From Anthoceros angustus (taxonomy: Eukaryota > Plantae > Anthocerotophyta): 64,000 nt of DNA. The translations under genes were made by a program, and so were the position numbers. The stretch spans positions 645,478 to 709,477 of the forward strand of contig MU008158.1 in assembly GCA_010909165.1 (NCBI GenBank), written 5' to 3'. The notes below the pieces were generated by a model. It saw only the letters and a list, made by a program, of their open reading frames with translations. It ran no database searches and was not told the origin of the DNA. Positions 1 to 64,000 of the stretch are shown piece after piece (positions within the stretch are counted from its first letter, which is position 1; every line of letters begins with the position of its first letter).

Positions 1-752
1 CTTTGCCATTACAGAGGAATTTCGTGCCGTGAGCCAACAGTCTGGTAGAGAGGAAGTCGCGTGGTGGAGTGCTTGGTGGAGGACTCCGCAAGTGCCTAAA
101 CGAGTTGCTCCCTTGTGAATGGTTGCTGTGAAATTGCTTTGCTTTGTGTGGCAAATGCCCAGAGAACTCGGCTTGAGACTACAGTGAAAGACTGGAGGCT
201 CGCCGTGGTGTCAAACTCATAGCAACCGCCCAAGGAAGAACTTGGTGGAGGCCGACCCTGTGCAGCTGTAAGGGAGTCAAACCAAGAAGCCCGAATCGAG
301 GTTAGAATAGGAGGAAGAGGATGAGGAGATGAGAAGATGAGTAGAGGATTAGAGGTGTAGGTGTTAGTGGAAGGCCACAGTGCAGCCTAAGGGACGAATC
401 CCAAATGCAAGTAAAAGAGCGCCCCCGAGTGGAGAAGAGTGGTCTTAGAAGTAGGGACGAAATCGTGTGGACTGGGGGTCCTCGGCGCCGTGATAGGCTC
501 CTCGCCGAAGGTGGACCTGCAATCGCGTTTGTAGGTCGAGGATTGGCGATTTTTCGAGCAAAGGCAAGCGGTGCACCAGAGAGGGAGAGAGGGGCGCCTT
601 GCTTGTTTAGAAGGTCGAAGTTGTGTCTCGCAGTAGCGACTGCACACAACTTTCACACACACAAGTCTCATGGGACGAAACCCAACGACGCACTGGGATA
701 AGTGTGGCCGCTATAGTGGGAGGACCTGAGTGCCCGGGTCTTCCCTACCACA
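1..752 (+). repeat. Ty3/gypsy family A LTR (3' portion; solo or 3' LTR)
   Basis: Reverse complement of the LTR at 28025-28800 and of 11089 onward. Ends ...cccgggtcttccctaccaCA at 752, and no PBS follows. Confidence 0.85.
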
Positions 753-3700
753 ACCACCGGGCGAGTGTGGTCGCACCGCCAGTGGGCAGATCATCGGATA
801 GGTGGTCACCCACCGTGGTAGGTTGACCCCTGTGAGGGTGGGCTGTCCCTCCTGCTCTCCTCCGCGCCATCTTCCACCCTTGGCCACGGCCGCCTCCTCA
901 TCTCCTCGACTCCTGATTCCTGAGTCCATTTCTCACCGATGGCCTCATCAAAATTGAGGCCTCGGCTGCACTGCTGCAAAGACCTTTGCCATCATCATGA
1001 GGACCCAATGTCCTCCTCTGGCCAAACGCAAGATCTCATTGTTGGCCTTCAAAATCTATTGTGAGGTGAGCCCCCAAGCTATGATATTGCATTTGGAGAT
1101 CATCAACTCCGTGGGCCACTCTCCATCTTCACACCTACCTTGTAGGCGTCCTTGAGGTGGTCAATTCCCCCACCTTGACATGGAGGGTACATTTTCCTCC
1201 CTCACTTCCCTTGGGCCATCTTTGCCTCAAGGGCATAGTCCGCCCAAAATCTCGCTTTCTCACCACCATTCATGCACCACCTTCTTGTGCGCTCCTCCTC
1301 TTGGAACCTCCTTTGTTCCACTCGGCCAGCCGCTTGGCAAGTCTCTCCTTCTCCACTTGCCACCACTCTCGCCCAATTCTGCCACGATCTTGAGCTTTAG
1401 CTCCAGCTTCTCTTCCAAATTGAACCGATCCTTCGCACCTCTTCCATGTCCCGGATCTTGATGGCTTGGGTAGCCATCACTGCTCTCGCGTCCAATTGTT
1501 GGACCGCTACCTTCTCCTTCCGAGAGCCTCCGCTTTTGCCCTTTCTTGCTCTAATTGGGCAAAATGCTCCTCCGCCTGCCTCCAAGAATGCCGTTGCCCG
1601 AATGGCTCTTTCTTCGACAACCTTCCCTCGGACTTTCTCCGCCGCTCATCCATGAGGTCGTGTTGAGCTTCTCTGCCTTTCCAATTGCTTGGCTGCTCAT
1701 CGGACTCCATGGCCTCCAATTGCCATTTGGTCCCCGCCTCCTCCGGCCATGTCTTGAGGCTTTCACTTCCTCTTGGCATGCCCACAAGGAGGCTGCTCCC
1801 TAGCCCCTTCAAATCCACACGGCCGAGTGCTTCACAAGCACCCAAAGAATCTCCTAGGGGTCCTAATTCCCCTCCTTCTTTGCTGGAAATTTCCTCCGCT
1901 GGACCATCGGCGCGGTCCCTCACCGCCGCTCCATCCGCCTCCTCCCTGCGGGAGAGGTGGCCTCGCCCCACGGCCGCTTCTTCTCCTTTCCCTTCCCACC
2001 TCCGTGAGGCCCGCCTAGGGGTGCTCACCATGTGGGGGCCCCTCCGGTAGTCCGCCTACCTACCATGGTAGGTCGATCTACCACGAGTCCGCCCACCCCT
2101 TGGTAGCGCCTCTCACCGGGGTCATGGGTGCCTCCCTCTAGGCACAAATGAGATGGTGGGACTCCCCACCCTTGGGGGTCACACCCTCCCGTGGTAGTCC
2201 TCCTCTCATAGACTACCACCGCCTTCTCGGCCGCCTCGCTCCTCTCCCTCTTGCTCTGGGGGAAAGATTCCCACCCCGCAACCTTGTTGCCTCACATCCT
2301 TCTCCCTCTTCCTAGCATGCTTGTGGAGGTCCGCCCCACCCTTTCTTCCTCAATGCAAAGGCAAAGGCCTTTCCAAGCGGTTGGAGATGGATTATCTCAA
2401 GGATGCCAAGCATCTTCCAACTCCTTGCTTGTGAGAAGCCCTCCGCTTTCCCACAAATGCACCAAATAGGTGCATGGCAAGGCCCTTCCTCATCCACCGA
2501 ATTTGGCTTGAGGAGCTTTCTATGGTGGATGTAGGCCTCATACATGATGGTCCCCAACTGCTTGGCTCCCATGGAAATCTTCCACAAAAATTGGAGGAAG
2601 TTGCTGAAATAAGAAGTTGGTAATTCACCAACCCCAACACAATCTTGCAAAGAGCCTCCACTCTCCTTGATGCTCTCGCTTTCCAGCCATTCTTGGCGTC
2701 CTACCTCCATCCATCATGTCAAGGAACTCTGCGAATTCGAGAGGCCCTCTTCCTCCATTCGACCTTTCGAGGAGAGCACCGAGCTCTCCTCCTCTCCCAT
2801 ACACTGCCTAATGCTTGACGGCCCAAATGGGATCCTCGAGCATTCCTTCGAAGCTCGATTGATGGAGGTTGATGAAACACTCCTCAATCAATTCCAAATT
2901 GGTGTAGGCCCATTGGCCATACACCCATCCCAATTGGATGTTATCTTCCGCCACGAATCCACTAAATCGGGGTTGAGCTGCAAAACACGTGAATTGGGGC
3001 ATTAGCTCTCCCCTCGGCGGCCTGCCGCCTTCTTCTTCTTCCTCCTCGAGGAAGAACCCTGTGCTCCTTCCCTTGCTTTTCCATCGAGGCATGGTGCTTG
3101 GCTCTCCGCTTCAAAAGGAAGGAAATTACTTCCCAAGGAGAGCTTAAAATTCACACTCTCACCTCTTCCTTGGTGGTAGCACGCCTCAGACACGCGGCCC
3201 GGTTGAATCTTCCAGCCGCCAATTCCTCTGTCTGCGCCGGTGAAGTCCCCTTCCGCTTGACCTTCTCACCCCACACGCGCGCCTATTCCGCCTAAGCTGG
3301 CTCGCCCCTTTGCCAGCGGCTCCTCAGCCCGAGCTCAAAACCCACGCCCTGATGTGGATGCCTCCTTCCGCCTCCACCACGCTATGGGGTCTCTTTCGCT
3401 GCCTCCTTTGGCGATGAAATGATGGCGATGGCATTCTCCTTCCTCTTCTCCTCTCCTTACGCCCAACTCATGGCCGGCGGAGGAGGAGCTAAAGCACTTT
3501 GCCCTCCTTAGATGTCCGCCACCCGAGGCCTCAGAACCCTAGATTGGGTTTCATTTCCTAACCCTATTTTTCTATTTCCTACCCTATGCATATCCCCTAA
3601 TAATTATGTGGATATCTCCCCCACCGTGGTAGCTCACCTAGTCCACCACATGGTAGTCTCCTTTTCACTAATGTGGTGGCACTACTACGCCACCCTACCG
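753..3700 (-). mobile_element. Family A 3' internal region with decayed extra coiled-coil ORF (about 3010 to 1150)
   Basis: Frameshifted peptides MPQFT..EDNIQLGWVYGQWAYTNLELIEEC, KIVLGLVNYQ..NFLQFLWKI and KWQLEAMESDE..MATQAIKIRDMEE. Homologous to 12596-13140, 39925-41420 and 63157-64000. Confidence 0.8.
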
Positions 3701-3709
3701 CCTTTCTGA

Positions 3710-4240
3710 CCATCTTCAACACCGCTAACAGGTTCAAGCTTCCGATTCTCGAATGTCAACTGGGTGCATCATACTACGCCCTCGAGCTTGCATTCGTCTG
3801 CTGCCATTGAATCTGGACGGCAAGGTGGATTCTAATTTTCTGCAATGGCTTTCACCTCACCGCTCCATTGATTGTGTACCCGGAACTCGTAACGCAATTT
3901 TGGCTCCTCAATGGGTCACAGCCATATCCTCGCACATCCCGAGAGGGTCCGCCAGATCGGGAAATTTCTGCAACAACGGAGAGCGACTCGTGAGCTACAT
4001 CAAGGAAGGTGATGCACGTAGTCCCACGCTTCTACCCGCACGGCCCGGAAACGAAGGTTTGGAATGGATTGCCTTCCACACCATGCAGACCAAGTCAGCT
4101 CTAGCCAATTTGATGCTTCCACCATTATCAGGCCGACCCACCATTATCCGGTCACCTAACGCCTCCCCGAACTCGCCCCTGCTCGTGCCTTCATGAGGTT
4201 CCCAGACATCCGCTACAGAACATCCCTTGAGGAAGAGTGA
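3710..4240 (+). pseudogene. 11S globulin/legumin-like cupin, C-terminal cupin domain relic
   Basis: Across frameshifts: IFNTANRFKLPILECQLGAS..., RNAILAPQWVTAISSHIPRGSAR, NNGERLV.YIKEGD..VVPRFYP, GNEGLEWIAFHT and LPELAPARAF. These match the legumin second-cupin consensus (LPIL..LQLSA, RNAIxAPHW..RGSAR, GNEGFEWVAFKT, LPEEVLANAF). Confidence 0.75.
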
Positions 4241-5049
4241 CATCCGCCCCTCCGTAATGCTTTTTTGGGTTTGATTTCCTAAATTCTCGGTGCCGTGATT
4301 TAGCACTCACCGTGTGTGCGTGAAGCCTTCGCATGAGCGCCAAGATCATCGTCATTTCGCGCCCGCTTGATTGGATATCACCATGAGATTGTAGCAGCTG
4401 CCCATGTTGAGATGACCTCAAGCTTGCTTGAGCTTGTGCGCTTGGAAGTTGAGAGCGAATGCTGAAGCGAATGATGGTTCTAGAGGTTTGCCAGGTCACC
4501 GGTTCTGAGTGTCCATCCTTTACATAACCACGTATACATCTGTTCCTTATGACTGTTTCAATAAAATTTTATGTAGAAGGCCGAGTCTTCGATCATCTTC
4601 CCATACATGAACCGCTCCGCAACAACGATGACCACCAAAATGTGCCGCCTTGTCCAGGCCGCTGGTAGGTTGAAGCCATGTTTCTGCTCGTGATGTCCGG
4701 GTGGGAGCCACACGGTGCAGCGACGTGAGGCGGGTCACCGGAGCCCAAGACCCGCCCATGGCGATGGCTGCCTCAAGCACGCAACGCACTAACTTCCCTG
4801 CAATGATGCCCCAGCCTTAAAATCTGTGTGTGTACAGAGCTCTTCTTCCCAGCCATGGCAACAACTTGTAGGTCTTATCCTCTCTCCGCTGTCGTGATTT
4901 GGTTTCCTTGGGCCCACAGTGCGGTACTAGAAAGAGAAAGAGAGTGTCTGGATAGCAATGCCGTACCAGACTTGCCATCGCCTCCAAGTCGACGCGTCTC
5001 GGCCCCACTCGCCCTCACGCCTGTGGAACACGACGCCGGGCGCATGACG

Positions 5050-6265
5050 CCCAGAATCTGCTTCGGCCTAACGCCTCGTGCTCGGCCGTGACGCCCTCCG
5101 CTCCCTAACTACAACAACCCCATTGCTCGGTTTCCCAGGCCCAACCGACGAAGTTCCCACATGCATTTTTATCCTCCTGGGGCTCCTTTCATCGTTGATT
5201 TCGGTTTGAGTAGGCGGTGACCCATGAGAATAATCCCTAGTTCGAGCGCTTGTTGAGATTCGCACACCTCCATGCCCTCTTGGGTGATTTCCCATGAATC
5301 CACCTCCTCTCTTGCAAGTCTTCTTCAAACTTGTCCCGAAGGCATCTCCTTCCTTGCCCTCTAGCATCCACCTCCTAGGGCCTTCTCCTCGCGCCCCATG
5401 GCGCTCGGCTTGGCCACCAAGTGTGGGCGCCTTCCTCTCGCTCAAAAGCATCTCATGTCCATGGTTGCCTTTGCCAACGCTGGTGGCCTCCACTTGCAGC
5501 CCTTGACTGCTCACCCTTGAGGAGCATTCCAGCCTCCTCCTCGCCATGCGCCCATCCTATTTCGGATTTCAGTCCTCACAGCCTTTTCCTCGCACAACGC
5601 CCCTTCTTGCTCATTTGGCCTCTCTGTGGCACAAGATGGCGTGATCCATCTACTCCATGGCTTCTCCCCGCCTCTGCACGCCTTCCTCAGCCCGTCTGCA
5701 TGCTCCTCCTAATCGACTGATTTCTCCATTCCCGCTGGTCTAGCCTCTAGGTCCACTCGCCCCATGGCGACCTCCTCGCCTTGTTGCACCTCCATGGTCT
5801 TGAGTGATTCCCGCCTCCCTTGCAAGTCTTCAAACTTGTCAGGCATCCTCCTGCCCTCAGCGTCCACCTCCCTAGGGCCTTCTCCTCGCCCCATGGCGCT
5901 GGCTTCCCAAGTGTGGTCTTCCTTCGCTCAAAGCTCATGTCCGCTTTGCGCCTTTGCCAACGTGTGGCCTCCACTTGCAGCCCTCCCGACGCTCACCCTT
6001 GAGGAGCATTCCAGCCTCCTCCTCGCGCCATGCTGGCGATCCATCTCTCTCAGATTGTCCTGCAGCCTTTTCCTCGCACAACGCCCTTCTTGCTCATTTG
6101 GCCTCTCTGCAACAAGACTTGCTGATCAATTCTAGGCCGTCTACAACATGCTCACGTCCTCCTTCGACCTGGCCGCTGGCAACCAACTCCTCGTCAGAAA
6201 TCGGCCATCGTGGCCTCAAGTCGCTTCGCTCCAGAGAAATGAAATCAGATTCGATGTTGTTTCCG
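5050..6265 (-). mobile_element. Fragment of family B gag-region sequence with an internal duplication
   Basis: Strong similarity to 58850-59400. The segments at about 5310-5640 and 5820-6120 are copies of each other. Confidence 0.7.
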
Positions 6266-6269
6266 GCCT

Positions 6270-7450
6270 AGTCTCCACGTAGTCAAATTGCAGAATACCC
6301 ATCCGGCAATCCTTCCCGACAACCGCTTGTTGACAAGATACTTCAACGCAAAATGGTCAACATGAAACCTTGCAAGCAAGCGATAGTGTCTAAACTTCTT
6401 ACAGAGTAAATGATACCAAGACCCTCCCTCGTGGTTGAGTAGTTCTTCAGATCCGTGAGCCGTCACCAAGAAAAATCGGATGATCCTGTTTCTTCTCGCC
6501 TTCCGCTTAAGACGGTCCCAATGGCATACACATCCACGATACATGAACGCTTCTCTGGCGGTTGTAACGTTGGTGCGCTCACCAAAAAGCCTCGCCTTGC
6601 ATTGGTCCATTCGGGTGTATCCTTCTTGGTCAATTGTGTCAACAAGGCGCCTTCTTGGCGAAATCCTTGATGAACCTCCTGACCTACCAGTCCTACAAAA
6701 GCTCGCACTCTCACCGCTTGGGTCCCATCTCAATAATCGTTTTCTCCTTATCTACCGCAATCTGTGAGACTCGATGTGCAAGCAAAAAATGCCCTCCGTC
6801 ATGCCAAAATAACACTTCCCGGATGAAGTTTCATGTTCGACTCGACTTCTCAAAACATTGCCTCAAATGGTCTAGATGTCTCCTCCCAAACACGCAAATC
6901 ATCCAGAATACCTCCATGAACTTTCTCGAAAATCTGAATATCGCTCACCACTGGAAAGTGGCGGGCATTGCACAACCCGAAAGGGAGCTTGAATAAGTAA
7001 GCCCCCAACCGCCAGAACGTTGTCTTGTCCTCGATCCTCCTTCCGAAAAATTTGATTGTACCTTAATACCCGCCCAAGAAATCAGACATCTCATGTCCGG
7101 CCATCCGTGTCCAAAGACACCGTCCATGAAAGGTAAAGGGTGATGATCCTTCTTCGCTTCATTGAGCTTCCCGAAATCTTGACACCCGAACCTTTCCCTG
7201 GTACAATCACGATGTACACCCACTCACCGTGAGCACCGGATAAATTACCCCACCTTATTGGTCGAGCTGATCCTTAACAACCATGGAATACTTGGGATTC
7301 ATGTATTGCTTGATCCTCACCGAGTGTTGCCCTCCTTCAAGTCGATTCGATGTATCCCGCCTTCCTAGATTCCCGCCATGTCAAGAATCTTGAAGGCAAA
7401 CACATCGACATACTCCCTAAGCACCCTACGAAACTCTTCTTTCTACCTGC
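6270..7450 (-). pseudogene. Ty3/gypsy reverse transcriptase and RNase H remnant (family A)
   Basis: DFGKLNEAKKDHHPLPFMD, MPATFQ, VDVYAIGTVLS and KKFRHY..HVDHFALKYLVNK..SGRIAGW. Truncated before the integrase. Confidence 0.85.
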
Positions 7451-7859
7451 CTCTAGATACCTAGAAACCTTTACCCCTTGGTGGGTTCTAACCTAAGTTT
7501 CACCTGGGCCGGGGTCTACATAATGCCTCCCAACACACCGCACTAGTTCCGCATCCTCCTCGTGAAAATCACGATCATAGGCCCACCTCTCCAAAAGGCT
7601 ACTCCTTCTCTATGTGCCTCGTCTTCTGACTCTTCTGCGACATCCTCTACATGTAAGCAGGAATACACCAAATCACTTTATTTCGGTGACCTCGACTGAA
7701 GGTCCCCGGTAAGCTTGGTCACTGCCCGAGGAGCTTACCCCCGTGCTACCTGAGGTGTACCCATCAGACTGGAGCGCAGAGTCCCCCTCATAAGGAGCCT
7801 TGCTCCATGACACAAAAGCGACCTCAGCAGGCCCTATCCTATTGGACTTAAACGTGATG

Positions 7860-8180
7860 CCGCTTCGACCAAAATCAAAGACACATGCAGTACCATACAA
7901 CCAAGGTCTGCCTATCAAAACCTTGTAGCCTAAATACATGGCCGTCAGATAACAATGTAAGTAAGATGGAAGGTGAGACCCCAAATCACGCTTGGTACGC
8001 TTCAACACTCCCAATGGCTTCCTTCTTGTTTGCCTACCATCCGCAAAATACCTTGCCGTGGAAACTTTCGTAAACCCTAAGTTGATGAGCTGCTCCTCCG
8101 TCATCGTTGACTCGATCCCGAATCCAATGGGCACATTGGGCACCAAGCATCCCGCAATTTCAACCTCAATCTCGGTGCCC
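7860..8180 (-). pseudogene. Retroviral-type aspartic protease remnant (family A)
   Basis: EIEVEIAGCLVPNVPI(D)xG...FADG..RKPLGVLK...YKVLIGRPWL. Confidence 0.75.
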
Positions 8181-8399
8181 CTAAATCAACAAGTTCCGAC
8201 CACACACTTCCACCGCCGCTTCTCGCCTAACCGCCTCGGGATTCCCTCGACAGCTTCCTTCACAATTTTAAGGGATCTCTTGACCACCGCTACAATCAGT
8301 CGACCACACCATATTAAGCAATGTAAGGGCCAAATAAACGGGAGATCTTATCCCATGGTTTTCTCCGCTTGCGTTCTCGGCATCAGCCCACTGCCGACC

Positions 8400-10900
8400 T
8401 CATTGGTAACTCCCCGAATCCATGGTCCCTTCCTCACTGGTGGGACCTATACCCGCATGGATTAACGATTGCCCGCACCTTCTTCTTCGTATGCCGGGTG
8501 AGTTTACTCACCTCCTCCAAAGATTGCCGCCACTGCTGTCGACATCGGGAGGGAAGGCGTCCGCTCCTCCCTTCCTCGGCCCTTCTTCGCCCGCCTACCA
8601 ATACCGCCTGCACCATCAGGGTGCCGACCAATGGGAATCTGCCTCCTGCTTCTGCGCTAGGGTGGGCCTGCCCTTTCTCCTCCTTTCAAGGCCGACGCCT
8701 CGCATCTCGGGATCGGCCAAGGTGAGGCCCCTCACCTCCTCCTCTTTACAATCGGATCATGCTCATATTCCGCCCACCTTTAGCACACAGTGCGTGCGTG
8801 GGGGTCACCTAATCGTGGTTTCGTGGCTGGTCGCCGCCACAGTTCGTGAACCGACCATCGTGGCCGGTGGGATCACTCGCCACACCCCCCGATCTTATAC
8901 CCCATACTTCCCACCTTGCATGCACTGACAAGGGCACACATAACAACCTAATTATCGAGGTTACCGGGCAATCATTCGAGTAGTGACCCCGGTGTCCATG
9001 GTAATTATAACAGCAACATCTTGTGGGATGGCCATCGGCCTTTGTGATGAATCCGGCGATGTCCATAGTCTGGCGATGTTGGTGGCGATGTTGATCCCAT
9101 ACCTTGAGAGGAATCGGTGTAAGGTTGTGTAGGCTCGCCCTGGATTGAGATTGGGGTGGCCGACTTCCAGTGTTTGCTTGCCAGGACCGTAAGCTTCATC
9201 CACATACTGTAGCTCCTGCATGACTCAGCATGTCCACATGGCTTAAAGCGATGTTCACGGCGTGTGGCAGCGCTAATACATTCCACCTGTTGGTGTGCCC
9301 TGTTTGATGACAAATGACTGAGGTGAGCAGTATACCAGCTATCTTGCCGGTTGCAGTGAGGGAGATCTCCATGGAGCTTGATTCTTCAAGCCTTGACTTC
9401 TAGCTTTCAGGTCAATCTCTTGGTTAAAGCTCCACTTGTCTTGTCGACAAAGAATCCCGCCTCCATCATGGCAAACGCGTTCTCCTTCTCCATCCGGGGC
9501 AACCGTTTTCCCTTTCCTCTCCTTCTCTCTAGCACTGCTTCACTCTTCTCTAGCACGGCTCCGCCTTCTTTCACCTTTCTTGGACCGAGTCCTTCTTCAT
9601 TCGCCACTTTCTGTAGGGCCTTTTTCTCACGATTCCTCGTCGTCCGATGTGGAGCTTTCTTGAGTCTCCGTCTCACTTCTCGATGAGGATGAAGGCGACG
9701 AGCTGAGGAGGTGAGGAAGACGAGGAGCTCGATCGCCTCGATCCTTTCCTCTTTCTTATGACTTTGCCTCTTCTTCCTCCTTCCTCAACTCGGCAGATTC
9801 CATTCCTCGCCACCCAATTCGGAGGCCCCGCCAACGCCTTAGTCCCACGCCCTGTAGTGTACCCATTTTTCGGACAATCCGCCACAAACCAATCCACGCT
9901 TGCTCTTGGAGTACCTGCAGGTGGGTGGATCCCCCCCTCGTACACTTCTAACTCGATCCGATATCCATAGAACCTTCCACATAATCGAATAGGATTCTCT
10001 CTTTCCTGGAGGGTCCTGGCCAGAGTATGGTGCGAATCTCACTTCGAACCATTCAAGAAGGTCCTTGAGAGCTTCCCAACTCCATGCCACCGTGGTGCGA
10101 CTCATACCATTGTTGGCGGCATGCCCTCTCAAAGAGTCCAGAAAGATGCGCAATGACCCACGACTCCATCTTCCAAATTAGGCGTGGAGACATGCTCAAA
10201 GTTCTCACAAACGCGCTATCTCCTTCTTCTCGCCAAATTTGACGATCACATGCATCAGGAGTCAGCCCTCCTCCGCCGCTCCACCTATGTTGCTCGTCCT
10301 TTACCGTTCCGCTACTCGTGCTTCTTCCTCGGTGGACCTGTAGAAATCGATCGGGGCCTGGGTGTTGAAATTCAACAGAGAGAAGCCCCTCGTGTGGTCC
10401 GTCCCCAAAAGATTGAGCGAGTGATACGATCGAGGCTCGTACCAAATCCTCCACCAGCCCGAAACTCCTCACCTCGATGACCACTGGCCGCCGGCTACCG
10501 AGGGTTGATGGATTCACCGTCACGAAGGTCCAAAGTGGAAATTCCGCGACGATCGTGGAGTGCGGGTCGCGCTCGCGGGAGGATGTCTCCTCCTCACTCC
10601 TCGACACCAACACTTCCTCCACAGCCTCCTTCCTCTTGCTATCAGTGAGCTCCACCCTTTCTTCTTCCGATTCGTCCGTCCGTTGACCACCGTCGCCTCC
10701 TTGGTGCGTCGCGGAAGGGATGGCCTTCCTTTCGACGCTCTGCTCAGCCCCCGACGGTGACGACAGCAGCAATTTCTTCTCTCAAACGATTCCTCCGTGA
10801 AGCTCGCAGGTCTCTCGCAGTGACAGGTGGGGGCGACCTTCCATGTTCCTCTTATGGGGTCTTCCCCTTACCAACATCTGCAAGCATCCTCATGTCCTCC
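8400..10900 (-). pseudogene. gag remnant with several zinc knuckles (family A)
   Basis: Retrotrans_gag-like IFLDSLRGHAA..WEALKD..EWF. Degenerate CCHC motifs near 9880 (VADCPK) and 8960-9020 (CYNYHGHRGHYSNDCP). Confidence 0.7.
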
Positions 10901-11072
10901 AACCCACATTTGTTAAGAAGGAAGCAACCCACACCCTTTAGTGTCTCATCCGTTCACCCCTATGACAACTAGAGGGCGTGAAGCCCCTTCTTTACAACAT
11001 ATGGACACTTCTCAGTCCTTTCTCAAGCATTCATACTAGCAAGGAAACCACAAACTTCAAACTTTCAAGAAT

Positions 11073-11085
11073 AAGTCTCGCGCCA
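11073..11085 (-). promoter_or_regulatory. Primer-binding site of the family A element
   Basis: TGGCGCGAGACTT lies 3 nt downstream of the LTR terminus ...CA. The cognate tRNA was not assigned. Confidence 0.6.
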
Positions 11086-11088
11086 AAA

Positions 11089-11670
11089 TGTGGGAGGGAA
11101 AACCCCGGGGCTTCCGAGGCTTCCCTTCCGCCACACTTATCCCAGCCGTCAGACGCTGGGTTTCGGCCCCATGAGACTCGTGGTGAAAGTTTGAGGTCTT
11201 GTGGATAACCGATCACACCGCAGTGACACACTTCTCACCTTCTAAACAAGCAAGCCTCCTCTACTCTCCTCTTACAGAAATGCCGTGACCGGCATTGCTT
11301 CCTCGAAAATCGCCAATTCTCAACCTACAACGACACGACACAATTGCAAGTCCCGCTAGTGCAGGAGCCCACTGGGCGCCAAGGACCTCCGATCCGGTCA
11401 ACGCAATTTTGTCCCTTAATTCTAAGACCAATCTTCCACTCGAGGGAGCGCCTTTACTTGTGATTTGGGATTCATTCCCTTAGGCCTCGCCTGTGGCCTT
11501 CCACTAACGCCTACACTTCTAATCCTCTACTCATCTTCTCATCCTCTTCCTCCTATTCTAACCTCGCCATTTATCATGTCGCCCTTTACCAAGACAATCA
11601 ACGTCCTCCACCAAGAAGTTCTTCCTGGGCGGCTTCTATGAGTTGACACGCATACGAGAACCTCCAGACC
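11089..11670 (-). repeat. Family A 5' LTR (truncated)
   Basis: Begins TGTGGGAGGGAAAACCCCGGG on the + strand and is homologous to 28025 onward. Confidence 0.8.
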
Positions 11671-11699
11671 AAGGCGTATCATGTACGATTTGTAGATCT

Positions 11700-13140
11700 C
11701 GCTTATAAAGGGAATTAGAATAGGGGAATATCCACTATATATGCCCACCAATAGGGGAATAAATATATGGAGTAATTAGAAAGCGATTAATTAGGGATAG
11801 CGAGCAGAATAGGAAAATAGGCAGTTTAGATAGGATTAGGATTTCGGAATGATGAACCAAATCTAGGGTGGTGCAGCCTCCACGTGGCAGTCATCCAAAG
11901 AGGGCAAAGTGCAGTTTTGGGCAGTGCTCCCTCCACTTCGCGAAGAGCAAGAGCTAGAGCTAGAGCTAGAGCTGGAGCTGGAGTTGGAGCGTAAAACGCA
12001 GAAGGAAGGAAGGCTACCATCGCTGCGGGAAGAGAAGCTGCCATCACCGCGAGCAAGCTGAGAGCGAGGCGGAGACTGCGCGCGCTCCATCGAGGAGGGA
12101 CCGGACCCAATCGCGAGGCGCGAGCGACCGGTGGAAGGAAAAAGCGCGGAGTGCCACGAACGAGAAGGGGAGCTCTCCACGCGCCCCGGGTCACTGGAGA
12201 AGGAGGTGCAGAGCGAGAGCCAAGAAGGTGGAGCACTCGAGGTGCTGTGGCTGTAGAATTGAGGACAGGAAGGGCGTTGTGAACAATTGGTGGCTGCGCC
12301 CTGCCGTGGAGGAAGGACCACGGAGAGGAGGTTGGCAGCAGCTGGAGAACTCAAGCCGTGTCGTGGTGTCATAGGGGAGTGTTGTCGCTACAACAAGGAA
12401 GGGGGTGCTTTAGGTGTGGAATTCTTGAAGCTCTCAACGAGAGTGATTCCCTTCCTCAGCACTTGGAGAAGGGAAAGGCATCATGCCTCGTGGAAAAAGG
12501 CAAGGGGAAGGAACCACCGCCATGGGCCCTCTCGGTGAGGGGGAAAGGAAGAAGGCGGCAGTGAGGTCGCGCCGCCAGAGGGGGGCGTAGTCGAGATGCC
12601 CCAATTTACGCGTGCTTTGCCGCAGCTCAACCCCGTGAATTTGGTCGATTTCCTAATGGGCGTAGAGGATAACATCTGGGATGGGTGTATGGCCGCCAAT
12701 GGCCTACACCAATTTGGAATTGATTGAGGAGTGTTATATCAACCCATCAACCTAGGAAGCCTTGCCACCAGCCGGAGAGGAATGTTTTGACTGACACACC
12801 GGACATCTGGAGCATCTGACAAGGTATGGAGACCGAGGAGGAAGCTTTCAGAATTGCTCTCTCGAGAGGACAAATGGAGGAAGAGGATTGTCTCTCGAGA
12901 TTCCGCAGAAGTCCTCGACATGATGGGATTTGAGGAGGAAGGCTCACGCCAAGAATGGCTAGAAGACGGACAGCATCAAGGAGTTGAAGTGGAGGCTCTT
13001 TGCTAAGATTGTATTGGGGTTGGTGAATTATCAGCGGACTTCCTATTTTGGCACCAACTTCCTGCAATTTTTGTGGAAGATTCCGAGAGGAGCCAAGCCG
13101 AATTGGGGCATGTGGACAACGGACTCTCCTTGGGGTCAGG
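11700..13140 (+). mobile_element. Family A fragment, upstream region and 5' part of the extra ORF
   Basis: MPQFTRALPQLNPVNL..., LFAKIVLGLVNYQRTSYFGTNFLQFLWKI. Inverse of 2500-3650. Confidence 0.8.
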
Positions 13141-13719
13141 AAATAAGCTGGGTTTGTTTTTTTTTCGTAGGTATGGAGTGTAAAATAAGGCGGAAAGGGA
13201 GGAAGAAGCACGGACGGTACTCGCATCGCACTCCGGACCGTAGGTAACGACCCTCGAGCCCACTGAGGACCTCCGACTACGCACCGAGTATCGGATGTCC
13301 GGACCGCCTCCGTCAAAACGGACAAGTACGCCGCAAAAGTAACCAGAAGTTGGAGCTGTGAGTTAGTACAGGGTGCCACGTGGACGGTCAGATCGAGGAG
13401 GACGCAAGGCATGCAGCATCAGACTGCAGGTTGCCGGCTATAGGCGGTGTATTCACGCCTCAGTACAGCGGGCGTAGTTAAAGTACGCTGCGTGGCCGAA
13501 GAAGCCGGAAGGCATGGCTGGCCAGTGCACTGCGCCACGGGCAGAAGGGATGCCTCCCGCCCGACTACTCCCGACGCGCCCGAGGTAGACCATTTCTCTG
13601 GACCTTGCGCGATTTTCAGCCTCGGCTCGCCACCCCGCCACCGGGCGCTATCTTCGGCACCCAGCACCCGCCGCTCACCTTCATGGTTGAGCAAAGAACG
13701 GGTAAGAGAGGGAGTGCCA

Positions 13720-14710
13720 TCACAGAATCGCCATGTTGGAGGAGAAAGAAGGCGGCAATGGGACCCAAGAAGGCTGAAGTGAAGTCTGGGAGCTCCGGCC
13801 TGTGGAGCGCAACATCATCCTGAGATATCCCGACTTGACCTCGTTGGCGAGGCGTAGGACCTGTGGAGAATTGGCACCGAGCAGCTTGACGTTGACAAGG
13901 CTACCACGTGGAACACAGGAAGATGCGCCGGCAGGCCTGCTAATAAGGAGGTACGCCTAAGAGCCTAAGGAGACCTTGGGAGGTGGACCGTGGAGGTCCC
14001 GAGGGAAGGTTTACAACCGCCTTGTGGAGGAGATTGGGGGTGTAGTTCCAGCCCTCAAGGTGAGAGGGAGGTGGAAGCAAAGGCGGCGATGTCGAGGCCG
14101 TGGACCCAAATCGGCCCAATGGCACGGGCCGATGCCCGACTCACCGATAGCGTGAGGGAGGGCTACAAGGTCATTGTCCATTGAACATGCTCACCAAGGT
14201 GGATCACCTGGTGACAACTGCTGGTTTTCCGCACGCCTCCAGAGGCAAACGGGCCGATTGGGGAAGAATCATCCCCGCCGCATCGGCCTGTAGCTGTGAA
14301 GCTACGGAAAGTGAGAAGCCGCCTTCCTCGCTGTCCCCTTCCTCATCCATGTACTACCCCTCAACCTCAAGGAGGAGAGGAGGAGCGCTGAAAGGGCTAG
14401 CACGAGGCGTGAGCGAAGGCGCTGAGGCGAGGCCGACCGCCCAAGGCCAAACGGGTCCGGAGGAAGATGATTGGGAGGAATTTTGACTCCATCTGAACTG
14501 AACCGACACCTGCCCGAGAGGTATGGAGGATATTCCCGCCTCCCTCCTTCCGGTTAGGAAGCAGCCGCGACGCGGTGCACCCATCGGGAAGGAGTCAAGG
14601 CCGGCGACGCTTGCCACCAAAGAACCTCACAACCCCAAGTGTGAGCCACACCATCTAAACGAATAAGAGGCAAGGTGGCTCCACTCAACGGCGCCAAGGA
14701 GCGCACCAAG
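13720..14710 (+). mobile_element. Family C accessory ORF, 5' part (MGPKK...), interrupted by copia-1
   Basis: MGPKKAEVK...GKRADWGRII...EEDDWE. Homologous to 52330-52800 and 46770-47310 on the - strand, and continues at 21413. Confidence 0.75.
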
Positions 14711-14923
14711 AGTTAGAAATAGTGCGCACTGCTGCTGGTTAAGGTCGACTAGACCACCCAATGTGGATTAGTCAAACTAGACTCATTAGTTGGTAGTTAG
14801 TTAACTAGCAGTGAAAGGACACACCCTCGTAACCATCCTTTATAAGCCCACCTATGAACTAAACATATTCATTGTTAATAAAGCATCTACTTGATGCAAG
14901 ACGCTGCATATGCATCTCTAACT
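14711..14923 (+). repeat. copia-1 5' LTR (AGTTAG...CTAACT)
   Basis: Direct repeat of 21190-21412, with TATAAG and AATAAA motifs. Confidence 0.92.
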
Positions 14924-14935
14924 TGGTATCGAGCC
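14924..14935 (+). promoter_or_regulatory. PBS complementary to initiator tRNA-Met
   Basis: TGGTATCGAGCC, one base short of the canonical TGGTATCAGAGC(C). Confidence 0.85.
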
Positions 14936-16668
14936 ATGTGATATTTCAATGGCTTTGTTAATTTTCTTCCTAATCAACTTAGGAAGATAAGCTAGCAACC
15001 TCATACCCAATTTTAGTTGATGAAAATGCATTTTGATATGCATTTCCGATAGCACTATCATCGCATCATAGGCTGATCCGCTAGTTTTACCATGTAGAAA
15101 CTCATGTTGCCCATCATACCATTGCTAAGTGAAAATAATTAGCTTAGAACTTTCTAAGTAAAGTAATTATCATAGCTACTTTATTGATTATTTTCATTAG
15201 TTCAATTTCCATCAAACCAAACCAATTTTTCTAAATTGATTGGTTATGGAATCTAGCCACCCTTCTAGTTCTTGTGATTCTATAAGGCCTAGTCATTGGG
15301 CCTTTTATAGGTTAATTTTGCTTAAGAATAGCATCATTTTGCTTCTGCAATCCTACTTTTGCTTTTGCTTTTAGCCTCTTAATCTTCAAGCACAAGAACT
15401 ATGGGTCGCAAACAACGATGCAACCATGCGAGGCAAGGAGGAAGTCGATCAGGCATGAGCAAGTCACGTTCGCAAATCGCACAATTACGCCGAGGTTTTG
15501 GATTATCATCGGCGCCCAAGTGTCTACATCATCTTGGATCTTCCTTAGGCGGATGCGATTTCTGCAAGAGCGATTGGAGACCTACATATCTCTGATCACC
15601 GATCTTGGTAGCGGATCCATGAACTCAGCCAAATTTAACATCAATTCTCAATTCAGCAAGAGGCCGGTCAACCATGGTCCAATTCTAGCGACCGATGCTT
15701 GTGGGGACTTGTCAACCGATTGACCACACCCTCGCCTCCCTCCTAATTTCGCCACAAAATTGCAGCCATTCGTGGATTTTCTGCGAAAGGCGGATTGGAC
15801 ATTTCATGCAGATCTGCAGGTTGAGGGACAATCGCGTGCTCCCACCAGGAGGGGCGCCAGGAGATCCGCGCGAGACGCAATGCTGATAGATCCGGCCAGG
15901 CGCGCCGCTTCCCTCCGGCCTTGTATCGGTTCAAGCACTGGCACCGTTTGCCCAGCCAACTTAAAATATTTTAAGTTGGCCCCGGTATGAAACGGGGCCT
16001 GTATGAAAATGCCCCTAAAATAATTAATTTTAGGGCACCGTTGATGCAGTGTAGACTCAACGGTGCACCTTTTCCTCACTAGTTGTGCCTCCTCACGGGC
16101 GTACCCTTGCTCGACAAAGGATCCCCACTCTGCTCAATTTCTCGGCCATTGCAGTTCAAGCACTTTGCTTTATGAAGTAACACCTTGCAAGCTAACCTCG
16201 TGAGCCCCCCACCGCCACAATTGCTTGGTGGTGATCCGAGTTTCCTCCGGGACGACTACTGCTTGTGTGCCACCACAAGTCTTTGTACAAGCCGATGCTC
16301 TTCCGTGTTTGACATCCGAGATCAAGCAGAGGAACTCACTCTGCTTTCGAGAATCTGGAGATGACCTACAAGGAGTACAAACTTGGTGAGGCACAAGCAA
16401 GAGTTACAGCACAACGTACAGATTCAAGCTCTCGCATTCAATCACACAAATCAACACCAATTTGGTTTCATTCAAACGGTTCGAATCGAATCCACTTTTG
16501 ATTCTGAATCACATTAACGAACTTGATTTTTATCGAGCCCGTGTTGTGAGTGTGGTGCGGTTATTGTGCAGTACATCTCTATTTACATTTACAAGCTTGG
16601 TTATTGATGCGAATTCTTGGTTTTGCGTCATAACACAAAGTCGACTTCATCTAATCACAAGTTTTCAA

Positions 16669-19600
16669 GATGGCTACTCCTCCACCTACACCACCAACAC
16701 CACCTTCTCCTCCGCTCCAATCATTAATGTTATGAAGTGAGTACGGATTTTAAGGAGAAAGACCGTTTTGACACCAAGTTTGAAGTTTGGTCTAAGCGGA
16801 TGAAGACGCTCTAAATACTGAGATCTTCTTGCCATCGTTGATGGCTCTCTCCGAAACCACCGGACCTTCACCCGCCTCGACTCATGGACAAGGCAAGGCA
16901 GACTATGCACATGCTTATTTCGCCTACGAAGTCACTCTCCATCACACCGATGGTGCCCTCACCTCAGCAGAAGCTTGGAGGCAGATCACGGATATTTACC
17001 AATCCACCAACGTAATGACATTGGTCACGGTTCGCAATGAATTTTATTCTTAAGAATGCAGCCACAGTGTTGCTACTCATGTGAGCAAGTTTCGTATCTG
17101 CGTGCTCAACTTTGGGGACTCCATTTGAGTTCAAGCTTCGTGCTACTAGCTTGCCTCCCCACTTTCAATCTTTTGTCTCTTCACGAATGGCAGCACGTGA
17201 AGCTCATCAAGGCATGTGTGCTAATAAGACACCTTCAATTTCTATCTCCGAGATAGCTGGTGCTCTTTTACAAGAAGAGGCTTCTAGGTTCAATCGCACC
17301 TCTCAAACATGGTGGTGATAGGGTGATGTTTGTCACCAAAGGTAGACAACAATTCAACAAGCGCAGGAACCCAAATGCCATTCGACCCTCCACTCGGTAC
17401 CACCTCCGGCCTTCTCCATCCAATTCTTCCTCAACTCCTAGGCGTGGGGGACATGTAATTGGTGCAAAGCCCAAGGACACTGGGAGCAGGAATGCCGTAA
17501 GAAGAAGGCTGGTGAGCCCAAGCGGGACACCAAAACCGCTAACACAGTGGTTGTTACTAAAGCAAGGCATAATTCCAAGACCGACATTGCTTTAACAGTT
17601 TGTTTGGTTGCATCTGAGTATAAATCTTCTTGGCTCGACTCTGCAGCTTCCGCTCACATATGCAGCCACAAACACATGTTTACGACATATTCGGCGGCTG
17701 ATGTTCTTCATCGCTTTGTTCTCCTTGGCGATGACTCTGGCCTCTCAATAGCGGAGCCGCTCTGACTTTCGAATTGGAAGATGGTTCTTCCTTCTACTCA
17801 CTGATGTGCTGCATGTCCCTCAGATGGCCAAGAATTTAATTTCCATTCGTCACTTGGTTAAGGATGGCATCTACAGGCTGGACTTTGGCCGTGGTGATTG
17901 TCTACTCACTCGGTCTATTCATCCGGGCCGTGTTATTGCTCGAGGCCATCCTCGCCATGATTTATATGTCTTCAACGGCAAGTCCATGTTGGTAGCGTCG
18001 GCTCCCGCGTGCCGCTTGCGCCATCGGGGAGGAGCTCACGTCCTGGTGATGCTTTTCTCTGGCACTCTAGGCTTGGCCACATTAATCATTCCAAGCTCTT
18101 AGAGATGTCTAAGCAGGATTTGTTTAGGGATAGGCTGCCTACTTTTACAAAGACGCCACCGTTGTGTGAATCTTGTATTTATGCTAAGCAACGCAGTTCT
18201 CCGTATCCTGATCTTCCTGCACGTCGGGCTACTCAGCCCTTGGAGCTTGTCCACATTGATCTTTGTGGGCCACTCCTGTTCCTTCACTTGGCGGGGCTAA
18301 TCATTTTATGACTGTTGTGGATGACTTCAGTCGTTATACTTTTGCTTACCCGCTTCGTTTGAAGAGTGACTCCTTCGGTGTATTTTCTCCCTTTGTTACT
18401 ATGGCCGAGCTGCAAACTGGTTGTAAGTCGGTGCATTAGATCTGACAATGCTGGGGAACTTAACAATCACCAGTTCAAGGACTTTTGTCAAGAGAGGGGG
18501 ATCCTTCGTCAATTTACGGTTCCCTATACCTCCCAGCAAAATGGAGTTGCGGAAAAAGCCAATGGTGATCTTTTGGCCATGGCGCGAGCTATGCTCGCTC
18601 AATCCCAATTGCCTAAGTCCTTCTGGGCCGAAGCTGTCAACACTGCTGCTTATATCAGAAACAGGGTGCTTTCCAAGTCCGTTACCAGCCGGACTCCTTA
18701 TGAGTGCTGGCATGGGAGTAAACCCCTTATCTCTCATCTTCGTATCTTTGGATGCCCTGCCTATGCCCATATACCTTCTCAGCTTCGAGACAAGCTCTCT
18801 GCTCGTGCTCGTAAGTTGGTATTTGTGGGCTATGGCGAGGATCGCAAGGCATACAAGCTGGTGGACTTGAATACCCACACTCCGACATATGCACGCACTG
18901 TCACCTTTGATGAGTCTCGGCTAGCACATCTTGGACCGCTTCTTGGCTCTGGTCCCGCCTCGCTTCTACCTCCGGCTCTCGTAGCCCTCGATGGCCTGGT
19001 GACATTCACTTTGAGTTACATACTCAACCCTTCACTTTTCCTGACTCAGGTGTTCCTGTTTCTGGTTCTGTTCCTACTCCGCCTTTGGCTTCTTCACCTC
19101 AAGCCGGTCCTATTCCCATAGTTCCTGCTCGAGAGGGGGAAGATGAACAAGCCATAGGGTTGCCCATGGATGAACCATTGGAAAATGAGGATGACTCCTT
19201 TGGTGTTCTTGAGACTCAAGCATCAGAGACATCGGTATCTCCACATTCCCCACCAAGCCCTGACCCTGTTCCTGAGCGTAGGTATCCCTTGCGTCAGCGA
19301 CAACCACGTCACCTATGGAATGAAATACCCTTTGACTTGGAGTTCAATCAAGCCAGCTATACTACCACTTCTGAAGGTCACTTTGATGCTTTTAGTGCCG
19401 CTCTTTCAGAGGGAGATCCTCTCACTCTGCAAGAGGCATACTCACGACCTGATGCAGCTAAGTGGAAGTTTGCCGTTGATGATGAATATAATTCACTTAT
19501 TAAAAACAACACATGGACTCTGGTCAATCTGCCCAAGGGCAGGACAACTGTTAAATGCAAGTGGGTTCTCAAAACTAAGTTCCAGGAGGTTGAGCCTCGT

Positions 19601-20930
19601 ATCCGCCACAAGGCGAGATTGGTGGCTAAGGGGTATAGTCAGAAAGAGGGAGTGGATTACCAAGGCGACAAAGTTTACTCACCCGTCAAAAGCTTGTAAG
19701 AATGCTTCTAGCTTTATGTCGAGCTTAACTTGGAAATTTATCGACAGCGTCTGGCCTTTCTTTATGGTCACCTTAAAGAGGAGATCTACATGGATCAACC
19801 AGAGGATTATGAAGATAAGAAATTCCCTCACAAGGTGTGTAAACTACTCCGCTCAATATATGGACTTAAGCAAAGCCCACGCTATGGTACGAGAGAATGG
19901 ATTCTTATCTCAAGAAGTTGGGGTTCGTCCAAAGTGAAGCAGATACTAACATCTATGTACTTCGTCAGGATAGCTCACTTGTACTTGTTGCCCTATATGT
20001 CGATGACTTAGTTATTCCAGGCAATAATGTTGAATTGGTCAACAAGATAAAAGCTGATTTGAGCAAAGAATTCGAGATGAAGGATCTCGGCAAAGTTAAA
20101 TATATTCTTGGAATGCATGTACATAGAGATAGCACTGGAGCTATTTATCTTCATCAAGGACGATATGTAGCTGGTATGCTAAAACGCTTCAACTTGGAGA
20201 ACGCACGAGCGGCAGCCACACCAGGTGCCGTTGGTGTTAAGCTTCATCTGCTTCCTGCCCTCAAGCAGAAGAGGACAAGAAGGAGATGGAGACTGTGCCC
20301 TACCGCATGGGAGTTGGCACTCTCATGTTCTTGAGTAATCAGACAAGACCAGACATCTCAAACACCGTGAATGCTGTTGCTCAGTTCTCAGAGAATCCAG
20401 GGAGGGATCACTGGGTTGCTCTCAAACGCATCATGCGGTACCTCAAGGGTACTCAAAATTATGGCCTATGCTACAAACCTAGCGGAAAGAAGCGCCTCCT
20501 GCTACATGTTATGTGGATGCAGATTGGGCTTGGACCACTGAAAAGTATCTCGATATTGCTTTCTTCGGCTCCAACATTAATTGGTCTTGTAGAAAACAAG
20601 CAGCCATATCACTTTCATCAATGTAATCGGAGTACAAGGCTCTCACTGAAGCCACCAAAGAGGTGAATGGGAAAGGAAGCTATGTGAGGATCTGGGTATG
20701 ACGCAGAAGGGCCAACAATACTTAACTGTGATAATATGTCGAATTGCTTTAGTTGCTAACCCGTGTTCCATGCATACGAAACACATAGAGATTCAACATC
20801 ACTATATTCGTGATCTTTGCGAAAGGGAATAGTAAAGGTACGGATGTACCAACAGACGACAACACGCATTGTCGACCAAATCCTTGCCCAAGTTTAAACA
20901 CTGCTTCCACAGAGAAGGGCTTGGATTAGT
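16669..20930 (+). pseudogene. copia-1 gag-pol polyprotein (frameshifted)
   Basis: FKEKDRF (gag), WLDSAASAHIC (protease), LWHSRLGH, LELVHIDLCGP and IRSDNAGE..TVPYTSQQNGVAEK (integrase), KARLVAKGY, SIYGLKQ and LYVDDL (RT), TRPDIS and HIEIQHHYIR (RNase H). Confidence 0.92.
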
Positions 20931-21189
20931 AGACTGTAGTAGCTTTATGACGCTAGACAAGTCACTCATATGGTGAGGCTTATCATCTTTTGTTCCATCA
21001 CTTGAAGTTGGCTTGTTGCTGCATACCTTGCAACCCGGTGTACTACTCGTGAGCTGGAGAGCCGCCTCAGCGAGGGAGTCGACCGAGTTGAGACAAAGTA
21101 GTGGAAGAGCACATTGCAAGACTCCGACAACGAGTGGTCTCCTTTTGTTTTACGGAGATCTCAGATAACTCAACGTGTCTGAGAGGGAG

Positions 21190-21412
21190 AGTTAGAAATA
21201 GTGCAGACCGCGTTGGTTAAGGTCGACTAGACCAGACCCAATGTGGATTAGTCAAACTAGACTCAGCTAGTTGGTAGTTAGTTAACTAGCAGGCTAGTGA
21301 AAGGACACACCCCCTCGTAACCATCCTTTATAAGCCCACCTATGAACTAAACATATTCATTGTTAATAAAGCATCTGCTTGATGCAAGGCCTTCACATAT
21401 GCATCTCTAACT
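21190..21412 (+). repeat. copia-1 3' LTR
   Basis: Preceded by the PPT GAGAGGGAG (21181-21189). Direct repeat of the 5' LTR. Confidence 0.92.
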
Positions 21413-23600
21413 CCGGTGCCTCTGCCTGCCTTGCAGGTACAGTAGCGAGAAGCGATGAAGCGGCGGAGAGGGCCGGCCCAAGGCGGCCACCTTGTGACCA
21501 CATCCGGAGCATCACATCTCCGGCGGGAGGGAAAGCAACTAGCTCAGAACTCCCTCACCCCTCCAAGGCCCCGGAGAAAGAGGCGGAGAAGGTGGCGGCC
21601 AAGAGGGCCAAGGAAGGTGAGCTCGGGACCTCGGTCGGACCTAAGGAGTCCATTAGGTCGAGAGCCGATCAGGTTCTCGCTCAGGCTATGAGCAGATCCT
21701 TAGCGGACCGGGAGAGATACCCGCACCCACAGCGGACTTCTTGGGTGCCTCACGGTCGCGGCCGTGGAAGAGACACGGTGGGTTTTAGCTACCGTCATGG
21801 GCGGTATGCTGCAGGGTCCTGCAATAGTGAAAAGACCCGGAGGTGGAGGGCAAGGAGGCGCATGGTGCTCCTCCATGAGCAGATGGAGGCGGCCAGGCGA
21901 AGAAGAAGAATCGCAATTGAGGAGGAGGCGAGGCAGGAGGTCTGGTCCATTTGGCGAGACAGACCAAGGTCCTTCGATTGTGTGAACAATTGAAACACCC
22001 CTGAGAGCTAGCAGGCGAGAGGACCTGCGGGGAGGAGTGGCCGAAGGCGAGGAGGAGGAGGGCAAGCGGAGAGGAGGACCTGGGCGAGGTGGCTGGGTGG
22101 GAACAACATAACAGGAGGCCCAGGTGAAAGCCGTGAAGCGCCAGCTAAAGCCGGCCGGGATCACTCTAGGAGGATCGAATCGGTGGAGAGGCAGCGGGGA
22201 CCCATGGCTAACTTTGAGCGGAGCAGGAGGCGGCCAGGCGGGAGTAGCCGGAGTAGGAGAAGGAGGCCGGCAATAAGGAGATGGAGGATCTCTGACTCGC
22301 TTGCAGTGGAAGAGCAACAAGGAGATGGAAGATCAGAAACCTTGAGTCATCCAAGAGACAATCGAGCAAGCGGGTTTACGGGCGTGATCGCGGATCACGA
22401 GCGAGATAGAGCGCCTTCACCGGCGACAAGAGGTAAGGCGATGGAACAAGGAGCGTGACGACAACTGGATGAAGCGGACCCCAAGTGAACCGCCGGACCA
22501 CCTAGAAAGAGAGATGGCGGAGCTCCAGGCCAGAATGAACGGAGGAGCAAGAGCCCTCGACGCAGAGAAGAAGCTACCGGGTCCGAAAGTGAGGGGAACG
22601 CCATGGCTGGCGTAAGCCGCAAATGAGCGGAAACGACGGAGCCGGAGCAGCAGAGCGATTGCAGGAGGTAACAGAGGCCTCCCTCGTGGCCTCGCGAGAC
22701 TCCTGCCCACCGACAAACCGGGGGAGACGGACGGCAAGCCGGACAAAGACGCCACCTCCTGGAGCACCTATGGCGGGAGGCTGGTGCTCAAGAAGAGGCA
22801 ATCCAAAGAATCGACTCGGATTTCGCCACTACCACCGAGCTCAAGGCATTGGAAGCTTCCCGGCGCCCACTGCAACTGGATGAACCTCCGGAAGGCTCCG
22901 ACGAAGAAGGGCATGGGGACAGCACGGGGGCCTTGGTGGCCCTGTTTGGGGACGACGGCAGCGGCGGAGAAGAGCCCCAGGAGGAGCAGGACGCGGCCAA
23001 CACAACCGACCTGGAGGTAAGACAGCCGCAACCAATCAGGGAGGATAGGGACAAGGGTCCCGAAGGAGGTGAGGAAGGAGGAAACCAACCGGATCCGAGC
23101 CATGGAAGGGAGCCGGCTAGCAAGGACGGACCCCTAACAGTAGGTGGTCCGGAGGTTGGGGGTCCGGGACTTGAGGACCGGACCCTGGTAATAAGTTCGG
23201 ACCTCGAGGTCCGAACCCCAGAGATGAGACCGGACTTGGAAGACCGGACTCTGGAAATAAGTCCGAACCCTGAAGTTCGGACCCTGGAGCCGAGACCGGA
23301 CCCCGAGGTCCGGACTCAGGAGGTGAGGGGACCTCCGACTCAAGGGGAACAGCCTGGGTGGCCCTATCGAGGGACCCACCATGGCCGTGAGAGGAAGATG
23401 GTGGTTACCGCCGGAAGACCCACCGGGTAGCCCACCGACAGTGGTCTCGGGAAGGGGTCCGCCTCACGGATCATCCGATTGGGGCGCCAGCACCGTGGCA
23501 AGGGAGGGGTCACGAGGCGGAACGGGCATCCTCGGGCCCACCGCCGACGACGGAGATAGGGGAGGGGCGTAAGATGGTAGGCCGATTAGGCAATCGAGGC
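21413..23600 (+). mobile_element. Family C accessory ORF, 3' part (charged, coiled-coil-like, decayed)
   Basis: KVAAKRAKEGE..RSLADRE..AVEETRWVLATVMGGMLQG matches 46340-46760 on the - strand. Confidence 0.7.
23163..23325 (+). repeat. Coding minisatellite, about 33-bp unit x5 (PDLEDRT/PEVRT)
   Basis: Repeated ccggac(t/c)tgagg(a/t)ccggaccc motif in ORF 22849-23430. Confidence 0.75.
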
Positions 23601-24479
23601 CATCACCACAATAGGGTGTAATAAAGACGCCACCTTCGCGAGAGGGCCGAAAATGAGTCAAGTAAAGTATCTTTCTCTTGGTGTTGATGCGCGTCTTCTT
23701 GCAGCCCTTGCGTGCCTTCTTGTTAACGTGAGTCTGAGTCATGGCGGTGGCTTGACTGGGGAGTCAAGGTCCCGTGATGGACCCCTAACGTGTGGTGGTG
23801 TGCGGGGAAGGCGGCAGGACCCTTGCTCGTCCGGCCCGGGCTGTCGGACGGACGGGCGTGAGCGGGAGGAACTCGGGAGGCGTGTAGGCAGGTCGGACGG
23901 CCACAAGCAAGCGGAGGAGGTCCGGACCCGCGACCCGTACAATTTCCCCAAGGATAGTGAGTGAAGTGTGAATGATGAGAGGGGCGGACTAGAGGGGCGA
24001 GGTGACAAACTTGAATGACACGGACGCAGCGAGCGGGTCATAACGTTAAGCCACGCGGGCACTGTCGTGAATACTCTGGTAGTTAGTCGTAAAGCGATGA
24101 ATGTGCGAGTCTAAGATGGGTACTACGTGAGGTGAAAGCGGCAGCGCGTGGCCAGCGGAGCCTATCATTCTCTTGGGAGCGGACCTCCTTACTACAGCGA
24201 CACGTGATTGTCGCGGTGGCCGTGGTGAAAAGTCGCACATTTTAAGCGCGTTGCGGGAATGAGATCGATCCGTAGCCTAGTGGGAAGGTAAGTGTGGATG
24301 CGTGGAGGACGTGAGGGTGATCGAAATTCTTGAGTGGTGGGCCCGTTGTAGCCGCGGGCGCTCGAGCCGAGCGCGTGAGAGGAGGCAGGCTCAACATGAG
24401 AGCTCCAGCCGGCAGGTAAGCACGGTAGACTTGTCGGATCGCGAGGAGGAAGTAGCACAAAGTCAGGCGGCAGTAAGGG

Positions 24480-24907
24480 GAGCGGTTCCTCAACCTCGCT
24501 GGTCGTGGCGATGGCAACAACATCGACCAAGCAAGCGTACTCTCTCTTTGGAGTTAAGAAGGAGAGGGATGCGGAAACCTTCGTGGAGGATTTCGTGTCT
24601 CGGGCGAACTTCAACGGAGAAGGATCGGATGCGCAGCTCATCCAGCTGTTCCAGGGGGTCCTTCGGGGAACAGCGGCTCAGTGGTACCGGCGGAAGTACC
24701 GACCACCCTAGAACGCTCCCCCTGCGACCTTTGAAGCACTGAAGGATGCCTTCTTGGAAAGATTCCGGGGGATTGACCAAGAAGGCTACGTCCTGTCTAA
24801 GCTCGAGAATCTGAAGCGAGGCAAGACGGAGAAGTTGGGATCATACATCGAATGGTTCTACGCCCTCCGGGACCGGCACCCCACCCACACCACCATGCAG
24901 GCAGTAC
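24480..24907 (+). pseudogene. Ty3/gypsy gag remnant, interrupted by the PHD-gypsy LTR
   Basis: DAETFVEDF..LFQGVLRGTAAQWY..TFEALKDAFLERFR..KLENLKRG...SYIEWF. Confidence 0.8.
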
Positions 24908-25179
24908 TGTCGTGAAGCGTGAAAAGTTTGGGACTACCGGTGTCCCGAGTATGAGCTTGTCCCGGGCAACTCCACCAATCTTAGCTGTGAGGACTATGGG
25001 ACTGCCTTGTCCCATAGCTGGAGGCAGCCCCGGCCGGTGGACCATGTCCCAAAGCAGATCCCGATCCGGTGGGACCGCTGTCCTGGCTGGGGCCCCGGCA
25101 TCCAAGCTATGGATCGCCATGTCCCATGGCCGGGACAGTCCGGTTGCCTCCTTGCCTCCTGTTAGCCCACTTATCGTCA
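24908..25179 (-). repeat. Putative 3' LTR of the PHD-gypsy element
   Basis: TG...CA ends with imperfect inverted termini (tgtcgtgaa / ttatcgtca). Lies directly downstream of the integrase and abuts the interrupted gag. Confidence 0.55.
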
Positions 25180-25199
25180 CTCCAGATTCGGGCCGTAGC

Positions 25200-28024
25200 T
25201 GAATGGGGCCAAAGTTTCACCCAGTATGAGTCCGCCACAAAGGTCCCCTTGCAAAGAACAAAATATCTTTGGGAGAGCATCCGCTCCTACCCCAGCCATT
25301 GAAGCTTGTGTGTCAGAATGCCGAGGCCGGAGAGGCAGCACATAGTGGACAATACCACGCTTCCCTGACTCCTGAGAGAGGCGGCGCAAGCAAAATAGGT
25401 GGTACCAGCTGCGTGGTCGCACAAAGATCAGCTCGTGGTCATCCGTCCTCCCGCAACTGCATGGGTAATCAGCCGGAGGTACCCAATCACTGGTGACAAT
25501 GGTTGGATCCAGGTTGGGCAAATGGCAAGGCGCACAATTTTTCATGTGATCCTTGGTGGTACGTCCATCTGATCCTTGTAGCACTAGCACACCATTGTCC
25601 TTGACCTCCTGAACTCGCAGCACATGTCGACTGGTGGTGGTGTCAAGGGTGTCTCCCACTTGCTTCTGCAAGTAAACAAAGTCCCCCACCTGGAATTTCT
25701 TGAGCTTGGGTCTGAAGCTGCCGCTGCGAGTGTGGGCATATCTAAGGGTGTCCCGATGTTGGGCAATCCTCAAATTAGCCATGGCCATCGGCATGGCTTG
25801 CCGAAACAGCGCGGCACGCTGACCAATGACCGTTGCCCAAATTGCTGGATCATCCAGATCCACTACCTCATAGAGTTGCTTGGCAATGGAGCTAGGCGGC
25901 ATGGGTTCCCTCCCAAACAGCAAGTAGGGACTGAAATGTGCCAAGGAGGCATGCCGACTCATACGGTAGCCATGGCGATGTAGGGAAGAGCCAAGTCCCC
26001 ACTGCCTTGGCATTTGAAGGCGAGCTTCCTTAGACCCTTCTTGATGGTGCATGCCATCCGTTCAGCCATCAGCCGAGGATGGTCTCGGCTGGTCTGCGAT
26101 GGTCGATGAGCGCAGCAGGTCTTGGAATTCCCTCGAAATTCGGACTCGATCCGTCAAGCACTCGAGCTCCCAAAGCGACTCGGCACATTGAAGAAAGGCT
26201 GGCGGTGCTTTTGGAGCTCTTGTCCGGGCCACCACCTCTACCCACTTGGAGAAGTGCTCCATCATGACGAGAATGTACACGTTCCTCGTGGTGTCTTGGG
26301 TAGTTCACCCAACAAGTCACAAGACCACCTAAAGAACTCCCATGATAGGCAAAGGTGCAGCTGAGGGTTACGGATGGTGAAGGAGGTCTTCACCGTCACG
26401 ATCCTTGCAGGCCTGCTGCTTGACTTGGGCGTACATCCCTTGCCAATGGAAATGTGGGAGGAGCAAGCGTAAATGCAGCTTGACTCCAAAATGGCCCATG
26501 TCGTGCACTCGGATGAGCTGCTCCCTATCAGCGGTGGTGGCACCAATCGTTCCAGCCATTGGTCAGCCTCCTCGGCAAATGCCCATCACGCCATTGATAC
26601 TTGGAAGCCTTGTTGGCGAATTCTTTCTTGCTCAGCGTGCTCAATGGCTGATCAAATTGTCCTGTTTGGACAAATAGGAGAGTTTGGTCTTCCCATATGT
26701 CCTTGGACCTCCTGTCCCGACATATGTGCTCAATGCTGAATGTCCCATACTGGAATGATCACCGCTTGTCAAAGCCACCATGACACATGCTGCGGATCTC
26801 CATCATCTTGGTCCTGTCCTGTAACATCTTAGCAACTTCTTTGGGATTAGAGAGTGTGTCCGCATTTTGATGCGTGACTCCCGGTCGGTGTACAACTTAG
26901 AATTCGTAATCCTGTAGGATCATGGCCTACCTCGCAAGCTTCCCACTCAGCTTTGTGTTGGTCATCAGCCAATTAAGGGGCTGATGGTCAGTGACTAGCG
27001 TGAAAGGCTTGCCATACAAGTAGGGCCTGGAATGACACATTGCCCACATGGCGGCTAGACACTCCCCTTGGAAGTTGCTGTAGTTGGCTTCAGCACGATT
27101 GTTGTTGCGTGAAGCATATGCCACCACTCGTTCCTGTCCATCTTCGTCTTGTTGGGCTAGCACAGCCCCTAGGCCCTGGATACTCCAATCTGTGTGTACC
27201 ACAAGCGGCTTGGAAGTCAGTCAGCCATGGCGGAGCTTAGTCAAGCTCGGTTTCAGCGTGTCAGCTTGCTGGGTCTTCTGTCCAGGCCCAAACAACATCC
27301 TTCATGACAAGTCATTCGTGGCTTGGCAGTGAAGTCCGAATGTATACTCGGTAATAGTTGCATAGGCGAGGAAGCTACATGAGCGAGAGGTTTGTGGGCT
27401 CTGCACCTGCAAGATGGCACATGCCTTGGCAGCATGAGGCATTACGCCAGGCACGACCCTATGACCAAGGTATGCCACGGTGTCCATGCCAAATTCACAC
27501 TTGGCGGGTGACATGTCAAGCTGCGCCTTCGCAATCTCTTGAGCAGATCTTCCAGGTGCACCAAATGAGACTCAAAGTCCTCGCTGTGGACCAGGACATC
27601 ATCAATGTAGCACATGAGGTTTGAACTGCAAGTACTATGTCCATTCTGTGGAATGTCACCGGCGTTCTTGAAGCCAAAGGGCATCACCAGCCATTCCACA
27701 GCTGTTGAGAGCCGTGGAAGGCTGTCTTCTTGATGTCCTCTTCAACAGGCACTGGTTGAAGCCTTGGCAAATCAAAATCGAGAAGTAGGTAGACTTGCCA
27801 ATGTTCGAAAAATCTCCTCCGGCGTTGGCATAGTGCGATCACAATGTCATCCTTGTTGATAGGACGGTAGTCTCCGCACATCCTCTTCTCTGTCCACATC
27901 CGTTCTGTCCTTCTTGGGAGGCATCAGCATGCGGCGTGACATAGTCCGAGGACTAGAGGACGAATGAGCCCTGTGCAACCTGCCAACAGTGCATCCACCA
28001 TGTCCCACTCGGTTCTTGAGCTGT
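25200..28024 (-). pseudogene. Ty3/gypsy pol (RT-RNase H-integrase) with C-terminal PHD finger
   Basis: RMCGDYRPIN, WLVMPFGFKNA, CYIDDVLVHS, HTDWSIQGLGAVLAQ, HDMGHFGV, EHFSKWVE, FSPYLLFGREP and FQVGDFVYL. Then C(xx)C..L.CDH..YHLFCL..AWYCPLC at about 25335-25470. Confidence 0.9.
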
Positions 28025-29000
28025 TGTAGTAGGGAAAACCCGGGTCTTAGAGATTCTCCACTCTAAGCGGCCACACTTATCCCACTGTCGCTTCGTATGT
28101 TGGGTTTTGTCCCATGAGACTTGTGTGAAAGTTCAAGGTCTTGTGATGGCCGATCGCTACTGCGGTGACACACTTCTCAGCCTTCTAAACAAGCAAGGCG
28201 CCCTCTACTCTCCTCTTACAGTGCACCGCGCCTTTGCTCGAAAAATCACCAATCCTCGACCTACAGCACAATTGCGAGGTCAGCCTTAGCGGCGAGGAGC
28301 CTATCACGGGCGCCCGAGGGACCCCAGTCCACAATTTCGTCCCTACTTCTAAGACCACTCTTCTCCACTCGGGGCGCTCTTTTACTTGCAGTTTGGGATT
28401 CGTCCCTTAGGCTCACGCCTTGGCCTTCACTACACTCTAATCCTCTACTCATCTCCTCATCCTCTTCCTCCTATTCTAACCTCGATTCGGGCTTCTTGGC
28501 TTTCGCCCTTACGGCACAGCGCACAGGGTCGGCCTCCACCCAAGTTCTTCCTTGGGCGGTTGCTATGAGTTTGACACCAAGCGAGAACCTCCAGTCTTTC
28601 CTGTAGTCTACCCTCAAGCCGAGTTCCACAGGCATTGCCACACACCCAAAGCAAAGCAATTTCACAGCAACCATTCACAAGGGAGCAACTCGTTTAGGCA
28701 CTTGCGAGCAAGCCTCCACCAACACTCAGACCACATGACTTCCTCTCTACCTGACCGTTGGCTCCTGTAGCACGAAATTCCTTTACAAGGGCAAAGGACT
28801 CGATGAGTATGGGCGCAAGGCGTGATACTTTACTTTGTGAAATCCTCCTCCTCTTATAGGAGGCCTTCCACATACAACCTCCCTTAGGTGACCCTCTGCG
28901 GTCACCTTTTCCAATATTCTATTATTTCCTACTTGACATTTAATGCACGGCACCTAAATCCATTATGCGATCCTTGGTAAATTCTATTCTAGTAACTTCA
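28025..29000 (-). repeat. Family A 3' LTR (right boundary approximate)
   Basis: Starts TGTAGTAGGGAAAACCCGGG on the + strand, interrupting the PHD-gypsy RT. Homologous to 1-752 and 11089 onward. Confidence 0.85.
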
Positions 29001-30104
29001 CCTAAGATCATCCTTAAAGGATGTCGATCTACACCACTTATCCTTTCTATTCTCCTACTCATTTATGGTCTTTGACCATACCTAGTCCTCTTTTGGAATA
29101 GTGGCGTGTCCTTGGTGGATTGGCTCCTTGCCCCCTTTTGCTCGCCTTCCCATTCATCGTCTTCCAAGTGTGTGGGGCAAGTACAATTTGCCCCTTCCTC
29201 CATCTCATGCGGTGGCCTGATTCCTCCATCATCCGCGCCCCGCGCTCGGGGCGCCCTTCTTTCCGATCTCCGCCGGCGCTCCTTTTCAAGGGCACCCTAC
29301 GCGGTAGTCGGCGGACTCGGGGTGGTGACTTCTATCATGGTAGTCTGATCTTCATCTTTCTTCTTCTCCCCATCTGCGCTGCCTCTTGGGTTGGAATCTT
29401 CCGTGCTCCTTTCCTCCTGTTTGATTTGTCCATACCTATCATGGAGCATTCACAGATTTTCCTCCCCCAATTGTCGGCCGATTTTCACTAATCCCTCCGG
29501 GCCCTTTTCGCATCAGCCTCCTCTCCTGGCTCGGGCCCTTCCCTCGCTCGTGGGGTGAGGGAACTTCTCACCCCTCCTTCTTCCTTAACGGGTCGGATCC
29601 CGTCCCTGTCCTCCTCCGGTGGGACTGTTTCTCCCACCTCCTCTTCTATTCCTGCAGGGGGTGTGTCACCAGGCCCCCCGGCTCCTTCCCTTGACCCGGG
29701 CCTCAGCGGCGGCTCCCCGCAAGCCCAGCGCTCGCGCGCCCTACCCGTAGTCTGGCGGACTACGGCGTGTTGTCTACCACGGTAGTCAGCGGACTACCGT
29801 GGTGGTAGTGGTACTCATGTGGTAGGGTGACCCCACAGGGCGGGCTGTCCCCTCCTTGCTCCTCACGCCATCCTTTCTCACAGCCTTCGTCTCTTCTCCA
29901 CCTTGACTCCCAGTTCCTCGAGTCCATGTCACTTGTAGCCTCGTCAAAGTCGGCTTCGTACACTTCTGACTCCTTCTGTCATCATCATGAGGACCTATTG
30001 TCCTCCTCTTGGCCAACCGTATCACCTCATTGTTGGCCTTCAAAATCCTATTATGGAGGTGAGCCCCTAAGCTATGATACTGCATCTGGAGATCATCAAT
30101 CTCC
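29001..30104 (-). mobile_element. Family A 3' internal region, continuing at 39925
   Basis: 29780-30104 is homologous to 760-1110. The host sequence resumes after the DNA transposon. Confidence 0.8.
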
Positions 30105-30134
30105 AACACGATAATATTCATACCGGCGGAATAA
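30105..30134 (+). repeat. Left TIR
   Basis: AACACGATAATATTCATACCGGCGGAATAA. Confidence 0.93.
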
Positions 30135-30839
30135 TGTACGCCGGTTATGGAAAAATTGCCGCCGCTTGGTACTTTTCACACAGTTACTAATTCACTCCAA
30201 ACACGTCTCTTCGAAAGCACATGCGCCCGTGCCAAGCAATCATTGTGATTGAGATTTGAATTTCGTGTGCAAAGGGGTCTGCAATGAAGGTGCCAAGGTG
30301 CAGGGATGCTTGCGGACAAGCGGCAATGCTCAGTTATAAGTAGAGTGCGTCCGCTCAGATGTATTCAAAAACGGCCTCATGGCCAGACACAGAACAACTT
30401 GCTACTAGAAGATCCGGCGTGTCATCCACTCCAAAGACAACGGCCCATACGACATACAGTGCACAGCAACAGGAAAACGTTCTAGCCACCTAAGGAAGTT
30501 CACGGTCTGAAGATTCAACTGCACACAAACCGGCTTCACTATCAGGAACTACGGTGACGCTTTACGCGTTCTTCATCCTCTCGAAAGAGTCACGCCCATC
30601 ATCGCCTCGGGCGCCGCTGCCTTCCTTCCCGTAACTTCAGAGGTCAGGTGCCATACTTCTAGTGTCTGCCCTCATCCATGTGGTCTCCCTTCTTTCATTC
30701 GCTTGACCCTAGAGGCACAATTTGAGCCTTCCCAATATCCTTCTCGCCGACGCAAACCTCCTTGGCCTGAATGAGATGGACCACGACGATGCGGCTCATG
30801 TGTCACTCCTCCTCCGCATCCGTGCTTCATATCCATGTA

Positions 30840-31500
30840 CACGCTGGAATGAATTACGCACACCTCTTGTCCGCCTCGATAGAAATACAATTCGACAACA
30901 AGGCACCATTAAAGATGACCCACTACGCACATGCATCCAATATCCAGTCCCTTCCTTGGAGAATGTCTTGATAAGCTTCATCATCAAACCTAAAGGCGTG
31001 GTAGGGACAGACAACAAGTTTGTCAAGTGAATGATAAACCGACTTTTCACAAGTATGGTGGGCAATCACCGACCGACCATTATTGAAAGTGCCACGCAAA
31101 ACATTAGGTAACATGACAGCGCAACTCGAGCTTTTCTTCATTTACCGGTGACATACTCCACCGTATCAAACCCACCCTTGTCGTTGTTGACATTTGTCTT
31201 GTCCCACAAATGAAACAAGACCACCCCTCTGCACCACTTCCGCATAGGCTCCCCGCAATATGTGAATCTTCCACACCATGCATTATGATCATCCGAATCG
31301 CCAGATTCAACAAGTCATGGAAGGAATGCAAAACATTACCAACTTGCCAAATATCAAACCTTCCATCCTTTGGGCCCTTCTCGAATCCACGTGGGACATC
31401 CATCACAAGCAAAGAGTAACTCCTCTTCCTCACAAAACCTCGCATATCCGCACATCTCGAGCATGAATCGTCATCTTTTTCTCCGATGGGACGGTGGTTG
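30840..31500 (-). pseudogene. Beta-class N4-cytosine/N6-adenine DNA methyltransferase domain (frameshifted)
   Basis: In order: TIHARD; SYSLLVMDVPRG (motif IV, DPPY-like); HLWDKTN..GGFDTVEYV; CPY..PLGLMMKLIKTFSKEGDWILDACA.SGSSL (motifs X and I); NCISIEADKRC. Confidence 0.78.
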
Positions 31501-31899
31501 ACAATCCCTCTTCAATGTCTCTATCTCAAGCTCAACATCCTCCAAGCCCTTCCAAGTGTTGACCTCATAAATGAAGCTGAAAGTTTTGGGGCACTTGGTA
31601 AGGACTTCAATGTCTTTGTTGCTGCACAAAAAGCAGGATGCTTGTCAATATTGATGGAGGGAGGCGCGGCATGCCGGCGCCTCCCCGCACTTAGGGCCTC
31701 GCATCTAGACCGGGCGCGCGGGCGCCTCCTCGTGCAACCCCTATTATCTTGGGGTGAGGCATGCGCCGCCCCACCGCTGGGCGCGGCGCCCCTGCCGGAC
31801 AACAGCGGAGGAGGAGGAGGAGGCGCATGCGCGCCTCCTCCTCCCCGCCTGCATACCATATAAAGTTCTAAGAAACAAGAGAGTATGATAACATACCTT

Positions 31900-33130
31900 T
31901 CCCTCGAAAGCAGTCTGGAACCTGGCGACTACTTCGTCGGTGGAATGTTGTGGGTACTCTTGCCTCACCATCTCAAAAGATGAACATCCTAAGTGCTTCG
32001 CCATGGCCACTTGGATGATATGCAATTTCTTGCGCAATATAATTTCATCTGACATTCCCTTCAAATCCATAAGGCCAGTGAGAACTTTCTCAGTGGCACT
32101 AATAAGCATTTGTTGCCCGCTCTCCCCGCAGGAATACCTTGAAAGCAACGCCATGGCTTTGTCTGCATCTCCTTGGGCTTCACCAATATACCCTCAACTT
32201 GTTTCGTTTCTTCCGCTGCTTTCCGTTTGCCTTTGCTCTTTTTGCTCAATCCTGCTGCCACATGTTTCTTCTGTTCTGGCAAGTCACAAGCCTCCCACTT
32301 TGCAAAAATTTTGTCCACATTCTCCCATACCCTTCCTTCCAACTTCGCTATGCACAAGATGTGCGTCCTGTTGTCAACCTTGTTCTGTTTGTAGGCATCA
32401 TCTTCCCGTCCTTCATCATCTTCGATAAGACCCAATACCTTATACAGGTTGAACTTCCAATTCATGGACATATGCACGCCATCCCGCTTGGCTATAAGCA
32501 GTTCATCTCTGAGATATCTTACTTGCTCTATGAACGACATCTTCCGCCGTTTGTCAGACATTGTATTGTGATCAGTCGCCAAAACCCTCATTTCCTGTGT
32601 GGTCAGCCCACAATACACATGTGCCTCTATCCATTTGAAACGCTCTTTCACTGGTGATATGTCCGCCAAATGTTGCATTGCCGCAAATGTGTGGTTCCCG
32701 CCTAACACACCCATGATGTATTTCTTTGCCTCGAATTTTTCCACCAGTCCTCTAGATCATCACACTTGGGATCAATCATGCACAAAGGGGCAATACGCCC
32801 TCCTCAACTCGGCCCTTTCCAATCACGCGAGCCGATAATTAGTCCACGCTTCATCCACACGCCGAATCTGCGCATCCGGTTAGATAAGAGGCGGGCAGAT
32901 TCTCCAGCTTCCAACATCTGGACCACCTTCTTCGCATATCGCATCTCGAATTCGGTGAGGTAGTCCTCCTCGTGGAAGGAAGATTCCAACCTCTCTTCAT
33001 CTGCTGAAAGGTGCACTGTGGGAATGTCTCTCTGACATAGTTCTGTAGTCTTTGCTTTCTTCCGTATTTTACCATGTTCGGCTCCAAACTCTCGCTCTCG
33101 CCGATCCTCTTGCATCAAGACTGCTTCCTC
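31900..33130 (-). pseudogene. ParB/Sulfiredoxin-like domain and helical region, N-terminal to the methyltransferase
   Basis: ORF 32061-32744 reads KYIMGVLGGNHTFAAMQHL...AHVYCGLTTQEMRVLATDHN..RRKMSFIEQV, resembling ParB (idGxHRxxA ... l.eee...la..eN..R..ls.iE). Confidence 0.65.
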
Positions 33131-33559
33131 TTTCCATCCCGGCCTTGTATCGGAAATGACTAGCTCTCGCCAACAAATTACCATCCGGACTTGGGTGTCG
33201 TGTTGGTTCTGTTCACGTGCGCTTCGTTTGCCTTTCCTCCAGCCCTCCCGACAATCCAACGGCCGGGTCGATAGCCTCATAGCACCGGTATAGTAGAAGG
33301 GTGGCGCTGCCGGGATGGAAGGAGTCGGCGCATCCCCTTCCTTGCTCCGCCACATCCATAAACATGCCTGCATGGGGGTTGGGAGGACTCCACACTCGTA
33401 GTAGGCGCATGCCGGGCGCCCTCCTCTTCCTTGCTCCGCCACATCCATACATGCCCGGCCGAGGGTTGGCGGGGACTCCACACCTGGAATGGAGTCGGGC
33501 GCCGCATGCGCGCCACTGGCGGGTTATAAGGGACCGTGGCACAAGCATAGAGTCGGAGG

Positions 33560-34590
33560 CATGTCATAATCCATTATTAATTGCATCTCTAACCTCGGTT
33601 TCCAAGTCATCCCGCTTCTTCCATCATCTTCGGATTGTCCAAGGATGTCGGGCAATGGTCCATCATGCTCATCTTGGGCCCAGCTCCTCTTCCTCCGAGC
33701 TGCCCGAGAGGTCCTCCGTGATTTTGGGAGGGCTGCCCGGTTCGCGATGCTCATTTCTCTGGTGGTCCACGATAGATCGTGTGACAAAAGCACACATTGC
33801 TTATAGAAAGCCCTCCCACTGTTGACACACAAAACCCATAAGCCAACTCAGCCTACATGCGCGAAATGAAAAGCATTCAAGCACAAACAATGTTAGCCAA
33901 CCCGTCCATACGTGTTGATTCTGTTTAGCCTCTCGGGCGGTTGTCGGCATCCGGGAACACTTCTTAAGCTTGAACATCCCAAGGCCCACGGTGATAACCT
34001 TGAACTCCTCCGCACGAATTTCATCCAGCTTGGTGTGGCTTTGTTGTAAGGAGGATCTCGAATTCGCCCTGCGACAAATCCAGACTTGCCCATACAACCC
34101 AGCCAACTCTTGCTCACTGATTTTGGCTTAGCTGGTCCAAACCTCAGAACCTGTAAGGTGTCCATATGGTCAAGATCATCCGCCCGCTCTTGCAAAACCA
34201 CTCCTTCCCTAGACAATTAATCGCATCGATTGAGTTAGTCGCACGATGAGCATAGTTTCTTCCAAGTTGTATGGCGAAGGCACAGGATCGGGTTGCGTTT
34301 TCTTCTTCCCTTCAAGCCTCCTTGTCTTTCGTGGCCCGCCCGCCTCCCGTGTTAGCCGGGCTTTTGCAATTCCGAGCTCGATTTCTTCGCCGCCCCACCC
34401 ACATCCTTACACGCCTCCGATGCTGTTGTTGCGCTGGCCGCCACTTCCTTGTCGGGCCATTTGCCGCCATATCCACTCCTCCGCCTTCGAGTCTTCTTCG
34501 GTTTCTTCTGCCGCACAATCTCAGAAGGTGGTTCAGGCAGAGGCGCCACTAAGTCCTTCTTGCTCCGGAGAGCCCTCCCCGATGCCATGA
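33560..34590 (-). pseudogene. Unidentified Lys/Arg-rich ORF remnant inside the transposon
   Basis: MASGRALRSKK..RQKKPKKTRRRR and consecutive frameshifted segments. No domain recognised. Confidence 0.3.
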
Positions 34591-36879
34591 TTTCCTGCCA
34601 CAAGGAACGCGGACGCGCATCAACCAGCTGAAAGCATACGTATTAGAGTTCTCACTTTGTGAGGTGGATAGCAACAAATTGGGGAGAAGCACACCTCCTT
34701 CCGTGCGTGGGGATGATTCTCAAAGGCCCTACGAGCATCCACTGGCAAGCGTTGAATCACTCCCTCTTCTCGCCCGCTCGCAGGAGTCCGCATGCATACA
34801 AAGTTGAAGGGGACGTAAAGCCCGTTTTTCGTGTGGATGTGTGGGAAATGGTTTTAAAAGACCTTATACGCCCGGACAAGAAGTTAGGGTTCCCTTCATA
34901 TTTCTCACCGTAACCTCCATGGATTCGCGAACGTACATAATGCATAAATTCCATTTTAGGATAATGTCCTAACTACACCTCTTAATGGTGGTGTCGTTTT
35001 GGCGGAGGCGGCGCCATTACGATGGCGTGCATTGTTTGCCGTTATAGGTCTAGAACTTGTGCATTGAGCGGCGCCTTTCTCGTGCGTTGGTGGCGTTGAA
35101 GTTGGTGGCTTGACGTTATATTTCCCTTTTCCTGCAGGAGAACACACTTTCGTTTGTGTCGTGAAGTGGCATCACCGCAGAATGTTACAGAGACTCACCC
35201 GCATGATGCTGAAGTGAGCGATCTTTGTTGTATCCAATGCACTCCATGCAATAATGTTCCCTTGATGTTCTCCTCTAAACTTCGCTTTCATGTTGCGGGA
35301 AGGAGGACTTGTCATCATCGCAGCTTCAACCGAGAGCCGCAAGAAAAAGGAAACGCAATGCAAGATTGAATGCGTCCGATCCTCCTGTCCCGATGATGCC
35401 GCACAACACACCGCATTTCCAAATGGCTTGTGGGTAGTAGATGGTCGGTGTTAATTGCGTGTAGTTCTCCTCACGCATGCCAACAATGACTGAAGAGGCC
35501 AGTTCCCCGATCGTGTCACCAAATGCCGCGCTTGCATGAAGGTTGGAGGCGGGTCCAGACCTCACCAAGGATTCCTCGGTGTTCCTCGTACACCAAGGAA
35601 CATCAATTTGTATTCACCGTGGAGCGGAGTCCTAGTACGCCGCGCCATGAAGAACCGAATAGTTCCCACGCACTGCGCCGGGTTTGTTTCCAATTGAGGA
35701 AAGGAGGGTGTTCTGAAACCCTCGGCCGATGCACCTTTAGTGAGACAGAGGAAGGCGACCGCCCGACGCACGGTCATTCCACCCCAAACCCGAGCGAAAC
35801 ATTTGTGGCGCCACGGACATGCAATCCGTGGTTCGAGAAGGCGGGCAAGTGGAGTTCCTTTGTCGAAGAGCGACTCGGCGTTGTCACGGACTTCTAAGCC
35901 ATGCCGCAACAAGCAATGCGTCGTAATGTCTAAGGCCAATTTCCATGAGCAACGTTGCTTTTGCGAATGGGGAGGGCGAGCAAGAGACATTTCTTGCCCC
36001 TCCGGTCGTGGACTTACAGCCACCGAAGGACAAGGTCATCACGCATATAATGGGGGCGGCGCATTTGTTGTTTGCAAGCTTTTCAAGAGTATCGCATCGG
36101 CTCGAGGTACGAGGAGTTGAAGAGCGGTGTTATGCAATGCACCGTGGGGATGGGTCAAGAGTGAATCGCGACAACCATCTACACACCGGGAGCCGCGTTC
36201 GATGGATAGAGCCAAGTGATGGCGGAAAGGCTGCCAAACGTTGATGTGTTCCACCGCCGACACGCTCAAAGTTGGAGATCCGGGCCAGATCGCCGGATAT
36301 GACACGGTCTAGTATGCGTCGGTCGATCCCTATTTTCCGACCCTCGGAGGACCAACTTCCCGAAGGTTAGGATTCCAAAGTCTAATAGGTTTTCCACTTG
36401 CTCTTTATGTGAGGGACTGAAGCGCACCATCCGGAACACTTCCGACACAGCAGACCAAGGTTCGTTCTTCATATCCTGCTGGGTAGTGCATAGTTTCTAA
36501 GAACCATTCTGCTGAAGGATGCATAACTGCCCTGTTTACATGTCCTGTGCGGAGTGTATATGCATATGTGTCTTCTTAAAAAGGTGGGCCAGCGTGCTTG
36601 CCTCTTGTCGCAGAGGTGTGGCAATGTAGATACCAATGTGCAAGACTCACATAGGTTGCGTAGGCGGAAGAGTGCTTCCATTCGGGGCCCAGCACCCTTC
36701 AAGACATGCAGCACGCGCCCCCTCAAAGCGCCTCAGCGCCGGGAGGCGGCGGCCCCCAAAGCTTTTCCGCATGTCGGTCGGGGGGCGCATGCCGCTCCAG
36801 CGAGATTAACCGCACCCATGTTCATGTTACAGTAGACCGTGCAACAATATCGATATAATACTGTGTCTCCATTTTTGCA

Positions 36880-38430
36880 GAGGTTTACGAAGGAGCTTTG
36901 GCATCACAGTGCGACTAAGCAATGAGAGAGACAAAGCAAAAACATCGGTCCAAAAGTTATAGTCAGCCCCACAAGTATATGCATTGCTATCGATGGCATG
37001 GACGAAGAAGACAGCTCCCTCATTTCCTCCGTTATCCCAAAGAGTTGGCGAGGCATCACTTATTAATGTTCATGTGGTGGGATGTATGATACATAATTAC
37101 ACTTTCAAGGCGGGCATATTTACACTACGCTAATCACATAACGACGCCAATCTCACTATCCATATAATGTGATGTCATATTTTCTTACGAAGGGTGCTTC
37201 CTAAAGTTCTTTACCTCACCTTGATAATACTTGCGCGAGAACAAGAACCAGCTACTATTCGCGTACCTAAATATGCTCATCGACCTTGGTGTTCGTTAAA
37301 ATAAAGGTTGGGTTCCTATTGGTTGGTCATACCCATGATCGTTGATCAAATGTTTTCTTGTTTCTCAAGCTTCTTAGGCACAAAGAAGCGTTTACTATTG
37401 ATACACTTTGGAGATTTTGACAGCTTTCACCCCAACGCAAGTTAAAGTAATAGAGGTGGCGATTTTCGGTCTTATGTATGGCCCATTAAGAAGGGGACGA
37501 GAGGATATGCATACAAGGCGGCAAAGTGAACTTGAATAATCTTTCCTTCCAACATCAATTTAAAATCACGAGAGAGGAGCGAGACCGAGGTCAAGTTACG
37601 GTCATTCAAGTAAGCGACTCAACATCCCTCAATGGGAATCAAGATGGGTTGGAATTTTGAAATTTGTTCCATCAACCACGACCCACTCATGCCGCTAAGG
37701 CGAGAGACAAAAGGGTCAAGATGGAGGTCTTTCACCAACGGCGTGTGGCGACTTGAAGCATGGCTTCGAACTTGGCGGCGTATATCACGCCATCGGAGAG
37801 GTGTGGTGGAGGTTGTTTTGGTCACCAGAAGGAATTGCCACTATTGTGGAGAACAATATTGCTCTAGTGCTTAAACAACCGTGGAGGTGGTACAACAGAA
37901 GAGGTGGAGGCCACATGCCGCCACTTCAAGTGCCGGAGGAGGTTGTGCTTGATGAAGCATTACTAAGAGAAGTTCCTCAACGGGATATGTATTTGGGAGC
38001 TCACGATGCAAGTCGACAACATCAAGAAATAGAAAGGATGAATGGAGATGTCAAAGAGATAAGGAAGGGCATGTTCATTGCAACTCCATGCTCGGGAGAT
38101 ACACATAAGGGCTCGGATTGGGAAGGTGGAAAGCGTAGACTTGATTGTGCGAACCCATTTCTTATGGTCCACTACAGTGATGAGCAGATGCTTTTGAAGG
38201 GAAATATGTTGAGGAGTTCTTTGTTAGAGGACCGACAATCGACGATCGCGAAATGGGAAGAGAGTGGGAAGAGAAATTTACCCAAAACATTCGAAACTAT
38301 TTGTGAATAAGACTATTATTCTCTATTATGGGTTCAACCTCAATGCAAGAAAGCACCTTTACGCTCCGACAAGAAGGCTATTCGAGATAGAATGAATCAC
38401 CGACCTTATCTGCAGCTGAGAGGAGGATGA
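36880..38430 (+). pseudogene. DDD transposase, Sola1/DUF7869 type, catalytic region (frameshifted)
   Basis: IAIDGMD..LPHF, NDANLTIHI, LPKVLYL.LDNTCRENKNQLLFAYLNMLIDLGV and KIKVGFLLVGHTHD.VDQMFSCFS. Upstream exons probably lie in 35330-36700. Confidence 0.85.
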
Positions 38431-38674
38431 CCATGAAGTGGATGATGGATGTCCTTTGGTTGATGAAGGAATTCAGTGTCCCGAAGACTAGAGATTTTAG
38501 GGTTTTGTTTTCACGATAGAGTGAGCGTATGTTGGCTTCCGAGTTTCATACTCGGCCGACAGTTACTAGATAGGTTGGCTGAACACTGGTCGCACGTTTT
38601 TACGTCGCTATGTAATGAAGGCGTTTACCGGGTCCATGCTTTTACGTGGTCTACCAGTTGTCTTCCAAAAATAC

Positions 38675-39405
38675 CGTGGAGGCGCCGGCATGCTGGCGCC
38701 ATCATTGACAATACCCTAGCCTGCACAGTTCACTCCTAATATGTTTGAACATTTGTCACATGGGATGGCATTTCGCGGGTCCATGTGTTCCCTAGTTTCC
38801 AAGGTTAGTCACTTGTTTCTCGTTTGTAGCGGTATAAGCGGTGGGCGCCGGCATGCCGCGCCTCCACCGCCCCACATTCCACCTCATGTGTTTAAACGTT
38901 TTTGAAGGGATGGCATTTCATGGCCAGGCCCACGAGTTTGTGCAAGGTAAGTCACTTGTTTCTACCGCTTTGTAGAAAATATAGATAGTGGAGGCACCGG
39001 CATGCCGGGGCCTCCACCGACAATACCTAGCCCGCATTCGCTCCTCATATGTTTCAACGCTTTGTCGATGGGACGGCATTTCGGGTCCATGTGTCCCTAG
39101 TTCTTTCCAAGGTAAGTCACTTGTTTATCAGTGTAACAGGAGGCGCTGCATGCCGCGCCTCCACCGCCCCACAGCCCACTCCGCATATGTTACAACGTTT
39201 GTCGATGGGACGGCATTTCGGCAGGCCCACGAGTCGCCCCAAGGTAAGTCACTTGTTTCTACCGTCAGAAGATATAGATGGAGGCGCTGCATGCCGCGCC
39301 TCCATTGACAATACCTCCGCAGTTCAATATCCATATGTTTCGATGTTTGTCGGAAGGCGGAATTTCTCGAGTCCATGCGTCCAAAAGTTCTCTCTAAGGT
39401 AAGTC
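38675..39405 (+). repeat. Subterminal tandem array, about 150-bp unit x5, with a palindromic core
   Basis: Units start near 38678, 38840, 38990, 39139 and 39280. Each has a GGAGGCGC..GCATGC..GCGCCTCC-type core, a GGCATTTC-like motif and AAGGT(A/T)AGTCA. Confidence 0.85.
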
Positions 39406-39894
39406 AATCTCCTCACTTCCGAGACTTTTGTTCCCCTTGCCGATTGTTTTTCTTTGATAGCACCCATCCATGAAGTGTGTGAGACTGTACAAAACACACA
39501 CCAGGCATGGAAACGCAATTGCATGTCTTGATTCTGGAAGATGGAAACAGGACTTGCAGCATGTTGAATTTTCATTGTCATCTCCAATAGTTATTACTCC
39601 CTCATTAAAACGGTTTTCCAAAATCATATACCCTTTACGTCTTGAATGAATAGCAAGAGGCCTCTCTCGTGCCCTCTTCACGCCACCAAAGTCATGTATG
39701 GGCATTATTTCAAGGCAAATGTGTGCCCATCGAGGTTGTATATCCCTTTCCAGCCTATGTCATGACATTATCCCGGCTTCGCAAAAGAAACCAGTAATTT
39801 TGAAGCATTTTTTGTGGAAAATGGCAGGATCAGGCGTTTCGTTCCCATGTTCCCGCCGGTTACCAGTTTATTCATTGAAAAAGCCGCTTCCTGT

Positions 39895-39924
39895 TTATTC
39901 CGACGGTATGAATATTATCGTGTT
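39895..39924 (-). repeat. Right TIR
   Basis: Reverse complement is AACACGATAATATTCATACCGTCGGAATAA. Confidence 0.93.
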
Positions 39925-41420
39925 CTCCGTGGGCCACTCTCCATCCTCACACCTACCCTTGTAGGCGTCCCTTGCGGTGGTCAATTCTCCCACCTTGACA
40001 TGGAGGGTCACATTCTCCTCCCTTGCTTCTTTCAGCTGGTTGGCCATCCTTGCAAGGGCAATCCGCCCAAAATCTCCTTTTCCTCACTACTGATCCTGCA
40101 CCACCTTCTTGTGGTGCTCTTCCTCTTGGAACCTCCTTGCTTCTTTCAGGCTGGTTGGCCATCCTTGCACGAAGGGGCGTAATCACAAAATCTCCTTTTC
40201 CTCACTACATCCTGTTGCCACCTTCTTGTGGTGCTCTTCCTCTTGGAACCTCCTTTGCTCCAGCTCAGCCACTTGCTTGGCAAGTCTCTTCTTCTCCACT
40301 TGCCATTCACTTCCCTCTCGCTCTAGCTCTTGTACCTGCTGATCTTGAGCCTTTAGCTCCGCGCGCTTCTCTTCCAAATCAAATCGGGTCCTTCGCAATT
40401 CCTCTTCCATGTCCCGGATCTTGATGGCTTGGGTAGCCATCACCTGCTCTTGTGCATCCATTTGTTGGATCGCCACCTTCTCCCTTCCTAGGGCCTCTGT
40501 TTTGCCCTTTCTCTCCCGCTCTAGCTGGGCAAAATGCTCTTCCGCCTTCTGCCTCCACGAATCCCGTTGGGTTGTTGCCCGAATGGCTCTCTCCTCGGTC
40601 TGTGACAACCTCCCCTCTAGGACCTTCTCCGCTCTCCGCTGGTCCACGAGATCCCGCTGGAGTTTTTCCACAGCCTTCTCCAGCTTGGCTGCCTTCTCGT
40701 CGGACTCCATGGCTTCCAATTGCCATTTAGTCCCTGCTCTCCTCTCCGTCATTTCTTGGGCCTTGACTTCCTCCTGACTTGCCCACAAGGAGGCTGCTAG
40801 CTCCCTAGCCCCCTTCAAATTCACGCGGCTGAGTGTCTCACAAGCACTCAGCAATTCTCCTAGGGGTCCTAATTCCACCCCTACTGCCTTCTTGCTGGGA
40901 ATTTCCAGCTCCCTTGCGCTCCTCGGACCATCGCGCGGCGGTGGGGGTCCTCTCACCGTCGCCCCATCCGCCCTTCCTCCGAGCGCGGGTAGTGGCGGCC
41001 TAGGCGCCCTTGCATGGCTCTCGAGCCCTTCCCTTCCCCTACCGTCGCCTCTGGGGCGTGGGGTGCCCCCTTGGTGCTGCTCCCAGCGTAGATCGCGCCT
41101 GCCTACCGTGGTGGTACGCCTACCACAGTGATCGCCCACCCTTGGGTGGGGTGCCTCCCCTGGGGTGGGGCTGGGGTGCCTCTCTGCTAGGCACAAATGA
41201 GATGGTGGGGACTCCCCCCACCCTTGGGACTGTCACCCCTCCTGTGGTAGTCCTCCTCTCATAGACTACCATTCGGCCTTCCTCGGCCCGGTTCCTGTTC
41301 CTCTCCTCCCCCTTGCTCTTGTAGGGGAAAAGCTTCCCACTCTGGCAACCTTGTTGCCTCTACATCCTCCGCCCTTGCTCCTAGCATGCTTGTGGAGGTC
41401 GCCTCGCCCTGCTGAACGGA
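39925..41420 (-). mobile_element. Family A extra coiled-coil ORF (best-preserved copy is ORF 40183-41196)
   Basis: ELGPLGELLSACETLSRVNLKG..KWQLEAMESDEKAAKLEKAVEKLQRDL..MATQAIKIRDMEEEL, homologous to 1110-2340. Confidence 0.8.
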
Positions 41421-42163
41421 TTCCACAAAATCAGAATCGTCGCAGAGGGCCAGGAGCACAGGCACCATGGAACACCACCCTTGCAGAGCAGCTTCATCAA
41501 CACTTGGGAGAATGGGTAATCGAATCCAAACCAACACTGCTCGCATTCTTGAAGTAAGGAGTCTTTCAATACCGATTGAATCTCTCTTCCCGGTCGGTAG
41601 CCACTTGGTGATTGCCCTTCCACAAAAGAAACCAAAATCAAAGAGGTTTTCTAACAACCCATGTTTCCCTCCCATAAGTGTTACTCAATTAATAACGGTG
41701 GAGTCACATGACAACATGTAGATCGACGTTTTAGACGCCATAAGCTGGCGGTGCTAGTGTAGACTTCACGTGATGTGCGAGGAGCGTATAGGACACCTTG
41801 ATTTCAAGCTGCTAACTTTGTTGAAGCCAGCCACCTTGCTAACCCATACGTTAGGGGAGTAGCATGCAAGCATGCTAAGAAGACAAATAAGCACTATAGA
41901 TTTGATGCACCAATTCATTGTCCCTCACCTCCTCTGGCGTTCAATAGGTGGGAAAGTAGAAACCAGAAAATAGCAAGTAGGATTCAACAGCAGTAGCCTC
42001 TTGACGGACCTGTTGCAGATAGATTGCCTAACCTTGCTAATGCTCTTTGATTTGCTGCTCTAATCGCATGCTCTTCAAGTCCTAGATAACAGACCAATAA
42101 AGGTCAGCCATTTTAGCATCTTAGTGTTCTAGGAGTAGCTAACCTAGAACACAAAAGAGGAAA

Positions 42164-44965
42164 ATGGCTGATCCCTCATCCAGCCATGGTGGGGAAGGGT
42201 TTAAAGAAAAGGACAGGTTTGGTGGTCAGGATTATGATATTTGGGTAATCCGCATGAGAGGAGCTTTGCAGAATAGAAAACTCTGGAAGCTTGCTAACGG
42301 GGATGATGAATACCTAGCAACCACATCCACACCCTTACCTTCTGAAAATAAAAAGCAGGACGAATGGGAAGCTAGAGACGAAGCTGCCATGTTCCTCAAT
42401 TCAAGACCTTGAGATCAGATAATGGGGGAGAATTTACTTCTAAGGAATTTCAGGCTTACTGTTTAGCTGAAGGCATTGGTCGCCAGCTTACAGTGGTCTA
42501 CACTCCCCAACAGAACGGAGTAGCTGAGCGGCTGAACCTAACCTTGCAGGAAATGACCTCTTCCTTGCTCCATCACGCTCAGCTTCCCTTGCCATATTGG
42601 GCAGAAGCCATCATGACTTTGACATATCTCAAGAATAGGTTGCCTACCACTTCAGTTGTGGGCTTAACTCCCTACGAAGCCTTTACAGGTCGCAAGCCAT
42701 CAGTCCTTCACCTGCGTACTTTTGGCTGTGTGGCGTATGCCTTTATACCTAAGGAAAAGAGGAAGAAGCTATCGGATAAGGCTAGAAAGCTCCTCATGAT
42801 AGGGTATACAGAAGGAATCAAAGCCTATAAGCTGTATGATGTCCCTAAAAACAAGATAGTGTATGCCAGGAGTGTCACCTTTGATGAAAGCCGCACTTGG
42901 GCATCAATGGAGGTATTGAGAATCACATTCTCAATCCGGATAATGACAACAGGCTTCTCTGACTCACATTTTGACCAAACTGATCATGGGACTCAGGCTG
43001 TCCACCATGAGGATGTTGCTCCTGCAGGTGGGGATGATCCAAAGAGTTTTGAGTTAGTCGATGAGGACAAAGGCCGCGAACTGATCATGTAATCGAGCCT
43101 AAAGAACCAAATCAAAAGCAGGCACGGATTACGTGGGCAACCTCCTCGTATGAATATCCAGATGAAAACCCGAGCATGAACAAAATCTTTGAAAATGACG
43201 GAATCGGATGATGCTCCTAACCCTTGACACGCCCAACAAGAACTTACGCTAAGAACCACCTAGGCGATGTCAGTCTGCGTCACGCAACCTCCAGTTATTA
43301 TATTGCCTTAGACTTTAGAGTCCCTTCTTCAGATGTGGAGATCAATGCTGCCACGTCTCTGGACCCTATAGAACCACAGTCCTATCAGGAGGCGTTGAGC
43401 AGACCTGACCACAAAGAATGGAAAAAGCCATCCAGTCAGAGTATGACTCACTAATAGAAAATGGCACTTGGGAGCTTGCAGAGTTACCACCTGGTCGAAA
43501 GTTGGTTTCTTGTAAATGGGTCTTCAAGCTGAAAGTAAAAGCTGATGGTACCTTCGACAGGTACAAGGCTCGCTTGGTAGCTAGAGGTTTTTCACAAGTT
43601 CCTGGACTGGACTACCTCGAAACCTTCGCTCCAGTTGTAAAGCTTGCCACCCTCAGGACCATCCTTGCAATATCCACACATTTCGATTATGAGCTGCAAA
43701 TGTATGATGTCAAGACAGCATTCCTTCACGGAAAGTTGGACACAGAAATATACATGCAGCAGCCACCTGGATATGAGGTTAAGGGAAAGGAAAACTATGC
43801 TCTCATGCTGATCAAATGCTTATACGGCCTAAAGCAATCGGCAATGAAGTGGAACGCAGCTCTAGACACAGAACTGTTAGAGTTAGGTTTCGTAAAAAGC
43901 CAGGCTGACAGCAGTTTATACGTCTACAAGAAGGGAGATGTAATCTGCTATTTGGCAGTGTATGTGGACGATCTTATATTGTCCAGTAACACCAAGCCTT
44001 CATCACTAGCATTACAGATATGCTGGTAGTTAAGTTCAAGATGTCTAGCCTCGGCCCTCTACAAAGCTGTCTTGGGATACATATTCAGAGGAATAGGCAA
44101 ACAAGAGTAATGACTCTGACCCAACCACGTTACCTTCTAGAGAGCGCAGAACAACTTGGCCTTAAAGATGCGAAACCTTCATCAACGCCTATGCCAACAG
44201 GACAGAAGCTTAGTAAGCTTATGTCACCTTCAACTAAGGAAGAAAAGGAACAAATGATAGGGGTTCCTTACAGGCAGGGCGTTGGCAAGCTGATTTATGC
44301 AAGTAACACTACAAGGTTGGAAGTAGCCTATACTACAAGCGTGCTATCCCAGTTCTTAGAGAACCCAGGCCCTGAGCACTGGACAAGCCTAAAGAGGGCA
44401 TTTAGATACCTGAAGGGCACAGCGCAGTTGGGAATTAGCTAGCGATACATAAAAGGAAGACCTTTAGACCTTGAGGTGTTTACGGACTCTGACTATGCTG
44501 GAGACGTGGATAGCAGGAAATCAGTCTCTGGGTATGTGATATCTGTTGCTGGAGGACCGGTATGCTGGTCGAGTAAAAAGTAGCCTACGGTTGCCCTATC
44601 CTCTACCAAAGCTGAATACAGGGTTCTTACAGCAGCTGCAAAAGAGATAGTCTGGTGTAAGTTGCTATTTAAGGAGCTCGGAATTCCTATACCTACTTGC
44701 ATGCACAACTATCCACACAGACAACCAAGGTTCAATGGCGCTAGCGAAAAATCTAGTCTTCCATGCACGCACAAAACACGTAGAGGTTGAATATCACTAC
44801 ATCAGGGGGCTGATAGCAGAAGGAAAAATTGAACTGCAATATGTGCCTACACAGGATAACCCAGCAGACATATTAACCAAAGCTTTGAGCAGAGATGCTC
44901 ATCAAAGACACATGCAAAGTCTGGGGATGGGAGAGTCGGAAACTCTCCTGTCCAAGTCACAGTGA
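42164..44965 (+). pseudogene. copia-2 gag (N-terminal part only), INT, RT and RNase H
   Basis: FKEKDRFGGQDYDIW, RSDNGGEF..TPQQNGVAERLN, YKARLVARGFSQ, CLYGLKQS, VYVDDL, DSDYAGD..RKSVSGY and FHARTKHVEVEYHYIR. Confidence 0.92.
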
Positions 44966-44974
44966 TCAGCAGTT

Positions 44975-45826
44975 CTAATATCCAGAGTCAAAGCCGTAAT
45001 CTGAAGAGTAACCGAAGTCTATTGACTCTCCAGAACGCAGTGACTTAGATTCGGACTCCTCATCCTCATAGGAGTTGTGATCATAAGTGTGTACAGAAGA
45101 GAAACTCTCATCTGTCTTGGGAGAGTTTCGACTTCGTCGCTCCTCGTAGGAAATTCGCTCCTCAGTCTCTAGGTCAGCCTCCTCTTCAATTCTTTTGGTA
45201 GACCTTGTACAGGAACAATGGGAGCATATGTGAGGATTACCACAAGCTGAAAATAGCAGCGACAACAGAAAAGGAAAGGGCTGTAAATGCTTACTATAGG
45301 TACTAATAACGTGGCCTGGAGGAGCTCCATAGATTTGGACGTCAATCCTCTTCATGGTGAACACGTTGCAACCAAGCCACACTTTGTACCACACAGGGGA
45401 GCGTGGATGTTTAACAGTCCCGCAACTGGCAATCCTCGTTTCACTGTCCTTGTCGGAGGGCCTAGGAAATATCACAGGTGGAGCAGGGTGAGTCTCGTCG
45501 TCAGAATATGCAAAGTGAGGTTCCTTCTGCTTGATGGTAGCCGCCTTTGCTACAGTCTTGGCTGCTGGTGGGCAGGAAGGGCCACCCATTTCTTGTTTCT
45601 CCTTGAGGGCAGCTCCTTTAGTATGACGGCGCTGCTCCAAGAAAGCTTTGGTGGTGCCCCTAGGTCTCCCTACTTCTCACTTCACACCTTCTGCAGCAAC
45701 TGACGTAGAGGCTCCTGGTGTGGTAGTTGTCCTAGCACCTGGTGCACTAGCTGCAAATCTTCCTTTGGAATCACGCTGCTGCAGTCGCTTAGGACAAGGC
45801 TCGTAGTCGGAGTCTGAGGAAGCCAT
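44975..45826 (-). CDS. Antisense ORF in the copia-2 3' region, with an AT-hook-like motif and a Cys/His cluster
   Basis: Starts MASSDSDYEPCP and has one internal stop. Contains GRPRG and CGNPHICSHCSC, with an acidic tail ending just after the RNase H stop. Confidence 0.5.
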
Positions 45827-46339
45827 GGCAGCGTCGAGATGAACAACTCGTTGCAGGAGCAGCTCAGTGAGTGAGAGCGTAATGAAATATGCCAGCGTTA
45901 TAAGGAAACGCGCACCTTATCTCTGTCGGCTTCATTTTGGCAGAAAGCATCTTTTACAGACTTGGCAGGAAGTCGGGCGTAACCGAGTACAGGAGTTGTT
46001 GGCTATGGAGCTCTAGGAGTGAAAACACTCAGTTGAACCACAGTCCCATGGGTAGTCTGCAATGGACCGGAGACTGTACAAGAAATCATCACCAACAAGT
46101 GGGAGTAAAGGAATATCTGTGTTGGATAGATGATTAGGGTTCAGGGGTTTAGTTAAGTTATAGCTACATACCTTTTCATTAGGGTTGCTTCGTTTGGTTA
46201 GGTCACGACGATTCATAAGTCAAGTTAAGTTGTCTTTTCATATTTTAAGTAGTGTACATGTTTATGTATGTTCTTGATACACAATGTAATTATCAATATG
46301 ATTAATTGATCTGCATTTGCCTGAATTTCGTAATTCTCT

Positions 46340-47309
46340 ACCGTCCCGCAGAGACCCCAGAGCATTCCGTCCATGACGGTTGCCAGGACCCGCCATGTCT
46401 CTTCCACGGCCATAGCTGGCGAGGCGCCCAAGAAGTCCGTCGTGGGTGCGGGTATTTCCCGGTCCGCTAAGGACCGCCAGACTGCGGTCCGGAGTGAGTC
46501 CGGACTTAGCTCTTCGGACCTAATCAGGACCCTCAGGTCCTGGGTGCCCAGGTCCGGCCCTTCCACCTCCTTGGCCCGCTTGGCCGCCAACTCCTTCTCC
46601 GCTCGCCTTCGTTTTGGGCTTGGTGGCGGCGGGGGAATGGGCAGCGTTGTGAGACCCGGGCTCCGGATGTTTGCTGCGGATGTCCCCTGCCCCTTGGCGC
46701 GTCCTCAGCTCTCCCTTCTGCCTCCTCGCCTCCGCACTCCGGTAGGTAGGGGCAAGGTACCGTGCGCTCCTTGGCGCTTCATCAGTTAGGAGCCACCTTA
46801 GCCTCTTGACGCCCGTCCGGCGTAGCTCAGCTCTTTGGGGCTGTGGCGGTTCTTTGGTACGTAGGTGTTGTGCTCCTTCAGTAGGTGCTCCATCCGGCGC
46901 GGGCAACTCCACCTCCGAAACCAGAAGGAGGGAGGCAGGGATATCCTCCCATACCTCTCGGGGCGGCGAGGGGGTCCGTTCCAGCCGGATGGAGTCCGGA
47001 ATCCCTTCCCAATCATCTTCCTCCCGGGCTCGTTTGGCCTTAGGAGGCCGGGCCTCCGCCTCTGGCGCCTTCGCCCCTTCCCGCTCTGCTTCCGGCAGGG
47101 CCGCCAACCCTTTCCGGAGCGCCCGCTCCTCTTCTCCCTCCTTCAGGAGGTTGAGGTGTCCCCACACATGGATGAGGAAAGGGGACAGTGCTGACGGAGG
47201 CGGCTTCTCGCTCCGTAGCTTCCTGGCCTCCTGACTGATCCGGGCGAGGATGATACACCCCCAGTCGGCCCGTTTGCCCCGCTGTAGGGCGTGCAGGAAC
47301 ACCGCTGTT
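46340..47309 (-). mobile_element. Family C accessory ORF (second copy), continuing at 52307-52846
   Basis: FLHALQRGKRADWGCIILARISQE..EEDDWEGIPDSIRLERTP. Confidence 0.8.
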
Positions 47310-47414
47310 CTCGAATGTCTTGTTTCAAAAATTCATGTCGTGGCTGACGGTGATAGCCTCACATGATTCGAGCGACTAGTTATCCAACAAGCAGTGTCAT
47401 CAGTTGTAGTAACC

Positions 47415-50400
47415 ATGTCTAGGCAGTCCACATCCGACATCAACCTCTTCAGGTGTTAGCTTTACCTCAGACCTGAAGGAGAAGGACCGATTCAACGGGA
47501 CTAAATACCCCGTGTGGAAGGTCCGCATGAAATCAACTCTGGTGGCCAGAGGGGTATGGAAGGTGGTAGATGGGACTCTCTTGAAGCCAGATCCGACTGC
47601 TAATCCAGCCCCGACAGCTACAAAAATAGAAAAATGGGATCAGTTGAATTCAATTGCAGTTGCCTTACTAATTGGGGGTTTAGATGAGGTTCTCGTACCT
47701 GATGTGGAGTACCATACCGCTGGGAAGGGTATATGGGACCAACTTGCAGCAACCTATGGCGTACAGAATATGCATACTTTGTGTGCAATACGCATGGAGT
47801 TTTACAGCCTGCGCTTACGAGAGGGGGACAGGGTCGCTCCTCACGTTACGAGGTTTCGTCAACTGCGAGCCCAGTTAACTGCCTTTGGTTCCAAGATGGA
47901 TGAAGTTGAGGCAGCAGCCCAACTACTCACATCACTGCCTCCGTCTTTTCAGACCTTCATTAGCAGCTTCAATGGTCCTATACGCCAACCCCGTCGGTGT
48001 GCTCCCCTCATGTGATTGAAGATGTTATAGGAGCCTGTTTCGGGAAGAACAAGGGCGTCTAAATTCATCGAGGACACAGTCAAAGGGGATAAGGTTAAGT
48101 GCTAGATTCAGAACACGCGGGTTAGGAAGAGCACACTGGAGGTCGTTTAGACTCCAACTCAGTTCTTCCATACCCAAGCGGACGAGGCAATTGGTGTGGG
48201 CTTGCGGACCTTTGGGGCTCGTGATTCTTGGGAAAGAAGGCCGGTGAGCCACGGAAGGTCCGACACAAGCGGTCGGCCCATGTCGTTGTTAAGGAAAAGG
48301 AGAAAGCTCGAAAGGGACCGTGAAGATCCTTACCGTTTGTCTCACAAGCTCGTTGCGATCTTTGATTCTTGGTACCTTGATTCAGGGCTACCACTCACAT
48401 CTACGCAATGATAAAGCACATTTTCTAACAGAACATGTCATATGAAAGACAAGGTTTTGTTAGGAGATGAGCGGAGTGACACAAGCTTCTGAGTTGAGGG
48501 TTCGGAACTGTACTTCCTACTCACCGATGGGTTGACCTTCTACATGCATGATGTCCTCTTTGTAGGATATGGCCAAGAACCTCCTCTCGTTGAGCAGGCG
48601 ATGCAAACTCGTGTTTATGGGATGCGAGTCGATAGTGAGGCTGCGCTTCTACAAGATAGACCATCCTACGGTGCTCATTCGGTGTTACGGAACCACGATC
48701 TGTCTGGTGACTATTGTGTGTTCGGTCACATTGCCTATTCCAGTGGGGTTTCCCTAACTCCGGCTAGCATCCTTGTGGCATGCACGTTTAGGCCATGCCA
48801 GTACAAGCTAATAGATATGTCCAAGCGATTACGCCATAGGAGCCACTCCCACCTTGCTTTTAAGGATCTACATCTGAGTCTTGCATCCTAGCTAGCGGAG
48901 GAGCTCCCATTTCCAAAGCACGCCCATAGAGCAAGCCCTTCTTTGGAGTTAGTCCATCTTGACATCTCTGGAAAAATTAATGAGCCCTCTCGGGGTGCTC
49001 AATATTATTTAACTATCACAATGACTTGATGAGATACTCTGGACATATCCGATGCATCTTAAGAGTGATACCCTTGATTTCTTAGGAATGGTTACTGTAG
49101 TGCGGCGATCTGGCTGCCTCCTCAAGTTACATACGGAACAGAGTTTGTCAACCATGCCTTTGATGATTTTCTCCGGGGAGCATGGCATTCGGTGTGGTGA
49201 TGTCACCCAGCAAGCATGGGGTTCTTTGTAAAATCGGACCCTACTTTCTATGACACGTAGTATGCTTTTGTGGGGTGGCTTACCACAGAATTTTGGGTGA
49301 GCGGTTGTGGCCACATATATCTTGAGCAGTGCTTACAAGCTGTGCTGGCCAAACCCCTTGAAGTCTTTTGGCGTCGTAGGCCAGCATCCTTCACCTTCGT
49401 GTTTTGGGTCCAGGCCTATGCTTACATTCCTGCGGAGGCAAGAAGCTTGACAACCAACCCTGCATTTTGTCGGCTATAGTGGCCAAAGCTTATAAGCTTT
49501 TCGACCCTCATCAGTGTCACCCTTGCCGCAGCGTCACTTTTGGAGCCATCCCGGTTCTTTGCCGTCGCCCTCTTGAGGAGGCTGCCATCCCTCCGGACGA
49601 TCTTGACGTATCCATTATCCTCAAGATGATCGAGCCTGGTGGCCCGTTATACCCCACATCGTTGTAGTTCCCGAGTGCCCGATTGAACCGGCCAGCGGGC
49701 CTCGCACGAGAGAGATCAGATAATGAACTCAATCATCGCATGTCATTGAACAGGCGGTGATAACTGGTGGATATGAGAGGGCGGCGAGTGCTTGCGGAAC
49801 TGAACCCGAACGAGCTCCGGCGCTCCACAAGGCGCCGTCCACCGACGGTGGCGGGAACCACGATATGAGTCCGTCGGGCGATCCCTTGGAGCCACTGTGG
49901 ATACCCATTGAGAGCGCCTCGCCTCACAAGGAGGCCATAGCGGCGGTCGATGGGCTCAATGGAAAGCTGTTGAGGGCAGTACCGATCTCTTATCAGAATA
50001 AGACTTGGGTGCTTCTTGACCACCGAGGGGAGAAACCCATATCCTGTAAGTGGGTTTTTAAACTGAAGCTCAATGCGAAAGGTGAGATTGCCCGCTACAA
50101 GGCAAGGCTCGTGGCAAGGGGCTTCACACAGGTGGAGGGCTTAGACTATCAGGAGACCTTCTCACCTGTCGTCCGCGCACAGTCCATTAGGATCCTACTA
50201 GCACTGGCTGCTGAACTTGACCTGGATCTGGAGCAAATGGATGTGTGTACAGCTTTTCTGTATGGTGCCCTAGATGAGGAACTTTACATGATGCAACCTA
50301 AAGGATACGAAGACAAGCGTCATCCAATGAAAGTTCTAAAGCTCCTCAAGTGTATCTATGGGCTCAAACAAAGTGGAAGAGTCTGGTACATAACAATGCA

Positions 50401-51400
50401 TTTGTACCTCCTTAGTATCAACTTCACACAGTGTAGCGATTCCAACGTTTATCGCCTTAGTCGAGGCAGTTCGTTGTCTTTTGGCCTTGTATGTGGATGA
50501 CGTAATCCTCGCAACCAACGACCAACCGTTATTAGCCGAGGTCAAGACTATGCTTAGCACACGTTTTGATATGAAGGACATCGGTGAACTCGAGTTACAT
50601 TTGGGAATCGAGATCACGAGGTTAGGCAAGAAGGGCTGCTAATCATACACCGGCACAAGTACATAGGAGATATCCTCCGTAAGTTCAAGATGGATCAAGC
50701 TAGACCGGCAACAACACCCTTCGCTACGGTGATAAACACGATGAACAATGCCCACGGTCAAGCGAGACATGATGGAAATGAAGGACATCCCTTACAGGCA
50801 TCTTGTAGGAAGTCTTATTTTGCCAATTGGGAGACCGGACATCGATTATCTTTGTAAGCCTTGTTTCGATTCCTTGACGACTGGCAAAGCCCTTGGCGAT
50901 TAAAAGTTTTCGTTAAGGGCTGAACAACAAGTTTATTCTACAAAGTTCGAGGCAAGGTAAGTTAACCTTGGAGGGTACGGATGGCCCATTGGGCATCGGA
51001 TTTTCGGAAAAGCCTCTCCACCTCTTGCTTCATGTCTTCATGATGGTGGCTGGTCATGTAAAGCGATCGTCCATCGCTTTATCTTCTCTGAGGTGAGTAT
51101 AAGTCACTCACGGATGCCTCTAAGGAAGCCGAATGGGAGCAGCGGTTTTCAAAGACCTCGACCAAGAGGCGGTGCCTTACACTTTGTGACAACATGTCGG
51201 TGCTTGGTGGCTAACCCTAGGTTCCATGCACGAACAAAGCACATAGAAATCCAACATCACTATGTGAGATGTAGTGGAAAGAGGGGTTGTAAAGTTGACT
51301 ATACTAGCAGCGAGAATGTGGGTGATATCCTCACCAAAACTGCCCAAGTATAAGCACTATAAACACCTAGCAGCCTAGGGCTGGAATTACTCTGCCTACT
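47415..51400 (+). pseudogene. copia-3 gag-pol (heavily frameshifted)
   Basis: LKEKDRFNGTKYPVWKVRMK, WYLDSG, LELVHLDI, YKARLVARGFTQ, CIYGLKQSGRVW, YVDD and FHARTKHIEIQHHYVR. Confidence 0.9.
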
Positions 51401-52144
51401 TTCATGACACGAGTTGAGTACTTATCTGGAAGGTGGGGGTGGGAACCCGAAGGTTCCCGGTGTTGTATTGGTGTAGGCGCGTCTTTTTTGCACTTAGGAC
51501 TACACAACACCACGTCGGAGGGAGTCTTAGCCAGGGCAGTGAACACATGTAGGGACAGTCCAAGGTTCGGATGAAGCTCACAGAACTAATCGCCTTGTCT
51601 TGCTCCGTGCTCACGGCGGGTTTTGTATCCTGCTCCTCTTTGCTGGTGGTAATGGCACACTCTAGCTGAGTGGTCTCGGCTAGCTATCACTGCCCAGCCC
51701 CTCGGCCTAGCGGCAAGGATGGCGCGTGACTTTGAGCGATACTCGAGCGCTGTGCTCGAGCCTTCTCCGCTACCTCGAGCCTTTGCCGTTGGGTATGGTG
51801 TCACGCAGGAGGTCATTCACCCTGTTCACTAGTTCGCGAGGCGGGACTCCCATGACTTCGCGCCTGGTTGCTGACCATGTTTCTTTTCTCTCTTCCTCTT
51901 TTCGTGCTGCACCTCTAGCTCGTAGATCGTGCCCCCGCGTGTCTTCATCACCGTCGGCTGTAGAGCGGCTGGGGGGTGCGCAAGAAGGAGAGGCCATCGG
52001 TGGCGGTCAGTAGAGTAGGGCGTAATGAAGACTTCCATCATTGTGCCTTTTGTAGTCTCTCCTCACATCGAAATGGGCGTTAGCGGGAGTTCTGGCCGTG
52101 TGAACCACGCTTATGTATTAACCTAGTAGGTGCTTTAGAGGGAG

Positions 52145-52306
52145 TGTTGAGATAAAAGCCGACCTCTGGTTAAGTAGTCTAACTAGGGTTAGGAGAAATG
52201 TGGTTAGTTGGTCAAGTATAAAAGGGCACATACACTATGTTATTTTTCGCTTTTCTATTATGTAAAGTCTGCTTTTGTTTTTACATCTCTGATTAGAAAA
52301 CCAACA
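52145..52306 (+). repeat. copia-3 3' LTR
   Basis: Canonical TGTTG...CAACA ends, an internal TATAAA, and a PPT immediately upstream. Confidence 0.8.
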
Positions 52307-52846
52307 GATTATCACCAAGGTGATTCACCTTGGTGAGCATGTTCCAATGGACAATGACCTTAGCCACTGATAGTCACGCCTATCCGGCGAGGTCGACATC
52401 GACCCGACCCGTTGGGCGACCCGTTGAGTCCGACCTCGGCCTCGCCTTCGCCGCTTCTACCTTCCCCCTCACCTTGAGGGGCTCCGGGACTACACCCCCA
52501 ATTTCCTCCACCAGGCGGTTGTAAACCGCCCTCAGGACCTCCACGGTCCACCTCCTTGGGTCCTCCCTCAAGCTTTTGGAGCGGACCTCCTTGTTGGCGA
52601 CAGCCAGCATCTTCCTGGCGTATTCCGTGATAAGTGTGACGTTGTCAAACGTCCAAACCGCGCTGAAGATGTCCAGGTGCCATTTCTCCACCAAGTCCTC
52701 TGCCTCCTCGGCCCGAGTGCAGTCGGGTATCTCACGTGACAATGTTGCGCTCCACCGGAGCCGGGCTCCCCGGACCTCCTTGACCTTCTTGGGTCCCATC
52801 GCCGGTCCTTCTTGCCTTGTTGGCTGTTGGCGATTATTGGTATTGT
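52307..52846 (-). mobile_element. Family C accessory ORF N-terminus (MGPKKVKEV...)
   Basis: Homologous to 13758-14210. Confidence 0.8.
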
Positions 52847-54400
52847 TGTGTGGAGGCGGATCCCGAAACTCAAGAGATTCACCCTCTGGTGGCCACACTT
52901 ATCCCTTTGTCGCTAAGTACAATAGGTTTCGTCCCATGAGACTCTTGTTTGTCGGTCACCAGCATCCAAGGCACAAACCACACCTCTTCACACCCCAAGC
53001 TCCCTCACACGGTGGAGCAACTCAACTCACTCCACAGACGGCCACCACGCCTCACCGCTCGTCAGTCAATCGCTTCTAGACCTACCTGGACACCCTCGAC
53101 TATAGGTCCACACCCCACGGCAGAGTCGGTGAGCTACATCGTAGGGACCCCCTACGCGTTGCAGACTTCACCACCCCGTGATCTTCCACTATTCCTTTCC
53201 CATCGCCTTCCCACAATTGGCACATCCTCAACCACCAACTCGGCGCGCGCTCCCTTTGCTCATCGAATCGCCGCCTCGGACCTACAACCAACAACAATTG
53301 TAGGGCCTACCTCCTACCACTTGTAGGAGAGTTGTAGGAGATCTAGTGCCGTGGGCGGCCACACCCTCATTCCTCGGAGAGACACCCCTATCCCAGCACG
53401 CAGGCGCATCCTACCGGTGAGTCGCTGGCGGTGAATGTTACCTCGCCCTAGTTCAAGGCCTCTCCAACTTCAGGCCCCAGGCGCTCCACTACAACTGGCG
53501 CGCCACAAAACTCCCTGGCAGCAGCCACGACACCTCGCCGCTCCGGATCTCTCGCTCACGGACCTACAACGACATCCTACATCTGGGTCCCGCCCTCTGA
53601 CAGTAGGTCCACCGCTCGCACATAGGGACCCCCTACGGCGTGCGACCTCCACCCCGTGATTTTGAGACCTTAGCCTTCCGGTCTCGGTTTGGTGCAGTTG
53701 GGACCCTCCCTTAGGCTCGACTTGGGCCTTCTTCTTACTCCTAATCTCTACCTACTCCTCTACTCAACATTCAGCTCCACATTCTCCTCAACACTCACCT
53801 CAACTCAACTCCTCATCCTCCTAATCTAACCTTACTTCAAGCTCAGCCCTAGCTCGCCCTTACGCTGGCACAGTGCGCCTACAAGCCAACAAGTTCTTCC
53901 TTGGGCGGTTGCTATGAGTTTGCACAGGCCGAGAACCTCCGTCTTTCCACTGTAGTCTACCCTCAAGCCGAGAGTTCCTTGGGCATCGCCACACACCCAA
54001 AGCAAAGCAATTTCACGGCAACCATTCACAAGGAGCAACTGCGGGCGCCAAGGAGCGAGCCCTCCCCAAGCACTCCGACCACCGCAAACTCCTCTCTACC
54101 GGACCTTTGGCTTCAGCGGCACAAAAATTCCTTCACAAAGCAAAGGACTCGCGAGTTTGGGAGGCAGGCGATAATTTTACTTCACAAGCTCCTCCTTTTA
54201 TGGAGGTCCTCACATACACCTCCCAGCGCGCCCTCCAGCCTGCCTCACTCCTTATTCTAGTGTATCCCTGTTAGACTTTAAGTTCGACATCCAAGCATCT
54301 TGGGTAAAATTCTATTCTAGCAACTTCTATGTGGCTCTGTCAACATTCCTATCTAGCTAGTCAACACACCCTCTTTGGGTTGACAAGCATTAATACTGTC
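52847..54400 (-). repeat. Family B 3' LTR (shares blocks with the family A LTR)
   Basis: 53830-54330 is homologous to 28480-29000. The right boundary is approximate. Confidence 0.7.
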
Positions 54401-57400
54401 CTCCTCTAAAGAAAGTCTCCCCAAGCAATGAGCCCACTCCAAGCTACCACCAACCTCTTCAATTACCTCTAGATCGTCGCCGCAGTGATCCTACGGATGT
54501 AGGGCCACCCTCTACACCTCCTACGGACGTGGGGTCAACCTTCTTATGGCCCTACCGCCTCCACGCTCTCCAAGAAGGTCTCCCGTGGCGGATCTTGCTC
54601 CATGCCTTCCTCTTCCTCCTCCAGTCATCCTCTCACCTTCCATATATGTGTTGGGCTGTCCGGCCTGGATGTCCTTGCATCCCTATTCTCCGTTCCTCAA
54701 TTCCTCTCCACCTCCCTAACCAACTTGCCCTTCTTAGGTGCAGCGCTTTCACCATCTTGTACCTTCAAAATAAGCGCACAAACAAGCTTGGGCACCCCCT
54801 CGTTTCCACCTAGTTGTCACCTCGGTGTCTACACACAATTTATTTCTTCCACACAAAATCCACCAAGAGAGCAACTTCAGCCCTTTTCCACTTACTTCCT
54901 CTTCACTCCACGGTCCCACCTAGCTCAAACTTGATGTCCTCACACGCAACTCCTTATGCGCCCAAATCCCTCACTTGCAAGGTCCTAGGCACAAAAATTC
55001 AGCTCCGCCCTCTTCACATTGTGCTTCAAATCCTTCACACACAACTCCTTATGCACACCTCCTTCTCCTTGCACACACACATGGGCTCAGCGTTCTCACC
55101 AAGTCCTTGCTCTAGCTTTGCATGCACAAGCTCTTCCTCATTCCTCGCTTCCTAGGTGCCACTCCCTACACACCCATGGCCCTTTGGTAGTGTGCACTCT
55201 TGATATAGGCCGATTCCTTGCCATGGTGCCACTCCTCACCCCCTTGCATGGCCCACTACACCCTACCTACCCACATATTTGTATTATTATTCCTAATATA
55301 TCCTATTTATCCTTCCTACAGCCTCTTTGCCTTCCTAGGGTACCTTGTATAAGCTTGCAGTATCCAAGTAGGTGTCCCCCTCCCTACGTAGGGACCTCAC
55401 CTCCTACGGTGGGAGTCCTATTACCTACCCTAGGGGAGTCCTGCCACCTACATCCTACCCTACACCTGTCACCCTACATACTACACATCTCTGCCCTTTG
55501 CCCCTACTTGTGGACCGCACCATCCTACCCCACACATACATAGGGGATGCCCTGTAGGTGTCATATACCCTCGTGCACCGTGCACCTTACACACGGGACC
55601 CTCGCCTACACCTCCGTGGGTGCACCTCCCTCCCTCGTGGGGTGCCATGCCTCGTCCCTACCACCTACACCTCCTCCGGCGTGGGGTGCACCACCCCCAC
55701 TCTCCCAATTAGTTCCCATGTGACCACCAAATATAACACCTCACACAAAAGGCACCCCATCTCTCATCTGATCCACCCCTACGCTTAACTTTGGGTTCTT
55801 ACACTTCACTATCCAACACACCAAATTGGCTACACTCAACTGAATAAAGCGGATTTATTCCCTGAACTCCTCACGCCTCAACAACATCTCGTATCAACCC
55901 TCCTTGCTACCCATTCTCCTCGCGGCCACCACGGCCTCCCTTCACTTTGACTTGCAGCCCCATTGCAAATTCCGCCGTCATGATGCACACCGTTGTGATC
56001 CCTTCACCATGTTGCCACACGCCTTCCTATGGTTTGGCCACACCTCCATCTTGCAGCCCCTACAAATTCAGCCCGTGAGTGCTCTACCACGGCCTTTCCT
56101 AGTTCAACACGGCCCTATCATGCCATCCTCACATCGTGACTCCATTGAGCACTTCCATGTGCCTCGGCACCGCCATAGCCTCCTCAACCCTTGTGGCTGC
56201 TCACTCAACATGAGCTCCTCGCTCCCATCCTTGCACCTGCTCCTCTCGCATCTTGAGCTCCCAACCTAGAGCCCACAGATCTGCACAATTCCACCATTAC
56301 GGGCACTTGGCCCATCTTCCTGCAGCAACCCTTGCCACATCTCTACCTAGCAGTCCTCCCCTTGCAAAATCTCTCATATGAGCACACGCCCATGTCTCAC
56401 TTCTTCACACATGTGGCAAATTACTTTGCCTTCCTCAAACTTGGTGGTGGTCCCCAATAATCAGGCCTTTGCCTCTGCAAGCCTATCAACACTACTTGTG
56501 CAACCTCAAGCTACTTCCTTGGCTTAATTGCCTTCACCCTTTTCCCCGTGGTAGGAGCTACTCCCCCGGTGGGTCATCAAAAGCTAGCTGGGCCGCTTAC
56601 CTACGGTGGTGGGACATTCTCCTACCCATACCTATGGGGTAGGAGTTCTCTCCACTTAGCCTACCGTGGTAGGAGTTTCTCCTGGTGGTAGGATACCTCC
56701 TACCAGTGGGACATCTCTCGTTCACATATGTCTCCTACCCTCCTCACTAGAAGGTCATTTTGATCCGTTTCTTTTCCCTAAGTATCCTCTCTTTCGGCAT
56801 CCTACACTCCGGCTTCAATCGAACAAAAACATTTCTCATGTTTCCACCAAACCATTTCTATCAAAAGCATTCGGACTGTTCAAAAACAACTCACTTAAAC
56901 TTGCTTGCCCAAACTTTTGCGTTCCACATACTCCCTCCTCACTGTTGCGTCCTCGCAAACAACGAATCTCAGTGAAGGTGCTTCTTAACCTTCCACCCAT
57001 TCACTCTAGTTGGTAAATCCCCATCCGGCACTGCGTAATTGCGGATCCATTCTCATACGCCACCACCTCATAAGGTCCCATCCATCTCAACCTAAGCTTC
57101 CTAGGAAATCCATATAGACTATCATATAGAAGAACCAAATCCCCCCATGATAGCTTGCTTCCTCAACTTCCCATCATGCCTCTCCTTTCTAAGCTCACGA
57201 ATTATGGGTTTCTTCTAAAGCCTCTTCCCTACGTTCCTCATGCTCTATGAAAGACTCTAGTCTAACTTCGACTCTCCTCTCTGCATCGCTCATCCTCCAT
57301 GATTCTATAGGTAGGTACCTCAAATTCAATGGGCATCACGGAGACATCATATGTTAAATAATGAGTCTTCTTGGTAGTCACTTTCTCCGCTTTCTGTAAG

Positions 57401-60400
57401 CCCACAATGCCACATCTAAGATCTTCTTCACCGTGATTTACAATAATGGCCTCCAACCTCTTACGCATGCAAAGCTTCTTTAAGAAGCTTCCTTCCTTCA
57501 AACAACGTCGGATCTTCTCATCCAAACCAAGCTTGTATAAGACCCCATCTCTTAGACAATAAGGCCGACTCTAGGGAGAAAGACAGCACGCCCTTCCCTA
57601 GACAAACTATCCGGCATGATTCCGTGCTCCAAGAAATTTCATACCTCACCATTCAATAACGTGGACATGGAGTCCTTCACGTTCTAACCTCCTCTTCCCA
57701 TGCACTTTTCGCCACTTCCCTACCTCGCCCAAGCGGACAGGGGCGTAGGCAGCCATGTACATTATGACCCGTGGGCCGCTCCTTGCATCGGCGCTGCGGT
57801 ATCACGCTGCGGTCGTCAACTTGCTCTTCTTGCAGCGGTGGTCATGATAACCTTAGGCTCGGCCCGAGAGCTCGCTCCTCGACAATACTCTCGACATGCC
57901 GTACCTCCACAAAAGTGGCTTCCTTGCCGCCCATGAATTCGCCAATTCCTTTTCTGCGGTTTTCCTCCCCTTGGATCGGTTTCTTCACGCTCCTTTCCAT
58001 GCACACCATCCTCGAGCCGTCCCTACTCCGAGGCTCCATCATCTCTTCCCACACCGCCATGTGTGGGAGTCCCTCCGATTTCTCCGTTTTCTCTTCTCCT
58101 TGCCAACCGTGGCCTCCACTTGCAGCCCTCTTGTTGCTCACCCTTTCTCTCCTCGAATCCCCAATTCATTAGGTTGGCATCTCTGCACAAAACTCCCTTC
58201 ACGGATCCTTGGCTTTCTAACGGCATCAAGACTTGCTCTTGACCTCTAGGCCAGCCACGCCTTGCTTGTTTCCATCTAGCTTGTTCACGGTGGATGTTGG
58301 TGCTTGTGGCCACAACCCGCCTTCAACTCGGCTCACAAAACTAGCTTCTCCACCGTCGATCTGCGGCATCATGCCAGTCGTGGACTGCATCATCGGTACA
58401 CCATCTCCCGACCTTCTAGACTCATGTCTAGCCCTAGATCGCGCTCTAGCAGCGATCTCCTTACGTTCTGCGTTTCACGGCAATTTCCAATCGACCGTGG
58501 TGGTCGTCCTTCTTGCAATTCCACTTTGCAAGCATATCTTGAGGTGTGATTTCTCCACAATCCTCCTTCATACACATCACCATAGAGCCATCCTCGCTCC
58601 TGGGCTCTAGCGCGCTCCTCGGCACCATTTTTGTGCCACTTCTCCTTCCTCCAAATTGCGATTTCTTATTTCTCCATCATCCTTGCCACCATCGTGGCCT
58701 CTGCTAGCTCGCTTACCAGCAGACCCGTTGTTGCCGGCATGCTCAACCTCATTCACAAAACCGTTTCCTCCTGCTTTGCCAATCGCAAGTTTTCGGCTTG
58801 CGGTCCGTTTTCTCCCTTCCAACCAAGTTCCGATTTCCTCCCTTCTTGTTGGCCTAGCCTCATGTCCAGGTCAGATCGTGCTCCCATGGCGACCTCCTCG
58901 CCTTGCTGCACCTCCATGGTGAATTTTTTGGTGATTGCCCAGATCGCCAACTCTCCCCTTGCGGTTTACGCTCAAACTTTTCATGAAGCGCATCTCCTCC
59001 TTCGCCCCTCGTGTCCACCTCCCTAGGGCCTTCTCCTCCTCGCGGCCTCATGGCGCAGCCCGACCTCGCCAAGTGGGCGCCTTCCTGCTCAAAAGCGGTG
59101 CTCTCATGTCGTTTTGCTTCTTTCTTTGCCATCGTGATGGCCTCCACTTGCAGCCCTCACTGCTCACCCTTGAGGATCATTTCAGCCTCCTCCTCGCGCC
59201 ATGCTGGCGCCCTCTTATCCTCTCTCGGTTCCAGTTGTCCTGCTGCGCTTTTCTGCTCCTTCTTGCTCATTTGGCTGGCAACAAGTCTTGCTGATCAATC
59301 CTTAGGCTGTCTACAACATGCTCATCCTCCCGACCCAGTGGCAACCAACTCCTCGTCGGAAATCGGTCATCATGGCCTCAAGTCGTTCTCCGGTTTTCGG
59401 TCGAAAAATAAAACTTTTCATTCACATGTTGCTCCCCCAACTTCTTCAACTCTACCATCTCCTCTACACCTAGGTACTTAGAAATCCTTGCCTTACGGAC
59501 TCTAGCTCTCGTCTTCTATAGCATCATACATTCCCTCCGAACTTCTCGAACTTTTATCGGAAAAGGTCACTCCTTGGCGGACGTGGTGGTACTCTCTTGA
59601 AGTAACCATAAATCCCTCTACATAATCATACAAAGACTCCCCTCTTCCTTGCGAGTTCTCAACGGACCAACATGTGATCTCGTTTCTTCTCCCCAAATCT
59701 CACATCTGCTGGCGGTGTGGGGTGGTGACTCCACCACCTCCTTCCTCCTATCATGGTCAAGGGCGTCCACAAAACCATGGGCACACCTCCCAGCAATTCC
59801 ACCAATCTTGGCGAACAAATGCTGCTGCGCGGATGTACTATACACAGACTTGGGCACACAAGCGCCTCGATCCTCCTAACAAGCAAGGTTGAAAGGGCAG
59901 CAAGTTGGGCAATAATTCGATCAAGACCTTGCGAAATATCGGTAGTTAGATTTCCAACTTCTCCTTTGCCAAATCTCACCCTCTTGCCCGACAAAATCGA
60001 GCTAGAAGAGCTCAACAATCCCGAAAAAGTCCTCCTCTTGCGAGAGCGGAAGATGTACCTTGAAATTACGGCTCGTTCTTGACCCTCACCCTTGATCGGC
60101 AACTCCTCGGCAACAACCTCCTTCCTCTTGTTGTCCGTGAGCACAACCTCCTCCTCCTCTTAGACAACTACCTCTTCTTCCTCAACGGAACCCTTGAAAA
60201 TGTTAGCACATGTAGCTTCCTCTGAGAGTTCTCTCCTCCGCTTCTTCCTTTGCACATCAGCTAAGCTTTCTTCATGCACATGATTTCTCCATTCAGTTCA
60301 CAAATCCCTTGCAGACAAAGAGGGTGATCTCCTCTCAACTCCTACCACGAAAATTACTTCCTCCCTCCCACTAGACTTACGCAAGCACGCTCACCCTCAA

Positions 60401-61800
60401 CACACAACTATCAAGCAAATCCCCTCCTACTCTGTTCCACTCATGTTGCTTGGTCCAGATGAGCTAGGCGAACTCACACTCCCCTCTCCTGCAGTAAATT
60501 CTCCAACCAAAGTTCTCTGCAGAAAGGGTGTCACAAAGATTGGGGACGGTTGTGGGATGGTGTCTCCCTAGGTGTCGTCCCAAGGCGTGAGCTGAGCGGT
60601 GATTCTATCAAGGTGCTCCGAGATCTTGAGACCACGCACGAAATTCCCCACGCTCACCCACCTTCTTCACTTTGTTGGAAGTTGAGCTAGATCCACCACT
60701 CGAAGGTCCAGCGTTGAGAAGTGCTGGTAGCTGAATTTGAATCGCACTCAAGAAATGGTGCCTCCTCCTCGCTTTCCTCTTCATACACTCCTCTTCAACC
60801 TCCTTTGTTTCACTTGTCGGTGATTTTGGCGTCCCTTCTCCGGAAGCGTTTTCTGCTGGATCACTTGGCTCCCCTTGCAAGCAGGGGCAAAAGCAGCCTC
60901 CTCCTTGAGCGCCCTTCTCCTCCTCCACCCTAAGAGGCAGGTTGCAAGCATCAAGAAGAATTTTCCTCTACGCTGTATGACATGCACTGGCAGTGTGGAG
61001 TCTTGATGTCGAGCTGCATGCTTGGGAAAGACATGATAATGGCTAAGATTCCAGCTTGTACTCTCTGTTGTAAGTAGCAGGCAGCATATGGTGTGAAGGT
61101 GGTCACAGTCGTCAAATCAGGGCCGGTGGGGGCTGCTTGGAGTTTGGAGCCTAGTATGTATTGAGAGGAAGATACCATTGTGAGGTTCCACTTCCCTTGC
61201 GCTTAAGATGAGTCGAAAGAGCCAAGGCCACGTGGTGCTTCCACATTGCCTTTGATCTGCCATTGTCTCATGCAATTGATTTCTTCTTGTCTCGGATCTG
61301 CGATAACGATGTAGTGGGGTGACCTCCTCTGGCTTTCTCCTCGTCCCCTCCTCGCTGAACATGCGCATGCAAGCGTCCTCATAGCCTCCAACACACGATG
61401 GTCAAAGAAAAAAATCAGCCAGCCCGGGCTCGTTTTGGCTTTTGGCTTCGCAGAAACACAAATCACACCATTGGGAAGGCGTGAGCTCTCTCTGCCAACG
61501 CACGTGGGTTCCGTGGACGTAGAGGCTTCTTCCTAAGACCCCGCTCCACCTCCTTACAAGATCTTCTCGGCTCTTACTGCAAGCCTAGGCTAGCAGAAAT
61601 CTCAAAATTTAAACCTTGGATTCGACAACAAGTCCCAAGCAATGGCATATTCAAAATGTGGGAGGCGCCGGATCCGGGGCTCGAGATTCACCCTCTAGGT
61701 GGCACACTTATCCACTTGTCGCTAATCACAGTACAATAGGTTTCGTCTCATGAGACATCTACTTGTTTGTCGTGTCACCTGACATCAAGGCGCTGAAACC
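52847..61800 (-). mobile_element. Ty3/gypsy family B element, decayed, with no recognisable RT
   Basis: The 3' LTR starts at 52847, and the 5' LTR runs from 61657 and is truncated. Both begin TGTG.GGAGGCG..GATCC..GAGATTCACCCTCT. An integrase remnant at about 57000-57650 reads LRDGVLYKLG..KIRRCL, VMPIEFEVPT and FPRKLRLRWMGPY. Gag-like sequence lies at about 57800-60200. Confidence 0.75.
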
Positions 61801-61809
61801 ACTGCTATG

Positions 61810-64000
61810 GGATCTTGTGGGAGGCGTAGAGGATGTCCGGGGATGAGAAACAGGTCAAAATGACCCTAAATAGATATGAAGATAGCTTAAGTGGCGGTCG
61901 GTGTGAGACTACCAGTAGGGTCGCCCCTCACCAGGTGAGTCGAGAAGAAGCTACTAGAGTAGTCGCGGGTGGCCGGACTACCACGGTGAGGCCTACCTAA
62001 ATCTCGATTAAAAGGAAATTAGGATAGGGGATATCCACTATATATATGCTCACCAATAGGAGATAAATATATAGAGTAATTAGCAAGCGATTAATTAGCG
62101 ATAGCGGATGATACCGGGCATAAAGTAAGCCGATTTAGATAGAAGTTGGTAATTTAGAATGATGAACCCGGAAATACTAGGGTTGTGGAAAGCCTCAGGT
62201 AGCAATCATCGAGAAGGAAGGCAAAGTGCAGCTTTGGGCAACACCAACTTTCTCTCCAGACCAGGCGGCTTCGCCATAGCAATTTGTTTGGAGCGTAATA
62301 GGGAAGCGCCAAAGAAGAAGAAGGAAGGGAGGCTACAAATGCCTCTTGCTGCCGCGAACTCATGCAACAAAGGGAGGACGCCAAGACGAGCTGAAATGTC
62401 ACAACAGAGAGGAAACCCTAGCTAGGCTAAGGGAAGAAGCATAAAGGAGGCGAGGCACTAAAAAGCGCTCTAGGAACGGCCGAGGAGCTTACCGGACAGC
62501 ATCGAGGTGGCGGTGAGCTGCGGTCTACAGTGCTGGGCAAATCTGGAGGGGCGATGGCAGGAGGCGCCAAGTCGGAGCGCATGTGATCTCGCGATGTGGA
62601 AGGAAGGGCGCTAGGAGGAATATCACGACACCTCGGCGCGACACTGCCTTACCAGAGGAGGAAGAACCACGAAGAGGAGGTTGGCGTGAATATTTGGAGA
62701 ACTCGAGCTGTGTATAACGTGTGTGTTGCGGTATGCGGTGTTGTTAATCCTGGCTGGAAGTGTAGGGCAGAGAGGGCACGGGCGCAGCAATGGAGGCGGT
62801 CAGGCCGAAATTGGAAGGAAGGGCTGAAGGAAGGCGCAAGTCACTCAGGCGAGGCGCCCTCGCGTTGAAGAAAAAGGAGGGAAGAAGCTGGTGGGAAGCA
62901 AACCCGGTGAGGCATAACCTTGAATTTTGTGATAAGGGGTTGCTTTCCACAAAGGGTGTTTCTTGGTGAGGCACTAGAAGCCGAGAGAACTCAGCACTTG
63001 GGAGTAATTCCACTCCCTAGCAACATTTGGGAAGAACGCCACCATGCCTCGAGAAGGAAAGAGCAAGGGAAGGAACCACTGCCAAAGGTTCCTCCTCGCA
63101 AGAGGAGGAAAAGGAAGAAGGCGGCGTGAGGTTGGGCCGCCGAGGAGGTGGTCGAGATGCCCCAATTCACTGTTTTGCGGGCAGCTCAATCCCATGATTT
63201 GGTCGATTTCCGGCAATGGGCGAGAAAGATAACATCCAATTGGGATGGGTGTATAGCGCCAATGGGCCTACACCAATTTGGAATTGATTGAGGTGTTGTC
63301 AACCTCCATCAATGAGCGACCACCATTATGGGAGAAAGCCTGGGAGCGATCCTCGGCTGGCTGAAGATCCAAGCATTCGACAAGTGTATGGAAGGCGGAG
63401 GAGATCCTGGGGCTCTCCTCGAGAGGACAATGGAGGAAGAGGATTGCCCTCTCGAAATTCCATGAGATCCTCGTCATGATGGATGGAGGTGAAGGCCCAT
63501 GCCAAGAATGGCTGGAAAACGGATAGTATCAAGGAGTAGCTCTTTGCAAAAATTGTGTTGGGGTTGGTGAATTACCAAAAGGACTTCTTATTTCCTTTCA
63601 ACTTCCTCCGGTTTTGTGGAAGATTTCAATAGGAGCCAAGCGGATTGGGGACAATCATGTATGCATACCACCACGAGCTCCTTGGGCCAAATTCGTGGAT
63701 GAAGAGGCCAAGGCCACTACTCGGCACCTATTTGGTGCATTTATGGGGAAACGGAGGGACTCTTGACCAGCAAGGAGCTTGAGGATGCTTGGCATCCTTT
63801 GAAATCATCCACCTCCAAGCTTGGAGGCCTCTACCCTTTGAGGAAGACCATGGGAGGCGGACCTCCTAAGCACACGGGACCCGAGTTGAGGGGTGGAGGC
63901 AATAAGGTTGGGGTAGAACCTTTCCCCACAAGAGGGGGGAGGAGAAGAGCAAGATCGAAGGAGGGCCAAGTGGTAGTTTATGAGAAGAACTACCCCAAGG
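61810..64000 (+). mobile_element. Family A fragment, upstream region and extra ORF
   Basis: Homologous to 11700-13140 and inverse of 2150-3700 (QLNPMIW.., YTNLELIE, FAKIVLGLVNYQ). Confidence 0.8.

What the first reader, a model, noticed from the sequence alone, without database searches (positions are those of the whole stretch)
30105..39924. Sola1-like DNA transposon carrying a ParB plus N4C/N6A DNA methyltransferase gene
Seen: a complete TIR element (30-bp TIRs, TSD CTCC, empty paralogous site near 1100) holds a DDD transposase on the + strand. A divergent - strand gene has a ParB/Srx-like domain upstream of a beta-class amino-methyltransferase. Established: ParB-MTase fusions are typical of phages and prophages. 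N4-cytosine methyltransferases of prokaryotic origin are known in a few eukaryotes (Marchantia, bdelloid rotifers), and DIRS-type retroelements carry MTase-like domains. Inference: this is a cut-and-paste transposon with its own DNA-modification module. It could mark or protect the element, counter host 5mC silencing, or act as a vehicle for moving 4mC/6mA methylases into plant genomes.
Basis: partly seen in the sequence, partly recalled or inferred. Interest (0 to 1): 0.95.

Follow-up and report, generated by a model that had tools for sequence, protein, structure and literature searches.

The report
Dead transposon carrying ParB-methyltransferase gene
This is a complete but dead copy of a plant cut-and-paste transposon whose family carries, besides its transposase, a conserved gene joining a bacterial-type DNA-binding (ParB-like) part to a bacterial-type DNA methyltransferase; the family may therefore mark its own DNA, an idea already proposed for red-algal transposons.

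Summary
A 9,820-bp insertion (30105-39924) has 30-nt inverted ends (29/30), a 4-bp duplication (CTCC) and a precise empty paralogous site at 1107-1110.

Both genes inside are pseudogenes, broken by stops and frameshifts. None of their 20 longest stop-free pieces hits Pfam, so they are identified through relatives.
- The + strand holds remnants of a DUF7869-type transposase.
- The - strand holds remnants of a ParB-like domain followed by a beta-class amino-methyltransferase.

The two-gene package is not a one-off capture. Between AACAC... inverted ends with 4-bp duplications, the same divergent pair occurs in the liverwort Riccia sorocarpa and the fern Adiantum nelumboides. Fused genes also occur in Ginkgo and Chara. 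Two Riccia copies show strong purifying selection (dN/dS about 0.07). Each lineage also carries its own palindrome in many copies, found only inside the element.

My reading is that the ParB-like part binds these palindromes and directs the methyltransferase to the element's own DNA. This is inferred, not shown.

The "Sola1" label could not be tested. The catalytic motif and the nearest solved enzymes favour N6-adenine over N4-cytosine.

This scan has reported the family before on other DNA of this genome. A 2025 red-alga preprint describes an analogous transposon cargo, so this is a new variant of a known kind.

The parts
1107..1110 (.). Empty paralogous target site (CTCC, unduplicated)
   Evidence: The left flank aligns up to 1110 and the right flank from 1107, a 4-nt overlap.
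30101..30104 (.). Left target-site duplication CTCC
   Evidence: Read directly from the sequence.
30105..30134 (+). Left terminal inverted repeat, starts AACACG
   Evidence: 30 nt, 97% complementary to 39895-39924. The same AACAC terminus is found in the Riccia and Adiantum elements.
30857..31511 (-). Remnants of the beta-class amino-methyltransferase domain. Motif IV reads DVPRGF at 31400-31383. Motif I reads DWILDACA at 30949-30926 and is followed by an in-frame TGA. The remnants are spread over three reading frames.
   Evidence: The family HMM's top hits among all 2,022 six-frame pieces are collinear here (E 2e-5, 0.043, 0.51, 2.3). tblastn to Adiantum, Ginkgo and Riccia proteins agrees.
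31649..31850 (.). Cluster of element-specific GC-rich palindromes around GCATGC, in the stretch between the middle piece and the motif-IV piece
   Evidence: Riccia copies carry their own palindromes in the corresponding intron.
31894..32121 (-). Helical middle piece of the ParB-methyltransferase gene, in another frame than the ParB piece
   Evidence: tblastn to P0001 residues 200-275 and P0029 residues 382-449. Related contigs lack single bases at 32050, 32057, 32175 and 32191.
32133..32744 (-). ParB-like domain piece (VLGGNHT box and the following helices)
   Evidence: phmmer found 54 relatives, best E 6e-34. The Riccia relative folds as ParB N-domain plus helix-turn-helix.
32760..32879 (-). 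Upstream part of the ParB-like N-domain (..MIDPKC..), in a different frame than the next piece
   Evidence: tblastn of P0026, P0027 and P0032 reaches 32879.
33333..33520 (.). Two palindrome-bearing repeat units upstream of the ParB-like gene
36327..37567 (+). Remnant of the DUF7869-type transposase core (IDGMD, LDNT/RENKN, GFLLVGHTHD), with at least 8 stops and at least 2 frameshifts
   Evidence: tblastn with Riccia DUF7869 reading frames gives E 4e-13 to 1e-12 within the element and 2e-11 to 5e-12 against the whole window. Those frames hit Pfam PF25273 at about 1e-53.
37699..38307 (+). Open 203-codon piece downstream of the core, probably the transposase tail
   Evidence: Weak match to the tail of the Riccia L002 transposase (E 0.014). 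No Pfam family.
38676..39406 (.). Subterminal array of about 150-bp units, each with a palindrome of the type GGAGGCGC-GCATGC-GCGCCTCC
39895..39924 (-). Right terminal inverted repeat
39925..39928 (.). Right target-site duplication CTCC

Best explanation
Shown:
- 30105-39924 is a full-length but dead copy of a streptophyte cut-and-paste DNA transposon family.
- The family is defined by AACAC... inverted ends, a 4-bp target duplication, a DUF7869-type transposase gene, and a divergently placed second gene.
- The second gene's product joins a ParB-like N-domain plus helix-turn-helix to a beta-class DNA amino-methyltransferase. Motif IV is D-x-P-Y-G-F and motif I is LDLxxGSGTT.
- The second gene is a conserved, selected part of the element. 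Each lineage carries many copies of its own 16-29-bp palindrome, found only inside the element: near the ends, between the two genes, and in the intron before the motif-IV exon.

Inferred mechanism:
- The ParB-like part recognises these palindromes, as ParB, KorB and Noc recognise their palindromic sites.
- This brings the fused methyltransferase to the element's own DNA, which it marks, most likely with N6-methyladenine.
- The mark would either keep the two-way promoter region from being silenced or let the element tell replicated (half-methylated) DNA from unreplicated DNA.

In this copy nothing works. Only the inverted ends are intact.
For: Boundaries and empty site.

Transposase remnant.

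ParB-like piece and fused relatives with Pfam N6_N4_Mtase (Ginkgo E 8e-18, Riccia, Chara, Adiantum, environmental contigs).

ParB fold of the Riccia relative:
- The 12 Foldseek hits with E <= 0.001 are all ParB or Noc, best E 2.8e-5; Spo0J and KorB follow at 3e-3 to 7e-3.
- VIA Z is 10.0 at rmsd 2.3 A over 98 residues.
- The DNA-binding part matches Spo0J-parS and Noc at Z 5.1-5.4.

Methyltransferase remnants in the window.

Same package inside AACAC ends with 4-bp duplications:
- Riccia L001, duplication TAGA.
- Adiantum L003, duplication CCAA.

Purifying selection between Riccia copies:
- dN/dS 0.07 overall and 0.025 in the ParB part.
- In the unannotated motif-IV exon, pN is 0.038 against pS 0.64.

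Palindromes only inside the elements:
- About 11 in the window.
- 18 in Riccia L001 element 1.
- 11 in Adiantum.

Palindrome conservation: two Riccia copies with nearly identical ParB parts share the same palindrome although their synonymous sites are saturated. Copies with distant ParB parts have other palindromes.

Nearest solved methylases are the N6-adenine enzymes M.RsrI, CcrM, M.MboIIA and DpnA.

The family is multi-copy in a DNA run.
Against: - No methylation, binding or expression data exist. No RNA run holds the stretch.
- Sequence profiles do not call the N-terminal part ParB. Its GxxR box reads GGNH(S/T), without the arginine, so it is unlikely to work as a canonical CTP-dependent ParB clamp.
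- The first proline of the catalytic DPPY motif is replaced in land-plant copies (DIPY, DAPY, DIPH), so activity is not assured.
- The palindromes could equally be transposase binding sites.
- dS between the Riccia copies is saturated, so the dN/dS ratio is only approximate.
- The window copy itself gives no Pfam hit.
Confidence: 0.6

Rival explanations
1. The second gene's product is only a sequence-specific DNA-binding regulator, like the ParB-family repressor KorB. It would control the element's divergent promoters or help pair its ends. On this view the methyltransferase part is a catalytically dead scaffold.
For: - Motif IV departs from DPPY in all land-plant copies (DIPY, DAPY, DIPH).
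- Animal relatives of the ParB-like domain show no recognisable methylase by Pfam.
- The palindromes are densest between the two genes, which is where an operator would sit.
Against: - The motif-IV exon is the most strongly conserved coding stretch between the Riccia copies (pN 0.038 against pS 0.64).
- The D, the second P and the Y of motif IV, and the SAM-binding GSG motif, are kept from Chara to ferns.
- An environmental relative has a canonical DPPYGF motif.
Confidence: 0.2
2. The palindromes are binding sites of the transposase (subterminal repeats, as in CACTA, hAT and Mutator elements). The ParB-methyltransferase would then act elsewhere: genome-wide, on other elements, or on RNA.
For: - Arrays lie close to both ends: window 38676-39406 and Riccia 3246-3507 and 13409-13530.
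- The co-variation seen with the ParB part would equally fit the transposase, which diverges in parallel.
Against: - Many palindromes lie far from the ends, in the intergenic region and in one conserved intron of the ParB-methyltransferase gene.
- 16-bp perfect palindromes are the typical site type for ParB-family helix-turn-helix dimers (established knowledge).
- The DNA-binding part of the model matches the ParB and Noc DNA-binding domains.
Confidence: 0.15
3. The methyltransferase gene in this window is a one-off capture or a nested insertion, unrelated to the transposon's own biology.
For: Only one copy lies in this window, and both genes are decayed.
Against: - The same divergent gene pair lies inside AACAC ends with 4-bp duplications in a liverwort and a fern.
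- The gene is under purifying selection.
- No extra inverted ends or duplications flank the gene inside the element.
Confidence: 0.03

Closest known systems
Accessory-gene cassette of red-algal Plavaka, Zisupton and Mutator transposons (PAG2, PAG3), Bostrychia moritziana preprint, bioRxiv 10.1101/2025.02.11.637652
   Same: These are DNA transposons carrying a PF01555 DNA methylase and a ParB-like DNA-binding domain, with arrays of inverted repeats inside the element. The authors propose that the ParB-like protein binds and modifies its own transposon.
   Different: - In red algae the two domains sit in separate genes with other partners: methylase plus SET, and ParB-like plus 2OG oxygenase. 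A third gene is also present.
- The red-algal carriers are EnSpm/Plavaka, Zisupton or Mutator elements.
- Here one gene fuses the ParB-like part directly to the methylase. No SET or oxygenase domain was found.
- The transposase here is of DUF7869 type and the hosts are streptophytes.
- Homology between the red-algal and streptophyte domains was not tested, because no red-algal sequences were available.
ParB-HTH fused 'chlorophyte-type Dam' methylases of chlorophytes and chytrids (Iyer, Zhang and Aravind 2016, PMC4738411)
   Same: These are eukaryotic proteins joining a ParB-type DNA-binding part to a bacterial-type adenine methylase.
   Different: That methylase belongs to the M.EcoKI/M.TaqI-like group. 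This one is a circularly permuted beta-class enzyme, nearest to M.RsrI, CcrM and M.MboIIA. No transposon context was described there.
Phage and prophage ParB-methyltransferase fusions and ParB-terminase loci
   Same: They share the same pair of domain families. The methylase part of the Ginkgo relative hits phage methylase families (phrog_67 at 1.5e-27; about 26% identity to phage genes).
   Different: - The ParB-like part hits no phage family at E <= 0.01.
- It is long enough to include a helix-turn-helix DNA-binding domain.
- It lacks the arginine of the GxxR box.
- The gene has introns and sits in a eukaryotic transposon.
Sola1 group of the Sola superfamily (Bao, Jurka and Kapitonov 2009)
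   Same: It has a 4-bp target duplication and a transposase with three conserved acidic motifs. Sola1 is reported from a moss, Physcomitrella.
   Different: No Sola1 reference sequence or terminal consensus could be compared. The 2009 paper and the Yuan and Wessler paper are not held. The 4-bp value for Sola1 is from memory.
Marchantia MpDN4MT1a/b and bdelloid N4CMT (eukaryotic N4-cytosine methylases of bacterial origin)
   Same: These are beta-class amino-methyltransferases of prokaryotic type in eukaryotes.
   Different: They carry a (T)SPPY motif and no ParB part, and they are host genes. This family has D-x-P-Y.
VANDAL (Mutator) anti-silencing protein VANC of Arabidopsis; Dam control of IS10/Tn10 and Tn5 in bacteria
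   Same: These are functional analogies only. In VANDAL, an element-encoded protein binds element-specific motifs and changes the element's own methylation. In IS10 and Tn5, adenine methylation of the ends and promoter couples transposition to replication (established knowledge; VANDAL is cited).
   Different: VANC is not a methylase and removes 5mC. IS10 and Tn5 use the host's methylase rather than one of their own.

Membership tests
Cut-and-paste (TIR) DNA transposon | Terminal inverted repeats, a target-site duplication and a precise empty site | tested here: met
DUF7869 (PF25273) transposase family | Pfam profile hit on the protein | tested here: inconclusive
   The 10 longest + strand pieces give no Pfam hit; the short pieces that carry the core motifs were not scanned. 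They align to Riccia reading frames (E 4e-13 to 1e-12), and those frames hit PF25273 at about 1e-53.
Sola1 (Sola superfamily) | 4-bp target-site duplication | tested here: met
   CTCC in the window, TAGA in Riccia and CCAA in Adiantum. That Sola1 makes 4-bp duplications is from memory.
Sola1 (Sola superfamily) | Transposase homologous to reference Sola1 DDD transposases | not testable with these tools
   No Repbase sequences were available, and the defining papers are not held.
ParB/Srx superfamily | ParB N-domain fold | tested here: met
   Tested on the Riccia relative P0029 residues 105-465 (pLDDT 84). The 12 Foldseek hits with E <= 0.001 are all ParB or Noc (Spo0J and KorB rank just below). 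VIA Z is 10.0 at rmsd 2.3 A over 98 residues. The truncated window piece alone gave no match.
ParB/Srx superfamily | Sequence profile match (Pfam ParBc or solved ParB sequences) | tested here: not met
   The only signal was DUF6551 in 2 of 25 members at E 0.005.
ParB/Srx superfamily | GxxR (arginine) box of CTP-binding ParB proteins | tested here: not met
   The family box reads GGNH(S/T). Arginine is present in only one relative, P0033.
ParB/Srx superfamily | Helix-turn-helix DNA-binding domain after the N-domain | tested here: inconclusive
   Model residues 167-309 match Spo0J-parS and the Noc DNA-binding domain at Z 5.1-5.4.
Beta-class N6/N4 DNA amino-methyltransferase (PF01555) | Pfam hit above the gathering score | tested here: met
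   Met by the relatives: Ginkgo 65.7 bits, and P0080, P0082, P0048 and P0009. It is not met by the window pieces.
Beta-class N6/N4 DNA amino-methyltransferase (PF01555) | Motif order IV before I (circular permutation) | tested here: met
   In the window, motif IV lies at 31400 and motif I at 30949 on the - strand.
Beta-class N6/N4 DNA amino-methyltransferase (PF01555) | Catalytic motif (D/N/S)PP(Y/F/W) | tested here: inconclusive
   The environmental relative has DPPYGF. Riccia has DIPYGF, Adiantum DAPYGF, Chara DFPYG and DLPYG, and Ginkgo DIPHGY. The window has DVPRGF, which is degenerate.
Phage ParB-methyltransferase fusions | Both domains most similar to the phage fusion proteins | tested here: not met
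   Only the methylase part hits phage families.
Red-algal PAG2/PAG3 transposon cassette | Methylase fused to SET, ParB-like part fused to 2OG oxygenase, as separate genes | tested here: not met
   Pfam finds only PF01555 in the relatives, and the two domains are fused in one gene. The red-algal architecture is as described in the paper.
N4-cytosine methylases of the MpDN4MT1 type | TSPPY catalytic motif | tested here: not met
   The family has D at that position.

The most novel reading that the evidence does not exclude
Streptophyte genomes from stoneworts to ferns and Ginkgo may harbour a transposon lineage with an active self-addressed DNA-marking system. A ParB-like reader would bind lineage-specific, parS-like palindromes and deliver a fused adenine (or N4-cytosine) methyltransferase to the element itself. 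That would give land plants a transposon-borne 6mA/4mC mark that either opposes silencing or times transposition to replication.
Probability: 0.3. Interest if true: 0.85.

Novelty: new variant of a known kind. Interest (0 to 1): 0.6.

Why it matters
Whether 6mA and 4mC exist and matter in plant DNA is disputed, and few enzymes are known that could write them. Here is a conserved, selected, transposon-borne candidate writer with a built-in addressing domain and obvious candidate target sites. This makes the question directly testable in Riccia, Adiantum or Ginkgo, through long-read methylation calls on family copies, recombinant enzyme assays and binding assays. It also extends the idea recently proposed for red-algal Plavaka elements, that a transposon brings its own DNA-modification module and its own address labels, to a different transposase family and to the land-plant lineage. 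The window's own copy is only a fossil of this system.

Tried and rejected
- Pfam on the 20 longest reading-frame pieces of the element gave no relevant hit. The motif-IV piece alone also gave none.
- The word-indexed protein search with the ParB piece gave nothing, probably because of its length filter. With the Riccia protein it found only a paralogue. With a family alignment it found only Ginkgo paralogues.
- Folding the truncated window piece alone gave no fold match. The N-terminally extended Riccia relative was needed.
- Profiles of the ParB-like region against solved-structure sequences gave nothing.
- The transposase against solved-structure sequences gave nothing.
- The window's TIR was not found in the two Riccia loci held at that point, L001 and L002. 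Only the AACAC terminus is shared with the Riccia and Adiantum elements.
- 'DUF7869' appears in no paper. The Sola papers are not held, and a literature search for Sola1 features did not help.
- No DUF7869 remnant was found near the Chara gene at E 1e-5.
- No RNA run holds the stretch, so expression and splicing could not be examined.
- A link to the Marchantia N4 methylases was rejected on the catalytic motif.
- I did not build a joined or repaired reading frame of either window gene.


Full report
**Boundaries**

The inverted repeat search finds one long-range pair that frames the finding exactly. The arms are 30105-30134 and 39895-39924, 30 nt each with 29 complementary positions. CTCC stands immediately outside both arms.

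A diverged paralogue of the flanking sequence lies near the start of the window. The left flank aligns to 815-1110 (75% identity) and the right flank to 1107-1313 (83% identity). The two alignments overlap by exactly the four bases CTCC. This is a textbook filled-versus-empty site pair, so a 9,820-bp cut-and-paste insertion with a 4-bp duplication is real. No second copy lies in the window.

**The two genes in this copy are wrecks**

None of the 20 longest stop-free pieces on the two strands hits a relevant Pfam family. Reading the frames by eye and aligning relatives shows why.

On the + strand:
- The transposase core motifs are present: IAIDGMD, LDNT.../...RENKN and GFLLVGHTHD.
- They alternate between two frames and carry at least eight in-frame stops between 36859 and 37567.

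On the - strand:
- The ParB-like N-domain is split by a frameshift near 32750.
- The next piece (32121-31894) is in another frame.
- The methyltransferase region (31511-30857) is spread over three frames.
- Motif IV reads DVPRGF, and motif I (DWILDACA) runs into a TGA.

A DNA run that holds many short, related contigs shows other copies lacking single bases at 32050, 32057, 32175 and 32191. The shift near 32121-32190 is therefore a lesion of this copy and not an intron.

All pieces were searched apart.

**Identification through relatives**

An exhaustive phmmer search with the 231-residue ParB-like piece found 54 relatives, the best at E 6e-34. The full-length ones carry a C-terminal Pfam N6_N4_Mtase domain:
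- Ginkgo Gb_37443 (E 8e-18) and four further Ginkgo models.
- Riccia sorocarpa proteins.
- A Chara braunii model that holds two ParB-like units and two methylase units, so it probably merges two copies.
- Adiantum nelumboides proteins.
- Intron-less environmental reading frames.

A family HMM of the methylase part was searched against all 2,022 six-frame pieces of the window. Its four best hits all fall on the - strand of the element, in the order of the profile: E 2e-5 for the motif-IV piece, then 0.043, 0.51 and 2.3.

Riccia reading frames that hit Pfam DUF7869 at about 1e-53 align to window 36327-37567 at E 4e-13 to 1e-12 (2e-11 to 5e-12 against the whole window).

**Is the N-terminal part ParB-like?**

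Sequence profiles say nothing either way. A model of the truncated window piece found no fold.

A model of the N-terminally extended Riccia relative (361 residues, pLDDT 84) is clear:
- All 12 Foldseek hits with E <= 0.001 are ParB or Noc, best E 2.8e-5; Spo0J and KorB follow at 3e-3 to 7e-3.
- The second-look aligner gives Z 10.0 at rmsd 2.3 A over 98 residues for the ParB N-domain.
- It gives Z 5.1-5.4 for the following helices against the parS- and NBS-bound DNA-binding domains.

The family's GxxR box reads GGNH(S/T), without the arginine. I would therefore not expect a canonical CTP-driven clamp.

**The methyltransferase**

The motif order is IV before I, which marks the beta class. Motif I is LDL(F/C)(S/A)GSGTT. 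Motif IV varies as follows:

| Source | Motif IV |
|---|---|
| Environmental relative | DPPYGF |
| Riccia | DIPYGF |
| Adiantum | DAPYGF |
| Chara | DFPYG and DLPYG |
| Ginkgo | DIPHGY |

The nearest solved enzymes are M.RsrI, CcrM, M.MboIIA and DpnA, all N6-adenine methylases. Phage methylase families match only the methylase part. Marchantia's N4-cytosine enzymes carry TSPPY. I therefore favour adenine over N4-cytosine, without proof.

The Riccia gene models skip the motif-IV exon. It is an open, frame-continuous stretch in both L001 and L006.

**The package is ancestral to the element**

- In Riccia locus L001 the ParB-methyltransferase gene and a DUF7869 gene lie head to head. They sit between ends that start AACAC(C/T) and are flanked by TAGA.
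- In Adiantum locus L003 a DUF7869 remnant lies head to head with the fused gene. The ends start AACACTCGG and are flanked by CCAA.
- The window's ends start AACACG.

Two Riccia copies (P0029 and P0056) differ at most synonymous sites (pS 0.64) but at few non-synonymous ones. dN/dS is 0.07 overall, 0.025 in the ParB part and 0.16 in the methylase part. The unannotated motif-IV exon has pN 0.038 against pS 0.64. Synonymous sites are saturated, so the ratios are approximate, but purifying selection is plain.

**Palindromes**

Eleven of the 13 GCATGC sites inside the window element sit in GC-rich palindromes of the type GGAGGCGC-GCATGC-GCGCCTCC. None of the 20 sites outside does.

| Element | Palindrome | Copies (all inside) |
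|---|---|---|
| Riccia L001, element 1 | TGTATGCGCGCATACA | 18 |
| Adiantum L003 | TGTATTCCAGAATACA | 11 |
| Riccia L002 | 29-bp palindrome around CATGCG-N-CGCATG | 10 at <=2 mismatches (14 at <=3) |
| Riccia L001, second element | GTCCATGAG-N-CTCATGGAC | 6 |

In the elements whose ends and gene models are mapped (window, Riccia L001 and L006), the palindromes lie near the ends, upstream of or between the two genes, and in the intron or gap before the motif-IV exon. In Adiantum 10 of 11 lie between the genes.

Riccia L006 has a ParB part nearly identical in protein to that of L001, yet its synonymous sites are saturated. It keeps the same palindrome, in 11 copies. The palindrome is therefore conserved, and it changes where the ParB-like part changes. 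The transposase changes in parallel, so this does not separate the two candidate readers.

**Mechanism**

- Shown: the anatomy, its conservation and the selection acting on it.
- Inferred: the ParB-like helix-turn-helix binds the palindromes and brings the fused methylase to the element's own DNA.
- Open: what the mark does. It could act against silencing at the two-way promoter. It could also sense half-methylated DNA after replication, as Dam methylation does for IS10 and Tn5 (established knowledge).
- Rivals: a KorB-like regulator with a dead methylase, or palindromes that serve the transposase.

**Prior knowledge**

- Iyer, Zhang and Aravind (PMC4738411) list ParB-HTH fusions to a different methylase group in chlorophytes and chytrids. 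They also list phage ParB-locus-derived methylases in haptophytes.
- A 2025 preprint on the red alga Bostrychia (bioRxiv 10.1101/2025.02.11.637652) describes Plavaka transposons with accessory genes for a PF01555 methylase plus SET and for a ParB-like domain plus a 2OG oxygenase. These come with tandem inverted-repeat arrays, and the authors propose self-binding and self-modification.
- I found no paper on the fused gene, on DUF7869 elements, or on streptophyte hosts.
- This scan has already reported the family on at least eight other stretches of this genome. My independent tests agree with those notes on Riccia, Chara, environmental contigs and the palindromes.

**Superfamily**

No reference could be compared, so the label stays open.

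**Verdict**

This is an ordinary dead copy of an unusual family. The family is a new variant of a kind first sketched in red algae. It offers a direct test of whether a plant transposon writes a non-5mC mark on itself.

Noticed in passing
L001:11958-12389 and L006:13099-13521: The public Riccia sorocarpa gene models for the ParB-methyltransferase genes (KAL3696720 and its paralogue) skip an open, frame-continuous exon that holds the catalytic motif (YTLAIADIPYGF). The exon is highly conserved between the two copies (pN 0.038 against pS 0.64).
   Followed up: yes
proteins P0032/P0073 (Saccoglossus), P0037/P0076 (Diadema), P0039/P0041/P0078 (Owenia), P0049 (Mercenaria), P0006/P0025 (Armadillidium): The ParB-like domain family also occurs in marine invertebrates and an isopod, in proteins of about 450-650 residues without a Pfam methylase hit. 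One Saccoglossus protein weakly matches the middle of the family's methylase profile (E 1e-5). DUF7869 clusters also include molluscs, so the element lineage may extend to animals.
   Followed up: partly
window 29819-30104 plus 39925-40524, and window 815-1546: The transposon sits in a sequence that is itself repeated in the window at 75-83% identity. That sequence contains short internal repeats of about 114-120 bp (40021-40255) and lies beside an open 337-codon coiled-coil reading frame on the - strand (40186-41196) with no Pfam family.
   Followed up: partly
L004 (Chara braunii GBG86584, 1,825 residues): The Chara gene model spans 29.5 kb and holds two ParB-like and two methylase units, so it probably merges two element copies. 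No DUF7869 remnant was detected nearby at E 1e-5.
   Followed up: partly
L007 (Logan contig of run SRR33208241): The closest relative of the window's ParB-like piece (38% identity) lies on a 2.4-kb contig of an unnamed sample. It too is interrupted just before the GGNHS box, and its reading frame runs on past the position where the window's coding match to relatives stops. It is probably genomic DNA of another decayed copy.
   Followed up: partly
window 37699-38307 (+): Amid the wrecked transposase, a 203-codon stretch downstream of the core stays open. It has only a weak match to the tail of a Riccia transposase (E 0.014) and no known domain.
   Followed up: partly
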